A model generated the notes under the pieces. The model was not told where the DNA came from. It ran no database searches and worked only from the letters and a program-made list of their open reading frames with translations. A stretch of DNA of 64,000 bases from an uncultured virus (IMG/VR IMGVR_UViG_3300030328_001585) (Duplodnaviria > Heunggongvirae > Uroviricota > Caudoviricetes), in IMG/VR virus record IMGVR_UViG_3300030328_001585; one strand, given 5' to 3'. The position numbers were made by a program, and so were the translations under genes. Positions 1 through 64,000 of this stretch are shown piece after piece (the stretch's first letter is position 1; each line of letters opens with the position of its first letter).

Positions 1-3000
1 AACTTCTAAACCACAATCTGGAGTATGACCACCAGTTCCAATATACCCTGCAAAAGTTGCATTACCGTCTTGACCTATAGTTAATCTTCTTGTAGGTGAA
101 GAAGCACCATCAGCGGTTGTCCAGAATTCTAAATTTCCCGGCATATCTGATGAGCCAGGGGTTCCATCTACAATACTACGAATATCCGCTGTTCTTCTAT
201 AAGCAGCACCGTCGTAACCATAAAAACCAATTAAACCTACAGTTTCATCCGCTTGTACAATTGTTGGACTAGCACCTGTTCCACTAGATTTTCCAATGCC
301 TAAAAATGAGAAGTTTCCTGCAGTACTATTATGAGACATAATTTGAGCAGAAGCAAAAGTATTATTTTCAACATTTAAATCACCTGTTCCATAATTACCA
401 TTAGATGAAGGTGATTCTGTACCAATATTAACTTCACCAGAATCTTTTATAAATACATATCCACTATTATTGTCGTTTCCTAATTTTAATCCCGCGCTAG
501 AGACTGCTTGTACAACGTTTGTATATAATCCTTTACTACTACTTAGTAAAACATCTCCTGCAAAAGTTGCATTTTGTGAAGAATTAATCCTTAAAGCCTC
601 TGTTAAACTTCCACTATTTGCCCTTGTACAAAAATACAAATCAGTATTTCTATCTCCTGCATCTTGAAACTCAGCACCTATTCTCCCAGTTACATAACCT
701 GTAGAATTAAAAAAGTCAATAGGTATAAAGTTTCCATCTGTATTACTTGTATTTTTTAATTCTATTCCTAAATCACTACTTGCGGTAACATTTGTTTGTG
801 TGTCAGCTCCATGTTGTTTTACCCTACCTGCAAAAGTTGCATTCTTGTCTTTGTCTAGCGTCAAAGCAGTATATAATGTATCAGTTGCTTTTACTTGAAA
901 TTTTATTCTTGTTGGAAAAGTATCTGTATCCCACGTGCCATCAGCCTCTACTGAGATTCTTGCTCCTTCATTCCAACCACTTGGGTCTGCACCTTTAAAT
1001 CCTAGTCTTCCGAGTGTATCACCACTACTAATAGTAGCATCATCTCTTTCAAAGTTAAAAATAGGTGCTGAATCCTCAATTCTTATAGCTAAAGGATTAG
1101 TCATAAATCTACTACTACTTGTTGCTAGTTGTAATTTTGTTGAACCGTCTGTTTGCAAATTCATTACTGTACTTGATACTCCTTCTCCTGAATCAACATC
1201 TATATACATTGCGGTATTTCCAACTCTAATTCTACCCAATAAACTATTTGTAGTATCTGTTATTGTAAGCTTAGGAGTAGATGCTCCTGAAATATTTACA
1301 TCACCTGCAAAAGTTGCATTACTACTATTATCTAATGTAAGAACATCATTTGTTCCAAAAGCAGCAGAACGGGATATTTTAAATGCAGTTGCACTTCTAT
1401 CAATTCCTGCTATCCAATCTAATTGACCTTGAGTTTCAAATGTTATTTTTGCATCATCAGCAGCATTAGTTCCTGCGTTATGTATATCTAAACCTATAGC
1501 CGCACCACCACCATCATAATATATTTGAGTAGCATCTTGTAACTGTATACCGCTATTACCTACCAATTTTAAAACACTACTTTCTGTCCTTATAGATCCA
1601 GTTGACCAAGTTATACCTATATTATTAGGCATTGTTATGGCACCTGTCATTGTACCACCAGCTAACGGTAAGAATGTACCTGATCCAGCACTTGCTACAG
1701 CAGTATCTACATAAGATTTATTAGCAGCATCAGTACTTGCTGATACTGTGTCTACACCTTGTATACGTCCTGTGCCTCCTAAAGTTATATCACCGCCTGA
1801 GACTGTTATGTCACCTGCAAAAGTTGCAGATGAACTTGTGACTGTAAGTTGTGCAGTGCCCGCTGTTTTTAATTGAATATTAGCACCAGCCCCACCACCT
1901 GTATTACTGTCTACGTTTAAAGCTAAAACATCTCCTACAGAATTAATATTACCTGCAACAGAATCTGTACCTAGTGTTATGTCTCCTCCAGTCACAGTTA
2001 CATCACCTGTAAAAGTTGCATTTCTAGATGAATCTAAGAAAAGAGCACGAGAGTTATCACCTCCTGATATAGAACCAGTGAGAAAATCTAATTGTGTAGA
2101 AACAATATCTAAATCATGGTTTGAGCCTAAGTTAGTATTATGAGCCATGATTCTACTAGTACCACCAACAGTGGCTTGTATTTTTACTTGATGATTACTA
2201 CTTGCGTCCCTAACAGAGAGAATACCTTGAGTTTCTAAATTTCCTGCAAATGTACTAGTAGCTGAAGCATTACCAACCGCTATTCCACTATTAAAATGTG
2301 CCCAACCAGCGTCTGACATGTCTAGTCTAAGAGCAGTTATACCAGAGCCGTTATCAAAGCCATCAAATTTAATATCTTTATCATTTGTAGCTGCTTTTAT
2401 TATAAAATCAAAACCGCTGTGTTGAAGAGTACCAAACGTAGAACCAGCATCTTTTAAGAAAACATCACCACCATCAGCATCTAAAGTTATATCACCACCA
2501 ACGTCTATAGTAAAATTACTAGGACTTACAAGTTGATTTCCTGATATTGTTAAATAACCAGGTATTGCTAAGTTACCATTAAAAGTAAAACCAGATGTAC
2601 TTGTTATTGATCCAGTTCCGTTCCAATAAGCTACTCTACTTGATACTCCTGATCCACTTATGTTACCTACAGCAGTATTATCTACTTTTTGCCAAGCATC
2701 TGTAGCTTGATCTGAGAATACTGCCCAATCACCTACAGCCCAATCTGTAATACCATCTAAATTTGTAGAACCTGCAACTGATACAATATAGTAATAACCT
2801 GGGGTTCCAGATCCACTACTTAATGTTGGTGAGTTTGTACTAGCGTTCCACACGCCTTGATAACTTAATACTCCTGTTAGTGAAGTATCAACATATGCTT
2901 TAATACTTTGTTGTGTAGCCAGTGATGTTGCACTATTACTAGCCATATCGTCTTCATCTAATATCTGTGTTACAGTAGCACCAGTATTACCTAATTTTAC

Positions 3001-6000
3001 TCCACTATTACTTACTTCTAATCTTTCACTACCGCCTGTTGCTACTCTCCATAAATCATTACCATGGAATCCAAAATAAGTATTTGTATCACCTGAATGA
3101 ATAATATTGGCGGTAATAGTAACATCAGTTCCTGTAACATTTAAATTTCCTCCAAGTGTTGTTAAACCACTTGCTACTGTAAATGTAGCTCCATTATATA
3201 TTGTAACGTTTCTACCACTATCTCCTATGTATGTATGATCTGTACCAGCTGTTGCTCCACCAACATAAAAATTATCTGCAGCACCAATATGACCAGTTCC
3301 AGTCATGTATATATTACCTGCAAAAGTAGAATTACCACTAGCAATAGTAATTACAGATCCAGAACTATTATCACCAATAGTAGTTGCAGATCCACTGTGG
3401 GTTAATATAGAGTTTCCACCCCACATTAAATACTTACCATCGTCTAAATTAATATGATTTGAAAAACTTGCAATACCAGTGTTGGCTACTTCTAAAAATG
3501 CTTGAGCCGTTGTAGCAGCAGAAGTATCTAAAGATGCACCCGCAACTCTACCTAACATCCACGTATCAGCATCTTGGTATTGAGTACCTGTGTACCAAGT
3601 AGAGTCATCACCTTCATTAAACATAAATACACCCTGACCTCTAGCCTCTGGGGTGTCTGTAGTTGAACTTTTAAGTACAATAGCACCTTGCGTGTGACTA
3701 GTACCTGACCCAGTAATAACAAGACCAGTATTACCACCTGTTACAGAAATACCTGTATTTGTAGTTCCAAATTTTAAACTTCCATTATAATATAAGAAGC
3801 TACCTCCCCCACCAGTGAATTGAGCCATTTCTAATCCATCACTACTTCTTTGTACATATAAACTATCACTAGCTCTTAAATAAAAATTACCTGTTCCAGT
3901 TTCTCTTATAAATGAGTTAGAACCATCATGATATATCTCTAAATCTCCAGGAGTAGCTACATCTCCAAAAGTAAGTTTTACATTATCATTGAAATTAGCT
4001 CCTTGAAAAAATCTTGTTAATTCAACTCCTCCGTCCAAACTCATATATTCCTTCGTACCATTAGTAGAGTTGGTTGCTCTAAATGATGTATTACCATCAC
4101 TAATTAAATTTCTAAATTCTATATTAGAACCATCACAAAAGATCCTTGAATCATTACTACCACCTGAACCTAAATTAATGTCAACATTGTCATTATATAT
4201 GACAGCTCCTGTCATTGTACCTCCTGCAAGAGGTAAAAATGTTCCAGAACCTGAACCACTAACAGCATTATCTACATAGGTTTTACTTGCTGCATCTGTT
4301 CCAGCTGAGACAGTATCAATTCCCTGAATCCTGCCTGTTCCACTTAAAATTATATCACCACCTGAAACTGTTAAATCATTTCCAACAGTTACACTACTTG
4401 CAGTAACTATTCCAGCATTAAAATGTGCCCAACCTGAATCTGACATATCTAAAGTAAGAGCTGTTATAGTAGAACCACCGTCATTACCTTTAAAGATAAT
4501 ATCTTTATCTGATGTAATATTTCGTATAACAGTATTTTGAGAATCATTACTTAATCTACCAAATTCAGCACTGCTTGCTCCTCTTAATACAATATCATTC
4601 CCACCTGAATCTAATCTTAAATCATCTACTGAAGAAATAGTAAAATCTCCACTGCCACTTTCTGTAAGTGTTGCAGCATTACTACCATCACCTGTAACTT
4701 TTATTGATCCTGTTACTTCTACTCCAGTACTAACAGTTCTAAATTTTTGTGAAGCATCATAATAAAGATTAACTGCACCACCATCAGTAGCAATAATCAT
4801 ATTTTTTGTATCAGCAGAATTATTTACAACAAAATCAGTAGCATTAATAGTTAAATGTCCTGACCCAACATCTTTAATTCTACTATGAGAACCATCGTGA
4901 TATATTTGTAAATCCCCTGAATCTCCAAATTCAGCTTTTACATCATCTATAAATGCAAAATTTTTACTTGCTATAACTTTAGTAGCACCACCATCAACTC
5001 TAAAATATTGTGCTAACCCTCCAGAACCGTCATCTGAATAAAATATAATATCACCGTCTGTTGCAGTATTTTTAATATTTAAATTACCTGTAAGATTTGA
5101 AACTTCTGAATTAGTACCGTCATGTTTTATTTGTAAATCATCAGAAGAACCTAAACTCAATATTTTACTATCTATTATTCTAAGATTTTTATTTGATACA
5201 TTTCTTCCACCACTACCATCTAAATAGAAATATGTTTCTACTCCACCAGAGCCATCGTCAGATTTAAAAATAATATCTTTATCATCTGTATAATTTATGA
5301 TTGTTAAATCTCCTGTACTATTTTGAATGTAAGACTGTGTACCATTATGAAATAACTCTAAATCTTGTCCAGCACCTAATTTTAAATTAAAATTATCTGG
5401 AAAAATAACACCATTTGTACCAGTCATTGTTCCACCAGCTAAAGGTAAGTAAGAGCCAACACCCGTAGATACAGCGTTGTCTACATATGTTTTATTTGCA
5501 GCGTCTGTTCCTGATGATACGGTATCAACACCCTGTATTCTACCTGTACCTAATAATGATACACCACCACCACTTACAACTAAATCATTAGTTAATTCTA
5601 AATCACCGCTACTAAAAGTAGCTCTAATAGTTGAATTTTGTTGAACTTGAAATTTACCGTTTGAATCATTATAGATATACCAATCATCATCACTTGCATT
5701 TACAAACTGTATATTAGGTGAAGCTCCAGCTCCATCATCTAAAACTATATTACCAGTCATGGTGCCACCACCAAGCTCTAGATATCTCCCATCTAGATCT
5801 ACAGTTAATGTTGTAGTATTATGTCTATAAAGAGAAAGTATACCTGTACCTGTAGCAAATCCTACTGAACTTACATAATAGTTATCATTAGTATCAGTAC
5901 CTGTTATAGTTAATGTATCTCCTGAAACAGCTGTTGTTACACTACCTGCTCCTATTATAGTTAATGTATCATCATTATTGTCTGCAACTGCTGTACCTGA

Positions 6001-6306
6001 ATCAGATGCTACATTCTTAAATATGTTTTGTGATGAACCTCTATCTGCGTTAGTAAGAGTTATGGTACCAGATGATGTTACAGTTCCACTTCCAGATAGT
6101 CCAGTAGTTCCTTGTACAGTAACTGAAGTAACGCTACCATCTCCAGTACCAGCACCAATATCACTACGTACTTGAGCACCTGTTCTATATTTTACAACAC
6201 CACTATCAGAAACTAAAAATTTATCTGTATCAGAAGAGGCATTGGCTATAGAACTTACTGTCAGCGTACCTGTTATGGATTGACTATTTAAGAAGTTTAT
6301 TGCCAT
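1..6306 (-). CDS. Very long modular tail fibre / receptor-binding protein, partial (>2,100 aa, C-terminus beyond the left edge)
   Basis: ATG at 6306 (MAINFLNSQSITGTLTVSS...). The frame was open at every position checked down to base 1, and its absence from the ORF track is consistent with no stop inside the window. Gly/Ser/Thr-rich with recurrent fibre motifs LPLAGGTMTG, DAANKxYVD, DLxIxHxG and ATFAG. Confidence 0.9.
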   Translation of the reverse strand, partial: MAINFLNSQSITGTLTVSSIANASSDTDKFLVSDSGVVKYRTGAQVRSDIGAGTGDGSVTSVTVQGTTGLSGSGTVTSSGTITLTNADRGSSQNIFKNVASDSGTAVADNNDDTLTIIGAGSVTTAVSGDTLTITGTDTNDNYYVSSVGFATGTGILSLYRHNTTTLTVDLDGRYLELGGGTMTGNIVLDDGAGASPNIQFVNASDDDWYIYNDSNGKFQVQQNSTIRATFSSGDLELTNDLVVSGGGVSLLGTGRIQGVDTVSSGTDAANKTYVDNAVSTGVGSYLPLAGGTMTGTNGVIFPDNFNLKLGAGQDLELFHNGTQSYIQNSTGDLTIINYTDDKDIIFKSDDGSGGVETYFYLDGSGGRNVSNKNLRIIDSKILSLGSSDDLQIKHDGTNSEVSNLTGNLNIKNTATDGDIIFYSDDGSGGLAQYFRVDGGATKVIASKNFAFIDDVKAEFGDSGDLQIYHDGSHSRIKDVGSGHLTINATDFVVNNSADTKNMIIATDGGAVNLYYDASQKFRTVSTGVEVTGSIKVTGDGSNAATLTESGSGDFTISSVDDLRLDSGGNDIVLRGASSAEFGRLSNDSQNTVIRNITSDKDIIFKGNDGGSTITALTLDMSDSGWAHFNAGIVTASSVTVGNDLTVSGGDIILSGTGRIQGIDTVSAGTDAASKTYVDNAVSGSGSGTFLPLAGGTMTGAVIYNDNVDINLGSGGSNDSRIFCDGSNIEFRNLISDGNTSFRATNSTNGTKEYMSLDGGVELTRFFQGANFNDNVKLTFGDVATPGDLEIYHDGSNSFIRETGTGNFYLRASDSLYVQRSSDGLEMAQFTGGGGSFLYYNGSLKFGTTNTGISVTGGNTGLVITGSGTSHTQGAIVLKSSTTDTPEARGQGVFMFNEGDDSTWYTGTQYQDADTWMLGRVAGASLDTSAATTAQAFLEVANTGIASFSNHINLDDGKYLMWGGNSILTHSGSATTIGDNSSGSVITIASGNSTFAGNIYMTGTGHIGAADNFYVGGATAGTDHTYIGDSGRNVTIYNGATFTVASGLTTLGGNLNVTGTDVTITANIIHSGDTNTYFGFHGNDLWRVATGGSERLEVSNSGVKLGNTGATVTQILDEDDMASNSATSLATQQSIKAYVDTSLTGVLSYQGVWNASTNSPTLSSGSGTPGYYYIVSVAGSTNLDGITDWAVGDWAVFSDQATDAWQKVDNTAVGNISGSGVSSRVAYWNGTGSITSTSGFTFNGNLAIPGYLTISGNQLVSPSNFTIDVGGDITLDADGGDVFLKDAGSTFGTLQHSGFDFIIKAATNDKDIKFDGFDNGSGITALRLDMSDAGWAHFNSGIAVGNASATSTFAGNLETQGILSVRDASSNHQVKIQATVGGTSRIMAHNTNLGSNHDLDIVSTQLDFLTGSISGGDNSRALFLDSSRNATFTGDVTVTGGDITLGTDSVAGNINSVGDVLALNVDSNTGGGAGANIQLKTAGTAQLTVTSSSATFAGDITVSGGDITLGGTGRIQGVDTVSASTDAANKSYVDTAVASAGSGTFLPLAGGTMTGAITMPNNIGITWSTGSIRTESSVLKLVGNSGIQLQDATQIYYDGGGAAIGLDIHNAGTNAADDAKITFETQGQLDWIAGIDRSATAFKISRSAAFGTNDVLTLDNSSNATFAGDVNISGASTPKLTITDTTNSLLGRIRVGNTAMYIDVDSGEGVSSTVMNLQTDGSTKLQLATSSSRFMTNPLAIRIEDSAPIFNFERDDATISSGDTLGRLGFKGADPSGWNEGARISVEADGTWDTDTFPTRIKFQVKATDTLYTALTLDKDKNATFAGRVKQHGADTQTNVTASSDLGIELKNTSNTDGNFIPIDFFNSTGYVTGRIGAEFQDAGDRNTDLYFCTRANSGSLTEALRINSSQNATFAGDVLLSSSKGLYTNVVQAVSSAGLKLGNDNNSGYVFIKDSGEVNIGTESPSSNGNYGTGDLNVENNTFASAQIMSHNSTAGNFSFLGIGKSSGTGASPTIVQADETVGLIGFYGYDGAAYRRTADIRSIVDGTPGSSDMPGNLEFWTTADGASSPTRRLTIGQDGNATFAGYIGTGGHTPDCGLEV
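47..3327. repeat. Dispersed direct repeat CCTGCAAAAGTTGCA (encodes ATFAG on the minus strand) within the fibre gene
   Basis: Exact copies start at 47, 557, 827, 1304 and 1814; variants at 2006, 2243 and 3317. Confidence 0.85.
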
Positions 6307-6352
6307 TTATTTTTTATTTTATTTTCAAAAATACAAAATATAAATATATTAT

Positions 6353-6381
6353 GAAAGGATGGTAGTAATTACCACCCTTTC
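6353..6381 (-). terminator. Probable intrinsic terminator or hairpin after the 768-aa fibre gene
   Basis: GAAAGGATGGTA-GTAAT-TACCACCCTTTC stem-loop in the intergenic gap. Confidence 0.55.
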
Positions 6382-6390
6382 TTTATATTA

Positions 6391-8697
6391 TTATCTTATT
6401 TTCTGCACAAGAACTCTTAAAGTATTAGCCGTAATAGTACTTGTAGTTGAGATTGTAACCTGACTTGTTGAATTTCTAACTACATCAGCATATACTGTTG
6501 CACCTGTACTCTTTTCAAAAATCTGCACTATTACATCTAAAGTACTTAAACTATGTGTTAAAGCTTCAGAACTAGCATTAGATGATGGCCAATCACTAGC
6601 AAAACTATCAGCATCTATGTGAGCTTTTAATGTGGCTGGAGTAACCATTAATTGATCTCCTGATGTACCGGCATTAACTTCTGCTTGTGTTGCTGTTTCA
6701 GCTACCCCAACTGCTCCTGTTGTAGCATTAGGTAATGTTCTTTTACTCATGGATGTAATAACACCATCAGTAACATTAATTTGATCCATAACCTCCACAC
6801 CACTTGTATCAATATCAGTATCAGTACCAATAATGTAATTAGGAGTATTTGCTAACATAGCATTTGATATACCACCTGTCTTAATTGTAATAAATCCATT
6901 TGCTGTTCCTGCAAAAGAAGCACTACTAAATCCAGCTACCCCTTTTTCTGTAGCTCCATCTGTTGCACCAACACCTGCAATATTTTGATCTTGTATAACA
7001 ATACTATAAGCTGTTTCTGCTGGATTGGAACTTGCACTAATATCTGCATTAGCATAAATCATATCACCAACCTCTACAGCTACACTACTACCATTAAAGG
7101 CTATAGTACCATCGGTAGTGACCACATAAAAGTCACCTGTAGTAAGAGCAATGTTACTTGCTCCTGCTATTGCTGGAGAGTTTGTAGTTGCATTATATCC
7201 ACCTTGGAATACACCAACTCCAGCAACAAGTGATTGTACTTGACCTAAGTTAACAGCATCAGTTGAATTAGTACCGTTAGCTAAACTAACTATTTTATTA
7301 CTACCTAAACTTATATTACCATTAGCTGCTCCAAATACGTTTAACGGAATATCACTTAAAGCTGCTTTTCTTACTGCACCACTTGCACTATCATCACCAA
7401 TTAAAATTTCATCATCTGATTCTGCATTGCCTGACATTCCAGTTGCGTCAGCAATAATACCAGTAGCAGTATAATCTACTGCAATTGTTCCAGTAGATGT
7501 TATAGTACCACCTGTAAGACCTGCTCCTGTTGCTACACTTGTTACACCATCTACTGGTAAAGTAGCTAATGTTAAGTTACCTAAGATTACTTGTGATGAT
7601 GTACCTGCACCTGCTATATTAATATTTCCTGCACCAGTAATAGGTGTATTTGTAATTGTAAGTGCACTACCTGTTTCAGTAATCCCAACACTTGTTACAG
7701 TACCTTGTGGTGCTAAACTTGTTATATCACTAACTAAGGCTTTTTTAGTTGAATTGTCAGATGCATCTACTAATGCTACAAAATCTGCTGCTACCGCTGT
7801 AACAGTAGATAGTTCATTAAGATCTAAACTATATGTTAATGTATTTGGAGATGCACTAGCTGCTACTGCATCTAAACCTGTTCCTCCAATAAAGTCAACT
7901 GTTTCTCCATCTCCTATATCTACAGCTGTACCACCATCACCTTTAAGTTTCCAATCTGTATATGCTCCTGCTGGAGTTGCCCATGCATTATCACCTCTAA
8001 GGAATTTAGTAGCACTTGGTGTTCCTGATGCAGAAAGGTCTGCTGTAATAGTACCAGTAGTTGTAATAGTACCACCTGATACATCTATAAATGTACCATT
8101 AGATGTAGCAACAGAAGTTACTGTACCATCTTTTCCAAAACCAGGCATATCTTCAATTAATGCTTTCTTAATAGTATTATCTGTTGCATCTGAGAACCAT
8201 ACTGTATCTCCTCCTACTGGTGTAGCTCCTGTTGCTGCTAGAATTGCATTGTCAGTTCCGGCATAATCAATGTTGACTGTTGGAGTAACACTTGCTGATC
8301 CAGAAATTGTAATTCCAGTTCCTCCTGATACAGAAGTTACTGTACCTGCCGCTGAATCTGTTGCAGAAATTGTTATTTGTGTAGCACTTGTTCTAGTTAT
8401 AGTTACATTAGTACCACCTGTAAGTGTAACATCATCATTAGTTCCATCTGAACCAGCTAACCTAATTGCCGTTGTAGCAGCTGGCACACTTAGATCATAA
8501 GTTGTGTTAGAATCAGTTCCAGATTGTAAAGCTACCCAAGCACCATTAGCACGTAAGTATAATTTATGTACACCTGAATCATAATAAATTTGTCCATTTC
8601 CATATACGGTTGGGGCAGATCCTAATGGTTGAATAATTGCATTTTGCAATTGACTTCCAAAAAGATTTATATTTTGTAAGAATTTTATACTTGCCAT
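6391..8697 (-). CDS. Virion fibre / structural protein (768 aa)
   Basis: GTVTSV repeats, FLRGDxxW, DAVNLGQV and a GxYNATTNSP module; modules shared with the fibre at 53632-57288. Confidence 0.8.
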   Translation of the reverse strand: MASIKFLQNINLFGSQLQNAIIQPLGSAPTVYGNGQIYYDSGVHKLYLRANGAWVALQSGTDSNTTYDLSVPAATTAIRLAGSDGTNDDVTLTGGTNVTITRTSATQITISATDSAAGTVTSVSGGTGITISGSASVTPTVNIDYAGTDNAILAATGATPVGGDTVWFSDATDNTIKKALIEDMPGFGKDGTVTSVATSNGTFIDVSGGTITTTGTITADLSASGTPSATKFLRGDNAWATPAGAYTDWKLKGDGGTAVDIGDGETVDFIGGTGLDAVAASASPNTLTYSLDLNELSTVTAVAADFVALVDASDNSTKKALVSDITSLAPQGTVTSVGITETGSALTITNTPITGAGNINIAGAGTSSQVILGNLTLATLPVDGVTSVATGAGLTGGTITSTGTIAVDYTATGIIADATGMSGNAESDDEILIGDDSASGAVRKAALSDIPLNVFGAANGNISLGSNKIVSLANGTNSTDAVNLGQVQSLVAGVGVFQGGYNATTNSPAIAGASNIALTTGDFYVVTTDGTIAFNGSSVAVEVGDMIYANADISASSNPAETAYSIVIQDQNIAGVGATDGATEKGVAGFSSASFAGTANGFITIKTGGISNAMLANTPNYIIGTDTDIDTSGVEVMDQINVTDGVITSMSKRTLPNATTGAVGVAETATQAEVNAGTSGDQLMVTPATLKAHIDADSFASDWPSSNASSEALTHSLSTLDVIVQIFEKSTGATVYADVVRNSTSQVTISTTSTITANTLRVLVQKIR

Positions 8698-8741
8698 GAT
8701 TACTTATTTTAATTTATTTTGTTTATTATTAATTATATTTT

Positions 8742-9287
8742 TTAATTTAAAAATGCACATCCAGAAAATGCTGAATTAAATGTAAGTACTACAATATTAG
8801 AATTTGTATAATCTATATCTCCTATCACTACACTATTTCCACTATCAACTACCGTAACAGATGGGTACTTACCTAAATTATGTGTGATTGTCCATTGCAC
8901 GGATGCTGCATCTTGACAATAAGTATAAGTTCCGGTGTCTGCTAATATATCTTCTAAGTCTAGTATAGTACAAACATTAGTACTTATAACTGGACAAGAA
9001 ACGCTGGCTGTTTCATTTACTTGTGCAATTGGCTCTAAGAATACATTATCATCATTTGTTGCTACTATGATTTTATCACTCTTAGCGTTTTGCCAATCAC
9101 ATATATCTTTATCTAATATAGCATCTTCAAAATCTGTAAAGCAACATGAACTAATACCAAATTTCACTGACTTAAAATTTGCATATGCTTGATTTGCAAA
9201 ATTTTGTTCAATCTGTATTCTTTTCATCAAAGAATTATGTTCTTTCTGACTAGTATTAGCTGATGATACTACACTGGAAGTTGCCAT
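8742..9287 (-). CDS. Putative structural protein with C-terminal 'WTITHNLG..PSVTVVD' beta domain
   Basis: 181-aa ORF in the virion operon; its C-terminal domain resembles the C-terminus of 6391-8697. Confidence 0.65.
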   Translation of the reverse strand: MATSSVVSSANTSQKEHNSLMKRIQIEQNFANQAYANFKSVKFGISSCCFTDFEDAILDKDICDWQNAKSDKIIVATNDDNVFLEPIAQVNETASVSCPVISTNVCTILDLEDILADTGTYTYCQDAASVQWTITHNLGKYPSVTVVDSGNSVVIGDIDYTNSNIVVLTFNSAFSGCAFLN

Positions 9288-9288
9288 A

Positions 9289-9483
9289 TTATTTATTTCT
9301 TAAATCTACTATTTGTTGTCTAGCTAATTCCAAACCTCTTGTTCTTGTAGGATCTGAATCAGCTGAATTATTTCTTTTTGCTTTGTAGTTGGTGACACAT
9401 GTCTTACAGACTGCAACCCCCTCTACTGTTGCTTTTTGACATCCACAAGTGAATTGTCTATTACAATGGGCACAATTGCTCAT
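9289..9483 (-). CDS. Small Cys-rich (zinc-binding-like) hypothetical protein
   Basis: CxxC...CxC...CxxC in 64 aa; tightly packed in the operon. Confidence 0.7.
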   Translation of the reverse strand: MSNCAHCNRQFTCGCQKATVEGVAVCKTCVTNYKAKRNNSADSDPTRTRGLELARQQIVDLRNK

Positions 9484-9503
9484 AATTTAGTTGGTTTAAA
9501 TTA

Positions 9504-10079
9504 TTACTTATAGTATGGATTTTTATTCCCACAATCTCCTGTTGGACAAATAATCCTATTTAGTCTTGTTTTTGCATAGTTATACAATTGCATACCTTGA
9601 GCTGCAGATTGACAATATTCAACATTAGATACTGCTGCATCAATCATAGTTCTAATATATCCTAATTCAGCTAATAAAGATTGTTTAGTGGAATTGGGTT
9701 GGCATGCATGTACATCTAAATCACATAATACTTCATAATATGATGTAAGTAATGCAGTCACTCTCAAATGATTATACTCAACATAAACTTTCTCATTTGG
9801 TGAAACACTATATCTAATAATATATATTCCATCAGGAATATTTTGTTGAGTGTCTCCACATTTTGTTTTTTGAAGGTTAAGAGCACATGCTGTTAAACAC
9901 ATATCAAAACCGTTATCTACTTTTACTAATACTGGAGTTGAATATCCAGGTAGAGTTATTTGCAATTCTTCACAATCTATTGCTAGTTCTTTAGAGTATT
10001 GACTAGTATCTTTAATACATAACAGATTGCAGTTAGATACTGTTGGAATCTCTAGACTTAATATATGTTTATTGGCCAT
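9504..10079 (-). CDS. Cys-rich hypothetical protein, probably virion or assembly
   Basis: 191-aa ORF directly downstream of a putative late-promoter motif. Confidence 0.75.
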   Translation of the reverse strand: MANKHILSLEIPTVSNCNLLCIKDTSQYSKELAIDCEELQITLPGYSTPVLVKVDNGFDMCLTACALNLQKTKCGDTQQNIPDGIYIIRYSVSPNEKVYVEYNHLRVTALLTSYYEVLCDLDVHACQPNSTKQSLLAELGYIRTMIDAAVSNVEYCQSAAQGMQLYNYAKTRLNRIICPTGDCGNKNPYYK

Positions 10080-10106
10080 TTGAATTTACTTTAGTGTACT
10101 ATATAG

Positions 10107-10121
10107 ATAATATACAAAAAA
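10107..10121 (-). promoter_or_regulatory. Putative phage late-promoter motif TTTTTTGTATATTAT
   Basis: The same motif recurs upstream of minus-strand virion genes at 11893, 61007 and 61094, with variants at 17102 and 27642. Confidence 0.6.
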
Positions 10122-10143
10122 TTCAACAGAATATAAAATAAAA

Positions 10144-10169
10144 AGAGCAGGAGATTTTTCCCCTGCTCT
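10144..10169 (-). terminator. Intrinsic terminator after the auxiliary capsid gene
   Basis: AGAGCAGG/CCTGCTCT stem followed by a U-tract on the minus strand. Confidence 0.7.
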
Positions 10170-10205
10170 AATTAAAATTCTAAGATTAATTAAATTAATT
10201 AAATC

Positions 10206-11798
10206 TTACCAGTATGCATTTGTTGTAAATGGAACTTTAGCATAATTTGCATTTGCCCAAGCGGACATAGAACTCATTAAGTTATCCATTGCTGTTTTTA
10301 AAGCAGCATCAGAACATTTAATGTAAATTTTATATACGTATTGGTCATTATCAAATACACCGGTTGGGTTGTTAAACCTTGGTACACTATGCTTAACATA
10401 ATAAGCTCTATATGTAGCCGTTCTGTCAACAGCAGCAAGTAATTCATCAGATAATTCTATTTCTCTGATTCTTGAACTGTCTGCGTTACCTTGGTTATAA
10501 GGGGATTGTCTATATCTTTCAGACATAATCAATTCTCTAATTACCTCTTCACCTTGTGTTTGTTGCATCATACCTGGAGTTCTTGAAGCTACACCACAGT
10601 CATTACATGGATTACCAGTTTCATCTAATGAAGATAAAATGATTTCCACAGGTTCTGCGTTATAGTGATCTCTAGTATCAAAAGAACAGTTACCAAATAC
10701 TGTATCAACATAAGCACCTTTTAATGTAACACATGCTGAAACTTTAGTAGCACCATTTGGATCAGTTGATGGAGTATAGTTACCCGCACCAGCTACACCA
10801 GCAGCTTGAGCTACTGTATATACAACATCACTTGCTACACCAGCAGCAGTTGTACTTGTTACAACAACACCACCTACAGTTAAACCAGCACCACCTGCAG
10901 CAACAGTTAATTTTCCGTTAGCACCACCAGTAGCAATTGTTACAACATCACCAACTACATACCCAGCACCCGCTTGTGCAATAGTATATCCGTTAGCAGC
11001 AATTGGTCCAGTAGCACCACCACCTGTAATAGCAGTAACAACTACTTTAGCATCTACAAACCCAGGTCTGCTAGATGCAGTAATAGCACTACCATTAGCA
11101 TCAACAGCACTTGTAGATAATTGAGTTGCAGCTACAGCATATCCTGTACCTGGAGTTAATGTTAAACCAGCCCCTTTTAAAAGACCGTCAACGTCACCTT
11201 CAGCAACAAATGGTGTAATTAGTGGATCTCCTGCTACATGATTTACATCACTTGCAGCTAAGCCATTACCAATAAGCATCTCTACCATTCTAGCTAGTAC
11301 TAATGCTGGATCAAGATACTCTTGACCATCAACACAACATACATTAGATGAGTCAGCAATTGCATATGCATTATGATTTAAGAATCTAAGTGCAGGTGAA
11401 CCCTTCACATCAATTCTTGCAAATTGTGTTTTACCACAAGGAGCACAATCTGATGCTAAACATAATTTAGCAGTAGCTTGAGTAGCTGTTTGACACGTAG
11501 CTCCCCATAATTCAGTGATATATCTAGGGTTAATACCTTTTGATTTTACTGATTCTTTGTACCCACCGTGGCCTGGGTTGTTCCCAATTGTGTCTTTAGT
11601 GTAGAAAGAACCTTGAACTAGGTAACCTAAGTCACCACCAGTAATAGCTGGGGCTCCCCCTGCTACTGCTACTGTAGTCCATGTTGGTCCATCTACAAGA
11701 CCAAACTGACCTGCGGTCAGTGCACTTGTTGTAACTCCGGCACCTGCCACGCTGCCTACAACAAACGTCTTGTTAAATGAATGATTAAAATAAGCCAT
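10206..11798 (-). CDS. Putative auxiliary (minor) capsid protein, crAss-like
   Basis: 530 aa with codon usage like a highly expressed gene and its own promoter and terminator; position after the MCP and ring genes matches crAss-like synteny; carries an Ala/Gly-rich internal insertion. Confidence 0.6.
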   Translation of the reverse strand: MAYFNHSFNKTFVVGSVAGAGVTTSALTAGQFGLVDGPTWTTVAVAGGAPAITGGDLGYLVQGSFYTKDTIGNNPGHGGYKESVKSKGINPRYITELWGATCQTATQATAKLCLASDCAPCGKTQFARIDVKGSPALRFLNHNAYAIADSSNVCCVDGQEYLDPALVLARMVEMLIGNGLAASDVNHVAGDPLITPFVAEGDVDGLLKGAGLTLTPGTGYAVAATQLSTSAVDANGSAITASSRPGFVDAKVVVTAITGGGATGPIAANGYTIAQAGAGYVVGDVVTIATGGANGKLTVAAGGAGLTVGGVVVTSTTAAGVASDVVYTVAQAAGVAGAGNYTPSTDPNGATKVSACVTLKGAYVDTVFGNCSFDTRDHYNAEPVEIILSSLDETGNPCNDCGVASRTPGMMQQTQGEEVIRELIMSERYRQSPYNQGNADSSRIREIELSDELLAAVDRTATYRAYYVKHSVPRFNNPTGVFDNDQYVYKIYIKCSDAALKTAMDNLMSSMSAWANANYAKVPFTTNAYW

Positions 11799-11892
11799 AA
11801 TTTGTCATTTTGTGTGAGGACCATTACCCTCACTGGTTAATAAAAAAATGATTTTAACAGTTTACTCTGTTTGTAGCTTTAATGCTACTATA

Positions 11893-11907
11893 ATAATATA
11901 CAAAAAA
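11893..11907 (-). promoter_or_regulatory. Putative late-promoter motif TTTTTTGTATATTAT
   Basis: Exact copy of the motif at 10107-10121, upstream of the gene starting at 11798. Confidence 0.6.
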
Positions 11908-11927
11908 TCAATGGATTCTACTATATA

Positions 11928-12635
11928 TTAATTATTTCTTTCTGCTGATGCTTGCCCTCTTTTTTGTTGATATAAGTTTTCTATATCTCCTGCAATTAAG
12001 GCTGCTGTGTCATCTAATATAACTTCTACTAAGTCATCTTTAAACTCACAATTTACATTCACTAAACTAATATTACCCGTATATGGATCTGTAACATTAG
12101 GTATTTGTATGTAAACTGGTTTTCTATAATAAGTTAATACAGGATTTACTATATTAAAATCAGTATTTCTATATATTCTTATTCTATTATCCAGCATAGT
12201 ACAGAATGTTTCTCCCCACTCAAAACTAGGATTCTTTAAAGGATCCCTTAAGATCAAAGGTACATTAGCTTCTTCAGCTAAATATACAGTCATTGACCTA
12301 GGTGTAGTACAACATTCTGTAGTTGCATCAGTACTTACTCTTTTATATTCTAAATATGTGTCAACCGGAAAGTTAGTAGCTTCAAAATATTCATCTGCTA
12401 CTGTTCCAGTTAAAGAGAGTTCAATAAGTAAAGGTTGTAAATCATCTATTCTTTTCTTAGATAATTCATCTCCTTCTTTATACATATTTCCTCCATGTAG
12501 ATTTCTTCTACACCACTCTAATTGACACTTGTTAAAGGCTTCAATAAATTGCCATGTTTCAATATTATCAAAATCATTACTATCTAATTTATTTAACCTT
12601 TGTTTTAGCTTAATTATAAGAGTACTATTTTCCAT
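11928..12635 (-). CDS. Tail ring / head-tail adaptor protein, crAss-like
   Basis: N-terminal 'RLNKLDS...FNKCQLEW...KRIDDLQPL' and C-terminal 'LTYYRKP...CE' pattern recalled from crAss-like ring proteins; synteny with the MCP. Confidence 0.6.
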   Translation of the reverse strand: MENSTLIIKLKQRLNKLDSNDFDNIETWQFIEAFNKCQLEWCRRNLHGGNMYKEGDELSKKRIDDLQPLLIELSLTGTVADEYFEATNFPVDTYLEYKRVSTDATTECCTTPRSMTVYLAEEANVPLILRDPLKNPSFEWGETFCTMLDNRIRIYRNTDFNIVNPVLTYYRKPVYIQIPNVTDPYTGNISLVNVNCEFKDDLVEVILDDTAALIAGDIENLYQQKRGQASAERNN

Positions 12636-12646
12636 TTTTTAATTTA

Positions 12647-13666
12647 TTATGAGTTCCAGTATGGTTCTACTTTAGCTAGCAATGAATCTAAAATTTCATC
12701 ATTTTCTGGTTTCATCAAATGCTCAAGACATTCACTTGGAATTTTACCTAATCTATGTCCACTATCTATAGGCTCAATCCACCCACCTGCTTTAGTTGTT
12801 AAAAATCTATAAAATAAAGCATCTTTTATTAATGCTCTTATTTTAATTTCTTCCATACTTACTCTTGCCGCATCTAAAAAGTTTTGAGCTGCTCTTTTCT
12901 TATTTGATTCAGTACCATTTCCATTAATATAATCATTCATGTTTTCATACATGATATCATTAGGAGTACTCTTAACATATTGGCTACTATTTACATCACA
13001 TATTTTTGCAACATACATTAGCTTACTAGTGTTACTATCAAATAGTTTTTCTAATTCAACAACTGCTTTATTTCTTAGTTTACTTAATTCTGTTCTAGTA
13101 CTAAGTGTTTCTTCTAAACTATCTAAATAAAATTTAGGAGCATTAGGAGAACTTTTTGCTTCTCTTAAAGACTTAGCTACTATTGAAAATCCACCTGCAT
13201 TAATAGCATGCAGTTTAATTTTATCATAAGGATCAATATCTGGATCTAAAAAGACAGGATCATTTCCACATCTGATAGATATTTTATCCCAGAATTTTGA
13301 GTTATCTGGCTTCATTATACTGAGCTTATTCCAAAAATCTTTATCATCTGGATCAACTACATTAGCTGCTAGTTCAGCTTCTAATTCAGCCACAACTTTC
13401 CTTATTTCTTTTATTTTTTCTTTCTTTTCTTTTGGTGGTAACATCTTTACTTCAGGAGCAAATTCATTTAGTCCTGTTACGTATCTTTTTACCCCATTCA
13501 TTTCTAAACATGCTAAAGATTCCTCATGGAAAACTCCATCATGCATAGATAATCCATACTGTTCTAATCCCATATTCTCTTTATTTGGATTAAAGAAAGG
13601 ACGGATGGCAACAGTACTTTGCCTTTTCCTTTGTTGGTATTTTTCTACAATAGTGTAATCACTCAT
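12647..13666 (-). CDS. Conserved protein downstream of the MCP (crAss gene-75-like), function unknown
   Basis: 339-aa ORF in the canonical position after the major capsid gene. Confidence 0.6.
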   Translation of the reverse strand: MSDYTIVEKYQQRKRQSTVAIRPFFNPNKENMGLEQYGLSMHDGVFHEESLACLEMNGVKRYVTGLNEFAPEVKMLPPKEKKEKIKEIRKVVAELEAELAANVVDPDDKDFWNKLSIMKPDNSKFWDKISIRCGNDPVFLDPDIDPYDKIKLHAINAGGFSIVAKSLREAKSSPNAPKFYLDSLEETLSTRTELSKLRNKAVVELEKLFDSNTSKLMYVAKICDVNSSQYVKSTPNDIMYENMNDYINGNGTESNKKRAAQNFLDAARVSMEEIKIRALIKDALFYRFLTTKAGGWIEPIDSGHRLGKIPSECLEHLMKPENDEILDSLLAKVEPYWNS

Positions 13667-13776
13667 AGCGTTTTGGTTTTAAAATTAATAATTGTTTCAG
13701 TCAAAAGTACATAATTATGTACATTCTTATTATTAAGTTTCTAAAGCAAGGTATTACCCTTGCTATAGTTATTTGA

Positions 13777-13974
13777 CTAAGTCAATACAACTTTTAAGTC
13801 ACCTGCGTTATGATATATGTCACCTTTTGATAATCCAGCAGCTTTAGCTGCAGTATCATTTGCATAATTCTTAGGTATCACATCCAAACCAAATGCTTTT
13901 GAAGAAAGGATTTTTGAAACACTTGAGTTTGAAAACTCATATGTTTTATTTGCCTTCTTAATGTCTAGTGCCAT
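13777..13974 (-). CDS. Small putative capsid-associated protein
   Basis: 65 aa; C-terminal YANDTAAKAAGLSKGDIY motif of a kind seen at the ends of phage and Flavobacterium fibre-like proteins. Confidence 0.65.
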   Translation of the reverse strand: MALDIKKANKTYEFSNSSVSKILSSKAFGLDVIPKNYANDTAAKAAGLSKGDIYHNAGDLKVVLT

Positions 13975-14002
13975 AATTTCTAATTTTTAAAGGTTAAAAA
14001 TA

Positions 14003-14030
14003 AAGGGAGGAGGTTTAACTCCCCTCCCTT
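14003..14030 (-). terminator. Intrinsic terminator after the major capsid gene
   Basis: AAGGGAGGAG/CTCCCCTCCCTT stem with a U-rich tail on the minus strand. Confidence 0.75.
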
Positions 14031-14044
14031 ATTTATTGTTATTC

Positions 14045-15664
14045 TTAGAATGATCCTCCCGTAATTGGGTTTCTCATTACAATTTTAAGAACTTTAGTTG
14101 GATCTTTAACCCAAATAGCTGGCATGGTTTGAGTCATATAAACTCTATACCCATTGAATTGTCCTGTTGAAGCAAATCCTTGAGTTCTTCCCATGTAGTC
14201 CATAGTACCGTTTTGGTAGAACCACTTAAGTTGATTATCCCAAGAAAGTTTTAACAAGTGAATGTTATCATTTCCTTCGTCAGTAACATCAAAGATAATA
14301 AAGCTAAATGAACTTAATGGTCTTCCATCAATTAATGGATTCTCAATGTCATTAGTATTTAAGTTATCAAATGCAGGATTTAATACAAACTTAACATTAG
14401 CTAAGAAAGGAATAGTAAAGCTTGTGTAAGCAAAACCATAATCAAGATCCATTCCTGAACCTGATACTGCTCCAATCTCAGAAGCATTTTGTACTAGACC
14501 TGAACCATACACTTCATCAGCAATAGCTTTGTTGATAAGTTGCATTCCACCAATACCTGTTTGTACAACAAGTGATCTTTGTGGATCTGGTCCTTTAAAT
14601 TCTACTTTACCTTGATAGAAGTTATAAAGTTCAGACTTAAACATGTCAAGAGTAAATGAAGACTTGTTGTAAACTCTTTTAAATGAGTTGTCTAACTGTG
14701 CCCATAAACCTACAGATAATCTAATATCATCCGGTCCATCTTGTTTAATTCTACCACCTTTACCCCACATTAGGTAAGTTTCAATATCTGTTGCAATTTT
14801 AGATAAGTGAGCTGCTTCCATATTTGTAATGAAAGTTCTTGTCAGAGTCCCATTTTCAAATGCTTCTCTAGCACCCGCTTTACCCATATTTGCAACTAAT
14901 CCTTCAATACTAGGTACTGATGGATTGTTAGGGTTGTTGTCAAAGTTTCTCCATATCTCAGTAACAGGAACTGTACCATCAGCGTTTAATCCGCCTTTGA
15001 TCATTAAGTCTGCTCTTGAAGAAATTGAATAGTGTACATGAGCTTCTGCTCCTCCTACAAAGTTGTAGAATTCACGGAAACCAGAACCTGTTTCAATATC
15101 AGAGAATCTTTCACCATACTCTCCTCTAGCTGAACCTTTTCTAAAGTACTTAGTTCCTTTAGCAAGATATTTTGCATCTAGAGTAGCTGAATTGTTATTG
15201 TTAACTAATTGAACGGTATAAACAAATCCATCACCTGCAGGAATAATATCTGCAGCAGTAATGTATAGTTCTAATCCATTATACTTATCATAAGTAATAA
15301 TGTCACCATGTCCAAAAGTTCTTTTGTTGATCTTAATCTGAAAAGTAGTTCCGTCTACACCCTTGGAAGTATTCCCTGGTTCAACATCTTGTACTATATA
15401 CGGAAGATCTTGTGCAATAGGAGTTTGCCACTTGTACTCACCTCTAGCGTTATCCACCATGATTGTATTCTTTCCACCAAAAGAAGCCATTTGATATAAA
15501 GGCATTTCTACCTTCTGAGTCATTGCCCATAAGTCAATTGGTCCCATATCCATAGGCTCAGCGTTGCCAAGCATTTGGGTAAGGTGATAAGAATCAACAT
15601 GTGAACTAGCTTTATAGCTTGTATCACGTAGGAAAATCCCATTATTTAAAACTGGAGTTGCCAT
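14045..15664 (-). CDS. Major capsid protein (crAss-like, HK97 fold)
   Basis: 539 aa; follows portal and scaffold; strong codon bias and a terminator; 'LMWGKG...GLWAQL' segment typical of these MCPs. Confidence 0.85.
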   Translation of the reverse strand: MATPVLNNGIFLRDTSYKASSHVDSYHLTQMLGNAEPMDMGPIDLWAMTQKVEMPLYQMASFGGKNTIMVDNARGEYKWQTPIAQDLPYIVQDVEPGNTSKGVDGTTFQIKINKRTFGHGDIITYDKYNGLELYITAADIIPAGDGFVYTVQLVNNNNSATLDAKYLAKGTKYFRKGSARGEYGERFSDIETGSGFREFYNFVGGAEAHVHYSISSRADLMIKGGLNADGTVPVTEIWRNFDNNPNNPSVPSIEGLVANMGKAGAREAFENGTLTRTFITNMEAAHLSKIATDIETYLMWGKGGRIKQDGPDDIRLSVGLWAQLDNSFKRVYNKSSFTLDMFKSELYNFYQGKVEFKGPDPQRSLVVQTGIGGMQLINKAIADEVYGSGLVQNASEIGAVSGSGMDLDYGFAYTSFTIPFLANVKFVLNPAFDNLNTNDIENPLIDGRPLSSFSFIIFDVTDEGNDNIHLLKLSWDNQLKWFYQNGTMDYMGRTQGFASTGQFNGYRVYMTQTMPAIWVKDPTKVLKIVMRNPITGGSF

Positions 15665-15731
15665 AATAATTGATTGTTTTAATTGTTAATAATTGTTTTC
15701 ACTCTATTTAATTTACTTAATTAAATTTCTT

Positions 15732-17063
15732 TTACATTCTTTTAAAAATGTTGCTGGCTCTTTGTAATTTTTTCTTTCCGGTTGTTCTTGAGGATGATGG
15801 TTCTTTATCTTTAATACCTAAAGAACTTCTTCCACCTGCATTAGCTTGTTCTGTTTTTAGTTTTCTAACAGTTGCCTCAACACTTTTTTGTGCACCCTTC
15901 TGCATTATTTTATCTTTATATCCTACTGGATCTTGCAATAACCATAATGCTTCAGAAATCAAATCATAATTTGGCTCAACAAATTGATATTTTTCTAGTA
16001 AGTGTCCTAATAAATTAGTATTTCTACCACTTACTGATGGATATGAAGGTGATACTAAACCATTATATAACATGGCTTGGGTCTTCTTATCAACTTTAAT
16101 ATCTCCTATCTTTCCATCTTTTAATGTATTATATACATTTTTCATATATTCTTGAGATGCTTGTTCTTGTTGCTTTCTCTTCATTTCTTGTTGCTGAAGT
16201 TTTTGAGCAACAACCTTTTCTTGCATCTTATCTAATTTAGGTTTAAACTTTGAAGCTTGTGTTTCTAGCTTACCTAAATCTTTCCATATTTCTATTTCTT
16301 CTTGGATCTCTTCACTTGTTCCATAACCAGTTGCACCTAAGTACTCAGTTATAATTCTTTCCTGATCCTTTTCATTTTTTATATCTAAAGATCTATTTTC
16401 TTCTACTGCTGAGAGTGTTGAAAATAAACCTTTTAAATCTTGTCCACCGTCTGCAACATATCTTGCTGCTATTTGTAACTCTTGTGGCAAGCTGTCAAAG
16501 AACTGTTTTGGTGTTTCACGTCTTACTTGATTAGCTTTTTCATCTAAGTTAGCTTGTACAAGTTCTTCCCAATCTTTAGCCGTATATTCTTCTAATGGTT
16601 TATCATCATCAAAAGGAACTATCTTATCATCCTTTATTAGCTTAGTAAACACATCAGCTATACCGTTAATTGGTTTTCTACCTTTTTTTGCTTTAACAAC
16701 ATCTTCTTCAGTTTCATCATCTAAACTATCTAGTATAGTACTAGCTTCTTCTTTAGGTTTTGATTCAACTTTTTCTACTTCTTTGCCTTCTTCAGCTTTT
16801 ACTTCTTCAGCAGTTTCTTTAACTTCTTCTGCTGGAGCTTCTGCTGTCTTAGCTGTTAAATCATCTGCGTCATCTTTATCTGGATCAGCAAATGTAAAAT
16901 CTGATTTTTCATTTCTTGTAAAGATACTTTTTTGTTTAGGAGACTCTTTACTTTCCTCCGGTAAAGTTATGGCATCACCTCCTGGTGCTGCACTGAAAAT
17001 CTCATCTAAATTAATATCTAAGGTTTCCACTTTACTATTCATAGTTTCAACTTTTGAACTCAT
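15732..17063 (-). CDS. Putative capsid scaffolding protein
   Basis: Acidic low-complexity N-terminus, coiled coil, basic C-terminus; lies between portal and MCP. Confidence 0.7.
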   Translation of the reverse strand: MSSKVETMNSKVETLDINLDEIFSAAPGGDAITLPEESKESPKQKSIFTRNEKSDFTFADPDKDDADDLTAKTAEAPAEEVKETAEEVKAEEGKEVEKVESKPKEEASTILDSLDDETEEDVVKAKKGRKPINGIADVFTKLIKDDKIVPFDDDKPLEEYTAKDWEELVQANLDEKANQVRRETPKQFFDSLPQELQIAARYVADGGQDLKGLFSTLSAVEENRSLDIKNEKDQERIITEYLGATGYGTSEEIQEEIEIWKDLGKLETQASKFKPKLDKMQEKVVAQKLQQQEMKRKQQEQASQEYMKNVYNTLKDGKIGDIKVDKKTQAMLYNGLVSPSYPSVSGRNTNLLGHLLEKYQFVEPNYDLISEALWLLQDPVGYKDKIMQKGAQKSVEATVRKLKTEQANAGGRSSLGIKDKEPSSSRTTGKKKLQRASNIFKRM

Positions 17064-17161
17064 AATTATGTTGGTTTTAATAATTAATACTTTCTATATA
17101 TATAATATAAGGAATGTTTCTTTAATTAAACTTATAAAATTTTAAAAAAATTAAAAGTTTT

Positions 17162-17180
17162 TTGCAGTATATAGCTAACG
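17162..17180 (-). promoter_or_regulatory. Conserved motif CGTTAGCTATATACTGCAA (second copy at 30681-30700, plus strand)
   Basis: Differs from CGTTAGCTATTATACTGCAA by a single inserted T; both copies lie just after a stop codon and upstream of a promoter-like element. Confidence 0.55.
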
Positions 17181-17181
17181 G

Positions 17182-19932
17182 TTATTTTTTGTCATCAGAT
17201 TTCTTGACATCATACTTATTTTTGTTCTCACGTGCAATTTCAAGTTTAGTATTAGCAATATCTCTTTGTGCAGCTATTTTTTCTCTTTCCACATCTAATC
17301 TACTACTTTCCATACTTTGTTTAGCACTATTCTCTTCACGCTTTAGATTCATCTGTTCTCTATACTGTGTAGTCTCTCTAATCTCTTTCATAGCATCCTG
17401 ATAATCAGACTGTTGATTTTGATTTAGATCAACCATAGATCCATAACCAGCTGATCTAATTTCAGCTAATGTAATATCATTCTGTCTATCTTTAGCATTT
17501 TCTTCAATTTCAACTTGCAGTTTCATTTGTTCTTCTTTTTGTTTAGCTTCAAGTTGTTGCTGTTGCATTTGTTGTGCTTGTTGCATTTCTTGTTGACGTT
17601 GAGCTTGTTGTCTTGTTTCTGAATCTTTTAAGATGTCAGTAACTTCAGCAATAGAATCTGCTTTTACAATATTACCTAATTCATAAATACTTGCTCCTGT
17701 TGTATTATTAGTAAGAGCCATTTGTTTTAGATTTTCTAAAATTGCTCTATGATTAGTTTTAGTAGTAGCAAAAATATTGAAATCTCTCATCAATAAATCC
17801 GTACCATTAATAGTGAAGTTAACTTTCTCAGCTTCTGTAGATACGTAAGAAAGTCTAACACTTGGATTATTACTAGAATAGTATTGTGCTAGGTCAGTTC
17901 TCATTTGATGTACTCTTGGCATTAATTGATCTGAATGCTGTACAAAATACATCTCTGTTTGAGCGTATGACTGTTGCATGGCTTGAACTACCCCTGTAGC
18001 CGTTTGAGCTGATACAGCCCCTCCTAGACGTTGAGGATTAACTCCTATAGAATCAAAACATTGTTGTTTAAAATAATTAGCCAATTGTATTCTAGACATC
18101 AACCTATTTGTTTGCTCCATATTTAGAGTTTGGTAGTGATTGAAGTTGGTTGCATTCTCAGTATTAGTAATTGAAGTATCTAAAGGAAGCATTTGAAAAT
18201 CTTTCATTGCTACCCACGCTTTAGCATAATTATTTTTACCCCAGTCTTCTCCCATTGAGTGACGTGGTAAAGCATTTTGATCAAACATTATTACTGTTCC
18301 TAATTCATCTATTAGAATGTCTGCAATTTGGTTATTAACCATATTGTAACCAACTTGATATGCCTTCATTAAATCTACTAATGAAGTGGATCTGGTATTT
18401 CTATCTGAGAATACTCTTCCTTCAACAGGAAGTTTACACCCATATAGTGTATTGTTTCCTTTAAATTGGAAAGGCAACCTACCAGGTTTAGTTCTATTTA
18501 TTCCTATATATATTGGGTTTATATTATCACCCATTGTAGATCTCCACATAGCTGGTAAATTTGGACCAATTTTTACACCACCCCAAACTTCATTAATCCA
18601 TATCCATTCTATATGTTCACCTTGTAATAAATTTTCTTTAGTTTTATTTTTAAATATTGATGTATCATATATAGCTTTTTCAGTTATTTTAAATGTTTCA
18701 TCAACTACTTCTTGAGTAACTTCACCATCCATTTCAATTTTAGTTAGATGACCTAATTTACGTTGAGTCTTCCAATAGATAGTAGATACTCTCATTAGAT
18801 TACCTTCATCTAATGGAGTCATATCTTCACTCTGATCTAAGATCTCACTTAATATGTCACCACCTATTGCAGGATCATTCCAGTAATTACTTGTATATTG
18901 TCTATATGCTAATCCAGGCATTTGTGTATTCCATGCATGAGATCTTGTAGCATCATAATAAGCACCATCATTTTGATAACCATTTACTTGATATTGTGCA
19001 GATCTAGCTGGATAAATTCTTTGTAATGATTCAAGTTGTTTATTATCCATTAAATATCCATACCTATCTACAACATCAGAAACTGTCATTAGATCTACTT
19101 TTCCTACATAGTTTGAATCAGCAATATATCTTTGATCAGGAGATTTTTGATAGAAGGTTAATACAGGATTCCAAAGCTCTACATCATAGTCATCTTCTAA
19201 CATACGGAAATGCCAGAATTCTCTATCTGCAATAAGCATATCTCTGAATCCTCTTTCTTCTAGTTCTTGCATATGAAATCTTTCTTCATCTACTGCAAGT
19301 TGATGAGAAGCCCATTCTTCAACCATACTCCTATAAGACTTGCTAAAGAAGTCTTCAATTTGTGGAAGAGTTTTTAAATTTTCTGGGGCAAGTTGTTGTT
19401 GAGCTTGTTCAGATCCAGGATCCATTCCCATCTCAACCATTTTCATTGTAAGTTGTTTTTCAGCATCAGCTAATAATGCTTGTTCAACCTGCATTCTTTT
19501 TTGTTCTAACATCTCATTATAGGATGCATCATCTACAGCTCTAAATTGAACCTTAGAATATCTCTTAGCAAATTCTCCTGTAAGTACATTAACAACATTT
19601 GGAATGATAGGATAAAATTTTAACTCTAATGCAGAATCATTTTCTTGAGTTAATACATCCATTAATTCTTTATAATCATTGTCTGGTTCAACAATGTAAT
19701 CTGACTTATCTATAATCCCTTTTGCAAGTTTATAATTCTTTAATAATCTTCTTGCATTTAAACGTAAAAACTCTATACCTTGTAGTTCTAACCAGTCCAG
19801 ATTCCATGCCGCCCAGTCATCAGTTTTTTTAGAAAAAGGAAGAAATTGAACGGGTTGTGTTAAGCTTGAAAATGTAGGTCCACTCTCCGCTTTAGCCCCA
19901 TTCTTTAATTGCATTGCATTTAATACTCTCAT
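17182..19932 (-). CDS. Portal protein (crAss-like)
   Basis: 916 aa adjacent to TerL; 'YPIIPNVVNVLTGE', 'SLVDLMKAYQ' and 'GVNPQRLG' motifs; Gln-rich C-terminal coiled coil. Confidence 0.85.
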   Translation of the reverse strand: MRVLNAMQLKNGAKAESGPTFSSLTQPVQFLPFSKKTDDWAAWNLDWLELQGIEFLRLNARRLLKNYKLAKGIIDKSDYIVEPDNDYKELMDVLTQENDSALELKFYPIIPNVVNVLTGEFAKRYSKVQFRAVDDASYNEMLEQKRMQVEQALLADAEKQLTMKMVEMGMDPGSEQAQQQLAPENLKTLPQIEDFFSKSYRSMVEEWASHQLAVDEERFHMQELEERGFRDMLIADREFWHFRMLEDDYDVELWNPVLTFYQKSPDQRYIADSNYVGKVDLMTVSDVVDRYGYLMDNKQLESLQRIYPARSAQYQVNGYQNDGAYYDATRSHAWNTQMPGLAYRQYTSNYWNDPAIGGDILSEILDQSEDMTPLDEGNLMRVSTIYWKTQRKLGHLTKIEMDGEVTQEVVDETFKITEKAIYDTSIFKNKTKENLLQGEHIEWIWINEVWGGVKIGPNLPAMWRSTMGDNINPIYIGINRTKPGRLPFQFKGNNTLYGCKLPVEGRVFSDRNTRSTSLVDLMKAYQVGYNMVNNQIADILIDELGTVIMFDQNALPRHSMGEDWGKNNYAKAWVAMKDFQMLPLDTSITNTENATNFNHYQTLNMEQTNRLMSRIQLANYFKQQCFDSIGVNPQRLGGAVSAQTATGVVQAMQQSYAQTEMYFVQHSDQLMPRVHQMRTDLAQYYSSNNPSVRLSYVSTEAEKVNFTINGTDLLMRDFNIFATTKTNHRAILENLKQMALTNNTTGASIYELGNIVKADSIAEVTDILKDSETRQQAQRQQEMQQAQQMQQQQLEAKQKEEQMKLQVEIEENAKDRQNDITLAEIRSAGYGSMVDLNQNQQSDYQDAMKEIRETTQYREQMNLKREENSAKQSMESSRLDVEREKIAAQRDIANTKLEIARENKNKYDVKKSDDKK

Positions 19933-19943
19933 TCTTTTCTTTT

Positions 19944-22133
19944 TTATTTATAATTCTTAAAACCAGATCTCTTAATGTTTCTTGTAGAGTTGCGTTTTCC
20001 ACGTCCAATATTTTTGAACGGACTATACTTTAATTTATACAAATTTTCTGTATTTACCAAAGATTTAGCCTCTGATTCACGTCTTTTAGAGTATCCTCTA
20101 TTAGATTGTTGTATTTTTACAAAAGCAATCAATGCACCAAACGCAACTAACCTATCCACGTTAAGGCCAGGATAATAGGCTAACATTTCTTTTAAAAGCA
20201 TAGGATCTGGAATTCTTTCTACACCTAATGTTTGTGACATTACATTTCCACTATCATCTAAATCTTCATTAATTACTTCTCTAATAAATTCTATAGCATA
20301 AGAAATTAAATGACTCTTAAATAATGTTCCTGTATTTTTCCAACCATATTCTTGATAAACTGTTCTATTAGATCCTAAATCTTTTAGAAATAATATTTGT
20401 TGTTTAGGTACTAAAAATCTTTGTTTTTTTCTAGCAATCATATGTTGAATAAACAAAGAAATATTATTCTCTACTAATGTCCAAGCATTGTACCATTCTA
20501 TCAATAATTCTAATCTTTCATGAGTTTTATTAATATCATCAAATCTACCACACCATGCTGCTACAATCTTATCCTTCTCAATAAACTGTTCTGTATCTCC
20601 TGCTTCAGTGGTTCTGGTTACTTCCACTGCATTCTTATATACAAAGATACTACATAATGAATCTGATGTTGTAGTTTTTCCTTCTGACACAGGGTCAATA
20701 GATGCATAGTATGCACCAAACTCAGGACGTTTAGATGCAGGTCTTTCCCATACAACTATACTTCCTGTTTTATCATGTTGTTTTTTATCTACTGGGAATT
20801 TTGAAATAGGTAACTTAGAAGTTCTTTTAGCTATAATTCCTTCTTGGTCTCTATCTAATTCTATCAGTTCATAGGAGTATTCTTTCTCTTCAACTTTTTT
20901 AAGTTGCTTTGTAAGTATGCCTTGTGGAAAAATTGATGCTTTTCTATATGCAAAAGCTTCAGCAATATTTAATGGCTTTTGTGATATTCTTAATTGAAAT
21001 TGTTCTCCATTTAGTTCATTCTTCCAACGTTCTCTTTCAAGATGTATAGCTTTAATAGCTTCTTCAATTTGTGAGTTTCCATATTGATCAATGTATGGTG
21101 GCATAGACCATTGCTCAGGTATAAATAAACCAGCCATACCTATTGTTCCGTCAGCATCTATTAGATCAGTTTCTACTGCATAAATATCATTTGATTCAGG
21201 ACTCATGATCATATCCTTTAATGGTTTACATTGATCTAAATCACCCACTGATCCTGCAGCAATAAACATTCCTGTAGTCATCATTCCAGATGACATAGCA
21301 GGACGGAGATATTCATAAGTTTCTAACATTTTAGGAGCAATACCGGCCTCTTCATGAAAGAAGTATGTACATGGTCCACCAACTCCTGTTGTTGCATTTT
21401 TTTCAAAAGATCCTCCTTGTATTTTAGACTTAAGACCTCTAGCAGTTTTTCTATTACCAACTTTAACCTCTATTTGTTGTTGCCATAATAAAACCTTTTC
21501 AGGATTACTAGGTCTATACCATGCAGTATGTTCATTTAAAAATATTTTATATTCTTCTAAAAACTTCCAAGATCCTTTATCATTTATAAAGTCTTTTAAA
21601 GAAGCACCTATCTTACATGTACTACCTTCTTCAAACCAATAAGTATTAATAATTTTTCCCATATGAAAATATGAGGAAGCAATCTGACGTTTTTTAAGTA
21701 TAGCTGCATGTTGATTATTTAATTCTGCTAACCATTCATATAATGCCATATGATATTGAGCATCTCTAACTTTAGCAAAACCATACTTCTTCTCTTCTTT
21801 ATCAAATATAGGTAAGAAATTTAACCACATGTAATAATCTCTAGTAATATACCAAGTTTTATCTCCCTCTTTATATATTACTCCATTTCTACATTTAACT
21901 TTTTGGTCATCCCAATAAGCAGTAAAGTCCTTAGATCTAAAAGGACTATTGCAGTATACACCATCTGTATTAAATCTAGTGGCTTCTTCATTAAATTTAA
22001 AAGCCATCTCAGTGAATCCATATTTACCTGGTTCACTAAAGATGGACTCAATAAACTCTCTAAATTCTAAGTCATCTTTAAATTCAGTAGTTGTCCATGT
22101 ATCATTGTCATATGTAGGTATAACCCTACTCAT
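19944..22133 (-). CDS. terL: Terminase large subunit
   Basis: Walker A-like LKKRQIASSY, Walker B FFHEEAG, RNase H-like 'ASIDPV' and C-terminal 'NVDRLVA'. Confidence 0.9.
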   Translation of the reverse strand: MSRVIPTYDNDTWTTTEFKDDLEFREFIESIFSEPGKYGFTEMAFKFNEEATRFNTDGVYCNSPFRSKDFTAYWDDQKVKCRNGVIYKEGDKTWYITRDYYMWLNFLPIFDKEEKKYGFAKVRDAQYHMALYEWLAELNNQHAAILKKRQIASSYFHMGKIINTYWFEEGSTCKIGASLKDFINDKGSWKFLEEYKIFLNEHTAWYRPSNPEKVLLWQQQIEVKVGNRKTARGLKSKIQGGSFEKNATTGVGGPCTYFFHEEAGIAPKMLETYEYLRPAMSSGMMTTGMFIAAGSVGDLDQCKPLKDMIMSPESNDIYAVETDLIDADGTIGMAGLFIPEQWSMPPYIDQYGNSQIEEAIKAIHLERERWKNELNGEQFQLRISQKPLNIAEAFAYRKASIFPQGILTKQLKKVEEKEYSYELIELDRDQEGIIAKRTSKLPISKFPVDKKQHDKTGSIVVWERPASKRPEFGAYYASIDPVSEGKTTTSDSLCSIFVYKNAVEVTRTTEAGDTEQFIEKDKIVAAWCGRFDDINKTHERLELLIEWYNAWTLVENNISLFIQHMIARKKQRFLVPKQQILFLKDLGSNRTVYQEYGWKNTGTLFKSHLISYAIEFIREVINEDLDDSGNVMSQTLGVERIPDPMLLKEMLAYYPGLNVDRLVAFGALIAFVKIQQSNRGYSKRRESEAKSLVNTENLYKLKYSPFKNIGRGKRNSTRNIKRSGFKNYK

Positions 22134-22401
22134 CCCTTAGTATTGCAAATACATCACCTGATTGTACTAAAAGATGTTCTTCACCTTCATGCTCCATAGG
22201 AGTTGGCATAGCATAATCAGCATATTGAACTATATCACCTATTTTAATTTCTTTAACTTCTGCTCCAACACCTACTACTGTTCCTTTATATTCTTTCTTT
22301 TGAGCTATCTCAGGAATAATAATTCCTGATGCAGTTTTAGTTGCAACTTTCCATTTCTTTAATAGTAGTTTCTTACCTACTGGTATTACTTTTATACTCA
22401 T
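22126..22401 (-). CDS. groES: Co-chaperonin GroES (Cpn10)
   Basis: KTASGIIIP mobile loop, GTVVGVG and IKIGDIV; 91 aa. Confidence 0.9.
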   Translation of the reverse strand: MSIKVIPVGKKLLLKKWKVATKTASGIIIPEIAQKKEYKGTVVGVGAEVKEIKIGDIVQYADYAMPTPMEHEGEEHLLVQSGDVFAILRDE

Positions 22402-22420
22402 CTTAAATTGATTTTAATTA

Positions 22421-22939
22421 TTATAATTGGTCATAAGCTAATCCTGCACCACCACGTACAGAGCTTTCTTGTTCTTGTCTCATATCTGTATATGCACCTT
22501 TATATGATTGTCTAATATTCTCAAATTTTGCAGCAGCATTAATCATTGAGTTCATATTTCCATCTCTACCATGTTCAATGGGAGTAACCTCCATATACTT
22601 GGCTAATCTATCTAACATTGCTTTAATACCAACATAAGCTCTATAGGTAGGTGTCTCATACATTTTTTTACACATATCTAAAGCATATCTTATTTTACCA
22701 TCTTCTGGAGATTCTTCTAATTCTATTTCCTCAATTATAATATCTTCCTTTTCATGTTCTGGTAAATTAAAAAAAGGATTTAAATCTGGATCAGGACAAG
22801 ACATATAAAAAACATATTGGAATACTTGCATATGAGTATCAGGATATTCAGTCATGATCTTTTTCAAAAAAGGTAGTGCATAACAATGCTCTGTTAATAC
22901 TAGCTTACTATTTTGTATATCAAATAATTTTACAATCAT
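22421..22939 (-). CDS. Conserved hypothetical protein, possibly terminase small subunit
   Basis: 172-aa helical protein two genes upstream of TerL; the TerS assignment is positional inference only. Confidence 0.55.
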   Translation of the reverse strand: MIVKLFDIQNSKLVLTEHCYALPFLKKIMTEYPDTHMQVFQYVFYMSCPDPDLNPFFNLPEHEKEDIIIEEIELEESPEDGKIRYALDMCKKMYETPTYRAYVGIKAMLDRLAKYMEVTPIEHGRDGNMNSMINAAAKFENIRQSYKGAYTDMRQEQESSVRGGAGLAYDQL

Positions 22940-23181
22940 GCTATCTGTTTTTTAAATTTTTTATAAGCTATTTGTAGTACTATAGGTTTTTCTGCTCCTT
23001 TCATTAGTACTTCAGTATAATCATCTTGAAATGCTTCTCTTCCTGGATGGAAGTATTGTTTAAAATATGCTATATCATCAAGATCAATAGTTACCAGTGT
23101 CATATAAAACTGAAAATCAGTTGGTATCTTTGATGTCTTAGACTGGATTGGTACTGCGGCTGTAAATTCTTTTAATTTCAT
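22936..23181 (-). CDS. Hypothetical protein
   Basis: 81-aa ORF with 4-bp overlaps on both sides. Confidence 0.7.
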   Translation of the reverse strand: MKLKEFTAAVPIQSKTSKIPTDFQFYMTLVTIDLDDIAYFKQYFHPGREAFQDDYTEVLMKGAEKPIVLQIAYKKFKKQIA

Positions 23182-23990
23182 TGGTTATCTTTTATCCACA
23201 TCATCAAAGATCTTACTTCATCTTTTAGATATGGGAGTTCATACATTTTTATTTCTTCTAATACGGGTTCTCCATCTATGTGTTCATTGATAGGATATCC
23301 GTTCTTATCTGTTCCTACTTGTTTAAATTTAACATGTTGGATACTTAATTTACCTATCTTCAGTTTAGGGTTATGCTTTTTAATAATATACGCATAAATA
23401 CTGAGTTGTAAATTATAATGATTCAAATTACAATCATCTAAGTGATTTACTGGTCTAAACATTTTGTTAGTTATACCTTCCCAATTAGTAAATCCTTTTT
23501 CTTTTATTTCTTTATTAGTTTTATAATCTGTAATATTTATATGACCATTTACTACTTCCACTAAATCAGCTTGACCACATATCCCCACAGATTTTAAATA
23601 AACTAAATGTTCAGGATAAACTCCTTCTTGAAGTTTTTGTGTAGGTGCAATCTTTAATCCATTTTCATCTACTATTGGTTTTATTATAGGTACTTCAGTT
23701 CCATGTCTTTGTATTGTATTAAATTCCATCATATCAGCTTCTCTTTGATTATGATAAAAATTTCCTAATGTAATTGCTCTTTGTGTTTCACCATCCCATG
23801 CAGCAATAATTTCTTTAGGAGTCATTCCATACCATTTGGATCTTTTGTTTTTTGAGGATTTAACAGCTTGTCCATCTCTGTCAAATTTTGGTTTGAATTT
23901 AGCTACAAGTCCTGTAACACTTACCCATGATATTTTATCCTGGTCATTGCTCTCATAGACATGTCCTTTCTCTTTAAATACTACTGCCAT
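23178..23990 (-). CDS. PD-(D/E)XK nuclease
   Basis: 'EHLVY...GQADLV...ITDYKT...YNLQLSIY' motifs. Confidence 0.85.
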   Translation of the reverse strand: MAVVFKEKGHVYESNDQDKISWVSVTGLVAKFKPKFDRDGQAVKSSKNKRSKWYGMTPKEIIAAWDGETQRAITLGNFYHNQREADMMEFNTIQRHGTEVPIIKPIVDENGLKIAPTQKLQEGVYPEHLVYLKSVGICGQADLVEVVNGHINITDYKTNKEIKEKGFTNWEGITNKMFRPVNHLDDCNLNHYNLQLSIYAYIIKKHNPKLKIGKLSIQHVKFKQVGTDKNGYPINEHIDGEPVLEEIKMYELPYLKDEVRSLMMWIKDNQ

Positions 23991-24079
23991 TACATTCAGT
24001 TTTTAAATTATTAGTATCTGTAGTACACCAAATCATATTTAGTGTTCCTACTATTGTACTATTTTCAGTTATGATATAT

Positions 24080-24412
24080 TTATTTGTTTCCATTTTTTTC
24101 TATTTGATCAATGATTTTATTTTCTGTTTCTTCATCCATGTATGACTTCCAATATCCTTTTGGACATTCTGAAGATAATGATCTCACCTTAAAAGATAAA
24201 CTACATCCACAGTCTGAACAACATGGTTGTGTTCCTGGAGCTAAACAACTTTCTCCAAATGCATCAAACAATGAACATTTAATACATTCTTGATATCTAT
24301 CTGTTGCTACAGCTTCTACATGTTCTTTCTTAAAGATATTATTAGTAATACCTTCAGCAATCTGATCAATATTTTTAAATGCTCCTAAAAGTTTTTGTAA
24401 ATTATTGGCCAT
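24080..24412 (-). CDS. Cys-rich zinc-binding hypothetical protein (DUF6171-like)
   Basis: R...CxxC...C..CGC...K...CPxGxW pattern. Confidence 0.7.
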   Translation of the reverse strand: MANNLQKLLGAFKNIDQIAEGITNNIFKKEHVEAVATDRYQECIKCSLFDAFGESCLAPGTQPCCSDCGCSLSFKVRSLSSECPKGYWKSYMDEETENKIIDQIEKNGNK

Positions 24413-24767
24413 TCTTTTTCTTTTTAAATTCTTTTTTTGCTAATATACTTTTCTCTAGCTGCTTCATAGCTCTTTCCATATTATTAATATTACGTTGTAT
24501 GTCTTCACTTTTAGCAAAACCATTATATGTTCTTTTTGCTATGTTCCCTAACATACTTTTATTCTTCTTAATAGATTTATCTAGTTTAGATTTTCTTAAA
24601 ACAAATGTTCCTAATCCATCTACTTGAATTCTGGGATAATCTAATTCAGATAATTTTTTTCTTAATTTTGCATAATAAAAAGCTATAAAATCATCTACAA
24701 CTGATGGATGAACTCCAACCTCTTCTGCTATTCCTTCTTTAAATTCTTTATGCTTCTTGGGATTCAT
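24402..24767 (-). CDS. HU/IHF-like DNA-binding protein
   Basis: 'IAEEVGV...RIQVDGLGTFVLR' HU signature; basic. Such genes are typical of crAss-like late regions. Confidence 0.7.
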   Translation of the reverse strand: MNPKKHKEFKEGIAEEVGVHPSVVDDFIAFYYAKLRKKLSELDYPRIQVDGLGTFVLRKSKLDKSIKKNKSMLGNIAKRTYNGFAKSEDIQRNINNMERAMKQLEKSILAKKEFKKKKNGQ

Positions 24768-25119
24768 TACCTAATATTTTATAATCCAATAATACTAAGC
24801 CACTGTTCTGTATATCCATATCTTTGTTAATAGATATAGTTTTTTTATTATTACCTTTCTTCTCCAATAAACCTTTCTTGGCTGCTTTAGTTATTGCATT
24901 CCTAGCTGATTGGGGACTTTTAAATATATTCTTATTAACTAACTCTATGCAGAATTTAGTAAGTTCAATATTATCTCTTTTAGATAATTCCATTAAGAAT
25001 TTTAAATCAGAATTAGTTATAACTATATCTTTAAAGAAACAGTATGTCATAATCTGATACATAATAGACTGATCTAAATCTACTTTTAATTTTAAATCTA
25101 CTTTATTTACTAATGCCAT
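24748..25119 (-). CDS. Hypothetical protein, possibly winged HTH
   Basis: 123 aa; 'SPQSARNAITKAAKKGLLEK' helix-wing-like segment. Confidence 0.6.
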   Translation of the reverse strand: MALVNKVDLKLKVDLDQSIMYQIMTYCFFKDIVITNSDLKFLMELSKRDNIELTKFCIELVNKNIFKSPQSARNAITKAAKKGLLEKKGNNKKTISINKDMDIQNSGLVLLDYKILGNESQEA

Positions 25120-25120
25120 A

Positions 25121-26041
25121 TTATAAACTCATTATCATATCTACCAAATCAGGATGAGGATAACAATCTGACTTATCCTTTCTTACATTGGTATGGGTTA
25201 ATAGGCCTTCTACTTTACCATAGAAAGCATTTTCTTGAAATTCAAATCCTTTTTGTGGTCCATATTTTTGAATGAATTGTTTTAATCCTAATCTTATATC
25301 TATTCCATCTCTTTCACCTATATATCTGATCCACTTTTCTGTTTCTTTAATTTGTTTTTCAGTATATGCATGCCAATACAACTTACCTTTAAAGGCTTCA
25401 GGAAGTTCACATACTTGATCTGGATGACATTGAGATCTTACATATGTTTTATGATCATTATCTAAATAACCCATATTACATATTTCTAATCCTACAGAAT
25501 GTCTATTCATAAATCCTGATCCTGTTTTTCCTAAATGCCATCCTTGAGCTCCTTCTGGAAAAGCTTGAACCATAACTCCATCATATTCATCATTACCATT
25601 CCTATGATTTTGTCCACCTAATACAAATTCAGTGGCTATTCTTCCTCTAGTATCTCTTCCCCACATATCTATACAAGCATATGGGTTTGCATTTCCTGCA
25701 GTATGATGTAAGAAAATATATCTATTTTCAACTGGTCCATCAATATATTCTCCTTTAGGTAAAAAGTGTTTATGAATTATTTGATCATAATTAGTTGTAA
25801 AGTATTGACTAGATAAATCATTATCTTCATCTATAGTATCCATATGACTAGTTCCAACTTGCAATAGTAAGGTCCAAGTATCTGAACCTACTATTCCATC
25901 AGCTGTTAAACCATTAGTTAATTGAAATCTAATTACGTGTTTTTCTGTAACTGGTCCAAAATGCCCATCTGCTCTTAATCCTAATTTTTGTTGTAACTTT
26001 TGAACTTCACTATTCTTATCACCTTTTTTAAGCATTCTCAT
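25121..26041 (-). CDS. Endolysin: peptidoglycan-binding domain plus N-acetylmuramoyl-L-alanine amidase (Amidase_2)
   Basis: DGHFGPVTE...FQ...GLTADGIVG..TW binding domain; LHHTAG, SVGLEIC and THTNV..KSDC zinc-amidase motifs. Confidence 0.9.
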   Translation of the reverse strand: MRMLKKGDKNSEVQKLQQKLGLRADGHFGPVTEKHVIRFQLTNGLTADGIVGSDTWTLLLQVGTSHMDTIDEDNDLSSQYFTTNYDQIIHKHFLPKGEYIDGPVENRYIFLHHTAGNANPYACIDMWGRDTRGRIATEFVLGGQNHRNGNDEYDGVMVQAFPEGAQGWHLGKTGSGFMNRHSVGLEICNMGYLDNDHKTYVRSQCHPDQVCELPEAFKGKLYWHAYTEKQIKETEKWIRYIGERDGIDIRLGLKQFIQKYGPQKGFEFQENAFYGKVEGLLTHTNVRKDKSDCYPHPDLVDMIMSL

Positions 26042-26052
26042 AATTATCCTTT

Positions 26053-26367
26053 TTATTTTACTTGTTCTGCAGCTTTTTCCATTGCTTCTTTAAAAGCTTG
26101 AGCTTCTTCTGAGTTAGGATCTACACCTTTAGTTCCTTCTTGTTGTGCAGCATATGCTTGTGCTAAATACATTTGAGCTTGCATTCTCTTTGCTCTAGAC
26201 TCTTCAATATCACATAGTAATGCTTCATATTCTGCTTGTACTGTTAAATGTGGAATATTATCCTTATAGAACGAAGTGATTTCTTCTCTACGTTCTGATA
26301 GTTCTTCTTTACTCATTTTTTCTTGAGTAGGATCCGTATTAGGATCTAATTTTAATGTTCTTGCCAT
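26053..26367 (-). CDS. Hypothetical coiled-coil protein
   Basis: 104-aa ORF preceded by a TATATTTG element. Confidence 0.75.
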   Translation of the reverse strand: MARTLKLDPNTDPTQEKMSKEELSERREEITSFYKDNIPHLTVQAEYEALLCDIEESRAKRMQAQMYLAQAYAAQQEGTKGVDPNSEEAQAFKEAMEKAAEQVK

Positions 26368-26397
26368 TTGATTGATTTTTTTAATTAAACATATTTA

Positions 26398-26405
26398 CAA
26401 ATATA
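26398..26405 (-). promoter_or_regulatory. Bacteroidota-type -7 promoter element TATATTTG
   Basis: Matches the TAnnTTTG consensus, about 30 bp upstream of the start at 26367. Confidence 0.55.
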
Positions 26406-26449
26406 TATAAATAGTTTAAATAAAAAAAGTTTATAAGAAAATAATTTTA

Positions 26450-26779
26450 TTAGTCCTTTAAATTATATAGAGAATACTTTAAAGTAATTTCTTCACCCAT
26501 CTCTATTTTACGGAGAGTTTTTATTTTTTTATAGGTACAATCAGCATCATCTTCTACTAATTCACAATTAGCTTGATCCGAGTGATTTATAAACCCACCT
26601 AACGGAGTACGAATATAATCATGTTGAAATTCTGGATCATATATATGTGTAATACCCATATCTATTTCAGCAGGGATATCTTCTCTTGCAAAGATACCAG
26701 CACCATGTATGTCAGAAGGACCTATTGAAAGATATTCTGGTAATGGTTTATAAGGTTTTTTCTTTTCCATATGACTCAA
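26450..26779 (-). CDS. Stand-alone SET-domain protein (putative protein-lysine methyltransferase)
   Basis: SxIHGxGIFA, FINHSxxxNC and GEEITLKY SET motifs. Confidence 0.85.
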   Translation of the reverse strand: MSHMEKKKPYKPLPEYLSIGPSDIHGAGIFAREDIPAEIDMGITHIYDPEFQHDYIRTPLGGFINHSDQANCELVEDDADCTYKKIKTLRKIEMGEEITLKYSLYNLKD

Positions 26780-26963
26780 GTGTTTTTTGTTTAAACTCTT
26801 TCCAAGTTTTTACTTGGTCTTTCATACTTCTATTCCTATTGTACTGGTCTACATACCAGTTTCTATCTCTTTCCATATATTCATCATCTATTACTGGAGC
26901 ATTTTTAATCTCATATGCAATCCATATCCAAAGTAAAACAAATATTATTCCTCCTATTATCAT
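26748..26963 (-). CDS. Small membrane-anchored protein
   Basis: Likely start at ATG 26963 (ATGA overlap with the upstream stop); N-terminal TM helix MIIGGIIFVLLWIWIAY. Confidence 0.65.
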   Translation of the reverse strand: MIIGGIIFVLLWIWIAYEIKNAPVIDDEYMERDRNWYVDQYNRNRSMKDQVKTWKEFKQKTLESYGKEKTL

Positions 26964-27265
26964 GAGTCTGTACATAAGTCTCCACAATCTATTGCATTCA
27001 CCCATGATCTAAGGGTTACTAGTGTTTCAGTACAATAGATTGGATAAGTTAAACCTTCATAAAAGATAGCACGTGCAGCAGTTACTACATTACCATCAAC
27101 TATATCAACGAATTCTCCTACACCAGTAATCCTATTTTTATCTATAGTGGCAGCCGCCTGCTTAGTGTAAAGAGACGTAATAACGCCTGTATCACTTACT
27201 GTTTGAGTTCTAAATACCTGGGTGATATTTACCCAATCCGTTTTATATATAGGTATATTTGCCAT
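26960..27265 (-). CDS. Hypothetical protein
   Basis: 101-aa ORF in the operon. Confidence 0.65.
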   Translation of the reverse strand: MANIPIYKTDWVNITQVFRTQTVSDTGVITSLYTKQAAATIDKNRITGVGEFVDIVDGNVVTAARAIFYEGLTYPIYCTETLVTLRSWVNAIDCGDLCTDS

Positions 27266-27287
27266 ATTAAGCGTTTACGGTTATCTT

Positions 27288-27605
27288 TTAAGCTTCAAAA
27301 TTTGGATACGTTTCATCCATTATCTTTTGTAATTTAGCACATTTCTCATATGCCTCATAATCTATGAAGTGATATATCATATTTTCTAATTGTTCTTTTG
27401 TAGGCCCCGCTTCCGGATCATACGCCATTACGGCTTCATGACCGGTGTCAAATTTATGACTTAACAATTCATCAAAAGTGATCTCATTAGTTAATACTAA
27501 ATAAGAGTTATTAAAAGCTGTATCAAGTATTATTTGATCTAGTTGTAATTGTTCCATTTCTGTGAGACCATTGTCGTGTTCAGGCTCATCTTTCCAGTTT
27601 GACAT
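27288..27605 (-). CDS. Hypothetical protein with UVR-like C-terminal motif
   Basis: 'EAYEKCAKLQ' resembles the ExYExAAxL UVR motif; first gene of the leftward arm. Confidence 0.7.
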   Translation of the reverse strand: MSNWKDEPEHDNGLTEMEQLQLDQIILDTAFNNSYLVLTNEITFDELLSHKFDTGHEAVMAYDPEAGPTKEQLENMIYHFIDYEAYEKCAKLQKIMDETYPNFEA

Positions 27606-27843
27606 AGTAAATTAATTTTTAGTTACACTCCATTTATAAGAACAATATACTAAAATTTAAAGTCCCAAAAAAATAAATTGCACTCAACCTTCCCCCCACC
27701 TGATTAAAAAAAATTTACCACCCCTACCCAAAAGTTGTGTGTTTTACGTGCTTGAAAGGTTCTTACAATTTGCTCCCCAACTTTTTTTTGTGGTTGGGGA
27801 ACCCCCCGTAATAATCCACAACAACCATTTAAAATATAGAAAA

Positions 27844-28173
27844 ATGGCTTACTTACACAAAATCAATCAAGGAGTGCGTGCAGACGGTACCACTTACAAA
27901 ACAATCATTGTATCAGACAAACCATCAGGTTCTTCTGCAATTACAATTGGTTCTCAAACAGTTCAAATGGGAAACAATGCTAATGCAAGGTATGGTATCT
28001 ATAGCCCAAAGACTGAAGATAACAAACCAATGAATGCTGATAATCCTTTTTGGGATACTTTTGAAAAAGAGTTCAAACCAGGAGATGAGATACCTGCGTT
28101 AGTAGTTGGAGATACTAACTTCACATTTAGTGACGGTACTGTGAGTGATAACTTATTCTACTGCAAAGCGTAG
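27844..28173 (+). CDS. First gene of the rightward (early) arm, hypothetical
   Basis: ATG at 27844 after an A-rich leader (MAYLHKINQG...); followed by a terminator. Confidence 0.75.
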   Translation: MAYLHKINQGVRADGTTYKTIIVSDKPSGSSAITIGSQTVQMGNNANARYGIYSPKTEDNKPMNADNPFWDTFEKEFKPGDEIPALVVGDTNFTFSDGTVSDNLFYCKA

Positions 28174-28182
28174 ATTAAGAAC

Positions 28183-28212
28183 AGAGAGAAGGGTGCAATG
28201 CCCTTCTTCTCT
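28183..28212 (+). terminator. Intrinsic terminator
   Basis: AGAGAGAAGGG-TGCAATG-CCCTTCTTCTCT followed by a pyrimidine tract. Confidence 0.7.
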
Positions 28213-28651
28213 TTCCTTTCTTTAACATAAGGTATACTTTCCCAACCGGATTGTATAGCTTCTCACTCTTTTCTCTCTTTCTTCCTACTATTTGCTCCCA
28301 ATCTTATAATTGTGGTCCAAACTCAAGGAAAAAAAAGAAAAATGTATTTAAATGTGTGTGTCATTTAATATATGTGGCCTCAATACCCACTAATTACCAC
28401 CTTTTACCACACAATAATATTCACAGCTACTTATAATATAAACATAGCTAACACTGCTATAACTAAGAGTAGACACTCACAAGCAAAAGTATGGTACACA
28501 TACAACTTGAGTTATAGTGGTCTAGCTTGTTTCTTCTATAGGATAAGCATAGTACCCGGAATATTAAAAGAATATAGAAAGGCTGTACATATAGTCAAGT
28601 AATATTGGCAACAGCGTATACCTGAGCAAGTAGACAAACTGCTTAAAATAT

Positions 28652-28744
28652 CTATAATAACTTAAAACCGCTAGCACAAATGCCACTGTTGATAAGGCAT
28701 GAGGTTAGTGTCAACCATATGGTTTGAAGCCCTTGTTATTATAG
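28652..28744 (+). ncRNA. Candidate structured RNA (nested stems plus pseudoknot)
   Basis: Pairings 28652-61/28735-44, 28665-70/28720-25, 28671-75/28704-08 and 28680-84/28696-700; loop 28688-94 is complementary to 28709-15. Confidence 0.5.
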
Positions 28745-28775
28745 TATAATTAATAACCACTTAACCTTTAAACAA

Positions 28776-29060
28776 ATGAAAATAACTTTTATAAAGCCTG
28801 AGCTATTCGTTCAGCACAACAGGAACATAGGTATCGTACTCTTCTCAAGAGAACAAGACCAACATGTTAACTTCTTTACAGGAGATATGGAACATAAGCG
28901 TGTCAATCGTAATGAATTAGGCTCACCAAGTATGAATTACTTAGAAGCAGAGCTATTAACTAATGAGTCATTAAGACTCTTAGCCGTAGATAATAATATA
29001 ATAACCCTTAACTATCAACAGAGTCTAGACTTCTTAGAGTATGCTGTTAGTTATAATTAA
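28776..29060 (+). CDS. Hypothetical protein
   Basis: 94-aa ORF with an A-rich leader. Confidence 0.7.
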   Translation: MKITFIKPELFVQHNRNIGIVLFSREQDQHVNFFTGDMEHKRVNRNELGSPSMNYLEAELLTNESLRLLAVDNNIITLNYQQSLDFLEYAVSYN

Positions 29061-29070
29061 ACTCGCTATA

Positions 29071-29223
29071 ATGAAAAGAATAATATACTTTATGGTGTTC
29101 CTATTTATAGCAGCACCCATCTTCCAGTCTTGTGGGTCATCAAGATCGTGCAAGTCATCAGAATATAGAGGCAAACCAGTTAAATGCTGGAACGCACAGA
29201 AACAAAGATACGTAAGATGCTAA
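29071..29223 (+). CDS. Small predicted lipoprotein
   Basis: MKRIIYFMVFLFIAAPIFQS-C signal peptide and lipobox; 50 aa. Confidence 0.7.
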   Translation: MKRIIYFMVFLFIAAPIFQSCGSSRSCKSSEYRGKPVKCWNAQKQRYVRC

Positions 29224-29241
29224 CCTAATAAAATTAATCAA

Positions 29242-29577
29242 ATGTCAAAATCACTTAAGAAAATACTAAAAGAGACGCTATGTGTACTCGTACCTGTAAT
29301 AGGTATTGTATGTGCACTGCATTATATAATAAACAACCCAGGATTATTCTTGGGTTGGAAGATTCTAATAGGAATAGTAACACTAGCAGTGTTTATTAAC
29401 CTTATTATATATTTATTCATTAAACCCAATGATGTTACCGTAAGCCTTACACCAATCTTAGGATGTGGTATAGGATATGGAGACTTTAACTACTATGAGA
29501 AAGAGGTAATGTTTTTATTACCATTTATTATGATACAGTTTAAGTATCCAAAAGATAGAACAGGACACAGATTATAG
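29242..29577 (+). CDS. Membrane protein
   Basis: Two hydrophobic helices followed by a beta-rich C-terminus. Confidence 0.7.
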   Translation: MSKSLKKILKETLCVLVPVIGIVCALHYIINNPGLFLGWKILIGIVTLAVFINLIIYLFIKPNDVTVSLTPILGCGIGYGDFNYYEKEVMFLLPFIMIQFKYPKDRTGHRL

Positions 29578-29772
29578 TCCTAACTCTATGATGTATAATA
29601 GACTAACAGTACCAGTATTATAATTAGATATTAATACTAGTGAGTTAGGTCTTGAAGATTGTTAATTGTGGTTAGAGTGGTAACCCTTGATATGGCACCT
29701 GTAGATTTTTTTACGTTTTCATAATAAACTTGTTTATCTACAGGTGTCCTCTATCTTTAATAAAAATTAAAT

Positions 29773-30264
29773 ATGGCAAATAAATTAAATATAACAGAAG
29801 ATGTACTAAATAAATTAATTGAGAACGTTCTAAATGTACAATGTGAACATAACTCTCAGCACATAGTACAAATATTATTAAGAGAATTACCTGATTATAC
29901 TAAAGAAACTATACTACACTTAGCATGTGTAGGTAAAAAGTATGAACCAGTATACCCAGGAGACTATGTTAAAGTACAACCTCCAAACTATCATGCAGGG
30001 TCAGAGTTTGAATGGGACGTATTAACGGACCTTAAACTAAATCCAGGAGATGGTATGGTGTATGCTTTAGTTGAAGATGATTGTTCGTGGTCAACAGATA
30101 AAAAGTATAACCCTTTCTATTCAATGATAAAGGTTAGCCTAATGTATCATAACAAAAAAAGTGAGATGGTGTTCATGGAATATGATTTTTCACCAGTAGA
30201 TTTAATTAAAGTAGCAGAAGAAGACATTAAATACTTTGATATAATACACCAATTAGATGCCTAG
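29773..30264 (+). CDS. Hypothetical protein
   Basis: 163-aa ORF. Confidence 0.75.
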   Translation: MANKLNITEDVLNKLIENVLNVQCEHNSQHIVQILLRELPDYTKETILHLACVGKKYEPVYPGDYVKVQPPNYHAGSEFEWDVLTDLKLNPGDGMVYALVEDDCSWSTDKKYNPFYSMIKVSLMYHNKKSEMVFMEYDFSPVDLIKVAEEDIKYFDIIHQLDA

Positions 30265-30442
30265 GCTGTCTAAATCACTAGTTATACATGAGTATAACAG
30301 GAGAAAGGATAGACCGGCAGGCACCTTTGGACCATATATGGTAAACAAATACTTCTTAACTGACGTAGCATTAGCTGAAGAAGCAGATGATAATATGGCA
30401 ATGTTAAGATTACTGAAAGATCATGTACAAAAAGAAAAATAA
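30257..30442 (+). CDS. Hypothetical protein
   Basis: 61-aa ORF overlapping both neighbours. Confidence 0.6.
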   Translation: MPRLSKSLVIHEYNRRKDRPAGTFGPYMVNKYFLTDVALAEEADDNMAMLRLLKDHVQKEK

Positions 30443-30680
30443 AAAAAGATTTGGGATAGTAAAAGACTTAGTAATGTCTGACCCAAGTCTATCTATACAA
30501 GCAAAAGGACTATATGCTTTATTGTCCTGTTATGCAGATAAAGATAGGGAATGTTTTCCGTCATTATCAACCTTGGCTGATAGCCTCAACGTTACTCCTG
30601 ATAGTATCAGTAGGTATATTAGAGAGTTAAAAGCCAATAAATATATAAAAAGAGTAGGAAGAAAGCTAATTATAATTTAA
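30423..30680 (+). CDS. Helix-turn-helix DNA-binding protein (HTH_36-like)
   Basis: 'LSIQAKGLYALL...CFPSLSTLADSLNVTPDSISRYIREL...YIKR'. Confidence 0.8.
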   Translation: MYKKKNKKRFGIVKDLVMSDPSLSIQAKGLYALLSCYADKDRECFPSLSTLADSLNVTPDSISRYIRELKANKYIKRVGRKLIII

Positions 30681-30762
30681 CGTTAGCTATTATACTGCAA
30701 TTTTTTTTTGAATTTAGACTAATAAATCTAAATATTATTCCCTCAGACAGGTTTTAATATTA

Positions 30763-30770
30763 TACTTTTG
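30763..30770 (+). promoter_or_regulatory. Bacteroidota-type -7 element TACTTTTG
   Basis: TAnnTTTG about 20 bp upstream of the start at 30790. Confidence 0.5.
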
Positions 30771-30789
30771 TTGTTAGAATAAACAGCAA

Positions 30790-31062
30790 ATGATAATACA
30801 ATTACCCAATGGTAGGATAATAGAATGCTCACTGGAGCAGTACTTAGCATTGTCAGATGAAGAGTACAATGACCTTAATGGTCTAAGTTCAGCTTATACT
30901 AAAGAAGTGGGTAATCCTTTTTACAACAGCTGTTTAAATACAACTACACCGCCTGAAATCAAACAATCAGTAGAATATATTGAAGAGTTTGAACCAGCCT
31001 TAGATGAAATAAACGCTTTTGAAAAATTGGATGACCCGTATTTCCATTCAGATGATATATAA
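30790..31062 (+). CDS. Acidic hypothetical protein
   Basis: 90-aa ORF. Confidence 0.75.
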   Translation: MIIQLPNGRIIECSLEQYLALSDEEYNDLNGLSSAYTKEVGNPFYNSCLNTTTPPEIKQSVEYIEEFEPALDEINAFEKLDDPYFHSDDI

Positions 31063-31103
31063 TCATCAATAAAATCAATTATTAATCACTAAATACTTTA
31101 AAA

Positions 31104-31670
31104 ATGCAAGGAAACGTAAGTATCATTGCTGATGACATGGGTAATGTTATCAGACAATCAAACAACAATCCAGAGTACGGTTATGTAAGACTGACTCAAC
31201 AAAGAGTAACCTTTGGAAACAATGGTTGGGTAAAAAATAGTAACCTATCAACATTATTGTTAGGTAAACTAGAAGACCTACAAGCTCTAGATTTAACAAC
31301 AGACACTAAATTACCAGGTAAAATTGTAATTAAGGAGTCTTTATCACCATTTAGTTCAACTGAACCAGACAGAGATCTTAAATATGCAGGAGATACAGGT
31401 ATTGTATGCTGTGTAGATGGACAACCTATTTATAGGAAAACAGTTTTTACAGCTGATGCGTACTCAGAAGATGAACTAATAGCTCACACTAATGGACAAG
31501 ACATTAGAGAAGCTAATGGCATTACTAGTCAAGTGAAAATGAAGGAAGATGTAAAGCCTGAAGAAGCATTTGATGTTGATAACCAAGATGATGAGGTAAG
31601 TAATGACAGTGAAGAAGTTGTTGAAGAGAAAGTAGAAGAGCTTGAAGAAGCAGAAACTTTTGAATTATAA
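31104..31670 (+). CDS. Hypothetical protein, possibly ssDNA-binding
   Basis: Beta-rich N-terminus and a long acidic tail ending in FEL. Confidence 0.6.
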   Translation: MQGNVSIIADDMGNVIRQSNNNPEYGYVRLTQQRVTFGNNGWVKNSNLSTLLLGKLEDLQALDLTTDTKLPGKIVIKESLSPFSSTEPDRDLKYAGDTGIVCCVDGQPIYRKTVFTADAYSEDELIAHTNGQDIREANGITSQVKMKEDVKPEEAFDVDNQDDEVSNDSEEVVEEKVEELEEAETFEL

Positions 31671-31788
31671 TAACTTTTAGACTTTAGATAAGAGGGAATC
31701 CTGGGTTGTACGGTAATTTATTACCTGCCAGGCCCTCTAATCTATTATACCACTCACTGAATTACTCACTAAATACCACTAAATCATC

Positions 31789-32313
31789 ATGTTATCACAA
31801 AATCAATTAACAAAACTGAATAACCAACAGCAATTAAATCTTCTCAAGAAAAGGGAAGAACGCTATCACTATTATGGTATATTAACTGAATACCAGCTAC
31901 ATCCACCATCAATAGTAAACTCTTTAAACTATTCTAAACTTAATCCATATCAACATTTTTTATTTAAACGTGTATTACATGGATTAAAAGTTTATAAACC
32001 TGAAGAAGTTAGAAAACTTCACTGGGATAAAAAACGTAGAATAACTAAAGTATGGAAAAGAGCTCAAAGAGAGATCAATGCATGGAAGCAAATGATTTGT
32101 AATAAGAAAATAAATCATTATCTTAGTAAAACTTTTACAGGCAAGACAGTAGAATATATCATATCAGTACCAGTTGAAGACTTCTTAGAAGACTATCATA
32201 ACACTATGACCTTCAAAGCTTTAGGTATAACGTATGAAGATGTAATACTAAAATTTATGTCATTAGGTCTCTTGCCAAGAAACTTTTTTACAATAAAAGC
32301 CAATGGGCATTAG
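31789..32313 (+). CDS. Hypothetical basic protein
   Basis: 174-aa ORF. Confidence 0.75.
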   Translation: MLSQNQLTKLNNQQQLNLLKKREERYHYYGILTEYQLHPPSIVNSLNYSKLNPYQHFLFKRVLHGLKVYKPEEVRKLHWDKKRRITKVWKRAQREINAWKQMICNKKINHYLSKTFTGKTVEYIISVPVEDFLEDYHNTMTFKALGITYEDVILKFMSLGLLPRNFFTIKANGH

Positions 32314-32584
32314 AAACTTTTCTAAAAAGATGCAGAAAGCAAATGCAGCCTACAAGAAATTACGTGGGCCGTATTTGCTTGAACATCCAATATGTCACGC
32401 AAAAATTAATAACTGTACAATACACTCCACAGATGTACACCACAAAAAAGGTAGAGGTGTAAACTACTTAAATGTAGATACATGGTTGCCTGTATGTAGA
32501 AACTGTCACATGTGGATAGAAGAAAATACAGTAGAAGCAATAGAGCTAGGGTTTTCAACACCTAGAACTTATGATCAAGAATAA
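32303..32584 (+). CDS. HNH-family endonuclease-like protein
   Basis: C...C...DVHH.KGRG...VCRNCH motifs. Confidence 0.75.
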   Translation: MGIRNFSKKMQKANAAYKKLRGPYLLEHPICHAKINNCTIHSTDVHHKKGRGVNYLNVDTWLPVCRNCHMWIEENTVEAIELGFSTPRTYDQE

Positions 32585-32590
32585 AATATT

Positions 32591-33694
32591 ATGAATAATA
32601 GAGAGATTGTCCAAGCTGATGCATTAGCAATAGCTATAAAAAATAAAAGATGTGGACTTGGTATATCCATGGGTGTAGGTAAAACTAGAATTGCTATACA
32701 ACATCTACATGAAAATTACCATTCACTTATAACTGCTCTAGTTGTAATACCTAAACTGTCTATTAAAGATAGTTGGGTTGATGAACTAAGTATAAGCACT
32801 AAATACTGTGGTCTATTAGATCATATAACATTTACAACATATTTATCATTAAAGAAACATAACCCAAATGATTATGATATAGTATATCTAGATGAATGTC
32901 ATTCATTACTACCAAGTCATGAAGAGTTTTTATCTAACTTCAAAGGAAAAATATTAGGTTTAACCGGTACACCTCCAAGGAATAGACATTCTGATAAGGG
33001 AAGGTTAGTACAAAAGTATTGTCCTATGAAATATCTATTTGATGTAGATAAAGCTACAGACTCTAAGATATTAAATGATTATCAGATCATTATACATGAG
33101 TTATCATTATCAAAACTTCCAACTTTAAAGAAAACTAATAAACAAGGAGGTCATTGGTGGACTACAGAGTATAAAGATTATGAATATGTAACAGGAAGAT
33201 GTAGAGATGCACAGACTCAAAAACAAAAACAGTTTGCTGCAATCATGAGAATGAGAGCACTGATGGAATATAACACTAAAGAGATATATACTAAATCCTT
33301 ATTAAGTAATATGAATGATAAGTGTATTATATTTGCTAACACACAGAAACAAGCAGATAGAGTATGTAAACATAGTTATCATTCAACAAATAAAAAATCA
33401 GATGATAATCTAGAAATGTTTATTGACGGAAGGATTCATCAATTATCTTGTGTGTTACAACTATCAGAGGGTGTAACTATTAAAAACCTTAAGCAAGGGA
33501 TCATTATGCATGCATATGGTAATGAGAAAAAGACTGCTCAAAGGATAGGACGGTTACTAAGACTGAATCCAACAGAACGTTCCACGTGTCATATATTATG
33601 TTATAAAGGAACCCAAGATGAAAGATGGATAGCCTCTGCATTAAAAGACTTTGATGAAAATAAAATTAAATACTATAACCCTTTAAATAGATAA
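32591..33694 (+). CDS. Superfamily 2 (DExH) helicase
   Basis: MGVGKT, DECH, GLTGT and QRIGRLLR motifs. Confidence 0.9.
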   Translation: MNNREIVQADALAIAIKNKRCGLGISMGVGKTRIAIQHLHENYHSLITALVVIPKLSIKDSWVDELSISTKYCGLLDHITFTTYLSLKKHNPNDYDIVYLDECHSLLPSHEEFLSNFKGKILGLTGTPPRNRHSDKGRLVQKYCPMKYLFDVDKATDSKILNDYQIIIHELSLSKLPTLKKTNKQGGHWWTTEYKDYEYVTGRCRDAQTQKQKQFAAIMRMRALMEYNTKEIYTKSLLSNMNDKCIIFANTQKQADRVCKHSYHSTNKKSDDNLEMFIDGRIHQLSCVLQLSEGVTIKNLKQGIIMHAYGNEKKTAQRIGRLLRLNPTERSTCHILCYKGTQDERWIASALKDFDENKIKYYNPLNR

Positions 33695-33696
33695 CT

Positions 33697-33957
33697 ATGG
33701 GAAAAATGAAAGCAATATTTATGAAGATGTTAGAAGAAGAGTATAAAGGAGATCCTGATGCATACATTCAAGAAATGGCTAGAGTAAGTCTTGAAGAGGT
33801 GATAGAAGAATCATATGATGTAGTTACTAAACACGTATGTCCTAACTGTCATGATAAGTCATACCTTCATAGTATGATTCAAAAAGAAGATGAAGTTGAA
33901 TGTTTAGATTGTGGACAACAGTATATTGAAGTAGATAACGCATTAAGATTTAAATAA
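33697..33957 (+). CDS. Zinc-ribbon hypothetical protein
   Basis: CPNC...CLDCG. Confidence 0.7.
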   Translation: MGKMKAIFMKMLEEEYKGDPDAYIQEMARVSLEEVIEESYDVVTKHVCPNCHDKSYLHSMIQKEDEVECLDCGQQYIEVDNALRFK

Positions 33958-34217
33958 TGGATACATTTGAATATATACATGAAGGAATAAAATTAGAAAT
34001 AGAATATAAATACACACCGGGAGAGAAAGCTATAACATATTATGGTGATGGCAGTGGTTATCCTGGGAGTGGTCCTGTTATAACAATACATCATATATGG
34101 ACAGCCCTTTCAGATAATAGGGGACATCTAATTACGGTAGATGTAATAGATATAGTTCAAGCAGATGGTCTTGATTTAGATGTATTGGAAGAGGACATAT
34201 TAGAATCAATAGAGTAA
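33957..34217 (+). CDS. Hypothetical protein
   Basis: 86-aa acidic ORF with a 'DGSGYPG' motif; 1-bp overlap with the upstream gene. Confidence 0.7.
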   Translation: MDTFEYIHEGIKLEIEYKYTPGEKAITYYGDGSGYPGSGPVITIHHIWTALSDNRGHLITVDVIDIVQADGLDLDVLEEDILESIE

Positions 34218-34304
34218 CAAGTTATTACGGGGGAGTGTGCATAAAGGCATAAGCCAACAACACGTTAATACTATTGTACATTCCCACGTAATAAAATAAA
34301 AAAA

Positions 34305-34502
34305 ATGAAACATTTCACTAACAACGGTAAAGAATATATTAGAAAGAATTACCCAAATATTTATAATCATATGACAGAAGAAGATAAAAAATATAGACAA
34401 GGTAGAAGAAAAAAACAAGTAGAGGGCCATGCTATAATGGCACTGATCAGTATAACTGGTGTAATAATAATGCTTATCCTAATGATTTGGTTAACATCAT
34501 GA
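34305..34502 (+). CDS. Small protein with C-terminal TM helix
   Basis: 65 aa with a hydrophobic C-terminus. Confidence 0.65.
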   Translation: MKHFTNNGKEYIRKNYPNIYNHMTEEDKKYRQGRRKKQVEGHAIMALISITGVIIMLILMIWLTS

Positions 34503-34882
34503 AAGATCAATTATTTATAGAAGCAAAAATAAAAGATGGAAAGTTACATTTCCCTATAAAAGCCTATGAAACTAAATATAATAATTTCTTAAAGAACCAA
34601 CCAGAAGGTGCTCGTATAGAATTATTTATAGGAGTTCAAGATGGTAAAGGTAGTAATCCTCAGCTAGCAAGAATACATGCTATGATCAGAGAGATAGCTA
34701 ATGAGTTAGGATATACCTTTGAAGAAATAAAATTACAAGTAAAAAGAAAAGCGGGTCTATGTTTTATGAAGAATAATGTAGAGTTCTGTAAATCTTTTGC
34801 TAAGTGTGATAAAGAAGAATTAAATCTTGCTATTCAAGCAGCTATGGAAATAGGAGATTTTGGAGGTATGCAATTAAGATAA
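34499..34882 (+). CDS. NinB/DUF1367-like protein
   Basis: 'SNPQLARIHAMIREIANELGYTFEEIK' pattern; likely start at ATG 34499. Confidence 0.55.
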   Translation: MKDQLFIEAKIKDGKLHFPIKAYETKYNNFLKNQPEGARIELFIGVQDGKGSNPQLARIHAMIREIANELGYTFEEIKLQVKRKAGLCFMKNNVEFCKSFAKCDKEELNLAIQAAMEIGDFGGMQLR

Positions 34883-35017
34883 CTAATAAAATACAGCGTA
34901 TACCTTTACACCGTTTTTAGTTTGACTAATCAAATCTTTTCTTTTAGGTAAAGTTTCTTTATTAGAATCTTTAGGTAAGTATTTAGGATTGGTGGAGTTA
35001 AGCTTTCTTTTCTTCAT
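34883..35017 (-). CDS. Small basic hypothetical protein (44 aa, below the ORF-track cutoff)
   Basis: MKKRKLNSTNPKYLPKDSNKETLPKRKDLISQTKNGVKVYAVFY*; fills the gap exactly. Confidence 0.55.
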   Translation of the reverse strand: MKKRKLNSTNPKYLPKDSNKETLPKRKDLISQTKNGVKVYAVFY

Positions 35018-35429
35018 TAGGTTTGTATTCATCAATTTTTTTTGCAAGATGTTGCATAGACTCTACAAGACTACCTTTTTTCTTTGCTTCTTCTGCAAAC
35101 TCTTTTAGTTTCTCATCATCTACAGGAATTTCACTTAATTGTTCAAGATTTTGATCTTTTGCAAATGATTTAAATAAGTGAGTTAAAGAGAATATAGTAT
35201 ATATTTCGTGTTCTAATGGAGTTAAAGTGGCATCATCTCCTGTAATTGTGCCATCTATAATGCCGTGAAACTTAGAAACTAACTCACCCATTTCAGATGC
35301 ATCATTATAGAACTCTGAAATATATCTGTAGTATACATTTTGTAGACCAGGAATAAATGCAGTAGAAACTACAACATCTTTGATCACTTTAGTAAAATCA
35401 TATGATACAACTTTTCTTTCTTCAGACAT
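34998..35429 (-). CDS. Hypothetical protein on the opposite strand inside the replication module
   Basis: Likely start MSEERKVV at 35429, with TATATTTG at 35449-35456. Confidence 0.75.
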   Translation of the reverse strand: MSEERKVVSYDFTKVIKDVVVSTAFIPGLQNVYYRYISEFYNDASEMGELVSKFHGIIDGTITGDDATLTPLEHEIYTIFSLTHLFKSFAKDQNLEQLSEIPVDDEKLKEFAEEAKKKGSLVESMQHLAKKIDEYKPNEEKKA

Positions 35430-35466
35430 AATAATTAAATTTAAAAGACAAATATAATAATAATAT

Positions 35467-36186
35467 ATGAAAAAATTAGATATTGATATAAATAATATTA
35501 GAGAAAAATTAATTGAGAAACTAGAAGACTCTGGGTGGGAACCTGCATTGTCACCATTCATCAATGGATTAAGCTTTGATATAATAATGAACAACTTGGT
35601 ATCTTTAGTAGAATCAGGTAGAAGATTTACACCAAAGTTTAAAGATACAATGAATGCATTTGTAGAGTGTCCTTATGATGATTTAAAAGTTATTATTATT
35701 GGACAAGACCCATATCCACAGCTAGGAGTAGCTGACGGAATAGCATTTAGTTGTAGTAACAAAGGTAAAGCTGAAAAGTCTCTACAATACATACTAAAAC
35801 AAACCATAGGTGATTACACTAAGACAGGTAGAGCTATATATACACCAGAAGAATGTGACTTAAGACGTTGGGCTAACCAGGGCGTGCTGTTACTTAATAC
35901 AGCATTTACAGTAGAAGTAAACAAGATAGGTTCACATATGAATATGTGGAAACCATTTGTAGAGTATATTTTTGATTTACTAAACAGGCATAAAAAAGAT
36001 ATACCTATCATAATGATGGGAAGGAAAGCTGAAGAGTGGGAAAGATACTTAAGTAACCATAAATTATATAAAGTAAGTCATCCAGCATCTGCAGCTTATA
36101 GAGGTGGAGAATGGGATAGTCAAGATGTGTTTAACAAGGTAAATAATCAACTTGAAAAGCAAGGTAAAGATAGGATTGTATGGTAG
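35467..36186 (+). CDS. ung: Uracil-DNA glycosylase (family 1)
   Basis: GQDPY, GIAFS, QGVLLLN and HPAS motifs. Confidence 0.95.
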   Translation: MKKLDIDINNIREKLIEKLEDSGWEPALSPFINGLSFDIIMNNLVSLVESGRRFTPKFKDTMNAFVECPYDDLKVIIIGQDPYPQLGVADGIAFSCSNKGKAEKSLQYILKQTIGDYTKTGRAIYTPEECDLRRWANQGVLLLNTAFTVEVNKIGSHMNMWKPFVEYIFDLLNRHKKDIPIIMMGRKAEEWERYLSNHKLYKVSHPASAAYRGGEWDSQDVFNKVNNQLEKQGKDRIVW

Positions 36187-36193
36187 ATTTTTG

Positions 36194-36201
36194 TATCTTT
36201 G
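36194..36201 (+). promoter_or_regulatory. Bacteroidota-type -7 element TATCTTTG
   Basis: TAnnTTTG 23 bp upstream of the start at 36225. Confidence 0.6.
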
Positions 36202-36224
36202 TAACCAGAAAAAACCAATAAAAT

Positions 36225-36821
36225 ATGTGGGATTTATTACAGGTAATATTAAAAAAAAATGTTACACCTAATCAAGTGTTGTTATTGTTTGGAATGAAGA
36301 AAGGAGTAAGTGTTTCTCCCAAAAATACCAGAGCTGATGACAAACAACATTTAATTTCAATAGGATATTTAGAAGAGATGAATGGTGTATATAAACTTAC
36401 ACCAGAAGCTAAGGCTTTCTTAGTTAGATTAGATAATTATTTTATCAAAGCTAAAAAGAAAACTGATATACAACTTATGGGAAAAGACTTTGTAGATAAG
36501 ATAAATAAATACAGAGAGACATTCCCAGCTAAGAAACTACCAAGCGGTAAACCTGCAAGAAATAATGTTAAAGCTTTAGGAGAAGCATTTAGATGGTTCT
36601 TTGAAACCTATGATTACTCATGGGATGAAATACATAAGGCTACTAGTATGTATGTAAATGAATATAGAGATAAAGATTATTTATATATGCAAACCAGCCA
36701 GTACTTCATTAGTAAACAGGATAAGCATAAAGTTAAACATTCAACACTTGCAGATTATTGTGATATGATACTAGAAGGTGTCAGTACAGAAGAAGATCAT
36801 TTTAAAGAAAACGTAGTATGA
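36225..36821 (+). CDS. Hypothetical protein upstream of DnaB (possible replication initiator or loader)
   Basis: 198 aa, wHTH-like N-terminus, overlaps the dnaB-like gene. Confidence 0.6.
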   Translation: MWDLLQVILKKNVTPNQVLLLFGMKKGVSVSPKNTRADDKQHLISIGYLEEMNGVYKLTPEAKAFLVRLDNYFIKAKKKTDIQLMGKDFVDKINKYRETFPAKKLPSGKPARNNVKALGEAFRWFFETYDYSWDEIHKATSMYVNEYRDKDYLYMQTSQYFISKQDKHKVKHSTLADYCDMILEGVSTEEDHFKENVV

Positions 36822-37771
36822 AAAAAAAGCCATCATGGGTGGGACAATATGCCGCCTTTAATGAAGCACTTAAATATATGTACGCCAGATCAACTGGAGA
36901 GGAGAAATCTATATATACACCATGGCCTAAATTTAATGATGCTACTACTGATGGATTAGAGTGGAATACATTAACTGTAATAGGAGGAAGACCTGGTTCA
37001 GGTAAAACATTAATTAAAGATCAAATTATAAGAGAATCATTTGCTTTAAATCCAAATGATAAATTCAGAGTATTAGAATTTCAATTTGAAATGGTTGGGA
37101 GAACCTCAGCCATTAGAGAGTTTAGTTCTATAACAGGTAAAACATATAAAGAATTATGTAGTGCTGGTAGTATACTAAGTACAGATACTCTTAACCAATG
37201 TCATTTATATGCAAAGGAAAGAGTAAAGCATCCTGTAGATATTGTTTCAACACCTATGACTGTTAATCAAATGCGTGATCAAATAGATCAATACATGACA
37301 GAGCATAAAGGGACCAACACTATGATTACATTAGATCATAGTATGTTAGTTAAAAGAGCACCTTATCAGAATAGTACATTAGATATGCTATTTGAATTAG
37401 GGGAATTCTTTACCCAAGCTAAAAGGGATTATCCTTGTTTATTTATATGTCTATCACAATTAAATAGAAATATAGATAATCCAGATAGAGCAGTAGATGG
37501 AAAATATGGAAACTATATACTTGAATCAGATATATTTGGATCAGATGCAATGCTACAGCATGCGGATACTTTAATAGGTATTAACAGGCCCGCTAAGCAG
37601 AAGATTAGATACTATGGTCCAGATAGATATGTAATTGAAAATGATAGAACATTAGTCTTACATTTCTTAAAAGCCAGAAATGGTGATGCTAGGATGAGTT
37701 TCTTCAAAGCAAAGTTTGAACAAATGCAGATAGAAGAAATGGAAACACCAAGACAACAAGAAAGAAGATGA
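36818..37771 (+). CDS. dnaB: DnaB-like replicative helicase (C-terminal ATPase domain only)
   Basis: GGRPGSGKT, FQFEM, LDH, LSQLNR, ADTLIG and KARNG motifs. Confidence 0.9.
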   Translation: MKKKPSWVGQYAAFNEALKYMYARSTGEEKSIYTPWPKFNDATTDGLEWNTLTVIGGRPGSGKTLIKDQIIRESFALNPNDKFRVLEFQFEMVGRTSAIREFSSITGKTYKELCSAGSILSTDTLNQCHLYAKERVKHPVDIVSTPMTVNQMRDQIDQYMTEHKGTNTMITLDHSMLVKRAPYQNSTLDMLFELGEFFTQAKRDYPCLFICLSQLNRNIDNPDRAVDGKYGNYILESDIFGSDAMLQHADTLIGINRPAKQKIRYYGPDRYVIENDRTLVLHFLKARNGDARMSFFKAKFEQMQIEEMETPRQQERR

Positions 37772-38307
37772 TAAATACTAAAAATATAAATAAAGAAAAT
37801 ATGGGACTAACACCAGCACAACGTAAAGGAAAAGTTGCAAAACTTAGAGAAGAGCATGAAGATTACTTTCAAACAGAAGGTAAAATAAATGCATTATATA
37901 TTCCTAAGATGGCTTATAGACCATCTGGTAAGGATGATCTGCACGTTAGTTTCTTTCCAAGTGAACTGGAAAAGGAACAAGATATATACACAGAGTTTGT
38001 AAGTATAGACTATGACAGTGAAGATCCAAAAAGAACTTTATACCTTCATAAATATAATCCACATTGGAAAGAAGAGTATGAACTAATTACTTCTAGCTCA
38101 GGATTTGTGAGACACATAATTCCTGTAAGTGAGTTAAAAGTAATAAATGATGTAACTAGTAGAGGCAAAGCTATAGTAGACTTTGCTAATCCTAGCTTAC
38201 CTAATCCAGATGATAAGAAGATTGAAGATCCACTAATTAATAAATTAGAAGAGATTAACCAGACTTTAAAATCATTAACAAAAGTAATTAATAAATTAAT
38301 CAAGTAA
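37768..38307 (+). CDS. Hypothetical protein
   Basis: 179-aa ORF in the replication operon. Confidence 0.75.
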   Translation: MINTKNINKENMGLTPAQRKGKVAKLREEHEDYFQTEGKINALYIPKMAYRPSGKDDLHVSFFPSELEKEQDIYTEFVSIDYDSEDPKRTLYLHKYNPHWKEEYELITSSSGFVRHIIPVSELKVINDVTSRGKAIVDFANPSLPNPDDKKIEDPLINKLEEINQTLKSLTKVINKLIK

Positions 38308-38310
38308 ACT

Positions 38311-38994
38311 ATGGCACAAAGCATATTAGTAATTGCTGATTCAGGAACAGGAAAGTCCACCTCAATCAGAACATTAGAACCCAAAGAGACTTTCATTATT
38401 AACATTGCAAATAAACCTTTACCTTTTAAGGGTTATAAGAGTAAGTATACTCAGATATCAAAAGATAATCCTAAAGGAAATATAACTTCAGCAGCCAGTG
38501 CGGCTGGAATTATTAAGGCAATGAAACATGTTGATGAAAAAATGCCACACATCAAGACACTAGTTGTAGATGATTGGCAATATATGAGTTCTTTTGAATA
38601 TTTTGAGAGAGCTAATGAAAAAGGTTATGATAAGTTCACTCAGATTGCAGCAAACTTAGCTCACGTAGCTAAGATGCCTAAAGATATGAGAGAAGACTTA
38701 ACTATAATTTTTCTAACTCACTCAGAAGATTCAACAGATATTAATGGAAATAGAAAAGTTAAAGCAAAGACTATTGGTAAAATGATTGACAATACTCTAA
38801 CTTTAGAAGGACTATTCTCTATTGTCTTATTTGGTAAAGTAAATAAAAATGATGATGGTGAACTAATCTATGGTTTTGAAACGCAAAATAATGGAGAGAA
38901 CACATGTAAATCACCTATGGGTATGTTTGAGGAAAAGTTTATCCCTAATGACCTAGCGTATGTAAAAGATTGCATACAAAAATATGAAGAATAA
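38311..38994 (+). CDS. AAA_24 / Sak4-like P-loop ATPase (crAss-like)
   Basis: ADSGTGKST, VVDD and 'CKSPMGMF...IPNDL'. Confidence 0.85.
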   Translation: MAQSILVIADSGTGKSTSIRTLEPKETFIINIANKPLPFKGYKSKYTQISKDNPKGNITSAASAAGIIKAMKHVDEKMPHIKTLVVDDWQYMSSFEYFERANEKGYDKFTQIAANLAHVAKMPKDMREDLTIIFLTHSEDSTDINGNRKVKAKTIGKMIDNTLTLEGLFSIVLFGKVNKNDDGELIYGFETQNNGENTCKSPMGMFEEKFIPNDLAYVKDCIQKYEE

Positions 38995-39020
38995 TAATTA
39001 ATCAATTAAAAAAAGAAACT

Positions 39021-39695
39021 ATGTTAAATACTAAAGACATGTCTGTAGGATCAGGCAGCATTAAACCAGTAATTGGAGTTGGTAACCATAAAGTAAAAAT
39101 CAATTCAATTACATTTGACCAAACACCATATGACGCAGATGCATATAATGTTATGTTACATGTAGAGTCAGAGCCAGTAGATGGAGAATTCAATGGATTC
39201 TTAAAAGATATGAATAAGCCTGATGGACCACGTTATGAAGGTCAAGTTGGCAGAGTAAGATTCTCACCTTATCCTTATAAAGATACTGTATTACAAAATG
39301 GTAATGAAATAAAAAGAGATAATGAAGTATTAAAAGCTATGGTATATTTAGCTGAGGTTGTTGATAGAAGAGCAGAACTAGATAAGATTGAAGCTCAAAC
39401 AATTGAAGCATTTATGACTAAGTGTAATGAAGTATTATCTAATACCGGATATGTTAACGCATGTCTAGGGGGCCGTGAATGGGAAAATAAAGAAGGTTAT
39501 GTAAATAATGATTTATTCTTACCAAAAATGAGCAAAGAAGGTATACCTTTAGAAGCTGTTGACACAGAGAATTCTAGACTACTAGTTTTTGATAAAGGAA
39601 ATACTCAACATTTTAGACCATTAGTTAAGAAAGAAGCAGCCACAACTACAAGCTTTGAACCAGCTGCAGCTAGTGGTGATGATTTTGATTTGTAG
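39021..39695 (+). CDS. Putative single-stranded DNA-binding protein
   Basis: Follows the Sak4-like ATPase; acidic C-terminal tip GDDFDL. Confidence 0.6.
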   Translation: MLNTKDMSVGSGSIKPVIGVGNHKVKINSITFDQTPYDADAYNVMLHVESEPVDGEFNGFLKDMNKPDGPRYEGQVGRVRFSPYPYKDTVLQNGNEIKRDNEVLKAMVYLAEVVDRRAELDKIEAQTIEAFMTKCNEVLSNTGYVNACLGGREWENKEGYVNNDLFLPKMSKEGIPLEAVDTENSRLLVFDKGNTQHFRPLVKKEAATTTSFEPAAASGDDFDL

Positions 39696-39712
39696 TAATT
39701 TTGTGTGAAGCC

Positions 39713-39772
39713 AAAAAGGGAGACAGGTTCAATTTAGTTTTTAGAGTAGTATCATAACTGTCTCCCTTTTTT
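39713..39772 (+). terminator. Terminator-like hairpin with an unusually long 31-nt loop
   Basis: AAAAAGGGAGACAG/CTGTCTCCCTTTTT 14-bp stem. Confidence 0.6.
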
Positions 39773-39793
39773 CACTAACTTAATAATATTATC

Positions 39794-39970
39794 ATGGCCG
39801 GATTTATAGAATTTAATGTAGTATGCCCTGACTGCAAAGAAAAAACAGGTATATTAGATGTTGGAAAAGACTATGAAGATTATAAATGTACTAATGATGA
39901 TTGTAATTATTCTCATTCATTTGAATTACCAGATTTTGAATGGATCAGAGAAGTTAATCAATCAAGATAA
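39794..39970 (+). CDS. Small zinc-ribbon protein (58 aa)
   Basis: MAGFIEFNVVCPDC...YKCTNDDC...; its stop overlaps the primase ATG. Confidence 0.65.
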   Translation: MAGFIEFNVVCPDCKEKTGILDVGKDYEDYKCTNDDCNYSHSFELPDFEWIREVNQSR

Positions 39971-40944
39971 TGTTTAGTACTAAAAATCTAGTTCTTAATC
40001 CTTCAGACGTACCAAGTTATTGGGTATTTCAATATTATTTAAACTTATCAGAACCCTTAATAGGACAGGATATAAAAATTAAATCAATTTTTAATCCTTT
40101 AGAAAAGACACCTAGCTTTTGTGTGTATGTAGACAAGTCTGTTATGCAGTACAAATTCAAAGACTTTTCAACCGGTAAGAGTGGGACCAAAGTAGATCTA
40201 GTTAAACTAATGTTTAATATAGATTTTCCTACAGCCTCTAGAAAAATAATAAATGACTATAATGCATATGTGAAAACATCTGATTTTAAAACTCAGACTT
40301 TTAAAGCACAACCTAAATGGGAGGTGCAATTTATAAAAGAGACTGAGTGGACAGAAGCAGATGCTTCATTTTGGTTACAATTTAATATTGGGAAAAAGAT
40401 GTTAGAAAAATATAACGTTAAACCAATTGAATATTATAACCTAGTTAAAGAAGAAAATTATAAGATTAAAAGTCTAAAGATAGAGGGAAGATACATGTAT
40501 GGATACTATGATAAAGAAGATAAGGTATATAAAATATACCAACCTTATAGTAAACATAAATTCCATAAAGTATCTAATCATCTCCAGGGATATGATCAAT
40601 TAAAATATGATCAACCTTATCTTATAATATGTTCATCTCTTAAAGATGCAATGTGTCTTGCTAGCATTGGCTATAATATAGAAACTATAGCACCAGATAG
40701 TGAGAATACTATGATTAAACCGCATGTAATAGAATACCTTAAAAAGAAATATAAAAAGGTTATAACTCTTTTAGATAATGATGAGGCCGGAATCAAAGCT
40801 ATGGATAAATATAAATCTGTATATAAGATTGATGGTCTAGTATTACCTATATGTAAAGACATTTCAGATGCAGTAAAGAAGTTGGGAGTTAAACAAGTTC
40901 ATACAAATCTGAAACCTTTATTAAAAGATATACTAAATAAATAA
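39970..40944 (+). CDS. DNA primase (TOPRIM, crAss-like)
   Basis: 'EKTPSF...FKDFSTG', 'SSLKDAM', 'LDNDEAG' and 'KDISD'. Confidence 0.85.
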   Translation: MFSTKNLVLNPSDVPSYWVFQYYLNLSEPLIGQDIKIKSIFNPLEKTPSFCVYVDKSVMQYKFKDFSTGKSGTKVDLVKLMFNIDFPTASRKIINDYNAYVKTSDFKTQTFKAQPKWEVQFIKETEWTEADASFWLQFNIGKKMLEKYNVKPIEYYNLVKEENYKIKSLKIEGRYMYGYYDKEDKVYKIYQPYSKHKFHKVSNHLQGYDQLKYDQPYLIICSSLKDAMCLASIGYNIETIAPDSENTMIKPHVIEYLKKKYKKVITLLDNDEAGIKAMDKYKSVYKIDGLVLPICKDISDAVKKLGVKQVHTNLKPLLKDILNK

Positions 40945-40946
40945 TT

Positions 40947-41342
40947 ATGATGAAACATAGATGGTTTATACCGGGGAATGTACCCAGTAGTAAGAATGGA
41001 AGGAGATGGACAGGTAAATACTTTATTGCTAGCAAAGCTGTAATGAATTACAGAAAAGCTACCAAAGAATATTATACTAAATATGCAGAAGACTTTAAAG
41101 CTGAAGTTGCTAAACAAAAGCTACCTGTAAAAGTATCTTTTGAATTCATCAGAGGATCTAGACATAAGTTTGATTATATTAATCCTGCACAGACAGTACA
41201 AGATGATATGGTTAAGCACGGATGGATTGAAGATGATAATGCTGAATTTATTATACCTGCCTTTACTCAATATATATATGATAAAAAAAATCCAGGAGTA
41301 TGGATAGAATTAATAATGGAAAATAATGAAGAAGAAATCTAG
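40947..41342 (+). CDS. RusA-like Holliday junction resolvase
   Basis: 'GNVPSSKN', 'DYINPAQTVQD' and 'IEDDN' acidic motifs. Confidence 0.75.
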   Translation: MMKHRWFIPGNVPSSKNGRRWTGKYFIASKAVMNYRKATKEYYTKYAEDFKAEVAKQKLPVKVSFEFIRGSRHKFDYINPAQTVQDDMVKHGWIEDDNAEFIIPAFTQYIYDKKNPGVWIELIMENNEEEI

Positions 41343-41694
41343 AGACATAATAACAGTTGATGAATTCTTTACACTAAGAGATATGTTTAGTGGTAATGAA
41401 GAAGATGCGGCAGTTGCAATAGAAATATATAAGAATAAATATGGATTGGATCAAAAAATATTAAACAGACTAATGTGCAAAGCTCTAAACTTTGAAGATA
41501 GAGTTAAGTTCTCAATTGCTGTACAATATTCGTTTGAAATTGGAGGTAAAGCATATAAAAATCATCCTCTAGATTCTGACATGATTACAACCCGGATATT
41601 TGCTTATATAGATCATCACAAACTAGATGACATCTATAAAGAAATACTAAATAAAATATCAAATAAAAATAAAGATGATACAAATACAAGATAG
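41326..41694 (+). CDS. Hypothetical helical protein sharing a motif with 44117-45166 and 45159-46331
   Basis: ITVDEFFTLRDMFSGNEEDAAVAIEI. Confidence 0.7.
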   Translation: MKKKSRDIITVDEFFTLRDMFSGNEEDAAVAIEIYKNKYGLDQKILNRLMCKALNFEDRVKFSIAVQYSFEIGGKAYKNHPLDSDMITTRIFAYIDHHKLDDIYKEILNKISNKNKDDTNTR

Positions 41695-42835
41695 TGTTGC
41701 TAAAACAACCAAAACATTAATATTTACAGAGCCTTTTTATGGGCTCTTTTTAATTGGTATCAACAAGAAATATAGTTTACAAATTCCAACAGCTGGAGTA
41801 AGTAAACATAATGTTGGTGTTCAATTAACTATAAATCCTGAGTTCTATATGGAGCTAAGCCCTGATCATAGGTTAGGACTTATTAAACATGAACTATTAC
41901 ACTTAGCTTTTGGACATTTAGTTTTAAGAACTAGCTTTTCTGATAAAAGATTATTCAATATTGCTGCAGATCTAGAGATCAATCAGTATATAGGGTCTAA
42001 ATATTTACCAGATGGAGGATTATTACTGGAAAGTTTTCCTGAATTAAATCTTCCTAGAAAGGCTGGTACTACTGAATACTATAGACTTTTAAAAGAAGCT
42101 AAAGAAGATGGAACATCTCCAACATTAAATTCATTAATGAGTGAAATGGATGGTTCTACACCATACTGTCATACTTCATGGGATGAGTTCAATGAGTTAT
42201 CAGAAGCAGATAAAAAGTTAGTTCAAAAACAAATTGAACATCAACTAAAAGAAAGTGCTGAACAAACTATAAAAAAATGTGGTAGCATTCCGGGAGAACT
42301 TTCAGATATTATAGATGCATTATTAAATCTTGAACCTCCTAAATTTGATTGGAAAGGTTACCTTAGAAGATTTGTTGGAAACTCTAGCATTATATTTACT
42401 AAAAAATTAAGACGTAAATATAATAAAAGATATAGTGGTAATCCGGGATTAAAGATAAAACATAAAAATCATATTTTAGTGGGTGTAGATACATCCGGTT
42501 CAGTTAATAATGATGAACTTAAAGAATTTCATAGTGAATTATGCCATATGCATAAGACTGGACATAAAATAACAGTAGCACAGTGTGATACTAGCTTGGG
42601 TTCTGTAAAAGAATTCAATCCCAAAAGAGAATGGGAAATACATGGCCGTGGTGGGACAAGCTTTCAACCGGTCATAGATCATTATAATCAAAAAGGGTTT
42701 TATACAGCCCTTATATATTTAACAGATGGTGAAGCATATACTCCAGAGAACTGCCCAAGAAATACCTTATGGTGTTTAAGCAGCATCTCAGACATGAATG
42801 ATGATTTACCAGGAAAAGTAATAAAATTTAATTAA
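41675..42835 (+). CDS. DUF2201-type metallopeptidase plus VWA domain protein
   Basis: HELLH, NIAADLEIN, MIDAS DTSGS, GRGGTSF and LTDG motifs. Confidence 0.9.
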   Translation: MIQIQDSVAKTTKTLIFTEPFYGLFLIGINKKYSLQIPTAGVSKHNVGVQLTINPEFYMELSPDHRLGLIKHELLHLAFGHLVLRTSFSDKRLFNIAADLEINQYIGSKYLPDGGLLLESFPELNLPRKAGTTEYYRLLKEAKEDGTSPTLNSLMSEMDGSTPYCHTSWDEFNELSEADKKLVQKQIEHQLKESAEQTIKKCGSIPGELSDIIDALLNLEPPKFDWKGYLRRFVGNSSIIFTKKLRRKYNKRYSGNPGLKIKHKNHILVGVDTSGSVNNDELKEFHSELCHMHKTGHKITVAQCDTSLGSVKEFNPKREWEIHGRGGTSFQPVIDHYNQKGFYTALIYLTDGEAYTPENCPRNTLWCLSSISDMNDDLPGKVIKFN

Positions 42836-42843
42836 TAAAAAAA

Positions 42844-44115
42844 ATGGCACAAGTAAATTTAAATGTAACGGAATTAAAAGGATTCATTAATCATATCATA
42901 GATAATAATAGATTCTTACAAAAAGATAATAAGAATTCAGTATCTATTGAGGTAGTAGGTGAATCAGGAATAGGTAAAACTTCTAGTATCCTAGAACTAG
43001 CAGAAGAAAATAATTTAAACTTTGTAAAGCTAAACCTTGCACAAATTGAAGAGTTAGGAGATCTCGTAGGATTCCCTGTAAGACAATTTCAAATGTATAA
43101 GGAAAAAACCATAACAAATAAGATAGATAACTTAGCTATGGTAACTGCTACACAAAGAGCTGGTGCTAGTAGTCTAGCTAATCTAACCACAAGTACTACA
43201 ACAAAAAAAGTTGGAATGTGGGTAGATGAACTTGCCGTACAAGAGTATCTAAAGAATGGATATAAAATGACGGGTAAGAACAGAATGTCTTATTGTGCTC
43301 CTGAATGGATTGCAGATAAAAAAGAAGGAGGCATTCTATTACTAGATGACTGGAACAGAGCTGATATAAGATTTATACAAGCAGTAATGGAATTAGTAGA
43401 TAGACAAACTTATATCTCATGGAAGTTACCTAAAGATTGGCATATAATTTTAACTGCTAATCCAGATAATGGAGATTATATGGTCAACTCTATTGACTCT
43501 GCACAAAAAACTAGATATGTAACAGCTAATCTAAAATTTGATGTTAATGTATGGGCCCAGTGGGCAGAGGGTGCAGGTATTGATACTAGATGTATAAACT
43601 TCTTACTATTAAATCCAGAGTTAGTAACTCAAGAAACTAATGCAAGATCTATTACTACATTCTTTAACGCTATATCTAGCTTTGAATCTTTTGAAGATAA
43701 TCTTCCTATGATCCAAATGATTGGAGAAGGTAGTGTAGGAGATGCATTTGCATCTATGTTCACTACATTCATTAATAATAAGCTGGATAAACTTGTTACT
43801 CCTAAAGATTTATTGACACATGATAATGAACAATATATTTTAGGAGAACTAAGGAGTTGTATAGGTAAGGATGATACATATCGTGCAGATATTGCATCTA
43901 CATTAGCTACAAGACTAGGTAACTATGCAGTAGTATATTCTAAAGAGAATACTATTAATCAGAAAATTACAGATAGAGTTAAAGCTCTTTGTACTCTAGA
44001 TTATTTTACTAATGATTTACAGTACTTAATAGTAAGAACTATATTCACTGGAAATAAAGCAAAGTTTAATAAATTAATGATGATCCCTGAGATCATTAAA
44101 ATGACAATGAAATAA
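42844..44115 (+). CDS. MoxR-like AAA+ ATPase
   Basis: GESGIGKT, GDLVGFP, LLLDDWNRA, TANP and DSAQKTR. Confidence 0.9.
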   Translation: MAQVNLNVTELKGFINHIIDNNRFLQKDNKNSVSIEVVGESGIGKTSSILELAEENNLNFVKLNLAQIEELGDLVGFPVRQFQMYKEKTITNKIDNLAMVTATQRAGASSLANLTTSTTTKKVGMWVDELAVQEYLKNGYKMTGKNRMSYCAPEWIADKKEGGILLLDDWNRADIRFIQAVMELVDRQTYISWKLPKDWHIILTANPDNGDYMVNSIDSAQKTRYVTANLKFDVNVWAQWAEGAGIDTRCINFLLLNPELVTQETNARSITTFFNAISSFESFEDNLPMIQMIGEGSVGDAFASMFTTFINNKLDKLVTPKDLLTHDNEQYILGELRSCIGKDDTYRADIASTLATRLGNYAVVYSKENTINQKITDRVKALCTLDYFTNDLQYLIVRTIFTGNKAKFNKLMMIPEIIKMTMK

Positions 44116-44116
44116 A

Positions 44117-45166
44117 ATGGCAAATAAAACAGTATATCAAGATTTTGATACTGATGCCTTGGATTATTTTGGACTTGGAACGGATCCCATACACGGGGTC
44201 CTTTCCAATAACTCTATTCAAGATGTATTAGTAACTCAAGATGTAACAACTTTTAATAACATAAATGAAATATTAGCAAAGCCAACTATTAAAGGAAACC
44301 AATTAAGTAATTATAAAAAAGCATTTATATTACCTAATTGCAATGTTTCTGCAGATAGAATGAAGGCTGCTCTTAAAGAACATCAAATAACTGTAACCAA
44401 TGACTATGAGAAAGCTGACGTAATAGTAGGTCATCTTGCTATAGATGGAGGGACATTAGAAAATGGAATGAATATTCCTAGTAGTATCATGAAATGTAAA
44501 TTATGGAATTATGAATTAGCTGAGGGGTTATATTCTGCACCTGCTCCATCAGGCATTCTTACTCTAATTCAAAACTCTAATAGACATGTAATACTAACAA
44601 GGAAAATACTAGATACCATATCTTATTCTAAATTTGAACTAGGAGAAAATCTATATGATGTTTGGATGCTTACAGGGTTGGCTATTAACTTAGCTTGGAA
44701 AATTCAAATAGACAACTTAGCAGTTGTAGATGTTGAAACTGTCTTGCATAGTTCAGCAAATAAAGTTATCTTAGATGAGGAATTATTGGGAGATTTAAAA
44801 ACACAACATAGTTCTTATAATACGGAGGATAAAGAAATATTAGGAAAGATTGTTCCTACTATAGATTATACTCAAAACTATCATTTGTTATGGCAATTTT
44901 CACAAGATTGTTATAATATAGCAAGTAGATATAATAGAGATAAGGACATGCAATATTGGATTGGAGAGTCTAGGTTTGAGCAATTTACTCATATGGGTGC
45001 TGAAGAGATGATACTATGGTTAGAAGAAAATGATTTGCTTAATACAAAATCATTTAAATATTTAGAACCAATAGTAAGAAGTGAGATAAGAATACACAAC
45101 AGAGATCTTTATACTTTTAAAGTATCTGTTAAGAAAGAATATAAAAAATATTTAAAAAATGTATAA
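44117..45166 (+). CDS. Hypothetical protein with BRCT-like segment (paralog of the next gene)
   Basis: 'KAFILP...RMKAALKEHQITVTNDYEKADVIV' plus the shared helical motif. Confidence 0.7.
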   Translation: MANKTVYQDFDTDALDYFGLGTDPIHGVLSNNSIQDVLVTQDVTTFNNINEILAKPTIKGNQLSNYKKAFILPNCNVSADRMKAALKEHQITVTNDYEKADVIVGHLAIDGGTLENGMNIPSSIMKCKLWNYELAEGLYSAPAPSGILTLIQNSNRHVILTRKILDTISYSKFELGENLYDVWMLTGLAINLAWKIQIDNLAVVDVETVLHSSANKVILDEELLGDLKTQHSSYNTEDKEILGKIVPTIDYTQNYHLLWQFSQDCYNIASRYNRDKDMQYWIGESRFEQFTHMGAEEMILWLEENDLLNTKSFKYLEPIVRSEIRIHNRDLYTFKVSVKKEYKKYLKNV

Positions 45167-46331
45167 AAATTTTGAAGTAGAATTAGACATAAAAGACCCT
45201 GAAAAGTGGAAAGATGGTCATCTAACAGCTGATGCTATCAATATAAAAGAAAATGGTATATTTTTATTAAATACTGATTCGTGGTATTTAACAACAGAAG
45301 ATCTAGATATGTTAGGACTTAGTGTTAGTAATGATACTCCGTTAGATCTACAAGGGAAATCATTATATAGATATCCTAAATTAAGTTTACCTAGACAAAA
45401 GGTTGATTTATTAAAAGGATCTTATGATGTAAAGATAACCAGAAATAAAGATAAAGCAGATATCCATGTAGTATCTAAAAAACTTATAGAAAGTTTATTA
45501 GAATTTAAATGGACAGCTTCTCATACCAAAAGACAATTTTATGCTCTTATGATAGATCTTAGAGAAAATAATTTAATCTCTGAAGAATTTATAGCAGAAG
45601 TACGTAAGATTTTAGAAGAAAGTGATGGCTCAGATTATTTTAGACTAAATGTCCTTTATAGCTACAGAGATTACACTAAAGCTGAGGAGAAACTTATAAC
45701 TAAGTGTGAAGGAATTGTTGAAAATCATCAGAAGCTTACTAAACAAAGGTCTGCTGTTATAGAAAAGGATAAGAATGTTGAAATATATAAAAGTTTATCA
45801 GCTACCTCTGCTCAAATAGTTCTTGATACAGAAGTTAATAAAAAGATTAGTGAAAGCTTAACTACCTTAACAGAGGATGATTATCAAAACTTGGTAAATC
45901 AAATTAATAGTGGTAACATTGAAGATAGAAGTCTAGCTTTGGAATTAATGGCTAATTCTAACTATGAAGACAGCTATGATATATTAGCTGCTATATATTT
46001 CTTTAATTTTGATAAATGTAAGTGGACTAATAATTGGAATACAGTTAATATTAAAGGTTTTAGAAATAGATTTAAAGTTTTTGAAGGAGGTTGTCAGGAA
46101 AGTCATGGTCATACTTATAGTAGATTTATAAAACATTTAGTAAAAGAAGAGAAATTAACTGAATTTATAGTAAACTTGTGTAGAGAAAAAGTACATAAGA
46201 AAGTATTTCCAATGGCAGGTATATTTAAAGATGAAGGATTTTTTGTTAAATTAGAAGATATTCATATATCTGATCAATATAAAGACAAAATTAAAGTAGA
46301 TAACGTATCAAATGAATACATATGCACATAG
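45159..46331 (+). CDS. Hypothetical protein with BRCT-like segment (paralog of the previous gene)
   Basis: 'GKSLYRYP...RQKVDLLKGSYDVKITRNKDKADIHVV' plus the shared helical motif. Confidence 0.7.
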   Translation: MYKNFEVELDIKDPEKWKDGHLTADAINIKENGIFLLNTDSWYLTTEDLDMLGLSVSNDTPLDLQGKSLYRYPKLSLPRQKVDLLKGSYDVKITRNKDKADIHVVSKKLIESLLEFKWTASHTKRQFYALMIDLRENNLISEEFIAEVRKILEESDGSDYFRLNVLYSYRDYTKAEEKLITKCEGIVENHQKLTKQRSAVIEKDKNVEIYKSLSATSAQIVLDTEVNKKISESLTTLTEDDYQNLVNQINSGNIEDRSLALELMANSNYEDSYDILAAIYFFNFDKCKWTNNWNTVNIKGFRNRFKVFEGGCQESHGHTYSRFIKHLVKEEKLTEFIVNLCREKVHKKVFPMAGIFKDEGFFVKLEDIHISDQYKDKIKVDNVSNEYICT

Positions 46332-47314
46332 ATAAAAAGAAAGAGGAAGAGTTTTATTCAAATAAAGACTTTTGTTTTAGCTATTCCTCTTTAAATAAAT
46401 TATTATTTTCTCCTTATTTATTTTATAAGGATTATATACTACAGGATCGTGAGATTAAAACAGATAAGCATTTAATAGAAGGGAAGCTATTACATTGTAT
46501 GATGTTTGAACCAGAAAACTTTGATAAGAAATTTGAGCTGGTTCCTGAAAAACTCCCTAGTGATAATATACGTAAAGTACTTAAAGATATGTCTCATCAT
46601 ACAGATGTAGAAACACTTGCAGAGTGTGAAGACTTTATTATATTAGACTCACTAAAGTCTATGAATCTATATCAAACTTTAAAAGCTGATGAAGCTAGAG
46701 TAAAGAAAATAAAAACTCAAGAGGCAGAAATATATTGGAAGTTTTTAAATAATCAAGATAAAGATGTAATAGATAGAGATACATTTGAAAGAGTTGGTGT
46801 AAGTATAACTTATCTCAAAAATAATGAGGAGGTATTAGATTTACTAGTAAATGATGCACCAACAGACTTTGACTTAGATCCTATCTCAACATATAAAGAA
46901 GAATATCTAAAGTCAGAGTTAGTTGACTGTGACTTTGGTCTACATGGTTATGTAGATTTTTATAAAGTTGATAGTGATAAGAAAGAAGTTATCATATGTG
47001 ATTTAAAGACAACCGGTAAAACTGTTGTAGACTTTACAGAAACAATTGATTTCTATAATTATTGGTTACAAGCTGCTATTTATATGAAGCTTGTATATGA
47101 TACACTGGGTGATGATAGAGATGAATATAATATACAATTTAAATTTATTGTTATAGATAAATATTATCAAGTGTATGTATTTGATGTATCGGATAACACT
47201 ATAAATGATTGGGCCAATGGTTTAAACCAAGTTATTAATACTGCAAAATTTCATTATAATAGCAGAAATTATTCATTACCAATGAATATGTTAGTAAATA
47301 GAGTTAAATTATAG
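46322..47314 (+). CDS. PD-(D/E)XK exonuclease (RecE/ExoVIII, DUF3799-like)
   Basis: FSYSSL, GKLLHC, GYVD, DLKT and YWLQAAIY. Confidence 0.85.
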   Translation: MHIDKKKEEEFYSNKDFCFSYSSLNKLLFSPYLFYKDYILQDREIKTDKHLIEGKLLHCMMFEPENFDKKFELVPEKLPSDNIRKVLKDMSHHTDVETLAECEDFIILDSLKSMNLYQTLKADEARVKKIKTQEAEIYWKFLNNQDKDVIDRDTFERVGVSITYLKNNEEVLDLLVNDAPTDFDLDPISTYKEEYLKSELVDCDFGLHGYVDFYKVDSDKKEVIICDLKTTGKTVVDFTETIDFYNYWLQAAIYMKLVYDTLGDDRDEYNIQFKFIVIDKYYQVYVFDVSDNTINDWANGLNQVINTAKFHYNSRNYSLPMNMLVNRVKL

Positions 47315-47315
47315 T

Positions 47316-47897
47316 ATGGGGGAGGTATATACAGATTATTTTCAGAAGAGTAAAGTATTTCTTTATCCACTACTTAAGTTACAGAAGGGACTAGATTATG
47401 TTCCTTCTCAAACTTATTGTGGATGGGAAGACGTTTATGCACCTGAAGATAAGATGTTTCTGTGTGAGTATCATTCTAAAATGACAAATTCATTTGAAGA
47501 ATTTGCTACACAGTATTTAAACAATCACCCAATGTTTAGAGAACATATAAGCTTAGAAGAAGATAGACAATTATTTGTTTTTGATTTTTCAAGATTTACA
47601 TTTGATTGGAATAAATTTTTAAAAGGTTTATATTCTCAGTATAGTTTACCAGGAAAGATTAGTATCCTTGATTATTTTGATGCGTCTCAAAGCTCTAAAG
47701 AATATATTAAGGGTTTTCTATCCCCAGAAGATGTGCATGCAGATTATGCAAAAAAATTGGGAGTAGATTTAAAAACTATGAAAAAAGTCTATGAAGTTTG
47801 TAGTGCTCCTGACATGGAAAAAGAAATATTAGTTGATAATAATTATATTTTATATAAACTATTAAAAGAAAGTTCCATATATTTGTCAAATAAATAA
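47316..47897 (+). CDS. Hypothetical protein
   Basis: 193-aa ORF. Confidence 0.75.
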   Translation: MGEVYTDYFQKSKVFLYPLLKLQKGLDYVPSQTYCGWEDVYAPEDKMFLCEYHSKMTNSFEEFATQYLNNHPMFREHISLEEDRQLFVFDFSRFTFDWNKFLKGLYSQYSLPGKISILDYFDASQSSKEYIKGFLSPEDVHADYAKKLGVDLKTMKKVYEVCSAPDMEKEILVDNNYILYKLLKESSIYLSNK

Positions 47898-47903
47898 ATT
47901 AAT

Positions 47904-48320
47904 ATGGCACAAGTAGGACAATGCATGATGCTAGTTAACTCTAGCTTTAGAAATGCAAAATCATTTACACTTATACCAGTGAGCCAAGACTCACCATACG
48001 TAGAAGCTATGTTTGACCCAGCGTCAAGCATCTTAGCAGTGATCAGTAAAGTAATGAAACAATCATATCACATGGTACCTAAACTTGATGATGAAGGTCA
48101 ACCACAAAGGTTAAAGAAACCAAATCCTCAGACAGGTAAAACACATAAAGAAGAAAGAAGGTTAGTGGATACTTTCTCAGAATTCTATTTAAGTGATAAA
48201 AGTGATATAGAAACTTTCATTCATATGTTTGCAGTTAATGCAGACACTTTTGATTACAAACAATATTTTGTAGACGTTAAGGAAACCAAGACGTCTCCAA
48301 TTATATTACCTGGTCAGTAG
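47904..48320 (+). CDS. Hypothetical protein
   Basis: 138-aa ORF with TATATTTG at 47878-47885 upstream. Confidence 0.75.
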   Translation: MAQVGQCMMLVNSSFRNAKSFTLIPVSQDSPYVEAMFDPASSILAVISKVMKQSYHMVPKLDDEGQPQRLKKPNPQTGKTHKEERRLVDTFSEFYLSDKSDIETFIHMFAVNADTFDYKQYFVDVKETKTSPIILPGQ

Positions 48321-48350
48321 GAATTCCACACTGTTGACTATTAAAAAAAG

Positions 48351-48375
48351 AAGCCTATTGACGTAGGCTTTTTTT
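48351..48375 (+). terminator. Intrinsic terminator (possibly bidirectional)
   Basis: AAGCCTA-TTGACG-TAGGCTT-TTTTT with an upstream A-tract. Confidence 0.75.
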
Positions 48376-48400
48376 GGCACCATAACTAAAAAATGTAAGA

Positions 48401-50395
48401 ATGAAACACTGGGTAATGGATTATGAAACATTATCTAATTGTTTTACAGCTGTGTTTGAACACTATAAGACTCAAGAAACTAAAGTCTTTGTGATACATG
48501 ATCTGCAAAATGATTTAGATTCCTTCATAGAATTCCTAAAACAAAATATTAAAAATAAAGAGTGGCATATATCCTATAACGGATTAGCATTTGATGCACA
48601 GGTTACTCACTATATATTAGACAATTATGAAGATTGGGACCCTAATTTAGGTGGAAGTGATATTGCTGCTATAATTTTTAAATACGCTCAGACATGTATT
48701 CAGAAAGCAAATAATAAAGAATTCAGTGATTATCCTCAATGGAAGATGAGAATGGGTCAAATTGACTTATTTAAAATGCACCATTGGGATAATCCGGCTA
48801 AACGTTCAAGTCTTAAATGGATTCAGTATAGTATGGATTGGGAAAATATCCTAGATATGCCTATTCATCATGATACTGAAATAACTACTAAAGAAGAAAT
48901 AAAGACTATATTAGAATATTGTATAAATGATGTTAGGTCAACTAAAGAAATATACAATAGATCAAAATCAGAGATAGGATTAAGAAAAGAACTTACTAAA
49001 ACATATGGTATTAATTTATTTAGTGCTTCAGAGCCCCGTATAAGTAAAGAAGTATTTGGTTATTTCTTAACACGTATGTTAAATATACCTAAAAGAGATC
49101 TGAGAGGTCTCAGAACCTATAGAGAGACTGTAAAAGTTAAAGATATTATTTTACCTTATATTAATTTTACATCTGATACATTTAATATGTTACTTGATAG
49201 GTTTAAATCTATAGAAGTGAATGGAGATAAACTTAAAGGAAGCTTTAAATATAGTGTAAACTATAAAAATGTGAAGACCCACTTTGGATTAGGAGGTGTT
49301 CACGGTGCTGCTTCTAAAGGAGTTTATGAAAGTGATGATGATATGGTAATAATGTCCTCGGATGTAACTAGTTTTTATCCCAACCTTGCAATTAAAAACA
49401 AATTTGCACCGGGGCATTTCCCTAAAGAAGAGTTTTGTGATCAATATGAGTGGTTCTTTAATGAAAGAAAGAAGATCCCTAAGAGCAATCCAATGAATTA
49501 TGTATATAAGATTATACTAAATTCAACTTTTGGCCTTAGCAATGACGCTAAGAGCTTCTTCTATGATCCTGAGCTATGTCTTAAGATTACAATTAATGGT
49601 CAACTTACCTTAATGATGCTATATGAGCAGATTATGGAAAGAATACCTGAAGCTGTATCGTTATTACATAACACTGATGGGATAGAAACATTGATTCCAA
49701 GAAGTTCTATGGAAGAATATATGACTATATGTAAAGAATGGGAAGACAAAACTAACTTACAGTTAGAACATGATCAATATCAGAAACTTATATTAGCTGA
49801 TGTTAATAATTATATTGGTGTAAACAACTATATAGATGTTAATATTACTAAATGGAGAGAAGTTAAACAAAGTCAGCCTCACTACTTATTTAAAGTAGAG
49901 AATGATAAATTTAGCTTTGCACCCGTTAAACTTAAGGGACGTTTTGATTTTCATAACTTACAATTACATAAGAATAAGTCTAAGTTAGTTATACCTAAAG
50001 CCATATACCAGTACTTTGTACATAATGTATTACCAGAAGACTACTTAAATCAGAATAAAAATATTCTAGATTATTGTATTGGAGGTAAATCTAAAGGAGA
50101 CTGGGAACAAACTGCTAAGTATATTGAGAAAGGTGAGTATTTAGAAAACAAGTTACAGAAGATTAATAGATATTATATATCCAATCAAGGAGTTAAAATC
50201 TTGAAAATCAATAAGAAAGATAAAAGAGAGATCCAACTTGAAGCGGGAAGATGGTTACAAACTATTTATAATAAAATGAAGGTGGAACCTAAATGGGAAA
50301 ACTATGATATAAATAAAGGTTACTATTTGAATGCAATTGAGAAGGAAGTAAATGATATCCTTACTGTAAGTACAAGCCAACTTAAACTATTTTAA
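48401..50395 (+). CDS. DNA polymerase, family B (crAss-like) with 3'-5' exonuclease
   Basis: Exonuclease DYET, YNGLAFD and YCINDV; polymerase DVTSFYP, YKIILNSTFG and NTDG. Confidence 0.9.
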   Translation: MKHWVMDYETLSNCFTAVFEHYKTQETKVFVIHDLQNDLDSFIEFLKQNIKNKEWHISYNGLAFDAQVTHYILDNYEDWDPNLGGSDIAAIIFKYAQTCIQKANNKEFSDYPQWKMRMGQIDLFKMHHWDNPAKRSSLKWIQYSMDWENILDMPIHHDTEITTKEEIKTILEYCINDVRSTKEIYNRSKSEIGLRKELTKTYGINLFSASEPRISKEVFGYFLTRMLNIPKRDLRGLRTYRETVKVKDIILPYINFTSDTFNMLLDRFKSIEVNGDKLKGSFKYSVNYKNVKTHFGLGGVHGAASKGVYESDDDMVIMSSDVTSFYPNLAIKNKFAPGHFPKEEFCDQYEWFFNERKKIPKSNPMNYVYKIILNSTFGLSNDAKSFFYDPELCLKITINGQLTLMMLYEQIMERIPEAVSLLHNTDGIETLIPRSSMEEYMTICKEWEDKTNLQLEHDQYQKLILADVNNYIGVNNYIDVNITKWREVKQSQPHYLFKVENDKFSFAPVKLKGRFDFHNLQLHKNKSKLVIPKAIYQYFVHNVLPEDYLNQNKNILDYCIGGKSKGDWEQTAKYIEKGEYLENKLQKINRYYISNQGVKILKINKKDKREIQLEAGRWLQTIYNKMKVEPKWENYDINKGYYLNAIEKEVNDILTVSTSQLKLF

Positions 50396-50396
50396 C

Positions 50397-50621
50397 ATGG
50401 AATTAGGAAGTTTAGAAAAAGGGAAGAAGTTCAGGATTAAAAAACAAGAACATTATATAGGAAAAAGACCAGAAAACCTCTTCAGTGCAGATGGAACCGT
50501 AATTCTAGGGGAAATATTAACATATGAAGAGGATGATGGTATCTATTGTATTTGTTCAGACAGTGAGGGTAATAAGTTTCATTACCCATCATGGTCTAAA
50601 ATAACCACAATAGATGATTAA
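50397..50621 (+). CDS. Hypothetical protein
   Basis: 74-aa ORF. Confidence 0.65.
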   Translation: MELGSLEKGKKFRIKKQEHYIGKRPENLFSADGTVILGEILTYEEDDGIYCICSDSEGNKFHYPSWSKITTIDD

Positions 50622-50645
50622 TTAATGTGTAAATATAGTATTTAA

Positions 50646-50677
50646 TTTGCTGAGTCAGCATTTTTTTATTATATTTA
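50646..50677 (+). promoter_or_regulatory. Bacteroidota-type promoter (TTTG-N20-TATATTTA) overlapped by the palindrome TGCTGAGTCAGCA
   Basis: -33 TTTG at 50646-49, -7-like element at 50670-77, palindrome at 50648-60. Confidence 0.5.
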
Positions 50678-50698
50678 CACTTTAAAAGTTTAAACAAT

Positions 50699-51592
50699 AT
50701 GGGATACACAAAACCAAAAGAAACAACCAGGTGGCATTTAGAAAGTGCGGCCCTACCTAACCATGGTAAAACCTACACGGTAATATCACACCGAGAAGTG
50801 ATAGATAATACATATAAATTACTAGCAGATAGTGGATTTATGGTCTCTAGAGAATCATATAGAGCCAGTAAGGACGCTAATGTTGCACAGGGAATATATC
50901 ATATATATCCACAGTCAACTACTGATATAGAAATTGAACAAGAAAAAGAACTAGGAATGATGTTTGCTTGGACAAATTCTTATGATAAGTCTAAGAGCTT
51001 TGAGTGTGCTATTGGAGCATATGTTCAAGTTTGTTACAATGGTATGTTATCCGGGGACATGATGAACTATAAAAGAAAACATAGATGGTCTGCCTCAAGA
51101 GATATATACATACAAATGTCTGATCAAATAAAAAATGGTGAGAAATACTATAAAAGACTAATTAAAGATAAAGATCTATTAAAAACTATCACTGTTGATT
51201 GTAGAAAAGCATCTGAATTAGCTGGACGTTTATTTATTGAAGAGGATCTATTAGATTCTCAGCAATTATCTTGCGTTAAAAAAGAGTTAGAGAAAGCTTC
51301 TTATAATTATGGTGTAGCAGATGACTCTGCATGGGCCTTTTATAATCATGTTACGCATGCATTAAAGAAAGCTCATCCAAGAGAGTGGTTAAATGATCAG
51401 CAGAACTTTCATGACTTTATCACAATGGAACTAACAGGGTCCCCATCTACTAAACCTATGTTTGAAAAGCCTGGTGAGTATATAGATCTAGGAGACAAGT
51501 CTCAATTAGAAATAGATTTAGTACATGATACCGTGGTAGAAGTAGATGAAGAACAATTAATGAGAGAATTTGATATTGAGCTAGGATTATGA
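50699..51592 (+). CDS. DUF932-family protein
   Basis: 'NSYDKS...VCYNGM...KRKH' and 'SAWAFYNHVT'. Confidence 0.75.
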   Translation: MGYTKPKETTRWHLESAALPNHGKTYTVISHREVIDNTYKLLADSGFMVSRESYRASKDANVAQGIYHIYPQSTTDIEIEQEKELGMMFAWTNSYDKSKSFECAIGAYVQVCYNGMLSGDMMNYKRKHRWSASRDIYIQMSDQIKNGEKYYKRLIKDKDLLKTITVDCRKASELAGRLFIEEDLLDSQQLSCVKKELEKASYNYGVADDSAWAFYNHVTHALKKAHPREWLNDQQNFHDFITMELTGSPSTKPMFEKPGEYIDLGDKSQLEIDLVHDTVVEVDEEQLMREFDIELGL

Positions 51593-51742
51593 TTTTGAAG
51601 ATGATTGCTATGAGCATCTTAATGTTGCTCTTACTTTATGCGGCCTGGAATGATATACTAAATAAATAGGAGAAACCAACTGGGGCTAAGTTTTTGCATT
51701 CTTGGCCCCACTCCTATATTATCATCCTAAAGATGTAGTAAT

Positions 51743-51928
51743 ATGAGAAAATTTATTGAATTTGCATTAATTTGGTACAGTCAACAGATGGCTATACCGT
51801 TCTGGATCGTTGGACATATACATTTATCCGTAAATGTGTATCAAGATATCCATGAGATATTAGCTAGCTTAGGTCTTAACATGCTCGTAGCTGTAGGCTT
51901 TATAGTAGACTATAGAAAAAATAAATAA
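51743..51928 (+). CDS. Small membrane protein
   Basis: 61 aa with two hydrophobic segments. Confidence 0.65.
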   Translation: MRKFIEFALIWYSQQMAIPFWIVGHIHLSVNVYQDIHEILASLGLNMLVAVGFIVDYRKNK

Positions 51929-51950
51929 TTAATAATTAAATTAAAAAAAA

Positions 51951-52115
51951 ATGGAAAAGTTTTTAATAAACAAAAAATTTTATGTTAGAGTTAAAGATAT
52001 ATTTGAACTGGTAGAAACGTATCCTAATGATATGCAACTCGGAGAACAGCTTAGAAGAATATATTGGAAAAACGGTGGTTTAAAAGGAAATCCTAAAAAT
52101 AATGATAAAAATTAG
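51951..52115 (+). CDS. Small hypothetical protein (54 aa) with YPNDMQLGEQLR motif
   Basis: ATG at 51951 after an A-tract; TAG ends at 52115. Confidence 0.6.
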   Translation: MEKFLINKKFYVRVKDIFELVETYPNDMQLGEQLRRIYWKNGGLKGNPKNNDKN

Positions 52116-52207
52116 AGTCTGGTTAAGAGTAATCTTTATTAGAATACCTAAAGAAATAAAATATTGGCTACAACAAATGTATGATATAGAAAAATTTAAT
52201 ATAAACT

Positions 52208-52495
52208 ATGAACGCACAAGAAAGAAAAGAAAGGCCAGTCTTTACTGGTGTATTAAAATACTTTCCAAAAGCAATAATGGAAGTAGCTAGGGTATCACTA
52301 GCTGGAAATAAGCAACATCATCCTGATAAACCTTTACATTGGGATCGTGAAAAGTCAACTGATGACTATGATGCATTGGCTAGACATTTGATTGATGCAG
52401 GTAAAATAGATAATGATGGAATTCGTCACACCGCAAAGGTGGCATGGCGTGCTCTTGCGTGTCTAGAAAAAGAAATAGAAAATGAGATACTTTAA
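52208..52495 (+). CDS. DUF5664-like dATP/dGTP diphosphohydrolase domain protein
   Basis: 'AIMEVARVS..G...H...W......DALARHL...HTAKVAWRAL'. Confidence 0.75.
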   Translation: MNAQERKERPVFTGVLKYFPKAIMEVARVSLAGNKQHHPDKPLHWDREKSTDDYDALARHLIDAGKIDNDGIRHTAKVAWRALACLEKEIENEIL

Positions 52496-52667
52496 TGTTT
52501 GGTATATACCCCATGATAAACTTCTTAATACTGATAACCCAAACTTACACACTCAATGGATGATAGTTATGGCGGATCATAAAGGAAATGCTAAGAATTT
52601 AGCAAAACAAAATGGATTAGTTACTTTAGTAACACCATTAAATAAAAATAAGAAAACAGTATTTTAA
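52482..52667 (+). CDS. Hypothetical protein
   Basis: 61-aa ORF, last gene of the rightward arm. Confidence 0.55.
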   Translation: MRYFNVWYIPHDKLLNTDNPNLHTQWMIVMADHKGNAKNLAKQNGLVTLVTPLNKNKKTVF

Positions 52668-52755
52668 ATAAAAGAGAGCTGGCAATAATGCCAATAATTT
52701 TAATGGATGTAAAAGACATCCTTTTAATATTAAATGTTTTAGCTCTTTTTTATTT
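52666..52755. terminator. Branched hairpin at the convergence of the two arms (bidirectional terminator-like)
   Basis: AAATAAAAGAGAGCT/AGCTCTTTTTTATTT outer stem enclosing TGGCA/TGCCA and GGATGT/ACATCC hairpins. Confidence 0.6.
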
Positions 52756-52761
52756 AAGATG

Positions 52762-53193
52762 CTAGGCATCTAAAGGGAATACACTTCCATCTTCAGTACT
52801 TACAGCTATATAACCTTGATGTTCTACTGTAAATATATATAAGGGTGGATATTTAATAGAATATAATGGTTCTCTTAATACTACTACAGACCAGTCTCCT
52901 CCATATTCTGATTCTTGCAAACAACATTCAGCATCATTTAAAGACATTTTAATTGGTGGGTGGATAACACAATCATCCATATATGGAGAGTCTACATATT
53001 GAATAGATATTTTACCTTTATTAGTACAGTTAACCATTATAGTTGCATATTCATCATCACCTCTAAATATAGAATGCATAAAACTAACATCATCTGGAGA
53101 TGATGCTTGATATAACTTTACTAATGGTGATATACCAAGTGCTGTCTTCCAACACTTATCTAACATTTCATTAAATGATAATTTTTCACTCAT
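52762..53193 (-). CDS. Hypothetical protein
   Basis: Likely start MSEKLSF at 53193, overlapping the upstream TAA. Confidence 0.7.
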   Translation of the reverse strand: MSEKLSFNEMLDKCWKTALGISPLVKLYQASSPDDVSFMHSIFRGDDEYATIMVNCTNKGKISIQYVDSPYMDDCVIHPPIKMSLNDAECCLQESEYGGDWSVVVLREPLYSIKYPPLYIFTVEHQGYIAVSTEDGSVFPLDA

Positions 53194-53612
53194 TAGCTCC
53201 ATAATATAGCTCCAACAATATCACCTGATGAAACTGTTCCGGTGTTACCATCTGCAGATCCAGTAGTTAAGTTCATACCTATTCCTAGTTTAAACTCAAT
53301 ACCAACTGAAAGAGATACGTTTAAAGAATCATTAGCCGGTACAGCATAGGTTGCTAGAGATATATCTGCATTAACTGGAATACTGGCCTTATCAAATAAT
53401 CTTACAAATTTATCAGAATTAGTTTTATTAAAAAGAGTTATACTGTATACAGTACCACCACCTTTTTTAATAAAAGTTAGATTAGTTCCCCCTGCTGATA
53501 TTACTCTATGAACAGATAATCCGCCAAATCCATATTGATTTGGAACTGCCATTGCCTTTGGATACTCTGAGTTTAGGCTTGATGACTCTGCTGTATTAAA
53601 TTTTACTCCCAT
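53193..53612 (-). CDS. Putative virion beta-sandwich protein
   Basis: 139 aa, beta-rich, directly downstream of a fibre gene. Confidence 0.65.
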   Translation of the reverse strand: MGVKFNTAESSSLNSEYPKAMAVPNQYGFGGLSVHRVISAGGTNLTFIKKGGGTVYSITLFNKTNSDKFVRLFDKASIPVNADISLATYAVPANDSLNVSLSVGIEFKLGIGMNLTTGSADGNTGTVSSGDIVGAILWS

Positions 53613-53631
53613 TTTATTTTATTTTAATTGT

Positions 53632-56600
53632 TTATTGATAAATTGTAACTGCTACAGTAAAGCTTGTTGATCCTGTTACTACTGTATTAGTTGCTTTAAT
53701 TACTTCTAATAGAAACCCTGTAGTAGTCATAGCTCTTGTTCTACACTGCATCATGTCTTGACCCGCATTGTTAAATATTGTTGTTTGAGGTATATAATTA
53801 GCATTTGGTCGTGTTGTAGCAAATGTAATAGTATATAATCCAGTACCTGAAGCATAACTTACTGCATGTTCTGGACTTCCTGCATAAATTGAATCCCCTT
53901 GGTTAACTATACCTGAATCATTGAAAGAAAAGTAATCAGCTGGACCTGGATCTTGAGCTACTAAGTTTTTAACTTCTGTATACTTAACTGTATTAGAATC
54001 ACTTACATCTTGGAAAATAACTAAATCACTACCGTCTGGTGAAACACCTGATGCACTAGTAGCAGATTGAATTATAGAATCTGTTCCTACATAGTCTACA
54101 GCTATATCATTTGCATTAGCTTGTAAACCTGCTCCCGCTCCTACATTAAGTGTTAATGATCCCGTAGTTCCACCACCTGCTTCTGAACATCCAGTTCCTG
54201 CAGTTAAAGCTGTTACTATAGGTAGTGCACTAATTGCACTTTTCTTAACTGCATTACTATCACTCACATCATTGAATAATATTTGGTCAGCAGGATCTGC
54301 TGAACCAGCTCCTGGAACTAAAATTATATTATCTGCTCCAGTATAATCTACTCCTATAGTAGGATTAACTGTAGCTGAACCAGCTTCAAGTTCTAGACCT
54401 TCACCTGCAGTTACAGATGTAACTGTACCAGCTGGTGCTGCTGAACCTGGAGTAATTGCTGTAATATGTCCTGATGCATTATATGTTATAGATGCAGGGT
54501 AAGCTGCAGTACCTGCTGTAATAGAAGCACTATGATTTATAGTTACAGTATTTACTTTAGGATTACTACCCGCAGTAGTTGCTACACTAGTTAAACCAGT
54601 TCCTCCTGCAATTACTACTTCTGAATCTGATGGAGTTGATAAACCAGAACCTGAGCTTAAATTATCCCCTCTTGTCCAGAAACCAGCATAATATCCTGGC
54701 ATTAAATAAATTTGTTGTTTCTTAAGTGTATTACCATCAGAGGTATCACTAAACATATAATAATCAAGAGTATTTGGATTTGACTCAGTAGCTCTTGCCA
54801 TTATAAGGTTATCAGTACCTGCAATATCTACACCAATTGTAATAGTATCTGTGGTTGAAGTGTTTACTGTTAGACCACCAAACGTTGAAGCTTGATTTGC
54901 AGCAGCAACTGTAAGGGTACCACCTAAATTAATAGTTTGTGGGGTACTTCCATCACTTACAATAAAGCTACCAGCAGCAAAGAAGTTAGTAAGAGTATTC
55001 TTTTTAATAGTATCACTATCACTTGCATCATTAAACCAAATAGAATCTGCATCTGTTGGAACCGCAGTAGCTGCTTCTAGTATAGCATTATCTGCACCAG
55101 CGTAATCTACATTAACAATTGGACTACTTGCTGTACCTGTTACAGTAATACCTGTTCCTGCATTAACAGTGGTACTACCACCACCTCCGGCTGGAACTTG
55201 CCATGTACCATCAGCTCTTAAGAATGTAGTTGATTGAGCAGATCCTGATGAATCTGGAACATATCCTACTACATTACCACCACCAAATTTATTCATACTA
55301 AGGTTAAGATTACTTCCTGAAATGCTTCCTGCAAAAGGTGTAGTTTGACCTGTAGTTAAAGATAAATTTAATGTAGTTAAATTGTTAAATGGTAAGTTAG
55401 ATATTGATGCTTTTCTTATAGTATTACTATCACTTATATCAGAGAAAACAATATAATCAGAAGCAGCTGGAGTAGCTCCAACATTTACTTCTATATAGTT
55501 ATCAGTTCCTACAGTATCTAAACTTATAGTAACTGGATTAGGGCTAGCACTAGCTGCAGTTACATTTAATCCAGCATCCCCTACAAAGTTTATTGTTTCC
55601 CCACTACTTATAGTTACCGCTGAGCCACCGTCTCCTTTAATATCAAAACCACTAAATCCTCCTGCACCAACAATAGATGCTATAGTTGCACGCTTAACAG
55701 TATTATCTGAAAGATCATTGAATATCATTGTATCATCAGCAGCAACTGGTGTTGCAATAGATGTCTCTAATATCATATTATCTGCTCCTGCGTAGTCTAC
55801 TGCTACTGTAGCTGTAGGTCCTGTTCCGTTTGTTACTGTTATACCTGGACCTTCTTGTATAGTAGATATTGTACCCGCTCCTGCAGCAATCCAGTTAGTA
55901 CCAGATCCTGTAGAACTTAATATTTGTCCCGCTGAACCAATATCATTACTACTATCATAAATTCCTCCAGTTACTCTAACATCTCCAGTAACATGTAATT
56001 CTTGTGATGGTGCAGTATTCATGTTGATACCTACTTTTCCATCTTGTATATTTATAGCAGTCGTAGTTGTTCCTAGGTGATGTTGTATGAAACGCATTGC
56101 TGATGCTCCTTGAGATGTATCAGATGTTCCATATGTTGAAATTTCATTTTTAAAAAGTGTGCTACCTAAACCGTCATGAAAACGTAGTGTATTAGTCATA
56201 CTACCTACATCATTTACAGAAGATTTCATTATCATTGCTGTAGCTGCATCTGCTGGATTTTGTAGATGTAATGAAAGACCACTTGAACTTGTTGGAGCAG
56301 CTCCTATTGCTAAACAGTCATCTGAATTATGCCAGTATAGTCTTGAATCACTTGATAGTGAGCTGGTAGAATCCCAGAATGCAACTCTTGTTGCTACACC
56401 ACTACCTGTTACAACGTTCATACTAGATACTAAGTCTGCAACTTGCACTCTTTTATTTTGAGTAGCAGAAGAATCATATATAAGTAGTTCATCTGCACCT
56501 TGTACAGCTGCTCCTAGATCTACCAAAGAATGTACTGTAACACCAACTGCTATAGTACTTCCTGTAGAAACTACATTTCCTCCAAGCAAATTATTAGTAG

Positions 56601-57288
56601 CAGAAGCCTGTATACTTTGATAAGCTACAGTTGTACCGTTAGATACAATTAGTTGACCCGCAGTTCCTGGAGGTGTGGCTGTTTGTATATTACTAGAATT
56701 ACCAACCCAAATATTACCATATGCAAGAGTTACAACCGGATCATCATCTGACCATAGTACTCTACCATCTGCTCTAGACCTTAATACTCTATTAGCAGCA
56801 CCTGCAGCTGCTCCTGTAGAGTCATGAACTACATTTAAAAGTGCTGTAAACTTAGTAGTATCACCTGAAGTACCTAGGGTATTGTTTAATTTTAATACAC
56901 TATTCTTGTCAACCTCTAAATTTTCATCAACGTTTAAGTTTCCATTAACTATAATTGAATCAGCAACAGCATTTTGAATCATAATACTATCCTTTATAGA
57001 TGTATTTAAAGTTGCACATACACCAGAAGGATCTGTGTACATAGGAATTCTATACTTAGTTGCTGTAGTATCAGGGTCTTGTACTATTACCCCAAATAAT
57101 AAATCACATCTTAGGTCTCCCCATTTAATGATAAAAGGTTCTCCTTTGGGATTATAGGCGGCCCCAGTATTTAGAAAACTATTAGAATAGATTTTAGCAA
57201 ATTCAAACCAGTCTCTTTTTTTATCAAGCTTAGTTTGTTTTTTGCTTCTTTTTAGTAGGCCTAATACCTCTTGTAAGTAAATACTCAT
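53632..57288 (-). CDS. Long fibre protein (1,218 aa) with internal repeats
   Basis: About six copies of 'VDYxGxDNxI...D...FxDxSD...K'; KVGIN..P...LHV.G and FLRADGTW motifs. Confidence 0.85.
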   Translation of the reverse strand: MSIYLQEVLGLLKRSKKQTKLDKKRDWFEFAKIYSNSFLNTGAAYNPKGEPFIIKWGDLRCDLLFGVIVQDPDTTATKYRIPMYTDPSGVCATLNTSIKDSIMIQNAVADSIIVNGNLNVDENLEVDKNSVLKLNNTLGTSGDTTKFTALLNVVHDSTGAAAGAANRVLRSRADGRVLWSDDDPVVTLAYGNIWVGNSSNIQTATPPGTAGQLIVSNGTTVAYQSIQASATNNLLGGNVVSTGSTIAVGVTVHSLVDLGAAVQGADELLIYDSSATQNKRVQVADLVSSMNVVTGSGVATRVAFWDSTSSLSSDSRLYWHNSDDCLAIGAAPTSSSGLSLHLQNPADAATAMIMKSSVNDVGSMTNTLRFHDGLGSTLFKNEISTYGTSDTSQGASAMRFIQHHLGTTTTAINIQDGKVGINMNTAPSQELHVTGDVRVTGGIYDSSNDIGSAGQILSSTGSGTNWIAAGAGTISTIQEGPGITVTNGTGPTATVAVDYAGADNMILETSIATPVAADDTMIFNDLSDNTVKRATIASIVGAGGFSGFDIKGDGGSAVTISSGETINFVGDAGLNVTAASASPNPVTISLDTVGTDNYIEVNVGATPAASDYIVFSDISDSNTIRKASISNLPFNNLTTLNLSLTTGQTTPFAGSISGSNLNLSMNKFGGGNVVGYVPDSSGSAQSTTFLRADGTWQVPAGGGGSTTVNAGTGITVTGTASSPIVNVDYAGADNAILEAATAVPTDADSIWFNDASDSDTIKKNTLTNFFAAGSFIVSDGSTPQTINLGGTLTVAAANQASTFGGLTVNTSTTDTITIGVDIAGTDNLIMARATESNPNTLDYYMFSDTSDGNTLKKQQIYLMPGYYAGFWTRGDNLSSGSGLSTPSDSEVVIAGGTGLTSVATTAGSNPKVNTVTINHSASITAGTAAYPASITYNASGHITAITPGSAAPAGTVTSVTAGEGLELEAGSATVNPTIGVDYTGADNIILVPGAGSADPADQILFNDVSDSNAVKKSAISALPIVTALTAGTGCSEAGGGTTGSLTLNVGAGAGLQANANDIAVDYVGTDSIIQSATSASGVSPDGSDLVIFQDVSDSNTVKYTEVKNLVAQDPGPADYFSFNDSGIVNQGDSIYAGSPEHAVSYASGTGLYTITFATTRPNANYIPQTTIFNNAGQDMMQCRTRAMTTTGFLLEVIKATNTVVTGSTSFTVAVTIYQ

Positions 57289-57299
57289 GATTTATTTTT

Positions 57300-57644
57300 T
57301 TATAAGTACAGTGCAGCTAATTTAATGTTAGCTGTAGCTGAACATGTTATTGTTATCATACCATCTGCATCATTGAATGCATCAACTTCAAAAGGTCCTA
57401 AGAATCCTTCTTTACCAGCTGCTAAGCTAAGCACTGCATTTTCTTTCTTTAATGTACCTAAAAGTGGGTCTACCACAGTAGTTACTACTGGCACTACTGT
57501 AGCTGTCATAGCTGATCCACTACCATTCTGTACATGAAAAAATTGTATTGCTGTATTCTTAAGTTTATCACCTCCTGATGCAGGTGTAACAGTAGTAGGT
57601 TCTACTCCTGCTTGTGTAATTTGTTGTGCTGTTAATGTTGCCAT
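57300..57644 (-). CDS. Putative small virion protein
   Basis: 114 aa, Ala/Thr-rich beta protein beginning MATLTAQQIT. Confidence 0.7.
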   Translation of the reverse strand: MATLTAQQITQAGVEPTTVTPASGGDKLKNTAIQFFHVQNGSGSAMTATVVPVVTTVVDPLLGTLKKENAVLSLAAGKEGFLGPFEVDAFNDADGMITITCSATANIKLAALYL

Positions 57645-57656
57645 GATTTATTTTTT

Positions 57657-57899
57657 TTAACTATTTCTATATCCATTTTTAAAAGCTGCTGACTGAACAG
57701 GTTCTTTAGCTCTGGTGGATTGTTGTTTAATCTTAATACCAGCCTTTGCAAGTCTTTTTCTTTTTGCTACTTTTTTTCTATTTCTTTTTTGTTGAGTAGC
57801 TTGAGCAACGGAAGTTGGATCAAAATACCCATTAGTTGTTTCTCTTTTATATCTTTCTCCTTGTTCAGGAAAGGAGATATTTTCTTTTTTTCCTCCCAT
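57657..57899 (-). CDS. Small basic protein
   Basis: 80 aa, Lys/Arg-rich. Confidence 0.7.
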   Translation of the reverse strand: MGGKKENISFPEQGERYKRETTNGYFDPTSVAQATQQKRNRKKVAKRKRLAKAGIKIKQQSTRAKEPVQSAAFKNGYRNS

Positions 57900-57901
57900 G
57901 A

Positions 57902-58162
57902 TTATTTCTTTTTTTTCATTTTACCTAAAGTTATTGCTAGCCTTGCACGTTGTGCAGTCTTTCCTTTACCTTTTGCTTTCTCCCTTAACCAGCTTTTTTT
58001 AATATCACCATCAGCCTTTAATGCTCCAGCTCTTTTAGCTGTTGCTCTTAAAGCCCCTGGCTTTTTAATTGCTCCTTTGATCCAATTTTTCTTAGATCCT
58101 GATTTTTTCTTGGCACCACCTTTTTTATACTTGATGCCTGCTTTTGTCAAATTTGCTGGCAT
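57902..58162 (-). CDS. Very basic small protein (putative DNA-condensing or core protein)
   Basis: KNWIKGAIKKPGALR...RARLAITL; YKKGG motif. Confidence 0.75.
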   Translation of the reverse strand: MPANLTKAGIKYKKGGAKKKSGSKKNWIKGAIKKPGALRATAKRAGALKADGDIKKSWLREKAKGKGKTAQRARLAITLGKMKKKK

Positions 58163-58167
58163 AACTC

Positions 58168-58371
58168 TTATTTTTCGTAAGCTCTACGTGCTGTCTTTCT
58201 TACCATACCTTTCTTGGTACCACCACGTTTTAACTTATCTATTACTCCACCGCCTCTTCTGAAGCCCATTAAACCTCCACCTTTTGCAAAGCTTTCCATT
58301 CTTGCTCTTCCTGGAGTCTCGTTCATATCACCGTCTCCATATGAATCAAACATTTTTACTTTTTCTGCCAT
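58168..58371 (-). CDS. Small basic protein with repeated hydrophobic-x-x-GG motifs
   Basis: FAKGG, FRRGG and LKRGG. Confidence 0.7.
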   Translation of the reverse strand: MAEKVKMFDSYGDGDMNETPGRARMESFAKGGGLMGFRRGGGVIDKLKRGGTKKGMVRKTARRAYEK

Positions 58372-58397
58372 GATTTCTAATTTTTAAAATTTATAAT

Positions 58398-58796
58398 TTA
58401 TTTTTCTTTCTTTACCTTTTCAAGAGACCTTCCCCCAAAATAGGCACCAATCACTGTTATCAAAACAAGCTGTAGCAAATCTACCCAACTGGCTTTAACT
58501 TCAAATGTAAGTACTCCTGCATCAATAAAAACTAATAATACTGTTGACACTACTAAAAAGATTAGTATCAACGGCCTTACATTCTTACTCAACCATGAAT
58601 CACTGTTCATATCAGCTGACCAACGTGCACTTATTTCTTTCTCCATATCTACTTCATACTTGGAGATTAATTCTTTTATTTTTAATTCAGCCGCAAGCTT
58701 TTCTTCTTTAGAAGTGTGTAAGTTATCAATAACTCCTCCCACTCCTTTTACAAGCTCTGTTGCTCCTGCTGAAAATATTTTACTTAATAAACCCAT
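58398..58796 (-). CDS. Holin (GTA_holin_3TM-like)
   Basis: Likely start MGLLSKIF at 58796; RWxADMxSDSWLSKNVRP, two TM helices and YFGGRSLEK. Confidence 0.8.
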   Translation of the reverse strand: MGLLSKIFSAGATELVKGVGGVIDNLHTSKEEKLAAELKIKELISKYEVDMEKEISARWSADMNSDSWLSKNVRPLILIFLVVSTVLLVFIDAGVLTFEVKASWVDLLQLVLITVIGAYFGGRSLEKVKKEK

Positions 58797-58807
58797 ATTT
58801 TTATTTT

Positions 58808-60121
58808 TTAAGGATAAATTCTTATTTCTAACGGTGTATTTAATAAACAATCATCTTGTCCTCCCGTATTATCTCCTTCTAAGAATATATCAAAAGTTGT
58901 AGTACTTTGTGTTTTAAGGACACCTATAATTTCAGAGAACTTATAATTAGGACTCATAAATATAGCTGTCTTAGCTAAATCTACAGGAGACCCATAAGTT
59001 GCTCTATAACTTCCAGGATTTGTTCTTGACCAAGTAAGAGATATTCCAGCATCATTATTTAAAATAACAGACGTTGGAACACTAGTTCCTGTTTGAGTTA
59101 ACAAGCAAGTATAAGTTTTATAAGCTTCTGTTATACTTGTAACTCTACCTTGTTGATCAACCACAACTGTTGCATTAGTATATGTTCCAGGTGTTACTGC
59201 TGTGTCAGTTAAATTAACAACAACTTTTGGTCCACCTGTTCCTACTGTTTCTATTCCTGTTCCACCTTCTATATCTAACGTATTACCATCATATACATTT
59301 TGAGGGGATCCTGAATCTCCATTAACTAGGAAAGTAGTCATCCCTGCTGCAGGGAAAGTAACTAGGTTACCTAGTCCATTAACATATTGAGTATCACTAC
59401 CAGCCCATGTGAAAGATAAAGTTCCATTAGTTGTAATAGGTCCACCCGTAACATCTAAAGCATCTCCTGCTGTTGATGCATCTACGGAAGTAACTGTACC
59501 ACTTGAAGCCCCACTAGAATAAACAGGAATGTTCAATACACCACCTACTAAAGTGGCAGCACCTGAAGTTCCTGTAGTAGTTAGACTGGTAACAGCCCCG
59601 CTTCCAGTTGAACTAATAGTTAGTTCATTAGCACTTTCTCCAATGGTAATACCACTACCCTCAACTAATGTTCTAAAATTAAGTGTCTCACCAACTTTAT
59701 CTTTATATACTTTTTTACCACTACCAACATTTGCTGCTAGATTTGGTTCTCCTTCTGTTGTTATTTCTACATAATCATCATCTGCAGAGGTTGCAAGAGT
59801 AAGATTGCTGCTCATTGATTTCAATGATCTAAAATATACGGTACACTTTTCAGTTGTTGCATCAACGTCAGTCTTTTGATAGACTTGACCTGTACCAGAA
59901 GCAGGATTTGCAGGAGAATTAGCATGATCACAATGCTCTGCAGCAACCTTAAAATCTCTTACTTTAATAACTTTGACACTTTTATATGGTATAGGTGAGG
60001 CAACCCCCGTCATGTCAGGCTGCTCATTAAACTTACCTAATACCAGAACATCATTAAGATCTGCCTTTTCAGCATATACTCCTCTTCTTATTAAGCTTAA
60101 TACGTCAGTTAAGATATTCAT
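58808..60121 (-). CDS. Fibre / structural protein (about 437 aa)
   Basis: Likely start MNILTDV at 60121; GTVTSV, TPGTYTNATVVVDQQGRVT and LNFRTLVEGSG motifs. Confidence 0.8.
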   Translation of the reverse strand: MNILTDVLSLIRRGVYAEKADLNDVLVLGKFNEQPDMTGVASPIPYKSVKVIKVRDFKVAAEHCDHANSPANPASGTGQVYQKTDVDATTEKCTVYFRSLKSMSSNLTLATSADDDYVEITTEGEPNLAANVGSGKKVYKDKVGETLNFRTLVEGSGITIGESANELTISSTGSGAVTSLTTTGTSGAATLVGGVLNIPVYSSGASSGTVTSVDASTAGDALDVTGGPITTNGTLSFTWAGSDTQYVNGLGNLVTFPAAGMTTFLVNGDSGSPQNVYDGNTLDIEGGTGIETVGTGGPKVVVNLTDTAVTPGTYTNATVVVDQQGRVTSITEAYKTYTCLLTQTGTSVPTSVILNNDAGISLTWSRTNPGSYRATYGSPVDLAKTAIFMSPNYKFSEIIGVLKTQSTTTFDIFLEGDNTGGQDDCLLNTPLEIRIYP

Positions 60122-60122
60122 T

Positions 60123-60344
60123 TTACTTCTTTTTTCCTGAGTGGGTCCACCCACCTAGTTTATATGCTTGCATTTTTTCTTTTCCATCTTTAGCTACCAC
60201 CCTTTTTGCATTTCCTCCTTTGTTCATTTTTTCAATAACTGAGGCCATCATAATTTCATCTAGCTCACCGCCAGATCTCATGAGAAGTTTTGTCTTTTGT
60301 CTAGACAACTTCTGCTTTGGTAAACATTTTCTCTTCTTTGCCAT
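60123..60344 (-). CDS. Small basic protein with hydrophobic-x-x-GG motifs
   Basis: MRSGG, MNKGG and YKLGG. Confidence 0.7.
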   Translation of the reverse strand: MAKKRKCLPKQKLSRQKTKLLMRSGGELDEIMMASVIEKMNKGGNAKRVVAKDGKEKMQAYKLGGWTHSGKKK

Positions 60345-60351
60345 TTGTATA

Positions 60352-60495
60352 TTAAAAATCTAAGGTGAGTGTTACTATAAACACAAACACCTTAAGCGTT
60401 CTATAATCATATTCTTCATCCACATTCATAAATTCCCATCCAAGTGAGAATCTATCGTGTGGCCAGTGGAAAGCAATTTCTAACTTCCAATCCAT
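60352..60495 (-). CDS. Small beta-rich hydrophobic protein (47 aa)
   Basis: Likely start MDWKLEIAFHW at 60495; ends TLTLDF. Confidence 0.6.
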   Translation of the reverse strand: MDWKLEIAFHWPHDRFSLGWEFMNVDEEYDYRTLKVFVFIVTLTLDF

Positions 60496-60499
60496 TGTT

Positions 60500-60607
60500 T
60501 TACTTTTTGTTGCAGCAGTTATCGTGATCACAACAATCTGCACACCATCCTAGGCATACCTTACCACAAGATACCCACATAATAAATTTACATAATAATT
60601 TTTTCAT
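60500..60607 (-). CDS. 35-aa Cys-rich peptide
   Basis: MKKLLCKFIMWVSCGKVCLGWCADCCDHDNCCNKK*; ATGA-coupled to the upstream gene. Confidence 0.55.
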   Translation of the reverse strand: MKKLLCKFIMWVSCGKVCLGWCADCCDHDNCCNKK

Positions 60608-60738
60608 CTTCCTTGTCCTTTATATTTTTTAAGATAGAATTTACTACCCTTTACATTTGATGTTTTAGTTTTTGCATGAACACCAGGTCTCTTTCTTTTT
60701 GCAGGTTTTTTATAAGCTGTTACTACTAGTCTAGCCAT
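60604..60738 (-). CDS. 44-aa basic protein ending in KYKGQGR
   Basis: MARLVVTAYKKPAKRKRPGVHAK...KKYKGQGR*; this C-terminal motif is common in small proteins of aquatic phages. Confidence 0.7.
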   Translation of the reverse strand: MARLVVTAYKKPAKRKRPGVHAKTKTSNVKGSKFYLKKYKGQGR

Positions 60739-60979
60739 TTTTCTTTCTGCCTTTTCTAGCTTTTCCTTTTACTGCTCCTCCTACATCACCTAGTTGATTA
60801 CCAACTTCTTTAATAGCTCTACCTACATCAGCTAATTCAGCTGCTGTAAGTTTATATCTCTTGACAATTTCTACCAGAGTCTTCTCTGCTTTTTCATCAA
60901 TAGAGGTTCTAGACCATACGGCTCTCCAGTAATCTTGAGGACCGTAAGTCCATAAAACATTTATTATTTTTTTAAACAT
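60731..60979 (-). CDS. Hypothetical protein with basic C-terminus
   Basis: 82 aa; first gene of the second leftward operon. Confidence 0.7.
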   Translation of the reverse strand: MFKKIINVLWTYGPQDYWRAVWSRTSIDEKAEKTLVEIVKRYKLTAAELADVGRAIKEVGNQLGDVGGAVKGKARKGRKKNG

Positions 60980-60994
60980 GATAAAGTATTTTAT

Positions 60995-61108
60995 TGTACT
61001 ATATAAATAATATACAAATTTTGTATCACTTAAGCAACTGAATCACACATATTAATGCTATCTTTGTAAATCTTAAGGGACGTTAGTCTACTTATAATAT
61101 ACAAAAAA
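60995..61108 (-). promoter_or_regulatory. Tandem late-promoter motifs (61007-61018 and 61094-61108) flanking a divergent TATCTTTG (61059-61066, plus strand)
   Basis: TGTACTATATAAATAATATACAAA matches 10095-10118 at 23 of 24 positions. Confidence 0.6.
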
Positions 61109-61147
61109 TTAATGACTAAAATCAAGTTTAACTATTAACATAATTAT

Positions 61148-61336
61148 ATGAAGGAAATAAACCAACTCCAATTTAAACACAAGTTTAGTGTAGAATTTTT
61201 ACCAACTGAATGCTTGTTTGGCGTTAAAATTATTAACTGTGAGGTGTTTTGTGAAGACAAAGAATACCGTCCTTTGGTGGGTATAGAATTGGGTTTCATA
61301 TTTTTTACCATCAGCTATGTAAAATTGATGGGATAG
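61148..61336 (+). CDS. Small beta-rich hydrophobic protein
   Basis: 62-aa ORF downstream of TATCTTTG. Confidence 0.6.
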   Translation: MKEINQLQFKHKFSVEFLPTECLFGVKIINCEVFCEDKEYRPLVGIELGFIFFTISYVKLMG

Positions 61337-61438
61337 GCTTTCTAGTCTGCCCAAAATTTCTTACATTATATATATCTAGCAAGCTGCACCTCTCAAGAGT
61401 GGAAGTGCAGCTTTTTTAACCCTTATTAAATAATTATT

Positions 61439-62416
61439 ATGAAAGACATCTTTAAACCCAGAGTAAATATCCTACCTTATGAATACCCTCAATTATTAGC
61501 TTATAAAGATGCAATCAGACACTCCTACTGGATAGACACTGAGTTTAACTTTACAGAAGATATACAAGATTTTAAGATCAATATTAATTCTAAAGAGAAA
61601 GATGTAATCAAAAAAACCATGTTAGCAATTGCACAGATTGAGGTCAATGTTAAAACCTTCTGGGCTGACATGTATAAACGTATGCCTATTACAGAAATAG
61701 GAGATGTAGGAATGACTTTTGCTGAATCAGAAGTTAGACATAAAGATGCTTACGCAAGGCTATTAAGAATCCTTGGTTTAGAAGATGAATTTAAAACAGT
61801 TATTGAAGAACCAGCAATTAAGTACAGGATTAAGTACTTAAAGAAGTACTTGGATGGAACTAGATCTAAGGATAATAAAATGTATACTAAGTCTGTTTTA
61901 TTATTTTCTTTATTCATAGAACATGTAAGTCTGTTTAGCCAATTCCTAATCATGATGAGCTTTAACAAGGATAAGAATGTACTTAAAGGTATATCTAATG
62001 TGGTTGAAGCAACCAGCAAAGAAGAAGAAATACACGGAAACTTTGGAGCAGAAATCATCAATATCATCAAAGAAGAGAACCCAGAGTGGTTTGATCAGGA
62101 GTTTGAGGACTTAATTGATTCAGCTTGTAGAAAGGCATATGAAGCAGAATGTGGAATATTAGATTGGATATTTGAAAAAGGAGAACTAACATTCCTATCT
62201 AAAGAAACAATTCAACATTTTATTAAGAATAGATTTAACAACTCCTTAGAAAAGATTGGTATGAAGCCCGTCTTTGATGTTGATTATTCATTATTAGAAA
62301 AAACAGAATGGTTTGATATAGAAATTACTGCAACAAAAGAGGGAGATTTTTTCTATAAGAAATCTATTGACTATAACAAGAAAAGTAAAAGCATCACAGT
62401 TGATGACTTATTTTAA
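61439..62416 (+). CDS. nrdB: Ribonucleotide reductase beta subunit (class I, Flavobacterium class Id-like)
   Basis: IAQIEVNVK, EVRHKDAY, EHVSLFSQF, EEIH and DFF motifs. Confidence 0.92.
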   Translation: MKDIFKPRVNILPYEYPQLLAYKDAIRHSYWIDTEFNFTEDIQDFKININSKEKDVIKKTMLAIAQIEVNVKTFWADMYKRMPITEIGDVGMTFAESEVRHKDAYARLLRILGLEDEFKTVIEEPAIKYRIKYLKKYLDGTRSKDNKMYTKSVLLFSLFIEHVSLFSQFLIMMSFNKDKNVLKGISNVVEATSKEEEIHGNFGAEIINIIKEENPEWFDQEFEDLIDSACRKAYEAECGILDWIFEKGELTFLSKETIQHFIKNRFNNSLEKIGMKPVFDVDYSLLEKTEWFDIEITATKEGDFFYKKSIDYNKKSKSITVDDLF

Positions 62417-62426
62417 AAACCAACAT

Positions 62427-64000
62427 ATGGAATATAAGAAGTATTACTGGCTTAATGATAATAGCCGTCAGTTTTTATCAAGAGGATATATAACTGAAAC
62501 ACCAGAACAAAGAATAAAAGATATAGCCAATGTGGCTGAGAAGTATTTAAAGGTAGAAGGATTTGCTGCTAAGTTTGAAGATTACATGGCACGTGGTTTC
62601 TATAGTTTATCTACTCCTGTGTGGATTAACTTTGGTAAACAAAAAGGTTTACCTATTAGTTGCTATGGAAGTAATATAGATGATAGTCTAGATAGCATTC
62701 TAAATGCAGGACGTGAGATTGGTTTAATGTCAAAGTATGGAGGAGGCACAAGTGCATACTTAGGAAACATAAGACCTAGAGGATCAGTAATATCCACAGG
62801 AGGACATGCTGATGGACCTGTTCATTATGCTAAAATATATGATACTGTAGTAGATGTATGTAAGCAATCTGAAGCTAGACGTGGAGCATGTGCTGTATAT
62901 TTACCAATTGAGCATGCAGATATTATGGATTTCTTAGATATAGGTACTGAGGGAAATCCAATACAGAATCTACAATATGCTGTAACCGTAACAGATGCAT
63001 GGATGGAAGAAATGAAAGCTGGAGATAAAACAAAACGTAAGACCTGGGCTAAGGTAATACAAAGAAGAAGTGAGTTTGGTTTTCCTTATATAATGTTCAA
63101 AGATAATAGTAACAACAACTCTCCATATAAAGAACTTGGTTTAGAGATAACTGCATCTAATCTTTGTTCAGAAATACAATTGCCCACTGATAGTTTCAAT
63201 TCTTTTGTTTGTTGCTTAGGGTCCATTAACCTATTGCATTGGGAAGAGATAAAACAAACTGACGCAATAGAAGTATACACTTTATTCTTAAATGCAGTAA
63301 TGGATGAATTCATCTTAAAGGCATCCCGCTTGCCTGGCATGAAGAGAGCTTATAGGTTTGCTGAACAACATAGAGCTATTGGAGTAGGAGTCCTAGGATA
63401 CCACTCTTTATTTCAATCTAAACTAATTGAGTTTGACTCACTGGCAGCTAAAGGATTAAACAATGAAATCTTTAAGACTATAAAAGAAAGAACAGAGGAG
63501 GGATCTAAATGGTTACATGATCATAGGGAAGTTAGATCTTTAAGAGAAGGTTTTGCTAATACTACTATGATGGCTATAGCCCCAACCAAGTCTAGTTCAT
63601 TTATACACGGTGCTGTGTCTATGGGTATTGAACCTATTAAATCTAATTACTTTATTAAGGACCTTGCTAAGTCTAAGACTGTATATAAGAATCCTTTCTT
63701 AGAAAGTGAGCTTGAAAAGTATGATTTGAATAATACTAAGACCTGGAAATCAATTCTTAAGCAAGATGGATCTGTACAACATTTAGATTTTCCAACTAAA
63801 GCAGTGTTTAAATCATTTGTAGAAATATCTCCAAAAGAAATAGTTCTGCAGGCGGCACAAAGACAAAAGTATATAGATCAGTCTCAGTCACTAAATTTAA
63901 TGATTGATCCATCAGTACCAGCTAAACATATTAATAAGTTATACATGTATGCTTGGGAAGAGGGTGTTAAGACTTTATACTATCAGTTTAGTAAAAGTTC
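62427..64000 (+). CDS. nrdA: Ribonucleotide reductase alpha subunit, partial (runs off the right edge)
   Basis: ATG at 62427 (MEYKKYYWLN...); STPVW, PISC, GGGTS, SNLCSEI, CCLGS, APTKSSS, DQSQSLN and GVKTLYYQ; no ATP cone at the N-terminus. Confidence 0.92.
   Translation, partial: MEYKKYYWLNDNSRQFLSRGYITETPEQRIKDIANVAEKYLKVEGFAAKFEDYMARGFYSLSTPVWINFGKQKGLPISCYGSNIDDSLDSILNAGREIGLMSKYGGGTSAYLGNIRPRGSVISTGGHADGPVHYAKIYDTVVDVCKQSEARRGACAVYLPIEHADIMDFLDIGTEGNPIQNLQYAVTVTDAWMEEMKAGDKTKRKTWAKVIQRRSEFGFPYIMFKDNSNNNSPYKELGLEITASNLCSEIQLPTDSFNSFVCCLGSINLLHWEEIKQTDAIEVYTLFLNAVMDEFILKASRLPGMKRAYRFAEQHRAIGVGVLGYHSLFQSKLIEFDSLAAKGLNNEIFKTIKERTEEGSKWLHDHREVRSLREGFANTTMMAIAPTKSSSFIHGAVSMGIEPIKSNYFIKDLAKSKTVYKNPFLESELEKYDLNNTKTWKSILKQDGSVQHLDFPTKAVFKSFVEISPKEIVLQAAQRQKYIDQSQSLNLMIDPSVPAKHINKLYMYAWEEGVKTLYYQFSKS

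What the first reader, a model, noticed from the sequence alone, without database searches (positions are those of the whole stretch)
28652..28744. Candidate pseudoknotted RNA in the leader of the early operon
Seen: four nested helices (CTATAATAAC/GTTATTATAG perfect 10 bp; AAACCG/TGGTTT; CTAGC/GTTAG; ATGCC/GGCAT), and the apical loop GTTGATA can pair with TGTCAAC (28709-15) to form a pseudoknot. G-U pairs favour the plus-strand transcript. Upstream TGGCAACAG (28606-14) can pair alternatively with TGCCA or CTGTTG, which would allow a conformational switch. The element ends about 30 nt before ATG 28776. Inference: a riboswitch-like element, ribozyme or nuclease-resistant RNA that I cannot assign to a named family.
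Basis: partly seen in the sequence, partly recalled or inferred. Interest (0 to 1): 0.7.

Follow-up and report, generated by a model that had tools for sequence, protein, structure and literature searches.

The report
Swappable folded RNA module, marine phage
The flagged stretch is a real, uncatalogued folded-RNA module that crAss-like marine phages gain, lose and trade among their early genes; it is not a riboswitch for the next gene, its pseudoknot is unproven, and its job is untested.

Summary
The helices and the loop complementarity are in the sequence, and the plus strand folds better than shuffles (z -2.9). The element (B) lies in a 187-nt insert that a near-identical phage lacks. A distant crAss-like phage (terminase 31% identical) carries the same cassette before an unrelated gene. 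Its outer parts are almost identical, but its inner hairpin is wholly replaced and still paired, with the same loop ends. So B is a real, mobile structured-RNA module. It matches no Rfam family.

Energy favours a three-way junction, and the diverged copy offers only a 5-bp, chance-level version of the knot. The proposed switch with upstream TGGCAACAG fails. There is no expression platform.

B travels with two other modules, one a very widespread 25-nt pseudoknot with perfect covariation. Related phages fill the same slot with other non-coding inserts or with nothing.

Best reading: a gene-like early small RNA acting on a host factor (0.35), ahead of a cis stability element (0.25). No transcription or function data exist.

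The parts
28565..28751 (+). Optional 187-nt non-coding cassette (modules U + A + B); replaced by 6 nt in near-identical phage L001
28576..28745 (+). Stretch shared with the distant phage record G052 (locus L353): U+A differ at 2 of 71 nt, the 5' outer part of B at 0 of 18, the 3' outer part at 2 of 31; inner hairpin replaced
28652..28744 (+). Module B, the finding: stem-closed structured RNA; three alleles seen (window; L002 = L351 = run X9; L353)
28652..28661 (+). B closing helix P0, 5' arm (pairs with 28735-28744); identical in all alleles, so no covariation
28669..28710 (+). B variable inner hairpin (P2, internal loop, P3, apical loop); sequence replaced in L353, pairing kept, loop ends C-ACU and UAA-G kept
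28688..28715 (+). Candidate pseudoknot: loop 28688-94 with strand 28709-15; unproven
28713..28724 (+).
28726..28734 (+). 3' junction strand, mostly unpaired in both folds (its first two bases may extend P4 in the junction fold); candidate binding surface (inference)
28680..28727 (+). 15-codon micro-ORF inside B; L353 has a 20-codon ORF from the same position to the same stop; start buried in P3; probably not coding
28582..28615 (+).
28619..28644 (+). Module A: 25-nt H-type mini-pseudoknot, widespread in unrelated phages, strong covariation, not in Rfam
28537..28564 (+). Motif conserved in 83 related phage loci that precedes the cassette slot; promoter-like position, role untested
28752..28775 (+). 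A-rich, mostly unpaired leader of the next gene; retained in L001 without the cassette
28776..29060 (+). Downstream 94-aa ORF, no family assigned; also present in relatives that lack B
28186..28208 (+). Terminator-like hairpin after the upstream ORF 27844-28173

Best explanation
B is a self-contained structured RNA module carried like a small gene in the early region of crAss-like marine phages. Shown: it folds better than chance, it is optional, it sits before different genes, and it has moved between distant phages with its outer frame intact and its inner hairpin exchanged. Inferred: it is transcribed with the early genes. The closing helix lets it fold independently of its neighbours. Host nucleases trim the early transcript so that a stable small RNA remains, possibly helped by the mini-pseudoknot A on its 5' side. 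That RNA acts in trans as a binding surface or decoy for a host factor during takeover or counter-defence, with the conserved junction as scaffold and the variable hairpin as the allele-specific part. Confidence that B is a real structured, mobile RNA module is about 0.85; the figure below is for the trans-acting mechanism.
For: Phage identity: crassvirus capsid family at E 1.8e-31; terminase nearest to crAss-like and Flavobacterium phages at 26-28%. Optional: L001 is 99% identical in the upstream protein and 97% in downstream DNA, yet lacks 28565-28751. Slot use: of 83 related loci, 57 have a start codon within 70 nt of the conserved motif, 24 have a longer non-coding insert (15 distinct sequences), 2 could not be scored. 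Mobile: in 19 kb of G052 the only long DNA match to the window is this cassette, its terminase is 31% identical, and it shares another 68-nt non-coding piece with L193 at 98.5%. Structure kept under sequence change: L353 B folds at z -4.1, 0 of 300 shuffles, inner hairpin alone z -3.2; model R2, built without it, scores it 46 bits, E 3e-8. A sister module family shows compensatory changes in two helices (9 distinct members). Precedent: in crAss-like phi14:2 two early intergenic regions are transcribed above most genes and stay abundant, function unknown (bioRxiv 10.1101/2020.03.07.982082, passages read).
Against: No evidence of transcription, processing or any partner. Only two structural types of B were found, so covariation is anecdotal and the near-identical outer parts may reflect recent transfer, not selection. 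Without P0 the window's B folds at only z -1.6, 22 of 300 shuffles as good. L353's minus strand also folds well (z -3.4). As whole leaders, only 2 of 15 non-coding inserts fold below z -2, against a control mean of -0.7. B ends 31 and 24 nt before a start codon in its two contexts, which fits a cis role equally well.
Confidence: 0.35

Rival explanations
1. Cis-acting processing or stability element: A and B shield the 5' end of the downstream mRNA segment from nucleases and so raise expression of whichever early gene follows.
For: B ends 24-31 nt before a start codon in both contexts. Module A lies outside any ORF of 60 aa or more in 55 of 73 usable copies, and same-strand coding follows in 56 of 73 against opposite-strand in 14. 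[quoted passage not shown]
Against: The same downstream gene does without the cassette in L001 and other relatives. A's 8-nt loop does not fit the published coremin loop rules. A simple stabiliser would not need a conserved junction and conserved loop ends.
Confidence: 0.25
2. Nearly neutral mobile cargo: stem-closed pieces are shuffled by recombination at the A-rich spacers and tolerated because they fold away from the start region; B has no selected function.
For: B is rare: model searches found only its own source record in 1 of 50 and 1 of 37 related records. The outer parts show no covariation. The slot is empty in 57 of 83 relatives.
Against: The replaced inner hairpin keeps its pairing and the same loop ends. 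The cassette crossed between phages 31% identical in terminase. The co-travelling module A is under clear structural selection: 123 of 123 copies are paired at a position the search left free.
Confidence: 0.14
3. A self-cleaving ribozyme of an undescribed class that cuts the early polycistronic transcript.
For: A multi-helix junction with invariant single strands and a variable peripheral stem is the usual anatomy. The 3' GG-loop-CC segment and the A-rich 5' junction recall the P4/L4 side of a P5-type twister (recalled, from no call). L353 gains one pair there.
Against: No Rfam ribozyme scores at E 10 or below over either allele. Twister-P5 and pistol models find nothing in G002 or G052. The conserved GC of twister L2 (PMC5408937, passages) is absent, and the twister-like stem breaks in the window and L002 alleles.
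Confidence: 0.12
4. A translated micro-ORF (15 or 20 codons) whose start is sequestered by the fold: a leader peptide or small toxin-like peptide.
For: All three alleles have ATG at position 29 open to the same TGA, and the length difference is 15 nt. ATG at that exact place with an open frame arose in 1493 of 200000 inner shuffles, with the frame fixed by the real length (noticed post hoc).
Against: Any ATG-ORF of 12 codons or more to that stop arises in 569 and 775 of 5000 shuffles. The peptides are unalike, and the changes near the stop are non-synonymous. The start is in a helix and lacks the A at -3 that favours initiation in Bacteroidetes (PMC6847099, abstract).
Confidence: 0.06
5. A riboswitch controlling the early operon.
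For: Two mutually exclusive folds are compatible with all three alleles.
Against: P0 closes both folds, so the start region does not change. No terminator follows. The downstream genes are unrelated. There is no match in 151 Bacteroidota genomes (no positive control). The proposed upstream switch fails.
Confidence: 0.05

Closest known systems
Early intergenic non-coding RNAs of Cellulophaga crAss-like phage phi14:2 (g004-g005, g005-g006; bioRxiv 10.1101/2020.03.07.982082, passages read)
   Same: crAss-like phage; non-coding stretch among the first small early genes; co-oriented with them; no known function
   Different: Those are shown to be abundant and stable, while B has no expression data. 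No DNA similarity to any INPHARED phage record at E 1 or below. The passages read describe no structure or swapping.
c-di-GMP-II riboswitch aptamer (Rfam RF01786)
   Different: No model score at E 10 or below, no canonical kink-turn, no expression platform, knot not established
Twister ribozyme, type P5 (Rfam RF02684)
   Same: Closing stem at the termini, A-rich 5' junction, and a possible small 3' hairpin with an 8-nt loop ending AAGC (resemblance recalled)
   Different: No model score; no L1 catalytic loop or L2 GC; the stem is broken in two of three alleles
Coremin / xrRNA-C of plant viruses (for module A only; PMC10520033, passages)
   Same: A short hairpin followed by a spacer ending in an AAACU-R-C tail
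   Different: 8-nt loop outside the YGAD/YGNNAD rule, loop-tail pairing that covaries, found in DNA phages; the next helix starts 8 nt (window) or about 17 nt (L353) further on

Membership tests
c-di-GMP-II riboswitch | Scores with the Rfam covariance model | tested here: not met
   No hit at E 10 or below over either allele or in records G002 and G052
c-di-GMP-II riboswitch | Kink-turn between P2 and P3 | tested here: not met
   By inspection (kink-turn rule recalled): the window internal loop and the L353 internal loop do not give a 3-nt bulge followed by tandem G-A pairs in register
c-di-GMP-II riboswitch | Pseudoknot from the apical loop to the junction | tested here: inconclusive
   7 nt, p 0.006 in the window; 5 nt, p 0.28 in L353
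Riboswitch (any) | Expression platform: terminator or start-site sequestration | tested here: not met
   No terminator after B; start region mostly unpaired; upstream switch pairs have probability 0.0
Riboswitch (any) | Consistent class of downstream gene | tested here: not met
   94-aa orphan ORF in the window, 53-aa zinc-finger-like ORF in L353; the window's gene occurs without B
Riboswitch (any) | Ligand binding | not testable with these tools
   Needs in-line probing
Twister ribozyme (P5 type) | Scores with the Rfam model | tested here: not met
Twister ribozyme (P5 type) | Stems P1, P2, P4 with pseudoknots T1 and T2 (conserved GC in L2) | tested here: not met
   Features from PMC5408937. 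The P4-like stem is paired at 2-3 of 4 positions in two alleles, there is no GC after P2, and a T1-like partner is present in the window only
Pistol, hammerhead, HDV-like, hatchet, twister-sister ribozymes | Scores with the Rfam models | tested here: not met
   All 4227 families scanned at E 10 or below over both alleles; pistol also on G002 and G052
Self-cleaving ribozyme (any class) | Site-specific self-cleavage | not testable with these tools
   Needs a cleavage assay
Coremin / xrRNA-C (module A) | First loop follows YGAD or YGNNAD | tested here: not met
   A has an 8-nt loop, fixed by the covarying outer pair; rule from PMC10520033, which also reports some longer loops that resist
Coremin / xrRNA-C (module A) | Second hairpin directly after the spacer | tested here: inconclusive
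   P0 of B begins 8 nt later in the window and about 17 nt later in L353; no helix follows in L500
Coremin / xrRNA-C (module A) | Blocks a 5'-3' exoribonuclease | not testable with these tools
   Needs an in vitro digestion assay
phi14:2-type early non-coding RNA | Intergenic, in the early region of a crAss-like phage | tested here: met
   'early' is inferred from gene order between the packaging and replication modules
phi14:2-type early non-coding RNA | Abundant, persistent transcript | not testable with these tools
   No RNA run was listed among the holders
L121-type sister module of related phages (defined here) | Detected by the other family's profile | tested here: not met
   R2 misses that family, and R3 and a profile HMM miss B. 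Pairwise scores are mixed: 1 to 245 of 1000 shuffles as high

The most novel reading that the evidence does not exclude
The swappable hairpin would tune the specificity. Compatible hints: loop and bulge lengths rise together (11/11 and 12/12 nt) and the two arms stay about equal (6+5 and about 9+9 pairs), as a fold-back needs. That CBASS of Bacteroidetes uses c-di-GMP is recalled, not from a call.
Probability: 0.04. Interest if true: 0.9.

Novelty: new member of a known kind. Interest (0 to 1): 0.42.

Why it matters
The early non-coding RNAs of crAss-like phages are among their most abundant transcripts and have no known function. B gives a small, defined test object with natural controls: a phage pair with and without the cassette, and two alleles with the same frame but different inner hairpins. 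If such modules act on host factors, they are an RNA layer of phage counter-defence that is traded between distant phages as small genes are. Module A is a separate, far better supported uncatalogued motif that can be assayed at once.

Tried and rejected
Rfam: none at gathering score in the window, in 20 and 7 related loci, and nothing credible at E 10 or below over B or its homologue or the sister module. The window's own assembly is not held, and the nearest record G001 lacks the region. INPHARED blastn gave no match or only chance words.

Pattern scans on the inner hairpin returned chance hits apart from the L002 record (112 and 23 stretches). The outer-frame pattern gave 16 viral stretches, of which 2 were B; L354/L362 looked similar but appear to be a GC-richer coding stretch read on the other strand and were dropped. 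One exact metagenome hit equals the L002 allele. Model searches: only the source records in 1 of 50 and 1 of 37 related viral records, most of them fragments, and 0 of 151 Bacteroidota genomes without a positive control.

No RNA holder was listed; this is no evidence either way. The sigma-70-like site at 28631-28658 was rejected because its spacer is 9 nt longer in L353 and its first hexamer changes in L002. No tRNA genes.

Kinship of B to the L121-type module is unproven, and a likeness of U to its 5' part was not significant (320 of 1000).

Literature: a search for module A words listed nothing relevant among 30 of 133 papers shown. Searches on crAss-like structured RNA and RNA sponges (20 of 91 listed) showed no description of B. 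The alignment and model supplements of Fremin et al. 2023 (PMC10690425) could not be read; the readable tables held none of my words or contig ids, so B or A may be among their unnamed candidates.

Full report
Setting. The window is part of a crAss-like phage: crassvirus major capsid family at E 1.8e-31, terminase and portal families, and nearest cultured or deposited terminases from crAss-like and Flavobacterium phages at 26-28% identity. All listed holders of the region are marine or seawater DNA runs, apart from one small-share vent sample. The finding lies in a 600-nt gap where the minus-strand packaging genes give way to small plus-strand ORFs followed by helicase, glycosylase and polymerase genes. 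'Early region' is an inference from that order; helicase and glycosylase are my reading of the sequences.

The observation. All helices and the loop complement are present. The plus strand folds at z -2.92 and the minus strand at z -1.09. But the minimum-energy fold is a three-way junction (-24.9 kcal/mol) in which P2 extends and a small hairpin, P4, takes the GGUU. No Rfam family matches.

It is an optional cassette. L001, 99% identical in the upstream protein and 97% in downstream DNA, lacks 28565-28751. L002, L351 and run X9 carry B with the same two changes. A motif just upstream is shared by 83 viral loci. In 57 of them a gene starts within 70 nt, in 24 a longer non-coding insert intervenes (15 distinct sequences, one being the L002 record), and 2 were unscorable. 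Many inserts are closed by an outer stem, but as whole leaders only 2 of 15 fold below z -2, so I do not claim that all are structured. One family of them is: 9 distinct members keep a 5-bp helix through two different double changes and a small hairpin through one (the P0 column of that printout was out of register and was ignored, on 5 of them, 94 of 500 shuffles did as well).

A diverged homologue. A loose end led to L353, in record G052, whose terminase is 31% identical to the window's. In 19 kb of G052 this cassette is the only long DNA match to the window. U+A differ at 2 of 71 positions and B's outer parts at 0 of 18 and 2 of 31, while the inner hairpin is new in sequence and 15 nt longer. 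It still folds (z -4.1; inner hairpin z -3.2), keeps the loop ends C-ACU and UAA-G, and is found by model R2 at E 3e-8. It stands 24 nt before an unrelated zinc-finger-like ORF in mid-operon. This is the main evidence that B is a selected structure and a mobile unit. It rests on two structural types only: further scans and model searches found no third.

Which fold. At the base of P2 the three alleles give C-G/C-G/C-G, G-U/A-U/A-U and C-G/C-G/U-A; P4 gives A-U/A-U/G-U at its base, with the variable bases in its loop. The knot has 7 complementary bases in the window (p 0.006) and 5 in L353 (p 0.28), in a different register against the conserved loop ends. In its favour, loop and bulge lengths rise together and the arms stay equal. 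If B is kin to the sister family, L353's 5-bp pairing falls in register with that family's covarying helix, but the kinship failed the profile tests. Verdict: the junction fold is better supported, the knot is possible, and a mixed fold with the knot plus P4 and without P1 is also open.

The switch and the neighbours. U+A occur without B in L494 and L500, and L353's B lacks the partner words. Among 123 distinct copies a stem pair left free by the pattern is Watson-Crick in 123 (G-C 81, C-G 25, A-U 16, U-A 1), and the loop-to-tail pair holds in 117. It is mostly intergenic and followed by same-strand coding. Ten A-bearing loci gave no Rfam hit. It resembles the plant-virus coremin motif in its tail but not in its loop.

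How it most likely works. Shown: autonomous fold, optional presence, independence of the downstream gene, transfer between distant phages, no terminator or start-site sequestration. Inferred: transcription with the early genes, trimming to a stable RNA, action in trans on a host factor (0.35). Rivals: cis stability element (0.25), neutral cargo (0.14), new ribozyme (0.12), micro-ORF (0.06), riboswitch (0.05). The precedent is phi14:2, whose early intergenic RNAs are abundant, persistent and unexplained.

Papers, and what I saw of each. Passages: bioRxiv 10.1101/2020.03.07.982082, PMC10520033, PMC5408937, PMC9495366, PMC10118264. Abstract and outline: PMC6847099. Listing, supplement list and searches of the readable tables only: PMC10690425; its alignments and models were unreadable and may hold B or A. 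Twister loop details, the kink-turn rule and the c-di-GMP-II layout are recalled. Earlier AI notes of this scan describe the same phenomenon in other genomes; they were used as leads, not as support.

Verdict. A real, uncatalogued structured RNA module: a new member of the known but unexplained kind of orphan early non-coding RNAs in crAss-like phages. Not a riboswitch for this operon. Pseudoknot and function are open. Interest 0.42.

Noticed in passing
window 28619-28644; loci L204-L327: A 25-nt mini-pseudoknot (module A) found in very many unrelated phages, usually between genes, with perfect covariation and no Rfam family; better supported than the finding itself.
   Followed up: partly
L121:3042-3120 and relatives (L129, L139, L141, L162, L163, L167, L189, L193): A 79-nt stem-closed module with compensatory changes in two helices and inserts in its small hairpin; it sits either before or after the conserved motif; no Rfam match; possible distant kin of B.
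   Followed up: partly
window 28454-28520: Another stem-closed module upstream of the conserved motif (about -25 kcal/mol for 28446-28535), replaced by other sequence in L001, L002 and run X9: a second swappable slot.
   Followed up: partly
window 28250-28564: A non-coding stretch conserved across the related phages (70-74% identity to L003-L008), ending in the motif shared by 83 loci; promoter, origin or genome end is undetermined.
   Followed up: no
L353 (minus strand, about 900 nt upstream of B) and L193: A 68-nt non-coding piece 98.5% identical between the two distant phage groups, closed by an outer stem: a second case of module transfer. L353 holds several more folded-looking spacers.
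   Followed up: no
L122, L147, L197, L203; L127; L138; L158; L183; L184, L192, L194; L143: Further distinct non-coding inserts in the same early slot; L122 and L147 look like one family with a variable inner hairpin. No Rfam hit in those scanned.
   Followed up: partly
window 28631-28658: An 11-of-12 sigma-70-like promoter match overlapping A and P0; spacing not kept in L353.
   Followed up: yes
window 22126-22401 (-), 23178-23990 (-), 25121-26041 (-): A GroES-like co-chaperonin and a nuclease-like ORF (both my reading of the sequence) and an endolysin/amidase beside the terminase.
   Followed up: no
window 53632-57288 (-): A 1218-aa ORF with no PHROG or Pfam family.
   Followed up: no
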